A stretch of 60,575 nucleotides of DNA, filler included, from Asterionella formosa (Eukaryota), in NCBI GenBank assembly GCA_002256025.1. It is 23 parts of 23 records of this genome, joined end to end, with 100 filler letters (N's around TTAATTAATTAA, not from the genome) between each part and the next. Parts side by side here need not be neighbours in the genome. Positions count along the whole stretch, not along the records: positions 37,127 to 53,197 come from NKIB01005124.1; 22 more parts are not named here. One strand, 5' to 3'. A program made the position numbers and the translations under genes. Positions 1-60,575 of this stretch are shown piece by piece (positions within the stretch are counted from its first letter, which is position 1; each line of letters begins with the position of its first letter). The notes under the pieces were generated by a model, which saw nothing but the letters and a program-made list of their open reading frames with translations, searched no databases and was not told the DNA's origin.

Positions 1-1010
1 AAGCACAAGTTGAATGCCCATTTATGGATTCAAGTTTCAGTAGTGCAACAATGTAAAATATTAGAAACCGGAAGTCACATTTCATCTAATTACGGTTTTC
101 ATTAGCTATACTAGTATTGATTGAGAGGAAGCAATGGTAGAATGGCTACCAAACGGGCAGGGGCAAACATAGAGAATCCTACTAATTTTTCTTCCCAATG
201 ATCCCAGTCTCTTCTTGAATGTCACTTGCTACAGAAAATGTAGAACAGCCGCCATGATCTGTTGATTGTTGCTTTATGGTGCCACTGACCGAGACCTCCA
301 GAAATCTCAATGAGTTGCTTGTTTCTTGACTTGAATGCAAAAGGGATCGAAACCAGTGGAAAAATCAAAAAAGAACTAAAAATGCTCTGCAAACATCATC
401 AGGACAATTGTGAAAGAGAAATGAAGGTTCTTGGGAGGAGAAGTAAAGGGATAATTGTTTCTGCTGGTCTTGCAGGAACAAGAATAGATTGACCCAAACA
501 ATGTTGACAAATAGGTACCTACGGGAAAAGGAAGCAATGCTTTCAGCATCATCAATCTATACACAAGCCTGCGCCACCTGATGTCGTCAGTATAGCTACC
601 TCGACTTCATCAATGAAGAAGTCAATGGGTGGAGCATGTGAGGAAAATCGGGGTTGAGGTTTTCTTGACGCCAATGTGGACCTGCTTGGCTGAACTCCTT
701 GCAGATGAAGATATTGAGTAACCTGGGCCTGTGAAGCCGAAGGATAAAGAAAAATCTACGACAAGGGTGGTGAGATAGTGTTTAGAAGGGGGAGCAAAAG
801 ATATCATAGCTGAACGCATTCGAAACTTGTATAGACAATAAATGGTGACATGCCATGGCTGCTCTTGGCTGACAGCTGCCAAGTCAAGTACAAACACAAC
901 GAGCGAGGGTGCACAAAAGACAGTCCATGACTGGCTGATAATTAGTTGTGAGACTCACCATTCTCTAATGGGGTGGACTTTGATCATTGCTTCGTTCAAA
1001 GCACAATCAA
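1..1010 (+). mobile_element. Degenerate IS630/Tc1-mariner-like DDE transposase remnant (5'-truncated by window edge)
   Basis: Frameshifted reading gives FLPNDP.., LNAKGIETSGK, ..SKGI..IDPNNVDK, SLRHLMS, DFINEE, RKIGVEVFLTP..LAE...EDIE, ERIR. This parallels the more intact copy at 60089+ (DFLHEQ..RKVGVEVILTSKCHAELAVEGVEY..RIRKF). Bases 1..652 are homologous to 31968..32626. Confidence 0.6.
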
Positions 1011-1739
1011 TTCGAATGCTGTCCAGTGAAACAGCCAATGAAAACAATTGTGGCGAAAAAGCGCAGAACAGATCAAGAGCGAGATTTCATAGGAATTAAA
1101 ATAACAGCAGCAGGGCATATATGATGCACTGCTCCTTGTGTAGACTAGCTATATTTGATCATTTCCATATTTCATACTATACAGGTGCATGGATGACTCC
1201 TCCCGCCCTTTCATTAGATATGCAGCCATGTTGCGATAATTCTACAGGACCTATATAGGATTGGTAGTCTGGTGGTCATCATTTCCGCATTGTATATATA
1301 CCAGTAGGAGTCACCATGTATGCATGCATGCTGCGATAATTCTTACAAGACATAAAATTTGGTAGCTTGGGGGTTATCACTTCCGTACTGTATACAGGGG
1401 GAGGAAGGGGTTGCATGCATGAGCAACTACTCCGGTATAAATAAAAACTATGATCTTTAATCAATGAATTTAGATTCGTTTATCCTATAACTTTGATCAT
1501 AACATATTGATCATATGATGAACGGTTTCGTTGATGAGAAAATGAACGATCAACATTTATTTTCAAGAATCAGGATCAATCGATTTTAAAAATTATGATC
1601 AAATGATCCTATACACATGAGCATATTCAGTTTTCCGCTGCACTATAGTGGTATTTCCATGATGGAAGTAATTACCAGCAATTATACAGGACTAGCACCG
1701 GTAGGCCATATGAATTTTGGTCAATATGTCTATATACAT

Positions 1740-1945
1740 AAATGTATGATTTCGACCATTTGAAAAATTGGTGATGACTCCCATTTATTAAGGGGCTTAA
1801 TTAAATCAGCCACTGACTTGTAGGTACAAGAATTGACACGACAAAAATTGAAAAAACTCAACAGGTCATGGAAAACTATGAACTCATCATGCATCGTATA
1901 TATTTGAATTATGTATAATCAAAATTGATGAAAGTATACACAGGA
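1740..1945. repeat. Dispersed AT-rich repeat; inverted homologue at ~28410..28610
   Basis: The motifs atgactccca..aaggggcttaattaaat..acttgtaggta..agaattga..caggtc.tggaaaac..tatatatttgaattatgtataa occur as the reverse complement at 28410..28610. Confidence 0.7.
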
Positions 1946-2726
1946 TGTGCCGTATCATGAGGGTGTTTCAAACTATGAAAATGTTCAACTATATATACAT
2001 TTAAACTTGTTACAAATCTTTGTATATATGTTTTCATGGCTGAAACATGTTTTCATGTGGTTCCTTGTCATGCATACACTTTGCTCCTGAATTGAAGGAT
2101 TAACACAGATGATGACGCGGAAAACGAAAGTGATAATAAAGCACAAATGAGTGATACTTGCGGCTTAGAAGAGAAGGGCGGAATCAATTGATGGTAAGTC
2201 AAGAGCAAATGCCTTTCATGTTCCTTATCATACTGCATCCACTTCCTGAAATGAAGGATCTCAAGCAACGAAAAACTGAAGTAACAATACACCATGCGGC
2301 TAAGAAGGAGTGAATATGATGGGCAGAGAAGGGCGGAATCAACAAGCTGTGTATGTATCACAGCATGTCAAGAGCATACGTCCCCTTTCAGTGATTCAAT
2401 AGCTCCTTTTCGATTTGGTGACTGGCCAACCATCAATGGCTGTGGACAAAAGAAATCGGTAAGTGCTGCTGCCTATCAGCCATCTTTGGATCAATCTACA
2501 ACTGTTAGAAAAACTGACACATGTGTTGCTTCTTTCAGGATAATGGTAGACAAACAGTAATTGTAAGTTACAAACAGCAGTGTTGGAGCCCCATTTATTG
2601 ATCGATATTTTGCTTCTCATTCAATCTTCGACTGACATATTCTTCTACAGAAATATGCATCAGTTACTTCCTCAATTTGTGGTAAGTGAAGCAAGATAGA
2701 AGCGAAATGAATGTTGTTGTGTAACC

Positions 2727-2983
2727 AAAACATGAACAGCTAGCTAACAATGAATTGCTTCTCTTTGTTAGTATGATTGGGACAATGAAACGGATTAAAT
2801 AGTAATAGGAAAATGCGTGAATGCAAACTCAGATCCGTCAGGAGTAAATGGAACAAAAACATGAACAGCTAACAATGAATTGCTTCTCTTTGTTAGTATG
2901 ATTGGGACAATGAAACGGATTAAATAGTATAGGAAAATGCGTGAATGCAAACTCAGATCCGTCAGGAGTAAATGGAACAAAAC
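2727..2983. repeat. Tandem duplication, 2 x ~128 bp
   Basis: The unit aaaacatgaacagct...gattgggacaatgaaacggattaaatag...gtaaatggaacaaaa is repeated near-identically. Confidence 0.9.
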
Positions 2984-3096
2984 AAGCAGGGGAACAACGG
3001 CAAGGCAACCAGTACAACAACCTTCAGAATTGGATTGGGGGAGGTGGAAGTGAAAGCGGCACCAACAATCATTGCGATGAGAGCATTGTAGAAGAA

Positions 3097-3468
3097 CATT
3101 CTGTAGCCACTTAAGATATGATAGAATCATAGAACCATTCTTAGCTAAATATAGTTTTAAATTTCGATCAATTTCATCCTATGTTAGACCAGTGATATCG
3201 ATGAGAATTACGATCATGCTAAGATAGATCTATGACAAAAGTATACACATCATATAACCATGTTTAACTAATTATATGATGCATTCTGTAGCCACTTAAG
3301 CTATGATAGAATCATAGAACCATTCTTAGCTAAATATAGTTCTAAATTTCGATCAATTTCATCCTATGTTAGACCAGTGATATCGATGAGAATTACGATC
3401 ATGCTAAGATAGATCTATGACAAAAGTATACACATCATATGACCATGTTTAACTAATTATATGATGCA
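3097..3468. repeat. Tandem duplication, 2 x 185 bp
   Basis: cattctgtagccacttaag...aactaattatatgatg starts at 3097 and again at 3282, with few mismatches. Confidence 0.92.
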
Positions 3469-6400
3469 ATGGTATTATAACTATGATAGTATCATCATAC
3501 TTCAAGCTCGTAAAAGTTTACTGATCAACCTCACTTTTCATATGCGTTGCTATGTATTCTTTCTTTTATATGATTATAGATTTATCCAACAACTCAATAC
3601 TAGCTATGTTGGTTATCATTTTAAGAAGTGGCTGCAAATCAAATCGTAGTATAGTTTCGAGTTGAAGAGGCTGTCATTGGACCCAAAACGAGTTTCTCTT
3701 TCAATTTATGAATCAATAAACTTTGTGACACATTGTTAAGGCAAATCTGAATGTTGTCCCACTCTTCAGAAGACAACTTCTTTCGATATCAAGGGTTTGC
3801 TTTTTCGAGGTGCTTTCATGGTCATGATGAATTGTATTATGATGGTGATGTGTGCTTTTTTTTCAATTTTGTATTATTCATTTGCGCGTACAAGAAATTC
3901 CAATTTGACATTTTCCATACTACCTGTATGTGAGTTATCTCTTCATTATGGTGCACGAGCTAAAGAACAATGACATCGTATCCATATTAGATAAATTTGT
4001 TGGGGATACTTAACTGATTCTCAAGCCAAAGGATGTTCTGATTGCGTGCAGAAAATATTTTCTCAGCGCATTATCCCATTTTTTGCATTCCCGTTGGTTA
4101 TGGTTGTTTCCCAATAATTCTACTTGGATATTAATTGCATCTTTTGATTCGTTATCCTAAAAATAGAGTATTGCATTACTATTGTCAGAAGTATCCTCTG
4201 CTTGCTCCAGCAGTGACTCTATGAAATTTTCTTTAAAACTCGCTGCATTATGGCACGTTCTATATTCTACTTCATTACCTGAGATAAGCTGCAATCAAAT
4301 CCTAAATTGGAAAAATCTCAATTGATAGTAGAAAGTTTGCAAACCTGACCGGATACTCATTTTTTAAAATTATGTCAAAGTTCACGGTTGTGGTGTGGAA
4401 CTGTCAAATAAATACGATCCGCCTTTCTTCAACTCGACACCAGTTTTATAACAAAGTATTAAGAAAAGTAAAAGGTTGATGTATAGTCATAATTAAAGAA
4501 TTGTCAGAAGTTTTACACGCTTTTTTTTAAAAACACTCACTCACTCTCAGGAAAATTGAATAGTGAGAATTGCTAATATTTCTTCAAAATATTATAATAC
4601 TGTCGAAAAATTCATAATATTTCAATACAACAATGATTATTGTGGATTTTGGCGCTTCCTATATTCTACTTTCCTACCTGAGATGACAATTAACAGAATG
4701 GTTGTGTGATGACAGAGCGATAAAACGAAATAATCCCCAAGATAATAATTCAGTTTAAAACAGTTTTGCAAATCAAAGATATGAATGATTTATAAAATTG
4801 GAATGGTTGTGTTATGACAGTCCCATGCTATACAGAACTTTTTTGACTGAATATAGAACTTATCTCCTCATTACAATTTCTATATTTTGTTGCGATGGGT
4901 TTACAAGAGAAATTCATGCTATTTTATTTGTCCTTGTTTCTTCGGGTGCTCGAGTCACTTCTTTTTTGTCAGTTGTTTTATTCACTAGGTTGACCATGTA
5001 TTGAAGAAGAATTCCAGCACCCATATTGTCCCGTTGTTCTATTATTGAAGTCGCTGGAATTGGTGTGTTTGACAGGTGATCCAATGTTACTTTAATAACG
5101 GCTGGAATCATGCTCAGATTATATTTCGTAGCCACGGTAGTCTTGGTATGATAATATCAAAATAGAGAGTATTTTTTATAAACATATTAATACATGCATT
5201 TATGTAATGTTTACCATTATACAACAAAATCAGCAATCGCTTGAACAAGTGGCATTAATTATAAACTAGCAATCGAAGTCCAGGCACCTTCATCTCTCTT
5301 CACCTTCTTTATAAATAAGGTCTTTATTGACACATATCGATATTTGGAGCACTGCTGCTGTATGTAATGCTGGATCTAATAGGCCAGAGTCAGCGACATG
5401 CATTTTTAGCCAATTTGTTCTGCAAAGCTCGGCTTAAATTATTTTCATATCCTCGAAATTGATCACTTCCATTCTCAGACATGACCTAAAAAAACTCTTG
5501 CCATGAAATTGCTCCTCTTTTTCCTTGCGTGATACGTTTCGGTCTACGCATTAACTTCCCTAACAACTCTTCGTTCCTGTCGCGCAGTTCCAATTTTAAG
5601 CTGCAAACAAAGTTTCTGAAGCTCGTGCTTCTCTATTTCCACAAGACTTGCCTGCATTGACCCCCTATGCTTTGCCTTCCTTGACTCTACTTTCCTGTCT
5701 TGTGGTTTCAATTTTTTTCTGCGAACATGCTGCGAACAAAGATTCTGAAGCTCATGTTTTGTTGTTTCCTTTTTTATGTCAAGACTCAATCAATCATTTT
5801 GGACCAAGTTCGAGAAGTGTTATATTTATCCACTAGGGATCATGTCAGAATAAATTTAGCTCACCAGAGTAAATCCAGGAATGAATCAATGACAGCAGGC
5901 TGGTAGAAGATGTTATGTATGACTTTCAACTCGCAGTTGAGGGTCATAGATTCCAAAAATCCAGGTCCACATTCAATGATAATTGAAGTGCATAATGAAT
6001 TGCTGCAAAAGTCTTCCATACATTTGTAGTGAATTCAACCCATCAGGTTGCTGCTGTGAGCAGACAAGTGTGATCAAATAGGTAAAACAAACTTATAAGT
6101 TGGATGACATCAATATTCTAATTCAATTGACACACCTGAGTGTAGCTAGTTCCAGTGTAGCCATCATGATTTTCTGCACAATTGAAGTAGAATAAGAAGA
6201 GAACGAAGAATTGTTTTTGGAAGGTGGTTTGCTTTCTTGGCTCTCCAGGTACGTCAGTTGCAGCTTCCTCATTAACAAAATTTGAGCCAAGCCTGTTGCT
6301 ATCAGCTATCATAATGTCATACTTGCTGCTTTGGGGGTTCAAAGTAGCCTTGCCTGACTCTCATTTCTTACACAGCTTCATTTGGAAGAGGAATGCTATA

Positions 6401-6680
6401 GAAGGTTTAAGTAGATTTTTCAGAATGGGATTGCTGTGTATTAATATTAATGATAGTAGGAAGTTCACTGGGTTGCACTTTCTTTCCAGCTTGCTTGCTG
6501 CAATCAAAAATATGTTGTGTGGTTGGGTTAGTTAGGGCTTTAGGGAAGTAAAGTTTTCAGAATCAGGGTGCTGGGCTTTTCCTGAAATGATAAGAATATG
6601 TTGTTACCTACGAGTCTATGGCTTCATTGATAACAACAATGACTGTCATATGTAAAATTTTATTGGTCATTTTTACCTCG

Positions 6681-6859
6681 TTTTTATATATTTGCTGAGC
6701 TTTCTGTAGAGCAAAGTAGATTATTTGTGTTTTTTAGTGTTGGCAAGAATGACCAAAAGGCAAGACAATGTTATTTTTATATATTTGCTGAGCTTTCTGT
6801 AGAACAAAGGTAGATTACTTGTGTTAGTGTTGGCAAGAATGACCAAAAGGCAAGACAAT
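6681..6859. repeat. Tandem duplication, 2 x ~93 bp
   Basis: tttttatatatttgctgagctttctgtaga...ggcaagaatgaccaaaaggcaagacaat occurs twice. Confidence 0.88.
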
Positions 6860-7441
6860 AAATCAGATAATTTATGTGTTAGCTACATACAAACAAGAAA
6901 AGCGCCAGCAACAAAACTTTAAAAACGACCTCCATTCATGATTGAATCTTGAAATTTCTTTCACGATAGGCTTTAATTTAATTTAACAAGAAAGAAGGGG
7001 TGTGAGAAGAAGCAGCTCAGAGTATGCATCACTTACATCAAACTTACCATGAAAAGGACATCATCGTAAATGCGGTTTTCCATGCATGCTTTCGGCATGA
7101 TTTTTACAATTATGAGGTCGTGCAAGAATGAGTATCTTGATAGTAGACTACTGATATATATGACTGTATTCTAATATAATAAAATGTGGGTGTTGACAAT
7201 AAAATATGGGCGTGGACAATTGTGCTCATTTCCTACTACTACAATGTATCAGACTCCTGTAAAATGAATGCACGACAATGCTGGCGCGGTCTGTGCAGTG
7301 TTGTATGAGCAGACTGACACGAGGACCTCTAATTTTACCACCCTTCAACTGCTACCAGCACTCTCTGGATACATAAGGACAAAAAAATCCCAGCAAAACT
7401 TAGTGACTTCGGGCGCTGGAACGCGGGGACCAGGCAGTATC

Positions 7442-7535
7442 GGTTTTGTTCGTCTGTTTGGTACAACAGGACCTGTCTTTTTTCAGCAGCAACCACACCC
7501 AGAACCCTAGTTAGGACTAAATGAAGCTAGAAGGC
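7442..7535 (-). mobile_element. Partial copy of the SINE family at 45853..46104 (central part)
   Basis: ggttttgttcgtctgtttggtacaacaggacctgtcttttttcagcagcaaccacacccagaaccctagttaggactaaatgaa aligns with the reverse complement of ~45915..46005. Confidence 0.7.
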
Positions 7536-7559
7536 TCACGGTGGACCGTGTAGCGCTTC

Positions 7560-7930
7560 CTGACAGCATTGCCAGCCCTCGCTTCTGGTGTTCATATACT
7601 TACTTACCCACCCAGGCTGCTGCTGAGCAAGGTTGGGTCCATTGAAAGAACTTGTAGGTCAAACCGGAAATTCATCTGACTGACAAGTATCGAATCTGCT
7701 AACAGAAGCAAACAATAATCAACCTGCCTCTTTCATTCCCTTATCCGGACTAAACTTGAAGGCATCACTGCAACCCGCCCTTGTTGATCAGGTTGTACAG
7801 TAGTATCGCAATCACGAGGATGCTAGAAACGGAATAAATCTGGACAAACTTGCCTGCCAACGAAAAGAAATTGCAAGCAATAATCGATACACAGCCCAAT
7901 CAATGGCTTGCCTTTGAGCCACTTCAACCG
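7560..7930 (+). pseudogene. Possible decayed C-terminal region of a diatom DDE transposase
   Basis: The stop-interrupted reading LNLKASLQPALVDQVVQ*YRNHEDARNGINLDKLACQRKEIA resembles the C-termini of diatom pogo-like transposase ORFs. Recognition is from recall only. Confidence 0.3.
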
Positions 7931-8154
7931 TTTTTGTCACTTTTGAAATAGATGGATCTCAGTGTTCAAGTAAAAAATGATCTAATTCTCATGTGCTTAA
8001 TGAACTAAATAATGTCGTGCCAAAGGGTGAATGATTATAGCATAGTTCTAGATTTAGTCAGAAAACGATATAATAACGTGGTTCAAAGCCTTATAACTGC
8101 TGGTACCCTGGTATTGCTGGTATATGTGAACTGTATGATATTTGCAAATATGCT

Positions 8155-8261
8155 GGTACCTGCATGCAAGTTGCGGTCATTTTGCTAACTTTTTAATCTC
8201 AGATAAAGATAGCTAAGCTAAATCTTTAGTTTCAGCAAAATTACCGCAACTTGCTGGTACC
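8155..8261. mobile_element. Tiny MITE-like element with 21-bp inverted repeats, bounded by GGTACC on both sides
   Basis: The arms gcaagttgcggtcattttgct (8166..8186) and agcaaaattaccgcaacttgc (8234..8254) pair with 1 mismatch. The same arm occurs solo at 17775..17795. Confidence 0.6.
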
Positions 8262-8402
8262 TTGCTTGTACACTGCTGCATCAGTCATGATAATGACTGT
8301 TACTATGTCAAGTAGTATAGATATAACATTATTTTTGTTCATACATAGCTAGCAGTATTAGCACAGCAATTAGGGGGTATAAAGTACATAGTTGTGTATG
8401 TT

Positions 8403-8825
8403 CATGTATATGCAGTCACCGGGTGCTTCATTTGCATAAGGGTGGTCATTCAGAAAATCTATTTGCATTTGCCCTCAAGTTCTAGTCATTGTCAGCACAT
8501 TCTAGTAGTCACTGTCAGCCAATTCTATTTGTAGTCAGCAAATTCTATTCATAATCAGTAAATTCTAGTCATAGTCAGCAAGTTCTAAATGTAGAATGAT
8601 TCCTATTTGTATTCCAAAGCAAGAAGACAGTTCGCTGAATGTGTTGATCAGGAAGCAAATCCGACTCATGTTCAGAGTTTGATTCTGCAAATCACTCATC
8701 ATGGGTCAATAAGAGTAATGTTTTCCAAAATAACTTAAGGAACATTATTTTCATCGAAAGCTGGCCTATCTCGTCTGACAGGCATGGGATGTATCATTGG
8801 GAGTGAATTGTAAGTGAAAGTTGTG
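8403..8825 (+). repeat. Dispersed ~350-420 bp repeat with internal ~20-bp tandem units; second copy at 46202..46543
   Basis: Shared blocks are gtcattcagaaaatctatttg, catgttcagag..tgattctgcaaat, cttaaggaa.attattt.catcgaaagctggcctatct and ggcatggga...atcattgggagtga. About five ttctagtcat.gtcagca units lie at 8479..8588. Confidence 0.85.
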
Positions 8826-9194
8826 CATAAAATGTGAACTACCGGTACTGGACCTTCCAGCACCACCAGGTACCAGGTACCTGGTAGTAACTCTCCCTCC
8901 CACACATCCCAGCCATGCATCGGTTTCCCCCAGACTTCTTCGTGTTCCGGTATGCTGACCACTAAAAACTAACAATGATATCATGCGGTCTGTGGTACCT
9001 TGTACCAGCTACGTAAAACCTGTACTCCAGATTCCATATACGGTATGTACCGGAAAACGCACTTCGGCGCCATAAGCATCTCGCACCGCACATCTGCAAT
9101 GATAAAACACGACAAACATCTGGCAAGGAGCAAAGAAAATAACAAAGCCTACCGGGTAATACTGTGACCGGTAATCGACAATTCGACACCAAGA

Positions 9195-10346
9195 ATGATA
9201 GTTTCCAACATACTGGTACATCGGATAATACGACCGACATGCGCTATTATCTCGGGTCCAGCCAACCTCTCAATCAGCAGCAAGAGCTGCAGACGCTTGG
9301 CCTCGTTTTCGTCGCGCGCCTCGGGGACAAGTCTTCCCACCAAACCAAGCGCCAACAAGTCGGTGAGCAAGCCAGCCACGACTCTCCGACCTCAACACAT
9401 CACCGTCAAACGCCTGGAGCCCTTTGGCATAACCAATTCTCGGATCCGCCCTCCGCACCCATTGCCACATCAATCGTCTGTTCGACTCAAGGCTGTCCAC
9501 GCAGCTCACGCCATTGACATTATCAATGTGCTGACCAAAGTCTTTCGGGATTTGCCCATTCGACATTCCTTCGGGAAAATGTCAGTCGTGATGGAGTTGC
9601 CGGACGATCAGTACATTTGCGTCTATCGATTTGGAAGTGTCGTCTTTTTCAATGTACCCGTCAAGGAATGTGCTCGTTGGCTGGGGGACATTAAGTTACA
9701 TGCGACCAAGACCATTGCAACTGGCTTTGAGCGAAAGGAACATTTCGAAGTAAGGAAAAGTGACCAACTGCACTCGACAATGCCTGTTGTGACGGGAACC
9801 TATTGTGTGGTACCGGAATTCAACATGAATGCTGTGTCTGTCATTGGGAATATCATGGCACAAACGGTAGCATTGGACACCTATAGTGATACCGTCGATG
9901 CCTTGTTGGCTGAATTCGCATCGATCAATTCGGCAGTCAATGATTTGGGTAACTTTGAAGATTCTAAAAAGTCGCATTTGTTCAAAGTGGTGGCGCACAA
10001 TAATTCGATCTTTATTGATATGATTTCCAAGTTGGGAATCAAAGATCGGAGTGATGCTGCTTGGAATCTGCCCCTCCTACAAACGGTCCATGAGGGTCTA
10101 CGGGAAGAATTTGAAATATTAGAGCGCTTTGAGCACATTGAATTCAAGCTGGATTTGATTCAACAAAACGCTAAATTCTTTATGGAAGTTCTGCACAATC
10201 AAAAGTCCTATGCATTGGAATGGACAATTGCGTTACTTATTAGTTTTGAATGCATACTTATGATTATGGATATGAGTGGATCAGGTGAACCGATTTTTGA
10301 AGCCTTAAAAGTCATGGCTGGATGGCCTCCATCTACGGATGGGTAG
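9195..10346 (+). CDS. RMD1/RMND1-like DUF155 protein, probably mitochondrial
   Basis: 383-aa intronless ORF with VYRFGSVVFFN, IMAQTVALDTY, DAAW, EEFEILERFEHIEFKLDLIQ and QKSYALEWTIALLISFE (DUF155 signature plus C-terminal TM). The N-terminus is R/S-rich and acid-free. Confidence 0.88.
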   Translation: MIVSNILVHRIIRPTCAIISGPANLSISSKSCRRLASFSSRASGTSLPTKPSANKSVSKPATTLRPQHITVKRLEPFGITNSRIRPPHPLPHQSSVRLKAVHAAHAIDIINVLTKVFRDLPIRHSFGKMSVVMELPDDQYICVYRFGSVVFFNVPVKECARWLGDIKLHATKTIATGFERKEHFEVRKSDQLHSTMPVVTGTYCVVPEFNMNAVSVIGNIMAQTVALDTYSDTVDALLAEFASINSAVNDLGNFEDSKKSHLFKVVAHNNSIFIDMISKLGIKDRSDAAWNLPLLQTVHEGLREEFEILERFEHIEFKLDLIQQNAKFFMEVLHNQKSYALEWTIALLISFECILMIMDMSGSGEPIFEALKVMAGWPPSTDG

Positions 10347-12397
10347 GTCGTACACAAACCATGATGTCTGACTGGATTCTACTCTCAACGAATCATGCAT
10401 TTTGGTAACACTTCCGCTTGTGAAGTTAGTTCGAGTGCAAATATGCACTAATGCAGTGGCATTTCAAGCAGTCCCTGGCTTTGGTGGGTCCCTGGTCGCA
10501 GGTAGTCATGCTAGTGAGGTTGAACCATGCCTTTCATAATAATGCCAACTTTTGAATAGTTTCATTCACTGCAGAAACAGGTAGCAAAATACTATGTAAA
10601 TTACAACCAGTAATCTTGTTAATATTCTTCTTCTAGCCTTTTGCACTCTTTGTATGTATGGTGCAGGTGTGAATTTGTAAGGAACAACCAAAATTACCCA
10701 TGACCTTCATGAACCAAATATGTATATACACTCACAGATCCAAATTTCTTTTTCAATTTATTCCAGTGGCTGCCAGTGTAGCAAAACTGATGCAACCTAG
10801 TCATGTGCAGACACATAAAAGTGGTCTATTAGAGGGACACATACTCAACATCAATGGCATCAACAAAAAATGTGATTGCACAAGCAAGTAAGAATGGATC
10901 ATGTCCACCACTCTATCAAAGGAGATCCTGAAAAATCCAATCCATGTTTTTCTCCATTGAAACCTACAAAGTCACTGAGATCCTTTTAAAATTTCTATTT
11001 ACATTTTGCACCATACATTGAAACATGAGTCACTAGTACTGATGACAATTTGACACCAGAACAAGAAGCTGGGACCAGAATTGACTCAAAGGGGGTACAT
11101 TAGCAAAACTTGGAACAAAGCAGTGGAATGCTCTGGTGATAATCCCTCACCAGTTAGTACACAAGAATCTTACATTAAATGGGACATGACCACTGCCTGT
11201 GAAATTTAACGGCCATGGTTACTATGACAATCTCCATCAAGGAAATTAACCTGATTATTGCACACTTAGATTACAATGAAAAACAAGGATGTAAATGATC
11301 AACAAGGGGACTTGAACAAAAATAGTCAATTATTCTCAATGGATTTGGTGCCTCTCAATCATGACTCAACAAAATGAAGCATTTTCTGGGATGCAAAGAG
11401 TTCATAGTGGAGAAAGTCATGGTCAAAATAGTGGGGCTGCAACCAAAGTAATGTTTTGTGCCTGCCATGGTCTTGCCTACTACTAGATAGCTACTACTAG
11501 ATAGACCATGGTGCAATTTTGCATAGTTGATGGCTCTTGCTGCACTTGCCATTTTGCATAGGACTTCCCTTGTAATCCTCAAGTGGAGAATTTTTTTTCG
11601 CGAGGGCGGAGTTGTATGTAGGATGCATTTGAGAACTTCATCGTTGGTACCAGGGGGTTGGTTGTACATGCAACTCCGCCCCTTATCTCATCGCTCAGAT
11701 ACCGGTTGTTCAACTTTTACCTGGTTCCTGGTATGTATCTACCAGTATATGTGAATGTTTTCATCTGTACTTCATACTCTCTTCATGAATAAATATTCAT
11801 ATATCAATATATTATATGAAATTATTTGCATTGTCGAAACATATCCCATTGTTGTGCCGACTTGCTGTGGATTCAATACAAAGATAGCACGCAAGGTTCT
11901 GGTTCCTCAGCAGTCCCAAGGATCCAGAAGGTCGGAGTATTCGTGCGTGCTTTCGATTAAGTTCTATACTAATTCAGTTGAACGAGTTTACAGGTAAAGT
12001 AGCGTTTTCGGTTGCTGTACTTATTCACATGTCAAGGAATGCTGTCTTCATGGATTCGGTCACATGTAATGAAAATTTTGCTCGCTTATTCCCGTTGTAA
12101 ATATAGATATCCAGCATTGAATATTGAATTGTGACAAGCCACGTACCAGCCTCCATGGTAGTAGCAGAGCGGTACTGGTACCAGGTACTGCGCAACTCCC
12201 TCCGGGCCCGGCACGTATTCTTCGCGGAAACGTCCATTTTCGTAGGCAATATCATAGTCTTTATGAATTAAATTGACGGTTGGGTCAACCATTCTGTTTC
12301 TGTTTTAGTTTCGCTCCCTCTCTCTCTCTCAGCTCTCCGAGTCTTTGTCTTGAGTTACTTGTCCCCGCCAGCCGCGGAGCACGAGAGCAAGCAAATC

Positions 12398-13384
12398 ATG
12401 CCGTCGTCCAGCACACAATACGCCATGGAAGGCGAGTGGAACAATAGCAACGTCTCGAACAAGAAGCGACCTAGGCATCGCCGCGGGAATTCGCATCAAG
12501 TTCAGGAGGAGGAGGACGACGGAGAAGGATCATTGACGTACAGCGCCGCTTCCTCCTCTTCGAGTGCAGGAGAGTCGACTGACTCGAGCCTTGCCGATAT
12601 CATGAAAGCCTTGGAAGGGGACGCTGAGTTGGCTGCCTTTTGCAAGAAGGATCCGTCCATGCAGAAGAAACTAGACAAGCTTCGAAAGCAGCAGCAGCAA
12701 CAGCAGCAGCAGCAGTCTACTGAAGCCAGCGAAGCTAGCTCTTTGAATTACAGCACAGACGGCGAATCCGCTCTGAATGGAGAGCATTTGCTACAGACCA
12801 TTACTGGGTAAGTGAAGGCGGCTCTGACGTTGCATGGCAGCGTCCGTTAGATTTAACCGTTGTCGGTCGGACCCATCTGTTTTTGAGTCCCTACTTGCTT
12901 ATCCTTACTCTGCATTTGCTACTTTGCCAGTCAACCATCCGCCTCGTATGGGCCGGACGGTGGAGGACTTGGAACTCGCCAACGCACGCAGGAAACGCTT
13001 GACAACCTCTTGTTTTGCGAAGCCGATCCATCTGTAGATACTCGAGTGGATTCCAAGTTTAGCAAAAAGGTCAGGACTCCAAAGACCAAGAATACCTCCA
13101 AGTCCAAGGAGGAGAGACGTAACCGTGACCACCGAGAGGAGTCAAGAAACCGTGAAAGCCAAAAGGAGTCACGAACTCGTGAGGACCAGGACGACGAACG
13201 ACCCCGAGACCATGTCCGCAAGGTGGAGCACTCAAAGTTGAATCCACACCCAAGAAGTAGTACACCTCCAACGGTGCCCCGCCGGAGCATCCCTGCAGTG
13301 GCGGCGGACGACGAAGTGTGGTATGCCAAATGGTGGATGTGTGGATTCACAGATGCCTTTCGGGATCTTGTCCCCAAAAGGTAA
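12398..13384 (+). CDS. Hypothetical diatom protein, 2 exons (12398..12807, 12931..13384), low-complexity with conserved-looking C-terminal VWYAKWWMCGFTDAF
   Basis: A GTAAGT donor at 12808 and a TTTGCCAG acceptor ending 12930 join ORFs 12350.. and 13010.. in frame. The protein has poly-Q, poly-S and a basic NLS-like KKRPRHRR. Confidence 0.75.
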
Positions 13385-14241
13385 CTGCTTACATGTAACT
13401 ATGTGCGCGCGAAAGCGAAAGGAACAATGTCAGGACAATCAAGTGGTTCCGCAGCAGGTTAATGCTCATTCAATCAAAATGAAATCAATCAGACAGCAAG
13501 TATGTATAGTTTTAACAATGACGCGTCTTGATGATCTAAGGAAGCGAAACGAGGTACTTGTACTCAATAGTTTGAGCAATAGTACTTAGATTTGACTTGA
13601 AACCGACACACATAATGACAGATTCTCGCTACGAGTGGTGATTGAATCAAGTCATGTTAGGACCACTCTTTGAGACAGTTGACAGTCTCATCTTTTTACG
13701 TTGGCAGGAATGCGCCATGAGCTATAATCTCATTATTTGAAACCATTGGTTTCATCAATGCATGTCCAAAGGAGAACTCATATTTGTTCACCTCACCTTG
13801 TTTGCTGAGTCATTTACATCAAGGTACAACTTTTGATACTCTTGCATCTCCTTGTGCATAATGTCTTGCTTTTGTGTCTAGAATTTGCCCCCATATGATT
13901 TATGTAATGAAAAAGCCTGAGGTACATGGAAGCCTTGGATCATTCAAGTACACTTATTCCTGAGTGCTTGCTAGTAGTCCATGACATTGGAACTTTGTTT
14001 ATACAGCAGGCTTGGGATGTAGATTCTAGTTCAGTTTTAATGATACAAGTAATAACAAAGGCAATGATATGACAGGATGTTTGCACATTTATAAAAATAA
14101 AAATTCATCACAGGGCTTTGCCCATACCAAGAATGATCCAAAAAGTACAAGGTGGGGGGACCCACTTCAATTTTGAATTTGAGATAATACCCTTAACCTT
14201 CAGTTTTATTCACAAAGCTACAAGATAGACTCATGCCAAGA

Positions 14242-14584
14242 GGGAATAGCATGGTGATTTAGCATGTTGCCTTCGATCTGAGGTTGTGAGGTTTGATTCC
14301 CACAATTTTTTGACAAGCAATTGTTGGGTTTGACTCCCACTGGTGTGTGAGAAATAGTGGGTTGCCCCCCCCCCCCCCCTACAAACAGCTTGTGCCACCT
14401 TCCTAGGCAGCCGGAGTTTCCCCTAATGCTGTGGATAAGATGATTGCCTTTCTCAAAAGGTGGTTGGGGACTCATCTATGCTAACAAAACTAGGGAAGCA
14501 CAGGTCTTGTTGGCAGGTAGCAAAATGAAAAGTCTTGCCTGGAAATAGTGGAGTACAAATGGGCTATAAAACATGCTATCCTTT
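14242..14584 (+). mobile_element. tRNA-derived SINE (family 1), 343 bp, 16-bp TSD
   Basis: The exact direct repeat tagactcatgccaaga lies at 14226..14241 and 14585..14600. The head has an A-box-like TAGCATGGTGATTTAGC and B-box-like GGTTTGATTCCC (14290..14301) and GGGTTTGACTCCC (14326..14338). Confidence 0.75.
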
Positions 14585-14848
14585 TAGACTCATGCCAAGA
14601 TCTGGTGGTTCAATTGATTAACATCAGGATATTTGTGAAGTGTTGGCAATCACTTTAACTTGTCTCTTGTGGTACAACTTTCTTGTAGCCATGAAGGTTG
14701 TAACTTAATTGCATATATGAGGAGTCAAGATTAAAAAGCAACCATTGTAATTATGGAGGAATGCCAAATTTGAGTGCCAATCATACAATGATTCTCTTAC
14801 TGGTAGTCTAGCTTTTGCATTACATAAAACTGAACTGCATGTTCTCAT

Positions 14849-15559
14849 TTAGAGAAATCCTTTATCACCAATACCAAGCTTTGGCAGGAGAATTGATATA
14901 AGGAGTAGAACAGCAAACCCAGTTGCCCGATTTGGGCCTATTCCAAGCTGGGCAATGAATGCAGCAACTGGTCCATTTGCGATACCCTTGAGTTCACATT
15001 CAAACTCAAGATCAGCATTGGGAGGAATCACTGTTCCAGCTCCACTTGAACCATAGGCAAGACTAGGGGGAATGCGAAGAATGCGTTTGCCACCGACCTT
15101 GAGACCCTGCAATTAAACCAACACAAATGACCATTTTGAGAACACAACAGCTAATGACACATATATTCATACTTTTCAATATTATTGTGCAATTATTAAA
15201 CGTACCTCCAAGCCACTCTCCCACCCTTTCAAAACTTTCCCCTCTCCCAATTTGAACGAAAATCCAGTTCCTTCATCAAATTGTTTCCCATTAGACATGA
15301 GCTTGCCTTTATATGCCACAGTGAGTACATCGCCAATTTTGGCAGAGTCTCCATCTCCTATAAGAATGTCCTTAATAGCGAGCTCCTTAGATCGTCCCGG
15401 AACATAGGAATCAAAGGGATCACTTTGTTCTGACAAAAAAAGGCGGGTCAATGGAGCGCCTTGTTGTTGTTGCTGCTGATGTTTCTGTACAACAACAAAT
15501 GCTGTTGTTGTCGTGATGAGCAATAAGGGTATCACTATTCTGCAGCAGGGCATCATCAT
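14849..15559 (-). CDS. FKBP-type peptidyl-prolyl cis-trans isomerase, plastid-targeted; exons 15559..15206 and 15106..14849
   Basis: Motifs [52 protein letters not shown] and [14 protein letters not shown] 99-nt GT..CAG intron (15107..15205) is in phase 0. The signal peptide ends TTTA-F (ASAFAP-like) and there is a C-terminal hydrophobic helix. Confidence 0.93.
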
Positions 15560-18500
15560 ACTGCTTGAATTGAATTGCTTTGGAAAATAATCAAAACAGT
15601 CGATTGATGGGTTTTAATAAAATTATAATTTGGAAATGTGCATAGGGTCGAGAAAGCGATGTACATTACCGCCTATTATATATAATTTATATACATCCAT
15701 AAATATATGTTAAGCATTCCACTAGGGATAGGTTCAAGTTGAAAAAGATTGAGGCAAGTGGAAGTGGTGATAAAAGATCGCGGCGCGGACGTTTGTTCAT
15801 CGCAAGAGATCATCGCAGAGGAGGGTGGTGGGACATGTAATTGTCGTGACAGCAGCCGCCACAATGATGGCTGATTTATATTACGGACAAGGACAGACGC
15901 GATGGAGTTATACCAGACGAGCACCGGACGCACTAGAAAAACCACGCGATGCGAATCGAAGGAGTCGAAGCTGAGAAATTAATATAGCGACAATGCGACT
16001 ATTAAGTTCTAGCTTTTAGAGTTGAATCGAACAACCAAGAATCGGCAGCTAAGACAACAAGGGAAGAAGACAGCAACCACGCGAGGTTAAACAAGAAAGT
16101 AGTAGTACAGGGGTGAAGCACNNNNNNNNNNNNNNNNNNNNNNNNNNNNNNNNNNNNNNNNNNNNTTAATTAATTAANNNNNNNNNNNNNNNNNNNNNNN
16201 NNNNNNNNNNNNNNNNNNNNNGGCAGTCGGCAGTCGGCAGAGAAGGGTGTGTCTGCGTCAGTGTCGAACAGTCATCGATCCCCAGGTCTTCCGTCGCATC
16301 AATGATGATCCTCACATCACACCCTGCCTCGTATTTGATTCACTTCTGATACCGGTAGGCGATAAAAGAGTATAGCGTCGATGTGGTAGACAAAGGATGT
16401 ACCGGTAAGGACAGCGGTGAGGCTCTCGACAGAACCTCATGGAGTTTTAATCGTCCTGACGCCAGGTCCCGGTAAATGAGTAATTTAGCTTTGTTTTCCA
16501 TAGTGTTCTGTACTGTACTGCATGTATAGCAAGGAGTGTCACTTAGCGCAACTCCAACTGGTACAGTACCTGGTACTGGGACCAGGTACAAGGTACTGTA
16601 CATATACTGTAGCTACTCTGTACTGTATCCGATATACCGGTAATCTGTTACCTGTTACCAGGTACCAGGTACCAGGTACAAGGTAGAGACGTCTACGAAT
16701 TGCTGTCATACCAGAGGAAGCAGGAAGCATGTCCAGTAAATGCAACACGGCTTATCCTTACAGTACATACTAGGAAAAGCAAGATCAAGCTAAATATCTC
16801 GAATATATGAACTTAGAGTAGAAAATACCGCCACGGCACCAAGTGCTCACAATTCTTTCTATTTCATACTGATTTTTGTGAAGCAAAGTGAAACTGAAAC
16901 TGAAACTGTCCAGGGTTTATATGTATTGAATGATCCTTCTAAGATTGGCAGGCCCACCCAGTAGGGGTGAGGTCGGGGGTTCGATACTTTCGAATGCCCC
17001 GAACTGTATCACGGACTCATAGGTAGGGATTAGGGCTGCAAAGGCACGATTTCCTTTTCTGCAGCAAGCACGGGAGATAGGGACATATAATGTCCTCCAC
17101 CACTTAATGATAATCCGGCATGATGACAACCAGGTAGAATACGGACCGTCAGTAGAAACGGTGTACTCCTTTGAGCGGTACAAGAAGCAAAAGCTCCTGC
17201 TAGCAAGAGAAGATACGGGAAGNNNNNNNNNNNNNNNNNNNNNNNNNNNNNNNNNNNNNNNNNNNNTTAATTAATTAANNNNNNNNNNNNNNNNNNNNNN
17301 NNNNNNNNNNNNNNNNNNNNNNCTGGTGCCAGTACCTGGTACCAGGTACCAGGTACAAGGCCGGGACTGATGCATGGTACGAGGTACAGTATGAAAGCTA
17401 TGTACAGTTGCAGGGTATGTAGCCTACATACGTATGTGTAGCTACATTCGTTGCCATAGAAAGTGAACCGGATCAGGTACGTTTAGTCCAGTCCTCGGAG
17501 TACCTAACTGTATTTAGGAATACAAAATAGCCACATACGACATACATACGTCTGAACCAGGACTCCGCCACATGACACCATGTTAAGAGAACAGGTACGA
17601 GCAAGTTGAGGTATTTTTGCCGGTGCTAAACGTTTAGCTATGTTTTATCCAGGGTTAAAATGTTTATTTAAGCAAAATGACAGAAACATGCAGGGTACCT
17701 GGTACCCGGGACCAGGGTACCAGGGTAACAGGTACCAGGGTGGTGCCAGTACCTGGTATGGAATCCGAGTGCCTGCAAGTTGCGGTAATTTTGCTTCTTT
17801 GTGTACAAATGTTAACGATACTTATTCCCGAAACGGACAAATATTTCACGACTCGGCAGCCGTTAAGAAATCAAAGTATGCAACTTGTAACAGCTCGCGC
17901 CGGCGGGCCGCACAAAAACGACTGGACAAAATTTGATAAATTCAGATAAATAGGGACAAAACAGGTTCTGACGAATTGCAATTTTGGTAACCGGTTCTGG
18001 TAGCCGAAAATTCATGAGGAATGCATTTTAACATGATAAGAAATACTCATACTGACCTTTCTTCGTAACCTTTTGTAATAACTCTTTAATCGCTCAAAGA
18101 CGAATGATTGACAATGTTATCTAGTCTCTTTCTATTTCAGTAGCAACGTTGTATTAGCAGCTGGCTGGCTACAACGACTCCTATTTTGTACTAGCTGGTT
18201 ACTACACAGCATTACGTACATGGTACCAACCACCTCTCAATCACCAAGATGTACACCTTATTCAGCTGCATTTCTGGTTGATGCATCTGTGTGTTTAACA
18301 GTGGTTGGCTACTGGTACTCCTTNNNNNNNNNNNNNNNNNNNNNNNNNNNNNNNNNNNNNNNNNNNNTTAATTAATTAANNNNNNNNNNNNNNNNNNNNN
18401 NNNNNNNNNNNNNNNNNNNNNNNGACGATGATGAATATATAGAACTCATGGATATAATGAACAAGAGGCGTCATAGCATACAAGAGGATGCATCGATATG

Positions 18501-19924
18501 AAAATTTAACTGTTGAAAATTAAAGTTAAAAATATAAATAATGTCAGAGAAGTAATCTAAAATATCTCTATTATCAGAGCGCAAGGACGATATTATGTAG
18601 CAGATCACCAGAATAATTTGTGTTATAATACACACATGATATAATAATTTTTTATTATCAGAGCGCGCCCAGTATCAGTACACTGGTATACTGTCATTTC
18701 AATATTGAAATACTTAACTGTTCGGCAATTGAATACAGTATACCAATTTCATACTGGCTTTCTTAAATTAATGCCCACAGTATTACTGCACTATAATATC
18801 ACTAACGTATGAATGGGCTGCCTACAACTACTGGTATGCATAGGGCATTACTGGTAGTTTCGATGACATCATACTGGAGCGTAAGCGTATACTTCACATT
18901 TGTATTGTCGGCTTCCACAAGGAATAGGTACAATTGCCAATTTGCAATCACTGAAGTATATAATAACCTTATTTTACATCTTTTGCTTCGGTTATTCATG
19001 TTACTGCTGTATTCATAGTCTTATTTGTTGTTTATGTTTGTAGTATTGTCATTTCAAAATTGCGCATCTCTAAATTACATGAAAAAATGTGCCTGCGGCG
19101 ACTTCAATTTTCGTTGTCAATATTAGTGTTATTAGGATTTGTCCTTTTACGATTTTTCTTGCTATGTCGTGTTTGAAATATGTATCAAATAGGAAAGCGT
19201 CGTTCTCATTTTTTGTTGAGATATTCGCTATTTTAATCATGGTCAACGCTGCAATGACATGATTATGAAGGATTCTCCAGCCGCTTGCAAGTACACAACC
19301 ACTACTACACTATCGGTATAGCGTATTATATATACAAAAGAATAGCAGTATTTCAGCTAAATTATTATTCCAGAGCAAATGCGTGCTATATTCTCGGGTA
19401 CTACATACAGTTGGTAGATGCTACNNNNNNNNNNNNNNNNNNNNNNNNNNNNNNNNNNNNNNNNNNNNTTAATTAATTAANNNNNNNNNNNNNNNNNNNN
19501 NNNNNNNNNNNNNNNNNNNNNNNNCCAAATGCAGATTTGTTAATTTTAAAACTTCGATCCCAATCTTGAGCATGTACGCTTTAAGGCTATGTCATTAGAT
19601 ATAAGTTTATAGCAATTGGTTTCTCCTAAAATATTGGTTGAAAAGTGCAATCGACGAAATTATTGCCAGAACACGGATTACCCCATGTTTTGAGGATTCA
19701 TTGTTATATGATATTCGCAGCTGTATACAAAAATGTCGCCTTCGATTTATTTGTTGTCTGATTCATACCATATCTTTATCCCTGTCACTTGATAGTGCCT
19801 AAGTAACTTGAGCAATATAAACTGGCGCGCCAAGTAGACCCAAATACCATCATCACCCATACACTGGAAAGGAAATGTGCACATACAAGTATACAATTTT
19901 TAGCTCATAATATGCATCCAAACT

Positions 19925-20525
19925 ATGGCAAAAAAGAAATCGACTGTGCCTTCGGGCAAGGCGGCTCGGTCTATTAGCAGCACAAACAAAGCCAGAATGA
20001 TTGAACATTGCCTATTGAACATTTCTACAAATATGGAAGTGTTGAAAGCGAACAATAATGGAAAACTACCATATGGCGCAATTTCTCGTGCTGTGCACGA
20101 TGTACAAGAACTTGTCCCATGGGTGACTACACAGAAAGTGAAATACTTTCTAAGGAAAATGAGATCATCTGGTGGCACCAGTACCAGCATGGACAAACAG
20201 CCTGAGGAGGATGTGCATGAAGAATCACAAGAAAGCGAAATATCTATGCTGACAATGGAAGGTGTAGAAAATTACAGCTATAGCAGAAAAAATCATCATC
20301 ATTCTTCCATTACTACTATGATTATGTCTGCAAGTTCTAGTTTGCCTACTGCCAGCACTACTACTGCATCAACTGAAAGCAGCAGCACCATTTCTGCCAC
20401 TACAACCCTGCCCTATGGTGGTCGTCCAAAGGGAACAACTGCAGTAGCCAGCTCCATCATGGCAGAAAAAGTGAAAGAATGTATTTCCAATTCGGCAGCA
20501 GAATATATGAGGGTGAGAGAAGAGG
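19925..20525 (+). mobile_element. N-terminal part of a probable diatom DDE (pogo-like) transposase ORF, truncated by contig end
   Basis: Open ORF with GKLPYGAI..VPWVT (HTH-like), an S/T-rich linker and AT-hook-like GGRPKGTT. The catalytic domain is not in the contig. Confidence 0.5.
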
Positions 20526-20625
20526 NNNNNNNNNNNNNNNNNNNNNNNNNNNNNNNNNNNNNNNNNNNNTTAATTAATTAANNNNNNNNNNNNNNNNNNN
20601 NNNNNNNNNNNNNNNNNNNNNNNNN

Positions 20626-21626
20626 TACCCTCTCACAAATAAAGGTCAAGCTTTTGATAAACTTGACCTCTATTGTTCCACTGTTGGCATTCCTAAGTAC
20701 CTAGTCTCTGACAATGCTGGAGAAGAAACTGGTTCAGACTGGGAACGTGTTAGGAAAAAATATCTTTTCCAACAACGCCTCACTGAGCCCTATTCCCCTT
20801 GGCAAAATAGGGCTGAACGCGAAATACAAGAATTAAAAAGACACTTCAGGCGCATCATGCACCGTGCCAAATGTCCAGAACGCTTCTGGGACTACGGTCT
20901 TGAATACACCTCTCAGATCCGTGAACGGATGGCGCGTCCTTTAACTCATGATCGAACCCCACTTGAATTGCTCACCGGTATCACCCCTGACATCTCTGAG
21001 TATTTACCATTTGATTTCTATGGCTGGGTCAAATATCATGATGTCAGGGGAGGGGGGACCGAAAATGACATTGGCCGATGGCTAGGAGTGGCAGAAAACA
21101 TTGGACAGGGTATGTGCTACTATGTACTAAAAGAAAATGGCAAAATCATTGCCCGATCCACAGTCCGTCCGCTCACGCGAGAAGAATGGCTTGATGAGAC
21201 AGAAAGAACAATGAGACATGTTTTTGACAAGCAAATTACCGAGATTTACTCTCAGTTTGACGAAACCCTTATACACAATGCGCCAAACGAGGAACTGCTG
21301 GAACCGCCTAATGCCAATGACGATATTGATTTGGTCAGTGACGAGAACGCTTACACAATGGCAGAAATTACACCTGGCCCAAATGAATTTGTCAATGCAG
21401 AGGTTTACTTACCTAAAGGGGACCGCAACGAGATTGCCAAAGTCCTCGGACGCAAAAGGAATTTGGAGGGACTCTATGTTGGCAGGAAACATGCTAACCC
21501 AAAACTAGATTCCCGAATCTTCACCGTTGAATTTCAAGATGGAGAACAACAAGATATAGCATACAATATTCTTGCAGAACACATGTACTCCCAAATTGAC
21601 ACTGAGGGTAAACAACACCGTCTTTT
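20626..21626 (+). mobile_element. Ty1/copia (CoDi-type) retrotransposon integrase fragment
   Basis: LVSDNAGEETG, TEPYSPWQNRAEREIQELK, FWDYGLEY, TGITPDISEY..FDFYGWV, GRWLGVAENIGQGMCY and ANPKLDSRIFTVEFQDG. Open across the whole contig. Confidence 0.9.
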
Positions 21627-23209
21627 NNNNNNNNNNNNNNNNNNNNNNNNNNNNNNNNNNNNNNNNNNNNTTAATTAATTAANNNNNNNNNNNNNNNNNN
21701 NNNNNNNNNNNNNNNNNNNNNNNNNNTACATGTTGGCTTACCATACACTTGATTCCAGCTTGTCGAAACAGAACTACAGCAGGAGTGCTCCAAGCATGGC
21801 CCTGTCGAAATTAATTAACTTCTAAAGAAGATGAAGACACATTGATGTGCCATGGGCTTCGATTACAAGTTTGTAATGATTGTAGATTGATAGAGCAATC
21901 ACTGATGTTGTTGTATGATTGTCAACATTACGTAAATTCATGAACCTGTGTATTTATCCATTAAATATTCTCTATGCTAATTATCCATCATGCTAGCTAG
22001 GAGTATGGTAGCTTTTTTACTTATGTACTCTGAGCATGATAACAGCCATACTGAAATTGGGCTCATGACTAATGTTTGAAAGAGTTTTTATAAAAAAGAA
22101 TTGCCGCTGACATACAGGATTGTCTCATCATGATTTGCCGTCACGGCGCACTCCTCAGCGCAGGCTGGAGATTGTGTTGCGATAATGTTGGGGATACAGG
22201 GTGAGGCAGGCAACTGAGCAACCTTACCTCTCACGGTGGATGGATATGAGATCGCGATCCTTTTGCTTTTTTTTGTACTTAGCCTCATTACGCAAGTGAA
22301 TGGATCTCCCAGCATTCAATCGCCATGTCGTACCGCTATCTTAGCGGTGTCTGATTCAGTAGTACCAGGTAACCACACATGTCGGCAGACTTATCGCAAT
22401 TTAGTCCTACATACCAGTACATTTTGAATATCTCATGCACGGTATGTACAAACAAGTATTTTTAGCTTTCGGGACATCAACAATGTACCGGTACCTGGGG
22501 AGTACCTGGTCTAAACATGATGTTCACAAAGAATAAAGTATCCAACAAAAGTGAGCGCGACAAAATCCAATTTCTCAGGCACCAGAAAAGAATGAGATAA
22601 TGCACTGTCGTTCAATATTGGTTGCATCTAGCTTTCTAACTCTAGTGCTTGTAAGTGGATGTCCCGTTGGCACCTTCTTCTCGTGATCGTTTCGACTTTT
22701 GATGTCAGCTCGTCCTTTCTAGTACANNNNNNNNNNNNNNNNNNNNNNNNNNNNNNNNNNNNNNNNNNNNTTAATTAATTAANNNNNNNNNNNNNNNNNN
22801 NNNNNNNNNNNNNNNNNNNNNNNNNNTTGGCATTCTGCAGCCATACGTAGCTCATTGCAAGTGCACATATGTGCAAAGGACTGAATGAGCTTGGTGTGAC
22901 CTTGGGACATTCGGTCAATCATGTACATACCGTGTAGCAAGCTCAGAAATTTCAAACCTGAAAAACCACCAAGGGTAGGTTTAATACTAGTGTAAAGTGG
23001 AGCTGTAGTCACTTTGACAAAAATAGACTTGAATTTACGCACTTTGTTTAAATGATGGTTGTGCATGTGGGCAATTGCTGGCTGGGCATGCATTGCAGTC
23101 TTGAGTAACTGGTGAAAAGCAGATTTCATCACCAAGGCTTCCACTGCTCCACCACCCCAGCAACAACCAAGCAGGTACCCAGTCCTACTGAACATGTGCA
23201 TACCAACCA

Positions 23210-23826
23210 TTTAACTATCAAATTAAGCAATGCTATCTATTATTCTACATGCCAGAAACCCAACGTTTCTCTCTCTACTCGGCTCAATGTATATTGTTCC
23301 TGTCTGGCCCTTTTCTTCCTCTTTTCTGAATCTTATGAGCCCATGATGGGCTCATAAGAAAGTTGAGAGTTCCTGTTGAAAGCCCGAATTGAGCAACGGC
23401 ACAGCCAAATCAAAGCAAGTGATGCATAAGTCTGTAATAGTAAATTGTCAATAAATTCTGGAAAAAGTAAGTTTCAGGTTGCTTTCCAATGTTGCCGAAT
23501 AAAACTTCCCGATTCATTTTCGTTAGCTTAACTTTGAGAGAAGGTGAACGAGGCGTGGTGTCTGTCAGTTAGCTATGTTCCATCAGAAGTGAATAGGTTC
23601 AACGACAAGAGCACTTACCAATTTTGTTTTGTTTTACATTGGTGCTCCCCAACAGGCAAAACGAGCTGTTGAACCAACTGAGAAAAAAGGAAATGTGCGT
23701 TTAGTTTACAATTTGTTGTTGTCCTGCCTCCCAATGATTGTCATCCAAGTACCACATTGATGGCTTCATTACCTTAAACATACTCCATCCTTCGAAGGCG
23801 CAATGTGTCGAAGCCACAATGTTTTT
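23210..23826 (+). repeat. Dispersed repeat, homologue at ~35080..35900
   Basis: Shared atttaactatcaaattaagcaatgctatct, tgatgcataagtctgtaatagtaa, ggtgctccccaaca and tcatccaagtaccacattgatggcttcattacctta. Confidence 0.85.
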
Positions 23827-23926
23827 NNNNNNNNNNNNNNNNNNNNNNNNNNNNNNNNNNNNNNNNNNNNTTAATTAATTAANNNNNNNNNNNNNNNNNN
23901 NNNNNNNNNNNNNNNNNNNNNNNNNN

Positions 23927-24926
23927 GCTATATGACCCAAACGGGAAAAAACTCTGTCACAATTACCACCATCATCACAACATACAGAGTGTCCCAGGTA
24001 TCAATGCCTCAACACAGGGATGGAATGATGTATCACCAACAATATACATTATTTATGTCAAAACAGGATTAAAAATCCAAACCTGAGGGGACAATTTGTA
24101 ACCAACATAATTTTTTTCATCAATGAACAGCAGAGGAAGGGCAGGGAAATACTATTGATGATGGATGCCAATGAGAAAGTTGGCATAACCTCCCAGGGAA
24201 TCGCAGCACTGCTAAGTGAATTTTTATTGATAGATCTTCTACAACATCGTCATCATAATCTACAAAGCCTGGAAACCTAGCTACAACAGGGGTACAAAAA
24301 CAATCGATCATATGTTGGGAACTTCAAATTGTAATGAGACAGTGGAAAGGTGTGGGATACTCCCATTTTACCATCATATACAAGCAGACCATTGAGCAAT
24401 ATACATCGATTTTAATGCAAACAAGTTAGTCAGAGGAAACCAAAACAAAATCACAGAGTTCGAAAAAAGACAGTGCCAGTCTACAAACCCTGAGGAATGC
24501 ACAAAATACCTGAAGTCAGTCAAAAACTATTTGAGAATACACAAGATAGCAAGCAAGGATGGATGCACTAGATGTGTTGATTGCAACAAGGGAAGAAATA
24601 CAGGTTGAATGGGAAAAACTGGATTGCAACATAGTTTGGGCATTGATAATAGGCAAGAAGCCAGTAAGGAAACCAATGGGGAAACAATCATGTTCCAAGA
24701 AATTGAGGACAGCAGCTTATACATATCAATATTGGAAATGAAGGTATAAAAAACATCAAAACAGGATTGAAGAGGATGATGTGATGGAAGAACTCTGCTT
24801 CATAACAGGAATTCCGCAAAATGATAGGTGCATTGGTTGCTCCAGGGAAATCCTGTTATCAAATGTAGGACCAGTGAGACACAACTAAGAGCTGTTCAAA
24901 ACGGTCGATGTGGAGCGCAATGGCAA
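23927..24926 (+). mobile_element. Degenerate non-LTR retrotransposon (LINE) APE-type endonuclease region, copy A
   Basis: The frameshifted reading gives TIITTYRV, YHQQY, EILLMMDANE, SYNRGTKTIDHMLG and CGILPF..QADH*AIYIDF, matching the EEP-fold motifs GD.N, SDH and RID. Confidence 0.75.
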
Positions 24927-25058
24927 NNNNNNNNNNNNNNNNNNNNNNNNNNNNNNNNNNNNNNNNNNNNTTAATTAATTAANNNNNNNNNNNNNNNNNN
25001 NNNNNNNNNNNNNNNNNNNNNNNNNNAGCATGTACCGGTAATCACCATCACATTCGTC

Positions 25059-25925
25059 ATGTTGACTGCAACGACAATGATGCGACGATCCTTTCTTGCC
25101 GCCTTGACGATCATCACTGTCACTAATACATCTGCCTTAACGATTCAATCATCTTCACCTGCAAGGCCAAGCATTAGAAGCTCACTGCAAGCCTCCAAAA
25201 ATCAACAACCACAACATAAGCACCACTTGGCACCCATCGTTGCCACTGCTGCCTTGATATCCGCCTTGAGCAGCCCGTTGTCCACACTGGCCTACGATCC
25301 TTCCGATTATGCGAGTGAAACTGTCACGCAAGTGATTTCCGAATTGAAACGAGCACAAGGCAATACAGCAGACACATTCAAGGCTTTTGAAGATGTGGCG
25401 GCCATTATTACAGAAGGAAAGGGAGTTGGTGGGGCTATTAATTACAGTGAGTGAAATTTTACTTTTAGGTTGATTCTATGCTTCATTTGCTTTCTTTCCA
25501 TATTCTCACATTAATAGCACTACACTTGCTCCTACTGTATAACCATCGCGACAGAGGGAGTACAACTCAACCGCGGATACATTAGTGATGAAGATACAGC
25601 CATTTACAACCCCGGCCTCACTCTTTTGACTGAAAGTGAAAAGGAACGACTCGTTGAAGCCGTGATGGCATGCAAATCCGAGGCACGTGGGTCTTGGGAT
25701 GAAAACAATCAAGTGGCTTTGGACTTTCTCAAAGAAAAGTTGGATCCTCTGCATATGAAAGAACTTTCGGGATATTTGAGTATATTGCCAATCTACGCGG
25801 GTGTGTTGTATCTTGCAGTTTTGGCAGTGCAACAAATGGCTAGACAGTACTTTGCTCCAGCATACATTGGAGCAGCCGCCTTGATTTTCCTTCCCATGGT
25901 GGCTCTGATTGCCCTTGGACAGTAA
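25059..25925 (+). CDS. Conserved plastid/thylakoid membrane protein of unknown function; exons 25059..25446, 25555..25925
   Basis: Signal peptide plus transit peptide plus a second hydrophobic A-rich segment ending TLA-Y (lumen-type). A GTGAGT..CAG intron (25447..25554) gives GGAINYKGVQLNRGYISDEDTAIYNPGLTLLTESEKERL. There are two C-terminal TM helices. Confidence 0.82.
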
Positions 25926-26126
25926 AAGACAAGGCAATACTGGGCGGTGATGTAGAAGACGAAATTTGTGTTTGACCTTCAGTGCTACGAAATACTTTTA
26001 ACCATTATCTAAACCGGTGGTTCTCGNNNNNNNNNNNNNNNNNNNNNNNNNNNNNNNNNNNNNNNNNNNNTTAATTAATTAANNNNNNNNNNNNNNNNNN
26101 NNNNNNNNNNNNNNNNNNNNNNNNNN

Positions 26127-27126
26127 GCTATATGACCCAAACGGGAAAAAACTCTGTCACAATTACCACCATCATCACAACATACAGAGTGTCCCAGGTA
26201 TCAATGCCTCAACACAGGGATGGAATGATGTATCACCAACAATATACATTATTAATGTCAAAACAGGATTAAAAATCCAAACCTGAGGGGACAATTTGTA
26301 ACCAACATAATTATTTTCATCAATGAACAGCAGAGGAAGGGCAGGGAAATACTATTGATGATGGATGCCAATGAGAAAGTTGGCATAACCTCCCAGAGAA
26401 TCGCAGCACTGCTAAGTGAATTTTTATTGACAGATCTTCTACAACATCGTCATCATAATCTACAAAGCCTGGTAACCTAGCTACAGCAGGGGTACAAAAA
26501 CAATCGATCATATTTTGGGAACTTCAAATTGTAATGAGACAGTGGAAAGGTGTGGGATACTCCCATTTTAATATCATATACAAGCAGACCATTGAGCAAT
26601 ATACATCGATTTTAATGCAAACAAGTTAGTCAGAGGAAACCAAAACAAAATCACAGAGTTCGAAAATAGACAGTGCCAGCCTACAAACCCTGAGGAATGC
26701 ACAAAATACCTGAAGTCAGTCAAAAACTATTTGAGAATACACAAGATAGCAAGCAAGGATGGATGCACTAGATGTGTTGAGTGCAACAAGGGAAGAAATA
26801 CAGGTTGAATGGGAAAAACTGGATTGCAACATAGTTTGGGCATTGATAATAGGCAAGAAGCCAGTAAGGAAACCAATGGGGAAACAATCGTGTTCCAAGA
26901 AATTGAGGACAGCAGCTTATACATATCAATATTGGAAATGAAGGTATAAAAAGCATCAAAACAGGATTGAAGAAGATGATGTGATGGAAGAACTCTGCCT
27001 CATAACAGGAATTCCGCAAAATGATAGGTGCATTGGTTGCTCCAGGGAAATCCTGTTATCAAATGTAGGACCAGTGAGACACAACTAAGAGCTGTTCAAA
27101 ACGGTCGATGTGGAGCGTAATGGCAA
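26127..27126 (+). mobile_element. Degenerate LINE endonuclease region, copy B (near-identical to 23927..24926)
   Basis: Same 1000-bp span with scattered substitutions. The last 127 bp equal the reverse complement of 54798..54924. Confidence 0.75.
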
Positions 27127-27226
27127 NNNNNNNNNNNNNNNNNNNNNNNNNNNNNNNNNNNNNNNNNNNNTTAATTAATTAANNNNNNNNNNNNNNNNNN
27201 NNNNNNNNNNNNNNNNNNNNNNNNNN

Positions 27227-27535
27227 CTCTTCCTCTTCTTGATAGTCCTCTTCAGCCTCGTCGTCTTCCTCGCCGGGAAAGTCAAAACCATCGTCCTCTT
27301 CGTCGTCGTCTTCGTCTCGTTCGAGTTGCTTGCGACGACTGCTACTGCTACTGCTACTGGGAGTAGGCTTGCTTGGTTTGGATCGACTTGTGGCAGTCTG
27401 ACTTGCATTCGGGGGTTTGCGCGCCGCCGCCGACGGCGGTCGTGAAGGCTTCTTGGCCTCCGCTAAGTTTCGCTCATCGCTGGCTAGGCTAGCCAGCAAT
27501 ACAAACAATGCGCATGCTGATGGAAGAATCCTCAT
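27227..27535 (-). CDS. N-terminus of a secretory-pathway protein (signal peptide, P/S-rich then acidic tract); truncated by contig end
   Basis: MRILPSACALFVLLASLA signal peptide followed by KKPSRPP..SSSS..DEDDDEEDD. Gene-like GC/CpG content, with a GGTACC cluster immediately upstream. Confidence 0.7.
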
Positions 27536-28651
27536 GGCTCGGAACTATACAGGGACGAGACGCGGCTTGCTTCTTGCTGTGTAAAATGAAAAGCCTGTTG
27601 CGGATTTTCTTGGCCCTGTTTCCGGGTATACTACTAGTGGTAGTTGGAATACCGGTACCTGGTACCTGGTACCTGGTAGGAGGCATCGTGAATGGGCGAG
27701 CATGTACTCCGTACTATTTGTCAACCGGTCGTAGTTACGAATAAAATGCTCTCAGCTCAGAGAGTACTCGTACAACTCCAGTACCAGGTACCTTGTACAT
27801 CAAATAATTGCAACTCGGAGTGAAAGTTGAGCAACGCACCAGTACGGTATTCTACGTACAGTAGTGTATCTGTCTGTTGTAATTATTTATCCTTTGACTG
27901 TACCAGGTACCAGGTACTGTATTGAACGGAGATTAGATTGCCATCAGCATGATGTGATGGCCGACCACATCCAAGTGGAAGTGCATGGTAGGAGAATAGA
28001 CTCCACGTGTCATTTTTGCAGCTCCATGGGTCATTTTCAAAATAGCTACAGTATGGAGGGATTATGAGCCTATGATCCAAGAAACGGGTTCAACTCTGAT
28101 ATGGTACCTGGTAACCAGGTAGTGGTACTGGTACCCAGGGTAATTGCTAATATGAGTCGTGCCCATTACTAGAACGAACGTTAATATAAATGCTGCAATA
28201 CCATGTTTGTCTAAACTATGAGCGTANNNNNNNNNNNNNNNNNNNNNNNNNNNNNNNNNNNNNNNNNNNNTTAATTAATTAANNNNNNNNNNNNNNNNNN
28301 NNNNNNNNNNNNNNNNNNNNNNNNNNAGGAACCTCTAAACATGATTTCAAATGTATATATAGGCTATTTATACATTTATAAAATTTTGTCAACTTATAAA
28401 TATATAAACATTATGTGTATACTATCATCAATTAAGCTTATACATAATTCAAATATATACATTGCATGAGGATATCATTGTTTTCCACGACCTGATGTAA
28501 TGTTTTTGAATTTTTCCACATCAATTCTTTTACCTACAAGTAAGCAATTTAATTAAGCCCCTCAATTAGTGGGAGTCATACGACATTTTTCATATGGTAC
28601 AAATCATAAAATATTGAATGGTAGATGAATCGCTCGAATCAATCGTTATGA

Positions 28652-28942
28652 ATTACAGATCATACCTCCTGGTTAGAAATGATTGCCAATAAATAAGATC
28701 ACAGATAACAATTTTTAGCTTTTTTATCTTACTTTTCACATGAATATATCTTACTACTAAAAAATTACAGATCATGCTTTGGTTAGATATCATTGCCAAT
28801 AAATAAGATCACAGATAATCATTTGTAGCTTTTTTGATCTTACTTTTAACATGAATATATCTTAATACTTAAAACCCAGATAATACTTTCTGGTTAGATA
28901 TGATTGCCGATAAATAAGATCACAGATAACAACTTTTAGCTT
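28652..28942. repeat. Diverged tandem repeat, ~3 x 111 bp
   Basis: ggttaga.at..ttgcc.ataaataagatcacagataa recurs three times. Confidence 0.85.
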
Positions 28943-30526
28943 GTACGAGGTGACAATAGATATCAATATCACCTTGTTTGTACGAGAACAACGTTTTTTG
29001 CGTCCAGGTACCAGGGTACTCATAAATATCTGCCTGATGAAATGAACAACGATCGCGACTCATCAGATGATGACCTCTCCTACACTTCCCTACATACCGG
29101 TTAAACATATACAGGAAGAAAACGAGAATGGCAACCGAAGGAGGAGGCGGAGGATCAAAGGAAGTCCCTTACCGGTAGCTACCGGTAGTCTGTACCTGCA
29201 GTTTTTTGAATAATAGTAGCACCACGTTTCCTGTAAATTCCTTATTCTTACGCAGCTAGTACTACGCCTATCTAAACTGCCCATCAAAAACTAATATGAC
29301 TATGCATTTGTATATTGGTATTCTAGNNNNNNNNNNNNNNNNNNNNNNNNNNNNNNNNNNNNNNNNNNNNTTAATTAATTAANNNNNNNNNNNNNNNNNN
29401 NNNNNNNNNNNNNNNNNNNNNNNNNNTGCTGGTGCTCTGCTCCTCAACCCAGGCAGGAGCCAGTTGTCGTCGTTGGGAGACTGAGACACAGTGTCAAATT
29501 CCTTTCATGTGGAAATTAGTTTCCATGGCGGTGGTATGTTGTAGACGAGGCTAAACTAGTACCAAATGGACGTACTGAATACTACTGATATGTTGTATAT
29601 GCACATGAAAACAAAATTGGCATGCAGAGGATTCAAATCCGACAGTGACGAACAATGAACCAATAACAAGCACGGTCGGAAGTTGGCTTGAAAATTGAAT
29701 AGAGAAAGACATTCTGCTTGAACCATGGCAAAGGCCTCTCACAATGTCATGTCATTTTCTCCAAAATCCAAATGTTTGCTATGCCGGTAAAATACAACAA
29801 CGATAAGGAGCATGATAGATATGTTCACATTTTTTGTTTCAGTTATCGTTTATGGCAACTACCGGTAACAAAATCTAATCAATGTACCGAACTCACCAAG
29901 GAAAGAAGTAAGCAGTGATCAAACAGTCACGTGAAATCTCATCATTTTTATTCATTGTGCTTACTTCGAATACTCATGTTACATATTCCGTTGTTGAATC
30001 ATACAATCATACTTTCTTTGGATATTGTGGAATACATGTATAGAATCACATGCATGATCTTAAAAAATAACAGCCGACGTGTCATATTGTATGTACCCAG
30101 TCTTGAAATTTGACCCAAACACAACGGCAGCTGACTAATTCAGATTGGGGATGAGATTAGTGTATTAAGCTTTCGCAGATATTATCAGATGATCATCTGT
30201 AAGCCGGAGAATTCGTCTCCACCTTTCATTGTACTACTTTGTACAATGACTTGAATTGTCATGAGGTCATTCCCTTGGGAACCCAGATCGTTGCAATTTT
30301 AGACCAGTCTACTCCACTTATGCAGAATCCTTCTCATCTGCCATGTCCTCAATGGAGGAAATGTCCTCCTTGGTGTGATATAGTTCAAGACGGCCCACTA
30401 GTTCAGCAATAAATCCCTTGTATGGANNNNNNNNNNNNNNNNNNNNNNNNNNNNNNNNNNNNNNNNNNNNTTAATTAATTAANNNNNNNNNNNNNNNNNN
30501 NNNNNNNNNNNNNNNNNNNNNNNNNN

Positions 30527-31526
30527 ACACAGAACCATCCGTCTGATCCGAGCTTATTGCTGAGCGCAATCTGGACTTCGAGACTAACTCCAGGGGAAAG
30601 CCTGATCTCAATCGACCCTTTGTTACCAGACGTGACACTTTGTGTCACATAAGTACTGTCCCAGTACCAACGTTCGTAACCGACAACAAAGGTGGTATTT
30701 GTGATAACTTCGACCATCTGTTCAGAAACATCAAAAGAAACGTTGAGCCCACTTGTCAATATTACATTCCCGTTCGATCCAGTGATTGTGATTCGCTGAC
30801 CAGTTGCCAAGCCGTGGGCCTTTGTAGTTGTAATCAACACGACTTGATTCCCGGAGAAAAGCGTTGCACCCGTCTTAACAATTGATGAGATGGCAATAGC
30901 ACGGCTATATGAATGAGCTTGTGAGACTGAGTCTATTGTGTTTCTTTCACTCCACTTCGATACTTGTTGCGAGTTCGTCCTCCCCCACTCCATGAAGCGA
31001 ATAACGCCTCGTTTGAATGCATCTAGAGAGTCGAGAAACAAAGGATGGAATAGCTGTGCGCATTTTCCTTGGATCTTGTCACAGGTGCCACAGCATTCGG
31101 AATCAGAAATGCAGCGCTGACCAATTACCCCGCATGAAACTGTTCTGTTAACGCACTTTCCACAATAATCGTTTGTGTTTTTCAGATAATCAGTAGTAGA
31201 ATTGCTATTTACGCACGTACTGATATCAGAGGATATCGTCTCGTTTGAAACCCTATGGCAGACCCAACTCTTTGATGGTGCACATGTGTCCGTGCAGTTG
31301 GTGACAGGATTGTCAATTTGAAGACAGGCCCCACAATAGTCACTTGTGTAGTTTTGCAGGTATGATGCACTTTCCTGTTGGGTCATGCAAATAGTTCTAT
31401 AGCGGCCATTATCAAACTTGTGGCAAAGTTGAATCTTGCCAGTTTCAAGTGGACATTTGTGGTTGACGTTGGTTATGTTACAAAACGTGGTGCTGAGACG
31501 CGGGGCAAACCCGGGCATATATACTT
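30527..31526 (-). CDS. Partial mosaic protein: Cys-rich repeats, knottin-like module and glycoside-hydrolase-like ('cellulose-binding protein'-type) barrel with an inserted beta-domain
   Basis: Open across the entire contig. Contains FHPLFLDSL..F..VIRFMEWGRTN..KWSER and GVSLEVQIALSNKLGSDGWFC, two K...CH...TC......YL...DYCG.C repeats, a C-x6-C-x5-CC-x2-C-x6-C module and ITTTKAHGLATGQRITITG. Confidence 0.75.
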
Positions 31527-31899
31527 NNNNNNNNNNNNNNNNNNNNNNNNNNNNNNNNNNNNNNNNNNNNTTAATTAATTAANNNNNNNNNNNNNNNNNN
31601 NNNNNNNNNNNNNNNNNNNNNNNNNNTCTAACAAGAACGTAATACATCTACAATTGAAACGCAGCATAGCAGGCGATATTCACAAAGAAGCATGAGACTG
31701 TGCCGTCTATTTATAGTAACAGAGTGATTCTGGTTTCGTAATTTTCATGTCTCATCAGATTTTCTTTTTCATCGTACTAGTTCCTTGCCTTTGAAGACAG
31801 GAGCGAATTATTTGATGTATCTGGAATGTTTCAATGGATGGCAGCAGTTGGATTAAGACACAAACCTCGACAAAAGCACTAGCTAGTACTTTGTTGATG

Positions 31900-32626
31900 T
31901 TCATTAAAAGCCAGACACTTTGCTTGGCCTATCTCCCACCTGTCAGTCTACACTGCAAAAATGCAAGAAGCACAAGCAAGTTGAATGCCCATTTATGGAT
32001 TCAAGTTTCAGTAGTGCAACAATGTAAATTATTAGAAAACGGAAGTCACATTTCATCTAATTACGGTTTTCATTAGCTATACTAGTATTGACTGAGAGGA
32101 AGCAATGGTAGAATGGCTGCCAAACGAGCAGGGGCAAACACAGAGAAGCCTACTAATTTTTCTCCCCAATGATCCCAGACCCTTCTTGAATGTCACTTGC
32201 TACAGAAAATGGAGAACAGCCGCCATGAGCTGTTGAATGTTGCTGTATGGTGCCACTGACCAAAACCTCCAGAAATCTCAATGAGTTACTTGCTTCTTGA
32301 CTTGAATGCAAAAGGGATCGAAACTGGTGGAAAAATCAAAAGGGAAATAGCTATAAATGCTCTGCAAACATCAGGACAATTGTGAAAGAGAAATGAAGGT
32401 TCTTGGGAGGAGAAGTAAAGGGATAACTGCTTCTGGTCTTGCGGGGGGAACAAGAATGGATTGACCCAAACAATGTTGAAAAATAGGTACCTGCTATGGG
32501 AAAGGAAGCAATGCTTTCAGCATCATCAATCTATACACAAGCCTGCGCCACCTGATGTCGTCAATATAGCTACCTCGACTTCATCAATGAAGAAGTCAAT
32601 GGGTGGAGCATGTGAGGAAAATCGGG
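31900..32626 (+). mobile_element. Degenerate Tc1/mariner-like transposase remnant, homologue of 1..652
   Basis: High nucleotide similarity to the window start (ttgaatgcccatttatggattcaagtttcagtagtgc ... gaagaagtcaatgggtggagcatgtgaggaaaatcggg). Confidence 0.65.
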
Positions 32627-32726
32627 NNNNNNNNNNNNNNNNNNNNNNNNNNNNNNNNNNNNNNNNNNNNTTAATTAATTAANNNNNNNNNNNNNNNNNN
32701 NNNNNNNNNNNNNNNNNNNNNNNNNN

Positions 32727-33726
32727 ACAGCAAAGTGAATGATCAATTTTTGGAATGGCTCAAAAAGAAATACGCTTCTGACGAAATTGGTGAAGTCAAG
32801 GTCATGCGTGGAAAGAAGCATGATTATTTGGCTATGACGCTAGATTACTCTCTTCCAGGAGTGTTGAGGGTGGACATGACCAAATATGTGAAATCAATGA
32901 TTGATGATTTTCCAGTGAAACTTGAAGGTGTCGGAAAATTCCCATGGACAGATAAATTGTTCACAGTTGATATGAAATCAAAGAAGCTTGAATGTGAAAA
33001 AGCAAAAATATTTCATACTTTTGTTATGAAAGGAATGTTCCTATGTAAGCGAGGAAGACAGGACATTCAACCAGGAATTGCATTTCTGGCAACCCGAACT
33101 ATCGAACCGAATGAAGGTGATTGGGTAAAATTAGTCAAGATCATGAATTTCTTGAAAGCAACTCAGAACGAGGTTGCATCTATGAGTGCTGATGACACTC
33201 AGAGCATTAAATGGTACGTTGATGCGGCGTTTGCAGTGCACAAAGATTTTAAAAGTCACACAGGAGCTACAATGTCACTTGGAAACGGAATTATCTGTTC
33301 TATGTCTACAAAACAGAAAGTGAACACTAGAAGTTCGACTGAAGCAGAATTGGTTGGTGTCGATGACATCATATCAAAGGTGTTGTGGACGAAATTATTT
33401 ATTGAAGCACAAGGACACAAGGTGACTACGAATGTCATTTACCGTGACAACACTAGCGCAATGAAGCTAGAAGCAAATGGAAAAGCAAGTTCAGGAAAAC
33501 GCACGCGACATTTCAACATCAAATATTTTTATATTACTGATCTTATTGAAAGAAAGGAAGTACAAATCAAGTACTGTCCATCGGATGCAATGTTAGCAGA
33601 CTACATGACGAAACCACTGGTTGGAACGAAATTTATTCATTTTCGTCAGCAAATTATGAATTCAAAGTGAGCATCCGTGTCCAGCAGGAGTGTGTTGGAG
33701 AAAATATTTTAGGAAAGAAAATCCCG
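32727..33726 (+). mobile_element. Ty1/copia (CoDi-type) RT C-terminus plus RNase H, followed by probable PPT and start of 3' LTR
   Basis: WYVDAAFAVHKDFKSHTG, KQKVNTRSSTEAELVGVDD, YRDNTSAMKLE, RTRHFNIKYFYITD and MLADYMTKPL. Stop at 33670, then cagcaggagtg and TGTTGG at 33693. Confidence 0.93.
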
Positions 33727-34229
33727 NNNNNNNNNNNNNNNNNNNNNNNNNNNNNNNNNNNNNNNNNNNNTTAATTAATTAANNNNNNNNNNNNNNNNNN
33801 NNNNNNNNNNNNNNNNNNNNNNNNNNTATATTGGATAAAATTATTGAGTATAACGCTAGCTTGCTTGCTTTTTCCGTTTTCAGTCTACCATCATCACCAA
33901 ACCTGGTGTCTCGTACTACCCCTCAATGTACACAGCCACAACTGATTTTACTTACTAGAGGGGAGTACAACAAGACATTGGTCCTTTTTTGATCATCCAA
34001 CATTATGAAAAAATAAACATCACCACCAATTTCTCCGTAGTAGTAGTCTAAAACGTAAATATCTTAAAAGATAGATATATTGTTGTGGGTTCAAATGCTT
34101 TATATGATGAATAGAAGTTCTAGTTTTGGTGCACTGGTGCACCCAAGTGTTGCGATGGCTTCAAAAGTAATTCCTAAAATGTATACTCTTTTGTACCTAA
34201 TCTTACCATGGTATGAATTTGTTTTTACT

Positions 34230-34655
34230 CCACAATTTCGATCCATCGACATATTAATATAAGCCAACAACCAAATCACTTGCATGATTATTCAACCAGA
34301 ATTATGACATGCACAAAATATTTCTGCATCATGCGGCAGCAGAAAAAATATTTCAATGAATGCTTCTGGCAAGCTGACAACATGATCAACAAGGCCAGCA
34401 CTGGTGCCTGAGCCTGTAGCATTCAGCTTGATATTTGTGCCACAACAAGCTTGCAACTTGCAGCTTCAACTATTGAAATAGATCTCAGGCCCAGGATGAT
34501 ATCGCCATTGCAAATGTCATTGGCATTGCTGGTGTTGGTGTTGATTGTTGTTTAATGATGGTGACTGGCAAGAATGCAATTATTGTATAAATACATTAAC
34601 AAATAGCTAGAATACAATAATATGCTGTTATTTCTTCTGTATACATGAAATATTT
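34230..34655 (+). repeat. Dispersed repeat, homologue at ~36065..36455
   Basis: Shared ttaatataagccaac, gacatgcac.aaatatttctgcatcatg, gcattcagcttgata, gaaatagatctcagg and aaatagctagaatacaataatatgctgtta. Confidence 0.85.
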
Positions 34656-35287
34656 TCAACCTGGCTGTGATTTTGTTGATCTATGGCTACGATTCGATGA
34701 TCATTGCTTGACCATGGAAATTCCGATACAAGATGTCCCAGTAAATGCTCATGTTGTATTTATGACAGAATAGTCAGCCAGGCCGCCTTGGTACCGGGAG
34801 TGGGTGGAGTGGTGGGTGACAACCGGNNNNNNNNNNNNNNNNNNNNNNNNNNNNNNNNNNNNNNNNNNNNTTAATTAATTAANNNNNNNNNNNNNNNNNN
34901 NNNNNNNNNNNNNNNNNNNNNNNNNNGTGATCGCCCGATGTAAATTATAACTACAACGTATCCTGGAAACCAGCTCAACTCTATGCTATCATGTGAATTG
35001 TTTCATCGTAAATCTATTGTAAACATGATCATAATTCTAATCACAAGCATTGCTCAAAATAGATTGAAATGGATCGTAATTTAACTATCAAATTAAGCAA
35101 TGCTATCTATTAATCTACATGCCAGCGACCCAACGTTTCTCTCTCTACTCGGCTCAATGTATATCCCTTTCTCGCTCTGTCTTCCTCTGATCTGAATCGT
35201 GTGCGAGGCAGTGCCCTACTGATGCTGCGTCTCTTTCCCTGCTGTAAGTGTCATTCTGAACTTGCCGACTATTCCGTTGTTTGATTG

Positions 35288-35417
35288 TTTTTATTTTCCT
35301 ATGCATGCTGTTACAGTTACAATGAGAAGGAATGGTTTGTTAGCTAGTCATGTTTATTTTCCTATGCATGCTGTTACAGTTACAATGAGAAGGAATGGTT
35401 TGTTAGCTAGTCATGTT
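35288..35417. repeat. Tandem duplication 2 x 63 bp inside dispersed repeat 35080..35900
   Basis: tttattttcctatgcatgctgttacagttacaatgagaaggaatggtttgttagctagtcatg occurs twice. Confidence 0.9.
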
Positions 35418-36526
35418 ACATTGACACAAGAACACGCAATTCCATCGTATCCTCTTGCTTCACTTACCACAAATCAATGCAACTGATGCATAAGTCTGTA
35501 ATAGTAACTTGTCAGTAAGCCAAATTCTTGAATAAGTAAGTTTCGGGTATCCAATGTTGTCGAATAAAACTTACCGGTTCATTTTTGTCATCTTAACTTT
35601 GAGAGAATATAAACGTTTTGTTAGTTTTGTTCCAACAGAAGTGAACAGGTCCAACGAGCGACAAGAGCACTTATGCAATTTGGTTTGGTTTTGTTTTACA
35701 TTGGTGCTCCCCAACAAGCGAAACGAGCTGTTGAATCAACTGAGAAAAAAGGAAATGTGGCTGCGATTAGTTAACAATTTGTTGTTTTGCTGCCTGTCTC
35801 CCAACGATTGTCATCCAAGTACCACATTGATGGCTTCATTACCTTAGACATTCTCCATCCTTCGAAGGCGCAATGTGTCGAAGTCACAATGTTTTTCGTT
35901 ATGTATTGCGAAAACTTTCTTTTCTTNNNNNNNNNNNNNNNNNNNNNNNNNNNNNNNNNNNNNNNNNNNNTTAATTAATTAANNNNNNNNNNNNNNNNNN
36001 NNNNNNNNNNNNNNNNNNNNNNNNNNGTATTAACTTGTGTAGACTCTACGACTTGGATCGTGATGGAAATTAATATAAGCCAACCACATCACTTATATGA
36101 TTATTCGACCAGAATCATGACATGCACGAAATATTTCTGCATCATGAGGCAGCAGACGAAATGATTCTGTGAACACTTCCGGCAAGCCGACAACATCAAG
36201 GCCAGAACTGCCTGAGCCTTTAGCATTCAGCTTGATAATCGCTCCACAACAAGCATGCAAGTTGCAGCTTCGACTTTTGAAATAGATCTCAGGACAAGGA
36301 TATCGCCATCGCAAATGTCATTGGCATCGCTCGTGTTGTTGTTGATTGTTGTTTCATGATGGTGACCGGTAAGAATACAATTATAGTAAATTCATTAATA
36401 AATAGCTAGAATACAATAATATGCTGTTATTTTTTCTGTAGACATAAAATATTTGGGGGTGTTGTGCCAGATGTACGAAGGGGGGTACAGGTATCTGGGG
36501 GGATACGAGACACCAGGTTTTACGGT

Positions 36527-37026
36527 ATTCACTTGCGAATGGGTTGTCCCGGCCGTCGAGCCATGGAACTACTGCTCAATGGGAAGAGTGTTATTGGTCT
36601 TCCCCCAAATGTTCCTATTCCCACCAATTTCTCATGCCCTATCTGTCTAAAAGAAAAACAACCATCACTTCCTAAAAATCACACCAAGGAATCTCTATTT
36701 AAGGTAGTGGGACAATTATTGCACATGGATTTTGGTTTTTATGGGAAGCAATCATGTCGTGGTTTCAAATGTTTTCTTGTCGTCACTGAAGCTATTTCCA
36801 ATCACCGATGGACATTCTGCCGCCAATCCAAGGCAACCCCGGTCAAACTCATTTTATGGATTATTCAACATATTCAAATTCGAACAGGTCACAACATTCG
36901 TCGCATTTGTATGGATGGTGAATTATTTGCGAATAACACATTAAAAACGCAATTGTCACTGTTGCATATCACAGCTGAACCCACAGGAGCATATACATCT
37001 TCTCAAAATGGCAAAGCAGAGGTATC
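36527..37026 (+). mobile_element. Ty1/copia GAG-pre-integrase and integrase (rve) fragment
   Basis: HLRMGCPG..CPICLKEK zinc-binding region, LLHMDFGF (D), IRRICMDGELF (D) and PTGAYTSSQNGKAE (E). Confidence 0.85.
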
Positions 37027-40000
37027 NNNNNNNNNNNNNNNNNNNNNNNNNNNNNNNNNNNNNNNNNNNNTTAATTAATTAANNNNNNNNNNNNNNNNNN
37101 NNNNNNNNNNNNNNNNNNNNNNNNNNATGGATGACTATCACCAGGCCACCAGCAAGATTCATCCCATAGGATTAGTGTCACAAGAGTACATCATGAATCA
37201 TAGGGTTGTATGCATATACTTGTACACCATAAAGCACAGAAATCACCACAGGGCAAATTCACAAATACTTCCACTTTTCGTTCTATTCGCTCTATCATTA
37301 CCAGTAATCCTATACTATCCTTCCATCTGCTCTATTATTGCGTTGTTGTGCTTACTAAGCGATGTCATTAAGAACCTGGCAATCTTGTTATTTATACAAC
37401 TACACATGTTCCTTGTACACTGCATCTCCGTGAATACAATAGCTGGGTTGACAGTGATTGCTCTCGATGCTTGCAAACACATCGCCATGTTGAGTTTGTT
37501 CCTGATGTCAATTACAATCGATCATTGCTCTAGCTAATACATATATAAAGTTCATGTAAACTATCATAATAGCATCTATTAGACTAGCAGCTGCAGTTAG
37601 AATAGTGGCTTCCATTCAACCAGGAATAGATCATTGCCATTAATCTGATGAAATGACCATGGTCATTTCAAAAGGGGGTCTCAAAAATCACATGCTAAAT
37701 AAGTCAAAACGTAATTTACTATAGGAAAAGATGAACAAACTAAAAAATGAAAATTATTATCTATGAATCATTTTTTAAGGTTGCAGCCCCCGCATAACCC
37801 TAGTTTATAGCAAAACATCGCTAGGGTTGTAAAATCGGCATGGAACAGGGAGTTAGTTTCTGCGAATTCCCATGATTCGAGTGTCCATTCGAATATTTAT
37901 ATTGAATAGTAATCGGCGCCAGATTAAAGAGTTCCATTTCAAACAAACAAACATGATATTTTCATGATTATGTTATATCTTCATTGGTGTATTTAGATAT
38001 AAAATTACTCCATGCCAAAAATATATGTAAATCAGTAGGATGCCGGTATGTATAGTAATCATGGGTCTTTTTCAAAGAAAGGAAATGATATTAAGATCTT
38101 CATATTCAATCTACGTTGCTGAATGTAAATTTAATAATTCTCTACGCCAAAAGGCATCTACATACCAGTTAATCAGTGCTTAGTACCTGGTACCGATATG
38201 AAATCTTGGTTCATGACAAGCATGGGAAAACTACCGGTATTTAGAGAGAGTGCAAGAATCATCTCCTCATAAAATACCCTGGAGTCTGTTCGGACAGAGA
38301 ATTATGCAGCAAAACATACCTACGCAAGACTCTACTTCCGATTCTACTATTTTGGTGACTGCCTGTTGAAAAAGCCAATCAGGTCGACTTTTTGGAGGAG
38401 GATTGCTCTACATCTGCTGGGTTTTATGAAGATTAAAATAGATAGCAATGTACCATATAGTGTCAGGAGTTAACTTCTGGAGAGAAACTGCTGTTATCTA
38501 TCGTAGATTTTTAAAGCTTGGTAGCCCCTTTTTTGACCATTTTTGCAATACTGTAGTTATGAATCTACAATACATAACTGCAGTTTCTCTCCAGAAATGA
38601 GATCCTTACCATATCTGCATATAGAACATACCTGTCGTTTCATATGCTTTCTACAGTTGTTTCACTTACATTGACCACACTGCCAGATATTTAATGGTAA
38701 TTTCCTCAAAACAAGCATACCATCATTTTCTTCCTTCCCACCATTGCAACTTTTGGGGTTGTGCATTCCACAATTGAACACAAGTTGCCATTATTCTACT
38801 GCTATATCCTACTTGAATGTTGAGAATACTAGAGGGTTCGAAGGAAAATGGGTCCTCATGCATCTGCATTTTGCTCGAGATAGCCTTACTAAGTGAAAAT
38901 CGAAAAAAGCCCAAAAACGTGCGTTTTTTTAATATGCAGTTGCCAATTTTAAATTTAAAAACCGGTAGATATATATTATAGCTACATGGATCTGTAGTTT
39001 ATGCGATTGCGCACATAAGGGCAATTGAGCCGGAGAAAATCGTAGGAATCAAAATTGCGCCAGAGAAATTTCAACAATCGCCGCATTTATTTTCAACCAG
39101 AGGGAGTACAGTTCCAGGTAGCCAGAATGCGGTAGACTGTGCATTATTCGTTGGGAAGCGATGTGCTGATCAGCATTCATTGTTCAGAATGTTAATGATG
39201 TCATACGAAGTTGCCATGCAGTTATCAGTACAATGGACATACAATCTTCAACGTCCCAAGTTCCTGATACTGCATGCCAGTATGTCATAGAGTGCACAGT
39301 CCATATGGGCACTGCCTTGTGCAAAAGGAATTCAACTTTAAGCCTTGGTACCATACTGGTCCCTAAAAGATACTCATCAACCTTTGGTACCAGGTGCGGT
39401 ACCACATTGATCACGATTCGAGTTCAACTACCGGTACCGGTACGGGGACCGTATATCAACTGGCATGTATGTAGCGGGATAGAAGAGCGATAGAAAAGGT
39501 ACCGCACTATGGTGTTCAGTCCCAGCTACATAAAACCATCTGTGGTAGTTTGTTGCATACGTAGAAAAGACTCCTTGAAGCGATGGCAAGAAACAACTAC
39601 CGGTATCAATAACATGATTCCGGTGTATTTATTTATGAAATTCCACGTGAGAAAGGATGGATTCGATCTTGAGAACACAACGAAATTCAACTACCGGTAC
39701 AGCTAGGGGCAAGGCACCCTGGTACCGTGTTGTAAGCCGGTACCGGTAACTAGGTAAATGAATTCGATTACTGGTACCGGGTAGTAAATTATTATTTGTA
39801 AAAAGGACTCTGTGAAAAGATGCCAATGATCAATTGTTCAATGTGATTACTTAAATATGATTCCACTTGAAAGTAGGATGTCGATTTTGAGAACGTAATT
39901 CAATCGAAAAGATGGCATCGAAGAGATGCAAAGGATCTCGCTCTGGTTCAACATTCCACTGTCACATGATTCTGTACCATTGTAAAGATAACGGAAACGA

Positions 40001-40501
40001 TTATATATGTGACAAATTCCTTCATTCAAAGTACAGGAGTCTTTTCGTCGCAAGAGATATATGATTCGATACCTTTTATGATTTATCGTATAACCCAAGT
40101 CGTGAGACATAGATGTGAGACCCGAATATATATTGGACTGTCGCGAGAAAAAAGTCATTTGGTCTTAACATGTCGCCAACATTTATGTAGTAATTCAAGT
40201 GCACATCTGTTCGATTATGATTCTAGAGGCCCGGTATAGAGCTTCTCGAGATAGTCCGAGTTCTGGTATCGTGAATACCAGTACTCCTGAGTCTATGCAG
40301 TAAGGAGAATAACAGGTACAGAAACGGTACCTGGCAACCTGGCACTACCTGGTACCATACCAAAATGTACCTGGAACCCTGGTACCGGTGCGCTGCATCA
40401 TGTTAACAAGTGAATTACATACCGGTAAGTGGAAATCATATTATCCCACAAAATCAAAACCCTGCCCAAATATTTGCGATAACACGTCCAACATCAACGT
40501 C

Positions 40502-41356
40502 ATGGTTTCCCTTCTTGAAAGTACAATGCACGATGCATCCATTCGACGTTGCTCCTCGCCAGAGGTGGATACTTGTCGCTGTGACAAGTCGTCATCTCCT
40601 GATTTTTCGATTCCCAGACGCCGAACTCGATCGATCCGTTTCAACAGAACTACTTATATTCAAGAAACTACTCATGTGAATGACATGACAGACGACGAAG
40701 TCTCGGCTGTCTGGTACTGTGTAAGTGTTTGCAGGAACAACAAACCACGTCGCTTTACGTGAATTTTTGAGCTATGGATAAACTAACTGTAGTCTTTTAC
40801 TTAACAGAACCGTGAAATAGCTGATATGAAGAAGGAATACAGTGAAACGTTGAGAATTATGGCAACATGCAATGGCATCGACAATACAAACGAAAGTCAC
40901 TGTACTCGTGGGCTGGAATACAGAACAAGAGATGGAGCCCGCCGTCGTCAAATGAATAAATTGAACGCTCTTCACTCAGTTTTGGAAGAACAAGAACGTC
41001 AACGCATCCTTGGCGTCGATGACGATGTCGCACTCGCTTACGTGTACATCGAAATGTCATCACATTGCGCCGACGCAGCACTTTCGCTTGGATTAGAAGA
41101 TATGCAAGTGGTTCGTGACATCATTAATGAAGAATCGCTTGAGCAAGAACGACCCAAACCGGTCAAGAAATCATCACGTTTGAAGGAGCAATCCCCCCGT
41201 TCCCCTCCTGGTAGCCGACACTCAAACTCCCCGCTATCCTCAACATCTGTTGATACTTCAAGCGAATCAAGAACGAAGAATGGACTTCGTCGATTTTTTC
41301 AAAAGTCACAAAGTGACAAGCCGATAAACAACGACGTTGTGTCTGTTTCCAGCTAG
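40502..41356 (+). CDS. Diatom-type hypothetical protein; exons 40502..40720, 40808..41356
   Basis: A GTAAGT donor at 40721 and a TTAACAG acceptor ending 40807 join in phase 0. The motifs RSIRF..THVNDMTDDEVSAVWY, CTRGLEYRT and SVLEEQERQR are typical of an expanded diatom family. Confidence 0.8.
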
Positions 41357-42179
41357 CTAACGAGTAGCTCGCACTAATGCCGCAAGCGTTGCTATTCGCC
41401 GTTGAGACAACAACTTAACTCTGAACAAATTGCTTAACTAAGTTGTAGTTCCATATAGTATTTATATCCTCCTCTGACGTTGTTGAAATGGATTATTAAA
41501 CATGAAAAGTGTCGAGGGGTTGTGGAAGGAGACAACCGGTGCCTGGTACCAGTATAGTTATTAGCTGACATTAGCCATCTGTATACCGGGGTATCTCCAT
41601 GCCATAGTATAAAAAATTGAAAGGTCCTACCGGTAGTCCTACATATGGAATCATCATACCGGTACGACAAACAACGGTAGCTACGTGCCAGTGCGTTTGA
41701 TACCTGCGTGGTCGTGGTTTTCGAGGCTCCCGTCTGAAATAAATTTGTTTCTCCGGGGGTACATATAATCTGTCCCGCCGGCGAAATATGATCACAGGCA
41801 GTTCACAACAAGCAAAGACAAAGTTGATGGAACGGATGAAACGGGTCCGACCATGCGAACGGCCGGAGACTACGGCATACCGCACCTCTCCGACTGAGCA
41901 ATAAAACAGTACATACTCCAACTAAAGCGTCGCGCTATTTGTTAGCAATGTGGGTACTGAAAAGTCCGTTCCAAACAATGCGGAGAAGTAGGCCTTGCAA
42001 CGTGTTTTCGTGTAACTTGTCGAGGATGGCAACGTTTCTTTTTCTCATTCTTTGGCTTGGGCCGGAAGCTAGGAAGGTAAGGAAATCTGGCGCAACAATG
42101 CAGCACTGTCTGAGGTACAATATTTTTGTGCTTTCGTTAACCCAATGTGCCTCTTCTGATCAGTAGACTTTGACAAAAC

Positions 42180-44069
42180 ATGGATATGAATACTGCGTCG
42201 ACCACTGCTGCCAAGCTCCGCACGTTCGTTACCAAATCGGAGGATCAGTCGGACGCAGGTGATAATGAAGATCGAGCTTCTTCGGAAAGCAGGGAAAGTA
42301 CGGAAAGTCGCGACGAAGAAGATAGTTCTCGGAACGAGGCGAGTTTGAAGTGGAGCACTGGATCCGAGCGTGATGGCAATGAACAGGGGACTCATGCAGC
42401 ATCTGACATATTCCAACTGCCCACTCCGTCAACTTCCTTTGATCCAGGTCCGGAAAGGAGAAAAGCAAGCAGCAGAAATATCCATTCGACACAAACCAAA
42501 TGCTCGCCCCGCAGTCCTCCGTCTGCTCGAAACAGTGTTCTGCAGGACGAATCGCCCTTGAATCTTTTGAACAATACTTTTGATACTTTCAGCGAATCCT
42601 ACCTTCGGGAAATGCATTCGCAAAGTCCAACCCCTAACCGTGCACATCACGGGCTTCTAACTACTAGAAACTGTGATGTTGAAATTTTCCTCCCTTTCCT
42701 TTCGGCGACAGGCAGTGCCATGGAAGACATTTCTCCCCTGAAGGACAATATTGATCCCCTCCCCTATAATGAAGGATCTCCTCTTGAGTGGATTCTCAAT
42801 CCTTTGCCCATGATGCCGACCCATACTACGCAGAAAATATCAAGTCCCTTTTACGTATTGGGATCTTGCCGCCAAGCCTTTGAAGGATGTACTTTTCAGA
42901 TTCCATCCATGTTTGATTCTCGTCTTTGTGGATCCTTTAAGCAGTGCAAGAGTACTCGCAACAATGAATTTGACCACTATAGCCATACCGATTTGGTTAT
43001 TGCCCAGCGTAGAGTCAAGGCTGCCATTTGCGCATTTGGTGGAAATAGTGTTGCTCGTCCGTTTCCCATGAACGATCGGGATTTTATCTTTCGTCATCGA
43101 AGTGACGATGACCAACAGCAGGCAAGCTATGAAAATAAGCTTCAACGCCGCTATTTTATGAATGGAAATCGAATTTCGTGGGACGTGGAGGAAGATCCTC
43201 CACTGCATGATGCTGCGTGTGTTGAAATGAATCAAGGTCATCGTCGTGGCATTGACAAGGAAATTAATCATCATGGCCTGGAAACTCCAGTTCGTAGACA
43301 CATTATCCCAGAAATGACTCCGCAGCGCAGGAGTCCGATCTTGACTGACATTCCAACTTTGTCTGGAACAGAAATGCCCAAGATGAAATACCGCTGCAAA
43401 CTCTGCGGTCAACCAAAGATGAGTCATGTTTGTCCATACCGGCAATCCGTTCAGCGAAACATTGGAATCCAGGTTTATCCTACGGCGAATCCATTCGCTG
43501 CCAATGAGCCCGGCTACTTGGCCCCTACTTTGACTGATATGAACAATACTGCCATTAACGATTTCAATGCTTGTAACGATTCTGACGATGGTGATGACTC
43601 CGCTGCGCAATATCATTTTGAAGGCGAGGAAATCCAGCATTCCCCACCTTGCGTGGATATCAAGGTACTTGACAGTCGCAAACGTTCGTATGACGAAATG
43701 AACGATCGTGTACCAATTGCTTTGCCACAGGGTCCGTTTGCTGAAGAAGCTCCAGTTCACCCGGAACAGTATCGCACCATTACACCAGTATCGTCTCAGC
43801 CAACTGGTCTCTACCAGTATCAAGCTGTTGCTTTGACGTTTAACGAACGAAAGAAGCTCAGTGACACTCTCTATGTCATGACCCAAAGTATTCAACAGTT
43901 ATCTCAGGATTGTGCGAATATTTTGCGTGATGCTCGTGAACGATGCATGTGGGATTTGGCTGTTGCGGAGCTTCTGACTCAGATTGTCGTTGCTATGCAT
44001 TGTCAAGAAGGTGACAAGTGTTTGGATGGCTTGCAGCAATACCTTCTCCACCTTGGGATTGCTTGCTGA
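42180..44069 (+). CDS. Uncharacterised protein with CxxC-x6-HxC module (paralogue 1, 629 aa)
   Basis: Long intronless ORF. Contains MKYRCKLCGQPKMSHVCPY and a C-terminal WDLAVAELLTQIV..YLLHLGIAC shared with 49437..53042. Confidence 0.85.
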   Translation: MDMNTASTTAAKLRTFVTKSEDQSDAGDNEDRASSESRESTESRDEEDSSRNEASLKWSTGSERDGNEQGTHAASDIFQLPTPSTSFDPGPERRKASSRNIHSTQTKCSPRSPPSARNSVLQDESPLNLLNNTFDTFSESYLREMHSQSPTPNRAHHGLLTTRNCDVEIFLPFLSATGSAMEDISPLKDNIDPLPYNEGSPLEWILNPLPMMPTHTTQKISSPFYVLGSCRQAFEGCTFQIPSMFDSRLCGSFKQCKSTRNNEFDHYSHTDLVIAQRRVKAAICAFGGNSVARPFPMNDRDFIFRHRSDDDQQQASYENKLQRRYFMNGNRISWDVEEDPPLHDAACVEMNQGHRRGIDKEINHHGLETPVRRHIIPEMTPQRRSPILTDIPTLSGTEMPKMKYRCKLCGQPKMSHVCPYRQSVQRNIGIQVYPTANPFAANEPGYLAPTLTDMNNTAINDFNACNDSDDGDDSAAQYHFEGEEIQHSPPCVDIKVLDSRKRSYDEMNDRVPIALPQGPFAEEAPVHPEQYRTITPVSSQPTGLYQYQAVALTFNERKKLSDTLYVMTQSIQQLSQDCANILRDARERCMWDLAVAELLTQIVVAMHCQEGDKCLDGLQQYLLHLGIAC

Positions 44070-44579
44070 GCAATTTGAGGGATCCCAATGGTTGGAACTG
44101 ATGATCAGATTAAGCAAGAAGTAATATTGTATTTTGGTTTGCGATGATGGCCAAGAATCCCTTGATGAAACGAAATGGTCCGACAAATTGTTTCATATTT
44201 GTTTCTAATACATATCCACCGCAACAATACAAGTTCAATGATTGCCGACGTTTCTTTTGAGTTTGGTCTAGATAAGAAGCTAACGATGAATCACTGACCA
44301 CTTGATGACACTTTATTACTACGGCTAGGGTACCGCTCTTTGCATCTTAACGGTCTCTTTCAATATAGAAATACGTAGTGCACCTGAGAAAGCAACCCTT
44401 GAGAGTTTTAGTTACCTGCATACTATAAACTTCATTGTCCTGCCCCCCCCCCCACTGTTCACTGCCATGACTGAATTTGACTGATTTTACCTAAGGAGGG
44501 GTCCAGGACAAGGAAGAGATTTCCCTTATAATAGACCTGCGTAAATTTTATCGGTTCTACAGGATGGCGTGCGTTTTTC

Positions 44580-45833
44580 CAAAAAATATTAAAAAGGTCA
44601 TTATCTCTGTAAAGTGAAAAATGAGAAAGTTCTTCAGCTTGCAAGAAAAATGCGACAATGGATGAAGCATGGGAACTCCCCAGCAACATCAAAACTGTTG
44701 CACATAAGCATGGCATCATAAGCATGGCATCAGTGCCAGCAATATTCAATGCTGGAAAGCTAACTTCCATGCTTTGATAAGAATCACTATACCAATGTAG
44801 AAGGTTTATTGCCAGATGAGGGCCATTTGCTATTAAAGAAACATAAGTTTCTATAGACAAGTTGTCTAGCAATAGTGCAGCTGAATTTGCTGCGATTCGT
44901 CTAATTTACAATCAGCTTTGCGGTGACAATCGCATTTTTTCAATCATGTTGCTTGCTTCCAAGTTGAAGCACTTCTTGGGACATGATGTTAATTTGAGCA
45001 TCATGCAACAGCCTGTAGCTCACTGGTGTACATCACAAAGCATCATGTATCATTGTATCACTCACAAGGCACAAAAGCAACATGTGCGATGTAGCTACTG
45101 AGTTGTGTCACCATGCAGCAGTATCTCCAGTATGTAAACATACAGTGCATTTCTTGAAGGGTCACATATCATAAACAAACATTTATTTCGATTTTTCGGT
45201 CAGTCTCATGCAAACTGATAAAGGTGCACAAACCATCTGTTTACACACCAATGGCAGCAGCAGGCATTGGACAGTGGTATTGTTGGGCATTTCAATGTCT
45301 GAAGAGACGATTGCTCCTCTTGGTTTTTTCGAAGGAGTACCTGACACCAAGATCCAGAGGTAATTCAACAATCAACAATCAACAATCAACAGTTTCTTGC
45401 CTATCCTCAGGAAATGGTTTATTGTTGTCAGGCAAAGGCGTGGGTCGATGAGTCAGCGTTTGGGCTTGGGATTTGGGAAGTTTCGAAGCCATGGACAATC
45501 AGCCATGATTCTCAACCAAGCTACCTGCTAATGGACAAGGTCCAGGTGCATTTGACAGCAACAAGCCTCAATGCAACAATAAAGGACTGTGGAACTTTTA
45601 TGGGTTTCATTTGTGAAGGTACACCTACAAACTTCAAGTTTTTAAGTTGAGGTAAACAAGCCCTTTAAAAGGTTTGATAGGGATGCCCATAAGGACTGGA
45701 TGGTTGCCCATCCTCATGGCACAAGAAAGTCAAATGACAGGATGTTACTCTGTGGTTCTGGACAGATTAGGAGAAGGTCTCTGAATCTACCATTTTAAAC
45801 ACTTGGAATTCAGTCGGTTTCATTGACTGCTGT
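44580..45833 (+). mobile_element. Degenerate pogo/Tigger-like (DDE_1) transposase
   Basis: The broken reading includes CITHKAQ, PLGFFEGVP, YPQEMVYCCQAKAWVDE, KPW, SYLLMDKVQVH and IKDCGT..FI. These match pogo DDE_1 motifs (Q.KAWMD, LLLD..H). Confidence 0.7.
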
Positions 45834-45852
45834 GACCATGTATATAGATATA

Positions 45853-46104
45853 GGGGAATGGCTTAGTCGTTAGCACACATGTTGTGGTGGCAGGTTCGAT
45901 TCCTGCATTCTCCACCTGTCTTTTTCATGTAGTCCCTACTAGGATTCCGGGGGGTGCAGCTGACGAAAAGACAGGTCCTGTTGTACCCTACAAACAAATA
46001 AAACCTGTACTAATTGTGTCCATTTATTCATTTATTTGGGCACGAGTGCGATTATTGGATAGCTTTAACATAGCTACTATAAGATTTGATTGATAATTTT
46101 TTTC
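45853..46104 (+). mobile_element. tRNA-derived SINE (family 2), 252 bp, 19-bp TSD
   Basis: The exact direct repeat gaccatgtatatagatata lies at 45834..45852 and 46105..46123. The head 45853..45914 has an acceptor stem GGGGAAT/ATTCTCC, an A-box TGGCTTAGTCG and a T-arm GCAGG-TTCGATT-CCTGC. The tail is gatttgattgata. Confidence 0.85.
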
Positions 46105-46201
46105 GACCATGTATATAGATATAAAGATACCAAGTATGTTCATACTAGTATTGGCAAGGCTATCAGGGCGGAGGGGGTAGTGGTTCTTGTGTCTGTTCAT
46201 C

Positions 46202-46543
46202 CATGTATATACTTCATAGGCATAAGAGTCATTCAGAAAATCTATTTGTATTCACAAGTTGAAGTAATTGTCAGCAAATCCTAGTCATTGTCAGCAGGTT
46301 CTTAATGTTGAAAGAGATGATCCCTGTTTGTATTCTGAAGCTAGAAGACTGTTTGCTAAACTGGTTCATCAGTCTGCAAATCTTAGTCATGTTCAGAGAC
46401 TGATTCTGCAAATTGTCATCTGTCGATAAGCATAACATTTTTCTAAATTACTTAAGGAATATTATTTCCATCGAAAGCTGGCCTATCTTGTCCAGCAGGC
46501 ATGGGACAAATCATTGGGAGTGAGTTGAAAATGACAAGGTGTG
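46202..46543 (+). repeat. Second copy of dispersed repeat 8403..8825
   Basis: Collinear similarity to 8403..8825, with fewer internal 20-bp units. Confidence 0.85.
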
Positions 46544-47028
46544 GTGCTAGTACCAGACCTTCCGGGTTTACTACAGGTACACGTACCAGCCATTGGACTA
46601 CCGGTATGCATTGTAGATTACCTTAGATTACCGGTGCCTGCAAATATAAACTCGGAGTCGACATCAGGTCGTGGAAAGCTAGCAGGCATCTCGCCGTGCC
46701 TGCGGCCAAGGTCTCTGAGTTTATGGCGCGCGGCCGGTAAGCAATGTGAAGCATCGTCCTCATCCATCTTGTGTTCAGCCATGAGCATCATGAAATATGG
46801 GTCCCAACGCAGTATTGGTACTACCGTACATAGAGAGAAGCATCGCGTCCAGTTGTTGCTTGTTGAGCCATCTCCAAATCGGGGCTTGTGGAACGATAAT
46901 TACTGTATGCACCATTCACCAATTCTTACTTTTTCTTCCGTCGTCAGGAATAGCCAAGAAAGACACTTATGTTAGCACTAGTCCCTCGTTTCACATCTTT
47001 CATTCCAATTTAATGCGGGCAGTGTTGT

Positions 47029-48021
47029 ATGACGCCAATTGACTTGGTCCTGGTGGATGTTGCGGCAGCAATGGGCGATGATAATTCTTGCGGCAGAGAA
47101 AAATTCCACGACCTAATCGGCCAAGTTTTAATGGATTGTTCCACGGCGGAAGCGTTTCTTGTCGGTGGCGATGCATGCAACAACGCGAAGTGGAAGGATT
47201 GCTGTAGATGCCTGTTTGTCCATTGCCCGGAAGGGCCCGTTTTGAGTGAAGAAGAAGTAGCCGAGCGCCTCAAGAAGTCAGTGGCAGCATTCATCAATCC
47301 CAATGACCAGTATCTCCAATTGACATCGCTTTTACTCAAAAGCCAAACATTTCATCTAGCGTTTGCAACAGAAAACGACCGTCCAATCATTCATCTCCCA
47401 AGGACAAAAGCGGGCAAGCCTTACATACCCGGAAGAAAATCGTTTCAGTTTAGCGTCTCTCATCAATTTCCCTTTGCTGGAATTGCACGCTGTCGAACCA
47501 AAGGAAAGGGGAGGGTGGGAATGGACATTGTTGTGTTTGAAACGCTCAATACAAGACTCTACAATAACCCCGAGGATTTTGTGGAGGTGTTTCGATCAAA
47601 CTTTGCCGAATCAGAATGGAATGCCATTCTAACAGCGACGGATACCGTCAAGGAGTTCTACCTTCGATGGGCGATAAAAGAAGCATACACCAAGGCTCGT
47701 GGGCTAGGAATGAGTTTGGCTTTCTCCTCCTTTGAAACAAAGTTGAATGGCGTCGATGGTAGTCTCTGGGAATATGTAGCTACAACTGACAATTGGTGTT
47801 CACTTTCTGGCGAAGTCTTTTCATTCAAGAATTGTCGAAAGGAAATGTGGCACTTCTTCTTTCATAAACTTAAATCCGGTGCTGAGCTGAAGGGTTGCAT
47901 TGCAGTATGCACTGGACCAGTAGCTTTGACGAGGCTTCCAAATCCTGAACCCTTTCCTGAGATTACATGGACAAGTATCCACGATTTATCGGATTGGCAC
48001 TACAAAAGCTTGTTGAACTAG
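47029..48021 (+). CDS. 4'-phosphopantetheinyl transferase (Sfp/AASDHPPT type)
   Basis: LPRTKAGKPYI, FSVSHQ, RVGMDIV and FYLRWAIKEAYTKARGLGM (PPTase motifs G.D and W..KEA..K). Confidence 0.92.
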   Translation: MTPIDLVLVDVAAAMGDDNSCGREKFHDLIGQVLMDCSTAEAFLVGGDACNNAKWKDCCRCLFVHCPEGPVLSEEEVAERLKKSVAAFINPNDQYLQLTSLLLKSQTFHLAFATENDRPIIHLPRTKAGKPYIPGRKSFQFSVSHQFPFAGIARCRTKGKGRVGMDIVVFETLNTRLYNNPEDFVEVFRSNFAESEWNAILTATDTVKEFYLRWAIKEAYTKARGLGMSLAFSSFETKLNGVDGSLWEYVATTDNWCSLSGEVFSFKNCRKEMWHFFFHKLKSGAELKGCIAVCTGPVALTRLPNPEPFPEITWTSIHDLSDWHYKSLLN

Positions 48022-49436
48022 TGCAGCAAAAAGATTGAATAACTATTGTACATTTGTAGTATCTTAACGAAATAATTCAACAGACAGCAACCTATTGTAA
48101 ATGTACTCTGGTTGGAGTTATGTTCGACCAGATCCATCCTTCCATTAAATCCCAAAAGCGAAGTGTTGCACACTGTATGTACTGTTTTTGTTTTGAGCGT
48201 CACTTATGGTTAATCGGAGACATGGAGATCAATTTTGGTTTGAATGCGAGATGTTGTGATGTGTCTGCAGCAAGGAGCAAAAATATTGCTTTTTGTAGAG
48301 GGAGTATCATCTAATAGTGCCGTGTATGTAATATACGACTGAATGCCATTGTCAATTTCAATTGCTTACCGTTGGTGCCATGATTTACTAATTCTGATAC
48401 GATACTAAAAACATCATCGTCTACTATTCTCAACAAAAGTCTTGTTTTATTGATGTGCGTCGTTTCAATTTATGTACCGGTAGTGGTTACCAGGTACCTG
48501 GTACCATGAGCAAGATGACCGGTTTATGGTCTACTCCGTCGAGTGCCAGGGTATGGAGTACTGGTACCAGTTATCGCGCAGGTAATTAGGTCGTCTGTGT
48601 CGTCGCGCAGAACATGGTAAAATTGGGATAATGACAACCGCTCGAAAAGCTTCAAAATTTAATCCATAACTACGTTATTGAAGATATCTTATGTTTCTCT
48701 CAACGCAGGGACGGTTATTTTCTCTAAGTAATGGCAGCAACCTTGCGTTGAACGGCAAAAGATCCGAATGTGTGCCATGAATGTCTGTATATCGCATTCT
48801 ATGTGCCTGTCCGGGCCTGCTCCACAAGAAAAGGTCATGACGAGGTGCAGGACAACACTCCCTTCATTATACAGATCAATAATAGCGTTTGTTCGGGAAT
48901 CGTCAAATCGCATTTTCTTCAGCTCATTTGTAGAGGTGAGTGTTCCATGATGACTCTCTCCAGTGGTAGGACGAGGCAGGAGAGACGAAATTGGCAGTGC
49001 CGGCATGTTGACAACGACTCATGAATTTCAGAATGAGTCGTTTAAATGGGCAATGCATTTTTGCGTAGCATCGGTGTTTAAGGACGATTCAAATCGATGC
49101 ACATTTATTGTGGATGTCGAAAACTGCCAATTGCCTTGTGGCGTTGCGCGGAAGAGTTACATAAGGGACTATGCTACGATAGGAACGCTCAGCGCCGTCC
49201 CGTGTTGCTCGTCATGTGTGATACACTCGACGCCCGACAAGCACAGAGACTGGTCGAGCCAGCAAATGTAGAATGCGCAAAAGCGGAACTAGAAAACAAA
49301 AAAGGCTTCGAAATCATCTCTCCTTCCAGCGAACACTTTGCCGTTGTGTCAATAGCAGCTCGTCTCATTGTCATGTCTGGTACTCACACTGTTCATCTCA
49401 ACATACGCATGGCATTACAGGACATTGAATGTGATC

Positions 49437-52400
49437 ATGACTGACGTCAATGAAGAAAAGCGAATGGATGAAGAAATTAACAAGCTAAAGTCGCTAGAAC
49501 CTGCCGACAAGGAAGAGGAACCACTCAGACCATCTCCAACATTGGCTAATCGGCCTTCATCAGTGGCGTCGACGCATTCAAATACATCGTCGTGTACACC
49601 TCGAACCACCACGAGTCGTCGTGGAAGAACACGGAGCAGATCTCCACCAACAATGACTAGTCACTCTAGAGCGACATCGAACCTGGCTGATCATCCCTAT
49701 CATGCTGAGAATTATGAGAGAAGTGGTCGGAGTTCGCCGAGATCCCCTCGGAATCTATCGTCAGCCGCTGCTGCTGCTGCTGCAGCTGCAAAGGCGATAT
49801 CCACAGGAGGTAGAAATACATCGCCTTGGGCTTACGAGAATGTAGCCGAGGGTGGACAACAACACAGTGAGCAACGTGGGGACATCAGGTATCATCAGGG
49901 CTTTGACAATATGTTCGGGGGATCTACTAGCTGGCCGGGCGAAGACCAAGCTTCCCGGCGCAATGGTCACGGTCGTGAACAGATGAGAGATCGACATGGA
50001 TACTCAAGACATTCACAGTACCCTAAACAAACTCAGTCCGCATCTTTAGCCGAACCCTACAGTAGCCGTAGTGCTCCTCACTACGATCAATATGGAGCAC
50101 CTTACGATCCCGGCTACGATGATCGATATCGGGAATCGCATGATAGAGGATCGTATGATCAAGAACATCCCCGGAGAATCGGCAGGAATTCACCTCAAGA
50201 GTCTCCTCCTGTTTATCCGCCTGGGCCATATGGCGACCGTCATCAACGTCATGGCAGTGGAGATCCTTATTATGGAGGGGCTGGCAGTATGGCCCCGATG
50301 GAACGCGATATAACACAAAGGGAAAAGGTTCATGGCTATAGCGACTCTTTCTCCTCAAAAGGAATTTCTGGACATAGAGAAGCAGGATCTTCTACCACAG
50401 TGAAACGAGGAGGAGGTACTAGTCGAGTCATCGGGACACCTACTCCAATACATGTGCCACGAGCTGCGGATCCGCCAAGAAAGCATTCTTCACGTGTTCA
50501 TCCAGCCGGAACTCCATCGTCTGTCTTCCGCGGACGTCCGGACGAGGGACATGGGCAGCGATCGTCGCAAGTTGATTCCCCTCAAAAAATTCTCCTTTCC
50601 CTTCGGACACCAACAACTTCGTACGATGAGAGGGACGCTCCAATGAAACAGAGAAGCGATGTGGGCAATAAAGGATCTCGTGGTGCCACTCCATTGAGTC
50701 CGGAGGAGCCTCCGCAGATTCATCATGCCCACAACCAGCATCAAATGGATCACAATATTTTCTTCGAGGTGCGTTTATTTCGTTGGGAAATATGCTGAAG
50801 TATTCTTTATTCTAACTCTTCCCTTGATCTGTCATTTATGACACTGCAGAGAACAAGTCCCGGGGACCATACAAGACAACCGAGTGGTACTCTCGAGATG
50901 GCTCCTTCCTTCTCATTGTTCAATCAGTCGTTCGATAGTCTGGGCGATGCAGCACAGTATTTGACTGTTGGTGGTCCGCTGGATGTAGCTTTTCACTCAA
51001 ACTCATTCGGAGCGCCGTTAGCTGGCGGCAGTGGAGATAACACAGACAATCCGCATTTTCTGCCGAACTCACTTGAAAGGGGGCTCTCTGGAATCGGCTT
51101 ATTAGGCAATCCTTCAGGTGGGAATTTAACGTTTGGCATGAGTCCAGTCAACTCGTTCGGAAATGGAGCTCCATCAAGTGGTGGCAACATGATCCTGGGC
51201 GGTCCAGATGCTCAAGTCACAAGTCCAACACAAATGCTAAGCATGTATCCATCTTACTCTGGAGGATACAGCCAATCATCAGGACAGCAAGCTCCTTTCA
51301 GGGCTCGAGGAAGCGGCGAGCAACCAGCCCGAAGTATGAGCAGTGGAAGTGGTGGTGGGATTTACGCCCGTTCGTTCAATGAAGGATCTCCTCATATTAA
51401 CTATCATGGTCATACGGGCCGCGATGCCCCTTGTTCACAGGACGATGGCCCTCCTAGCTTCTACATCTTTCTTGCCAAAAACAAAAGCGCTTTCATTAAG
51501 TGTTCATTCTTGCTCCCTGGTTTGAAGGCTGCTCTTCTTGAATCACCTATTTCTGATGCTAAGAAATCAGGGGACGAAGGCGATAGGTCAAAGAAGACTC
51601 TGTCTAGCAGAAGGAGCAGATTCCCGGATCCATCTCCGCAGGATACAGCCATTGCCCTCCGTCGTGTGGCGTGTGCCATATGCGCATTTGGTGGTAGCAT
51701 CAGTGGAGACCGAGCGATTGCCTCGTCGTCTGATGCAAAATCAAATGAAAGCGGAACTCAATCCATTTTCAGGGGGAAAGATGGCGGCACCACCCCTTCG
51801 CTAGCCACAACTGTGACCCCTTCTTCTTCAACCGGATCTCCGGCTGGAGCGGGCGGACAAAATCGTGAGAAGCTGAAGTACGACGAGGCGTTGCCGGGAC
51901 GATATTACGAAAACGAGAACAGGCTGTCGTGGGAATTCGAAGAGTCTCCTCCTGTTGGCTGTTTTTCTGAGGACGAAGAAGATGCACGCAACCGGAGCAT
52001 GAAGGCAGAGGCGAGTGGACAAATTGAGATCGATGATGACGACGAAGACCATGATGAAGAAGACGATGATGACGGAATGAGCTCACCTCACCTTTTGAAC
52101 AATGGCTCTCTCTCAGAACATGACAAGAAGAACGACGACAGCCCATCAGCTTCTGATCAGCCCAAGATGCGCTATCGATGCAAGCTTTGCGGACAACCAA
52201 AACAGAATCACACTTGTCCCTACCAGCAGTCTCTACAACGTAGCATTGGTGTCATGATCTATCCTGCTGTAAACGCGTTCACGTCTAACGAGCCTGGAGT
52301 GCTTGCCCCAACCCTAACCGATATGAATAATTTTGTATCATCGGGCTGTGATGATATGTCATCTGCCGACTCATCGCCAGCTCGCCCTACCCCTGATCGC

Positions 52401-53042
52401 CAAGGTAACGCGCCAAAAAATTCTACGCCTAGTGGTAGCAGTGGGCCCACAAATGTGACCCCAGAAACGATGCGTTCACCCACAGGAAATTCTCCGGGGT
52501 CGTCATCTTTGTCAACTGGAAGTGGTACATCTCCACAGCGCAACCCATTCCGCACTCCATCATCCAAGAGAAAAAGCCGTAATACTGCAAGCCTCTCGGG
52601 TGGCGGAGCGATGAGCCACCGTGAAGCATCGCCTCCTCGCAGTGGTGGACGTAAACGTCATTTGACACAAGTGACAGCCGGTTTGGACGATAATGCAGAC
52701 ATGCTGTTTGTTGAGGTCATGGACCTCAAGCCCGAGCAATTCCGTATGATCACTCCTTCCAAGAAGACATCTCTTCCAGATGCTTACACGTATCCATCAC
52801 TTCCTCTCCCATACGCTCAACGCAAACGTTTGAGTGACAATCTCTTCTCGCTTTCGAAGGAGATCCCCCAGCTCACTGACGAATGTGCCGTTGTTCTTCG
52901 AAAGGCGCGAGTGAAGGATATGTGGGATCTTGCGGTTGCAGAGCTCATGACGCAGGTGGTCGTAGTGATCCACTGCACTAATGGTGACTGTCGTTTTGAG
53001 GGCTTGCGTCACTACTTGCTTACTCTTGGTATTGCTTGCTAG
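49437..53042 (+). CDS. Uncharacterised protein with CxxC-x6-HxC module (paralogue 2, ~1174 aa); exons 49437..50768, 50850..53042
   Basis: An 81-nt GT..CTGCAG intron (50769..50849, branch-like ttctaac) joins ORFs 49368.. and 50838.. in phase 0. Contains MRYRCKLCGQPKQNHTCPY and ends YLLTLGIAC. Confidence 0.85.
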
Positions 53043-53360
53043 TGGGCGAATTCATTTTATGCAGAATGCCCCAGATAAACCCGGGAAGGGGGAATACAAT
53101 AAGACATAGTAATCGAATGCGCAAAGGGACTATAATACATCTATCGTACCCTCCTCAGAACATTGTAAAACCGGCAGCGTAGATATTCAATTTTTTTNNN
53201 NNNNNNNNNNNNNNNNNNNNNNNNNNNNNNNNNNNNNNNNNTTAATTAATTAANNNNNNNNNNNNNNNNNNNNNNNNNNNNNNNNNNNNNNNNNNNNGTG
53301 CTCCTGTTGCTCTTTTGTAACTGTTGCAAACCATTCACCTTCCCAATCCGTCATAGAACC

Positions 53361-54677
53361 ATGCCTCCCAACCAAGCCTTCACAGTTTCGTTTGACGGTG
53401 TGCCCAATGCCCCAGTCCCTTCGGACGATGACAGCAAGATTCGCGTCGCCGTTCTCGGTTGTGGAATGATGGGACAAGAACATATTTCGTACATTTCGGG
53501 ATATCCCTCTCTTCGCATCGACTATCTCTGTGATCCTCATGAGCCATCGCTCGACGTGAGCTGGAAGGTTATGAAGGAATTCTATCGAGAGGCGGCCGTC
53601 AAGCCAACTCTGTTCACTTCTGAAGACGACCTGCTCGCCCAAGCGCACACTATCGATTTACTAGTCATCTGCTCACCTAACTACCTTCACACACCGGCAC
53701 TTCGTAGATGGGGACAACACGACATTACTATTCTCTGCGAAAAACCCGTTGCAGTAACTCAAGAGCAGCACGAACAACTCCAGGAACTCCAAGAAGATCC
53801 CTTCTTCATGGCGCGCATCTGGGTGGCCATGGAATACAGGTACATTCCCGCCATTGCCAAGCTCCTTGATTTGCTTCCTACGATCGGAGATTTGCGTATG
53901 GTGACGATTCGAGAAAATCGCTATCCCTTTCTTCACAAGATTGGGGCATGGAATCGCGACATCGCAAAGACGGGGGATTCGTTGGTGGAGAAGTGCTGCC
54001 ATTTCTTTGACCTCTTTCGCTTGATTACAGGCAAGGAAGTAAAGCTCCAAAAGATTCGGGCCCTGGCCCAACGTGGTTTCAATTATCAGGACGAGCAAGA
54101 CTTGTACGAGACGCCCATTATGGATTCGGCCTATGTCACGATGCCATTTGAGAGCAATTCATCATTAATTGGTTGTCTGGAACTTTGCATGTTCGCAGAA
54201 GGCAGTCGTCACCAGGAGGAAATAATTGTGACTGGAAGCAAGGTAAGCTCTTGGTTATGAAGGAGAATCGTATTTCGATATACTGCATAATGTTGATAAT
54301 GCCATTTCTCGTGTTCTCTCGTTTAGGGTCGTTTGGAAGCTTATCTCCCCGAAAATAAGGTCTACGCCTTTGCACGTCCCGACCACGACAAGTGGATAGA
54401 CCGCTCTATTCCACCTTCACGTACGGAGCCCACAATTTATGACTGTTCGTCATTGAAGGATGTATTTGGAATTGACGAAGTGCTGCCAACGCATGGAGGC
54501 TATCATTACTCGTCAACATCAGTTGAATGGTACCACTTGATTCGAGCCATTTCAAGCTATCAAGTGGGAGGTATTTGGAATCCACAAGTGTCGTTGGTGG
54601 ATGGCCTTCGAGCTGTTGAGATTGGTTTGCAGGCAACCAGGAAGGTTGTAAATGAAGCAAACAATCTTGATGAATGA
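53361..54677 (+). CDS. Gfo/Idh/MocA family oxidoreductase (myo-inositol 2-dehydrogenase-like); exons ..54242, 54327..54677
   Basis: IRVAVLGCGMMGQEH Rossmann motif, ILCEKPVA, VAMEYRY, GDSLVEKCCHFFDL and GGYHYSST..DGLRAVEIG. Intron GTAAGC..TTTAG at 54243..54326. The ORF stays open to the contig edge at 53298, so the true start may lie upstream. Confidence 0.9.
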
Positions 54678-54797
54678 TTTGAAAATAACAACGACTATTC
54701 TGAATGCCATACAAGTACATTTATATGTAAGGAAATAACTTTCACTATTATATTTTAATCATTTTTATAGCGCATTCTTACTAGTCTATTTCTAGAT

Positions 54798-54924
54798 TTG
54801 CCATTACGCTCCACATCGACCGTTTTGAACAGCTCTTAGTTGTGTCTCACTGGTCCTACATTTGATAACAGGATTTCCCTGGAGCAACCAATGCACCTAT
54901 CATTTTGCGGAATTCCTGTTATGA
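54798..54924 (-). mobile_element. 127-bp end of the LINE remnant (exact reverse complement of 27000..27126)
   Basis: ttgccattacgctccacatcgacc...gcggaattcctgttatga. Confidence 0.85.
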
Positions 54925-55128
54925 NNNNNNNNNNNNNNNNNNNNNNNNNNNNNNNNNNNNNNNNNNNNTTAATTAATTAANNNNNNNNNNNNNNNNNNNN
55001 NNNNNNNNNNNNNNNNNNNNNNNNATAAATTCGTTACACAAAGCAAGTGCGAAAGCCCCAAAGAAGTCAGTTTAATTTCAAGAACATTCCAAAGGGAAGT
55101 TTCAAGCGTGCAAGCGCAACACGTTTAA

Positions 55129-57073
55129 ATGTTTGCAATGGCGAGAGAGGGAGAGGGCAAGATGATAGATCTCGCCGCAGCGTCCACTGCGATGACTCAA
55201 CTAGAGACTGCATTGACCGCTAACGCCATCCAAGTGCCCGACGGATCAGTGCAGCTACTCCTTGATCAAAAGGAATGGATCTATCGTTCAGAACGTGTGG
55301 AGGAACTGCTAAAGAAGCTCAACCAAGAACAGCTATACTCTGTCTTCAACTCCCAGCATCATATACAGTCAGCTTGTCACCTTTTCGAGTTCCTCAAGAA
55401 CCAGGGTTCGTGTGTAGTTTACGGTCACAAAGTACAAGGAAAAACCCAGTTCCTTTTCTTCGTCTTTAAGCTACTTCAAGCCATGGGAGAGAAGGTTCTG
55501 TTTCTGGATAAGACCGTTTTTCCTTTGAAATGCGATGGAGAGGTTGAGGTTGATAGTTCCAAGTTTTGTGGGAACCTATGGAAAGAATCATTTCAAATTG
55601 AAGGCATTGTGAAGACTACCTTGGATAAGTTCTATGAAGATGGACTTCCTCAATCATTTGGAAAATTCTTCAAAGCTCTTCGTCAATATACTCGAAAATC
55701 TGGAACTCGAGTCTGGATTATTGTTGATGAAGTTGTTTTGTTCGAGAACTTTCCCATTGATTTACCGGAGGAGCAAAATCGAGGACCTTTCAATTGGATT
55801 GTTACTGGGAGTGCTGGCATTGGTTCGTGAGTTTCCAAGAAGCACCTTGAGATGCTTGTTTTTGACTTGCCTCCTTTCACCAAGGAAGAGTGTTTTGACT
55901 TTGCAAATAGTATCTGCAACTCGCTAGATATCAATCTTGAAAAGGGAATTGATGGAGTTCCTCCAGCTGGAGTAGATGATTGGCTTGAAGAGCGATTTGG
56001 AGGAGTTGTTGGATACATTGCCGAGTTGTTTCTCGAGATTTCTAAGGGGAACTTAGTTTCGCAGTATATGTCGGTCTTGAGTACGAGAATGATGACAGTT
56101 ATCAGCAATTCAGCAGAAAGAAGAAACATTTCCAAAAAGGAACTTGCCAAGGATTGGCTAAATGAAATCAAGTCTGATGAAAACAATTGGGCTTGCCTTC
56201 ATGATGCAGGGTTATGTAGAAGTTCTGCCCCTCGTGGGATCATCTTTTCATTGATTCTGAAATGGCTTTGTATTTTCTCCCCCGAAGAAAATGCGTTGTC
56301 ATTGATTTCTTTTTTTAGTTCAAACTTCTCAGGAGATCCGGGTTTAGATGGTTGTTTGATGGAGATAGAAGAAACATTGAAACTCAGATCCGGCAATTCA
56401 ATCAGAGCTTCATTGCTCACTTGTGTTGATCAAGGTTGGATTGTCAAAGAATCAATTGATTTGCCTCCAAAAGGAATCCCTTTGAGTTTTTTTGTATGAA
56501 GAAAGTCATTCTAGGCTTCAAGAGACCCCGAACTCATCAAGTTCATTGTGGTGTTTGATTCAAGTTCCCAATGGCTTTGATGTGATTTACGTTGTTCTTG
56601 TTGACACCGATTCTCCAACAATCTATGGTATTCAGATCACCCGCTCAGGGAAACCTTTTGCAAAGCATCACACTTTTGATACTTGTCTCCCAAGAAGCAA
56701 AGAAAGACTGGCAAAGCTTCGGAGTGTTATTTCCAAACATTTCAAACTGGATGATCCTACTGAGATGTTTTCTGTGATGCTGGCTCCAAACTGTGAAGGA
56801 GACAAGTTCAAGCCTCCAGGAGGACATGAGAGTGACTACTATTTTGCTCCAACAAGGATTATTACAGAGTATGAACCTTCCAATTCAAGAAAGCGAACTA
56901 GTCATCCAGTGTCTGCTCTCCCTCCTCCTTTGAAGAAGAAATGCTGCAAGTGTACATCAGGAAAGTGAACCAATTGCCAATGCTTCAAGAAAAAGAGACA
57001 GTGCAATCTTGAATGCAGCTGCCACCTTAAAGATGATCAAAAAGTAATTGAGGCAGACACTAACGAAAGTTAA
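55129..57073 (+). pseudogene. Crinkler-like P-loop NTPase plus restriction-endonuclease-fold domain plus C-terminal CXC module, disrupted
   Basis: Walker A-like VVYGHKVQGKTQF, Walker B WIIVDEV, WIVTGSAG, FDLPPFTKEEC, REase-like VPNGFDVI.VVLVD...IYGIQIT and C-terminal CCKCTSGK*TNCQCFKKKRQCNLECSC. In-frame TGA at 55828..55830 and 56966..56968, and a +1 frameshift at the T7 run 56487..56493. Confidence 0.7.
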
Positions 57074-57561
57074 ACAGGAATTGTGCAAATTTTCCCTCAA
57101 TAGTGTANNNNNNNNNNNNNNNNNNNNNNNNNNNNNNNNNNNNNNNNNNNNNNNNNNNNNNNNNNNNNNNNNNNNNNNNNNNNNNNNNNNNNNNNNNNNN
57201 NNNNNNNNNNNNNNNNNNNNNNNNNNNNNNNNNNNNNNNNNNNNNNNNNNNNNNNNNNNNNNNNNNNNNNNNNNNNNNNNNNNNNNNNNNNNNNNNNNNN
57301 NNNNNNNNNNNNNNNNNNNNNNNNNNNNNNNNNNNNNNNNNNNNNNNNNNNNNNNNNNNNNNNNNNNNNNNNNNNNNNNNNNNNNNNNNNNNNNNNNNNN
57401 NNNNNNNNNNNNNNNNNNNNNNNNNNNNNNNNNNNNNNNNNNNNNNNNNNNNNNNNNNNNNNNNNNNNNNNNNNNNNNNNNNNNNNNNNNNNNNNNNNNN
57501 NNNNNNNNNNNNNNNNNNNNNNNNNNNNNTTAAATTAATCTTCATATTGTAGATATATACG

Positions 57562-57990
57562 ATGAAGAAGGGAAATATTTACAAAATTATTTCCATCGAA
57601 GGCCCTGAATTCTATGTTGGATCCACTTTGAAAACAATAAGAGATAGACTTAGACCCATAAGCAGAATTTTACTCAATTCTAGTAAAGGAAGCGATAATT
57701 TATTTGCTCTTGTTTTCGATTATTTGAAAAATATGTAGTTATTTGTTTATGGTTGATTGATGTAAAATTGTATCGATCAAAGAATACGATGCTCATGATA
57801 CTAAACAGTTGAAAGCGTATGAAACTTTATGGATTAATAAGCTCTCGGGACCAAGTTTAAATTGAATAATTCCATTTAATCCAATTGTGAAATGTCATCA
57901 ATTTAAAACCAACAGGAAGAGAAAAATCACGAAGAATGATTATTATAAATGTAATCCAGAAGTGCAAGAAAGAGATAGAAAGCAAGCGCT
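57562..57990 (+). pseudogene. Degenerate GIY-YIG endonuclease of large-DNA-virus/Polinton-like type
   Basis: MKKGNIYKIISIEGPEFYVGSTLKTIRDRLR, then frameshifted HK..CSCFRLFEKY..CKIVSIKEYDAHDTKQLKAYETLWINKL..LN*IIPFNP. The GIY and YVG motifs and the conserved R, E and N are present. Confidence 0.72.
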
Positions 57991-58242
57991 CTGGTTGAAG
58001 GGTACCTCCTGCCCACCTAATCGACACAACCCTACCAATGCATCGGTATCAACTTTCGGCGACCTGTCGCCTATACAAAGGACGGGCACAAATGATGTCT
58101 CTAAGATTGATTTTGAGGCTGAGGACGCCCTGGTAACCACTAAACCACCATACGATCCCAATGACAACCCCATGGAGACAACGTCTGTGAATAGATTTTC
58201 CATTAGATCTAACGTTTTACTCAGCATACATTAAAAAACTGA

Positions 58243-58625
58243 TTGATTATTCAAATATTTTGACATGTTGATGATAATTTTGATATATCAACGGCCGTGT
58301 CTGTATGATCAATTAAATTTGTACGTTAGGTTAGTAGCATACATACTTAAGGATATGCAAATATAATAACTCTTATATATTAGTTACCAAAACAAATTGG
58401 TTAACCAAAATTGTTGATATATTGATCAAATATTTTGTTATGTTGATGAGAATTTTGATATATCAATGACCGTGAAAGTGTGGTCAATCAAATTTGGTTG
58501 TCAGATTATTTGCTTACACACGTCAGGTTGCGCATAGATAGAAGTCATATATATTAGCTATCAAAACTCATCTGCTAATCAAATGTTTTGATATTTTGAT
58601 AATTTCTTTGATTGATCAATAGATG
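58243..58625. repeat. Diverged AT-rich tandem repeat, ~2-2.5 x ~178 bp
   Basis: tcaaatattttg..atgttgatga.aattttgatatatcaa.g.ccgtg occurs at ~58250 and ~58426, with a partial third unit at ~58578. Confidence 0.7.
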
Positions 58626-60059
58626 TTGCTCTTTGATCAATTATTGTTTTAGCGAAGGTTATGACTTTACACAGATCACCTTACGTGAATGTAAACCTTG
58701 TACCTGGCCGACGATGCTATTAGAATGAATTCTGTGCAACAACGGTGCGTTCCTTGTTGCCATTTCGATTTGAATGCATACATTCTTTGATCCAATTCTT
58801 GTACCGGTACTATTCGTCATTATCTCTCCATTCGCATATTATCAGTAATCGAAGTTCTTACAAGCCATGTGCGTTCGATGAATCTTTTACGAGCGACCTT
58901 CTTGCGGGGAAATTCTGTGCCAGTTATCGTACAGTACCCCTTTTCTTATATGTACGATACTTTTTATTTGCAGACAGGGTTAAATATAGTCATAAATGCG
59001 ATATCCACTATGTTTACATGGTACATGATGCAATAGTTTATCGTGTACACAATTATTGCTATATATATTGGTAGTAGAGTACATGATAATCATGAGTGCC
59101 TCCCGAATGCCCAGCCTGTTGTATGATTGGAATGAATATGAAGACCTTTCTCTGGAGACGACGTCTGTAAATTAAAAAGCCGTTACGCCTAACAGTTTTG
59201 CTATAAGACCCACTGCCCCAAAAATTATCAGTATGACGTATTATTTTTTGATTTATCATGCAAAAAAACTGATAAAAATCAACTTACGTTTTTTCGATCT
59301 AACATTCATTACTACTGGTCTAACTTATTTCTCTCATTGATCCAACCTATTATCATGTTCGATCAATGATGAACACAAATCGAATCAAATGGATCGCTAT
59401 TTAATACTCAGATATTCTACTTCTGGTCACCCATACTTTCCACTGTGCATCCTCTATCAGAATGAGCACACAGTGGTCTTCAATACCTTAATTTTCACTT
59501 CCGGTAGCTATGTTTAGATCATTGTCTTTTCAAAATGAAATGAGAGAGTAAACGAAATTGATGATGCTTTATTCGAACCTCTACCATTGCGAAGAATGGC
59601 AGCAAGTCACATTCTCCAATGTTCTTGTACGACTTTCCGGTAAGATATAATTACAACAATGTTAGCAAAACAGTTGCATCAAGTAAACAAGGCATCTAAA
59701 CGAAGATATGTGCAACGAAACATTCACATGAACAATCCATCACTCCAATTTCCGTATAAGCAGGCAATGTGCATATAGCATACCTGTGCTCTCATGGTTG
59801 ATTGTTGCTTCCATTAAGAATGGTAGCAAGCCACATTGCTTCTCCAAGGTTCCTGAATGATTTTGAGGAGATAATATCAATGTTAGCAAAAGTGTTGCAA
59901 CGATTAAAGCATCTCCAGCCACACATGTGCCACAAACTGATGACATAAACAATCTATACAACTTCACGTTCCAATCGACATAACGAGCATCAAATGAGAG
60001 TAGAGTAACTTACCTATGCTCTCACTGTTGATTGATGGGTGACAGGTAGCGTTGTTAAC

Positions 60060-60575
60060 CCTCACATCTGCATGTATGGAAGGGAAAGATGTTATTACTG
60101 TCGAAATCCAAATTATTGGACACAGACACTATGATGACCATGTGCTCCGACTTCCTTCATGAGCAAAGAATGATAGAATTCATTGGGCGAAAGGTTGGAG
60201 TGGAAGTTATTCTAACTTCAAAATGCCATGCAGAACTTGCAGTCGAAGGAGTTGAGTACATGTGGGCATGCTCCAAGAACCACTATCGAAATCTATCCCT
60301 GAAGGAAAAGGAAAGGAAAGAAAAATATACAGAAGCAGTTAGAAAATGTTTGTCGGTCGATGTGATTACCGGTACATTGTTGATGCGAATAAGAAAGTTT
60401 GCAAAATGAGCAAGCCAATATTTGATTGCTTACCATGCAATTGATAGTGGTCAAGTCAACACAAAACACTTCACAAAGCGACAGACATGGACCTGTTGCA
60501 GTTGAAAAGTTGATTGGCAAGATCAGAACTCTTCGTTGCGCAATGGACTTTGATTTTAAGTTTGTAATCAGCATT
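60060..60575 (+). mobile_element. IS630/Tc1-mariner-like DDE transposase C-terminal remnant
   Basis: CSDFLHEQ..VEVILTSKCHAELAVEGVEYMWACSKNHYR..VRKCLS..RIRKFAK*ASQYLIAYH, a variant of the P.H.EL..IE..W motif. Confidence 0.7.

Follow-up and report, generated by a model that had tools for sequence, protein, structure and literature searches.

The locus and its insertion host

We analyzed a window of 60,575 nucleotides, fillers included, from Asterionella formosa (GenBank assembly GCA_002256025.1). It consists of contigs joined by N44-TTAATTAATTAA-N44 spacers, and the insert described here lies on the contig that occupies positions 37127..53197 (NKIB01005124.1). The region 16122-37126 comprises about twenty contigs of ~1 kb between spacers. 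The assembly is very fragmented, so that estimates of element density taken from this window are unreliable. The contig of the insert also carries a 747-aa frame at 50799-53042, which has 266 relatives at an E-value of up to 0.001. Among the 120 matches listed, those that are named all come from diatoms, i.e., Thalassiothrix antarctica (55% identity), Cylindrotheca, Seminavis, Nitzschia, Mayamaea, and Epithemia. Hence, the host is a diatom, in agreement with the first-pass annotation of this DNA. For the gene that neighbors the insert, the protein atlas yielded no useful taxon.

Upstream of the insert we found a decayed pogo-type (DDE_1) transposase at 44621..45824 on the plus strand. It was recovered by tblastn with a 394-aa protein carrying PF03184 (DDE_1), labeled P0135 here, whose residues 1-391 match the window in three frames. 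When stops were read as X, BLASTP aligned residues 9-391 of P0135 to the window with an E-value of 5e-85, and a 101-aa frame at 45345-45650 is 69% identical to this protein. A Pfam search of six read-through frames of 44100-45852 gave no transposase; the relic surfaced in the protein search alone. It carries several stops and frameshifts.

The insert itself spans 252 bp, at 45853..46104 on the plus strand, and lies between two copies of GACCATGTATATAGATATA located at 45834-45852 and 46105-46123. The two copies are identical at 19 of 19 positions, which upholds the earlier description of a 252-bp insert between perfect 19-bp direct repeats. Since the bases outside the copies differ (T vs C before them, G vs A after them), the repeat is exactly 19 bp long. 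Such a match is hard to obtain by chance: when the window was resampled 50 times with a first-order Markov model, no repeated 19-mer spaced by 30-1000 nt arose, and shuffling the upstream flank 3000 times never gave a match as good as that observed between the left and right flanks. The remaining real repeats of this length and spacing within the window are of the minisatellite type, with periods of ~63-185 nt, and lie at 2742-2858, 3097-3283, 6681-6769, 28682-28818, and 35290-35354.

The insert is short and non-coding, as no stop-to-stop frame of at least 90 aa overlaps 45853-46104. It has no terminal inverted repeats, and the sole inverted repeat in 45500-46500 is an internal hairpin described below. 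The left edge of the duplication, at 45834, places the insertion directly beyond the C-terminal end of the transposase, and the matches of P0135 at 44621-45824 bear out the first-pass proposal that the insert sits at the end of a pogo relic. Set against a relic full of stops and frameshifts, the perfect 19-bp duplication indicates that the insertion probably took place long after this pogo copy had died, and suggests that retroposition was still going on at that time.

The right flank of the insert, at 46108-46543 (+), is itself repeated at 8309-8825 on another contig, over ~450-520 bp and with 65-77% identity. The repeat contains tandem-like AGTCATTGTCAGCA units, and both copies lie upstream of host genes; the gene at 47014-48021 is a phosphopantetheinyl transferase frame and that at 9168-10346 a DUF155/RMND1 frame. 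This repeated sequence possibly represents the 3' subterminal region of the pogo element, and it showed no convincing terminal inverted repeats. We do not take the copy at 8309-8825 for an empty site, because its alignment, when extended leftward, did no better against the real flank than against shuffled flanks (11.8% of 500 reached it).

These observations bear on the idea that the tRNA-like segment is the pogo element's own 3' cargo or subterminal sequence and did not insert independently. It is true that the segment begins only 10 nt past the last aligned transposase residue and that its right flank is repeated elsewhere in the window. Yet, tblastn with P0135 matched 44621-45824 only, with no transposase by 8309-8825, and this paralogue contains a sequence like the 19-mer only once, without the insert, its alignment to the right flank starting from inside the duplication. 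In addition, none of the five flanking ORFs scanned at metagenome loci (see next section) matched a transposase family, and these loci share no DNA homology past the element. We thus regard an origin as pogo cargo as extremely improbable.

Anatomy of the insert and its relatives

From 5' to 3', the insert is composed of a 62-nt tRNA-like head (45853..45914), the trinucleotide ACC, a run of five T (45921..45925), a long hairpin that starts from the discriminator base of the head (45914..45976), a body, and a tail ending in ...GATTTGATTGATAATTTTTTTC. The head, the hairpin, and the tail had all been proposed from the first reading of the sequence, and all three were recovered where they had been placed. 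Within the hairpin and the body, a core domain at 45924..46011 (+) also occurs in a fragment that lacks the head, in another part of the window. Further downstream, the 3' domain at 46055..46096 (+), which extends from TGGATAGCTTTAA to ACTATAAGATTTGATTGA, could be aligned between the window copy and three full-length copies from metagenomes (L002, L003, and L005). It also contains ACTATAA after TGGATAGCTTTAA, and is followed by an A/T-rich tail with a T run in these three copies. In the window copy the tail consists of T7 and a terminal C (46097..46104). All four full-length copies have such a T run in the tail, of 7 nt in the window, 8 in L003, 5 in L005, and 4 in L002.

The headless fragment lies at 7436..7528 on the minus strand of another contig, and is 79% identical to the core over 91 nt, at 7436-7525 (nhmmer E-value 6e-17, model positions 71-158). 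The covariance model R1 found no recognizable head in it, nor any second head in the window. The first-pass annotation had reported a diverged partial copy on the minus strand of an unrelated contig; it is indeed there, reduced to the core. For comparison, the family profile matches the insert end to end (model positions 1-238, nhmmer E-value 7e-74). That ~58 kb of this genome gave only one full copy and one core fragment counts against a SINE, which would presumably be present in multiple copies in this genome. Within the same ~58 kb, far too short a sequence to exclude a partner, we found no LINE and no match to the 3' end of the insert, the core fragment being the sole significant match.

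To find relatives, we searched metagenomes with a 21-mer that covers the T arm together with the 3' strand of the acceptor stem, and obtained seven loci (L001 to L007). Four of them are members of the family. L002, L003, and L005 are full-length relatives that have in common the head, the T-run region, the hairpin region, the core, and the 3' domain, and L006 is a partial relative lacking the first ~27 nt and the 3' domain. Over 224-252 nt, the identity to the window copy is 80.6% for L005, 79.5% for L002, and 76.9% for L003; that of the partial copy L006 is 80.0%, and overall the relatives match the window copy at 75-81%. L002 and L006 come from different metagenomes and correspond to one insertion locus, their elements and downstream flanks being 93% identical in two blocks between which L006 misses ~300 bp, i.e., the 3' part of the element and some flank. 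L006 is thus not independent of L002, and the number of independent loci is four (the window, L002, L003, and L005).

The boundaries of the family are sharp. In an all-against-all BLAST of whole loci, homology starts 0-4 nt from the start of the head and ends in the tail, and the flanks are unrelated. There are two exceptions: the alignment of L003 with L005 extends 13 nt further upstream of the heads, and L002 and L006 share their flank. A single-copy element is what the first-pass annotation had named as an outcome that would speak against its reading. The element is not single-copy, since four of the seven metagenome loci bear a related head, core, or 3' domain in unrelated flanks. At least one further copy is flanked by a likely target-site duplication. 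In L005, AATTTCCTGTCT upstream and AATTTCTGTCT downstream match at 11 of 12 positions with one gap, and the repeat abuts the head (a match as good arose in 81 of 3000 shuffles). A direct repeat of ~24 nt, imperfect, flanks the element of L001 (8 of 3000 shuffles). No clear repeat bounds L003, for which the best match (68 of 3000 shuffles) lies inside the conserved 3' domain, and L002 begins 2 nt before the head, at the edge of its contig. Duplications of unequal lengths (19, ~12, and ~24) fit target-primed reverse transcription and not a transposase that makes duplications of fixed length.

In the window (45830-45836), L003 (~56-70), and L005 (~505-520), the duplication, or likely duplication, begins with GA or AA, and the trinucleotide TGT precedes its 5' edge. 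This could reflect a target preference, with the reservation that the boundaries outside the window were picked after the fact. The same edge is perhaps present in L001 (~535-545).

The remaining matches were of different kinds. L001 has, at 561-793, a head that is 88% identical over 75 nt, but the ~170-nt body that follows is unrelated and a T-rich tail is lacking; L001 shares only the head with the family and may represent a second SINE family. L004 and L007 are unrelated, the latter being a bacterial tRNA-Ser gene beside a tRNA-Phe gene. The metagenome loci gave no named relatives and no informative Pfam matches. A scan of the metagenomes with a 20-mer from the core gave no match. We also scanned prokaryote genomes with an 18-mer core pattern and obtained six loci that match over ~19-31 nt around the seed only, which we attribute to chance. 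Scans of viral contigs gave 0, 1, and 0 matches, and the lone match (L014) is an unrelated coding repeat in a giant-virus bin.

The recurrence of the unit also allows an origin at the DNA level to be weighed, in which the insert is a MITE, or filler DNA from the repair of a break, with the 19-bp repeat produced by repair. The position of the insert inside a DNA transposon relic and its lack of a poly(A) 3' end would both be compatible with this. The absence of terminal inverted repeats argues against it, as do the 19-bp repeat and the unequal lengths among members, which do not fit cut-and-paste transposases. Moreover, a unit of ~250 bp recurs with constant ends in unrelated flanks, which one-off filler would not do. 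Such an origin is, in our view, very unlikely. The metagenome relatives show that the window element is a member of a real family, and elements of this kind have hardly been described in diatoms.

A tRNA-like head followed by a T run and a hairpin

Covariance models and cloverleaf pairing identify in the head (45853..45914, +) an acceptor stem, a D arm, a truncated anticodon arm, a T arm, and a discriminator A. The acceptor stem of the window copy, GGGGAAT/ATTCTCC, has 7 bp with a G3·U70 pair, and the T arm (GCAGG-TTCGATT-CCTGC) is intact, the shortened arm being that of the anticodon. The best Rfam match of this head is the tRNA-like domain of tmRNA, with 19.2 bits and an E-value of 3e-5 in a 2-kb search, for a gathering score of 47. 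The heads of L002 and L003 match the Rfam tRNA model with 30.0 and 28.3 bits, respectively (gathering score 29), and cover its positions 1-71; the anticodon stem-loop, reduced from 13 to 5 positions, is the only shortened part. The head of L001 scores 16.4 bits on tmRNA, and those of L005 and L006 have no Rfam match at an E-value of up to 1.

To assess the fold, a cloverleaf was written for five aligned heads, with 7 bp in the acceptor stem, 4 in the D stem, 5 in a mini anticodon stem, and 5 in the T stem. Its cells are paired in 89.5% of the cases, vs 43-54% in controls where the 3' partners were shifted by 1-3 columns. Compensatory (two-sided) changes are absent from all 21 pairs. Hence, the fold of the head is real but possibly just inherited from a tRNA, and gives no evidence of selection. 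G3·U70 and the discriminator A73 are found in all five heads, position 70 being set by the search pattern; we take this combination to be the alanine pattern.

A functional tRNA gene, which the first-pass annotation had singled out as contrary to its reading, was rejected for the head. ARAGORN called no tRNA gene in the whole window, and none in the five heads at its default and 90% thresholds, and the anticodon arm is truncated. At 80%, it made two odd calls, one of undetermined type on the window head and a mis-registered Cys on L001.

The head carries putative internal promoter elements. The A-box consensus is TRGCNNAGTGG and the B-box consensus is GGTTCGANNCC. In the window copy, an A-box-like motif (TGGCTTAGTCG, 45859..45869, +) matches the former at 10 of 11 positions, and a B box (GGTTCGATTCC, 45893..45903, +) matches the latter at 11 of 11. 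The A-box positions of the L001 head match at 11 of 11. The B box does not vary among the five aligned heads, though it was part of the search pattern. The boxes of the window head are 23 nt apart, below the range of 25-50 nt that AnnoSINE uses (PMC8825457), which counts against the SINE reading.

Directly past the head, the T5 run (45921..45925, +) starts 7 nt after the discriminator base and resembles a Pol III terminator. At the matching place L002, L003, and L006 have runs of T4-T6, and L005 has T3 only. In other words, the run is kept as T4-T6 in four of the five family copies that have a whole or partial head, the window copy included. Such T runs terminate Pol III transcription in many eukaryotes. 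Termination at this point would give an RNA of ~70 nt and not the 252-nt element, which counts against reading the insert as a SINE. Either the Pol III of this diatom reads through short T runs, or transcripts mostly stop there.

The same T5 run builds the 5' arm of the hairpin (45914..45976, +), whose 11-nt arms at 45914-45924 and 45966-45976 are 100% complementary. In the window copy, the hairpin has a minimum free energy of -25.8 kcal/mol (z -3.7). The fold is kept in four of five copies (the window copy, L002, L005, and L006, with z from -3.8 to -1.1) and lost in L003. The RNAalifold consensus retains it, with one-sided changes to G·U that are workable only on a plus-strand RNA.

The window also contains one Pol III gene, an SRP RNA gene at 22047-22264 (+), which matches Rfam Protozoa_SRP with 72.2 bits (gathering score 65). 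Its S domain aligned well and its 5' part poorly. The gene ends in T4-GC-T8, and a further T5 run lies in the 5' part that aligned poorly, which offers no more than a hint on whether Pol III reads through such runs.

The conservation of the T run, of the acceptor stem, and of the hairpin could be explained in another way, namely by a small functional Pol III gene (for a tRNA-like RNA plus a hairpin) whose product is occasionally retroposed; the copies would then be its processed pseudogenes and not a self-amplifying SINE. A T4-T6 run directly past the head is what a real tRNA-type gene would have, the tRNA(Ala)-like acceptor has G3·U70 and A73 in five of five heads (position 70 being fixed by the pattern), and the hairpin is kept in four of five copies. 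A gene ending at the T run would, however, not account for a conserved body and 3' domain that reach ~180 nt past it. Furthermore, no copy has the conserved synteny of a master gene, since the flank common to L002 and L006 is apparently that of one decaying locus. We consider this explanation unlikely.

A further scenario, to which we give about the same small chance, is that each copy is a Pol III unit with two outputs, hence the joint conservation of head, T run, and hairpin. If this were true, most transcription would stop at the T4-T6 run and yield a tRNA(Ala)-like mini-RNA of ~70 nt with G3·U70, A73, and an encoded ACC, and rare read-through to the 3' T run would yield the RNA that retroposes. 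The family would then be one branch of a diatom-wide modular SINE superfamily, and would scatter numerous genes for small tRNA-like RNAs over the genomes of diatoms.

A probable SINE in a diatom and its place among known systems

We applied working criteria for SINEs based on the accessible text of PMC8825457. The element is short and non-coding, has a tRNA head with A and B boxes, is flanked by duplications of variable length, belongs to a bounded interspersed family, and ends in a tail with a T run. Together with the absence of terminal inverted repeats, the head, the duplication, the bounded relatives, and the tail support the interpretation given by the first-pass annotation. Hence, the insert is likely a tRNA-derived SINE, i.e., a non-autonomous retroposon, inserted by target-primed reverse transcription.

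In the mechanism that we propose, the RNA would start at the first G of the tRNA-like head, driven by Pol III from the internal A and B boxes, and would end in the 3' T run. The reverse transcriptase and endonuclease of a non-LTR retrotransposon would reverse-transcribe this RNA at a chromosomal break with staggered ends, and repair of a 19-nt stagger would leave the 19-bp target-site duplication. The target would have been a site just downstream of the transposase frame in a pogo-type DNA transposon that was already decaying.

The tail being T-rich and not poly(A), it points to a partner that would recognize the conserved 3' domain. SINEs usually have the 3' end in common with their partner LINE. 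Au and TS are named plant SINEs with such non-poly(A) tails. An RTE-like LINE is a plausible guess for this partner, because of the nature of the tail and because an RTE-like family is reported in T. pseudonana in the accessible text of PMC2806351.

The element has defined ends, a tRNA head, a perfect duplication, and relatives in marine metagenomes. It can thus serve as a seed for the annotation of SINEs in diatoms and as a start for finding its LINE partner. The insertion, being young, can be used as a presence/absence marker between strains.

With the putative SINEs of diatoms, the window element has in common the host group and the class label. Thirteen putative SINE copies, covering 1,454 bp, are listed for P. 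tricornutum (PMC5859163, Table 2), and a SINE class appears in the repeat annotation of C. cryptica (PMC7466962). According to PMC8147415, P. tricornutum, C. cryptica, and S. costatum are the only other species from which SINEs have been reported. In the portions of these three sources that were available, diatom SINEs are "putative" pipeline classes whose roles are not understood. They come without a described head, duplication, or consensus, unlike the window element, a comparison made by description only. A full-text search of papers gave no described diatom SINE family. The first-pass suggestion of an undescribed family is consistent with this, as the accessible texts of the papers searched gave no catalogued match and only the putative diatom classes.

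The head resembles the tRNA-like domain of tmRNA and tRNA(Ala) by its acceptor (GGGG.../...CUCCACC), its G3·U70 pair, and its discriminator A. It differs from tmRNA in that its 19.2 bits are far below the gathering score of 47 and that it has no mRNA-like domain (19 nt vs 320). Moreover, the window element is an interspersed nuclear sequence bordered by a duplication.

The layout of the family recalls that of superfamilies of modular SINEs that share central domains, i.e., CORE-SINE and the HCD-SINEs of bivalves (PMC4758252 and PMC11481361). Here, modules appear to move separately in L001, with the head on a different body, and at 7436-7528, with the core devoid of a head. In contrast to these systems, each recombinant form was seen once in our data, and the likeness is one of modular layout.

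By description, the window element departs from the tRNA-derived SINEs of plants (SINE2/tRNA) in its diatom host, its cut-down anticodon arm, its head of 62 nt with 23 nt between the boxes, and the T4-T6 run and long hairpin found directly past the head. It is like them, as they are presented in PMC8825457, in that its head, with A and B boxes, is related to tRNA and its body is not, and in having a T-rich tail, a target-site duplication in the range of 10-20 nt, and no terminal inverted repeats.
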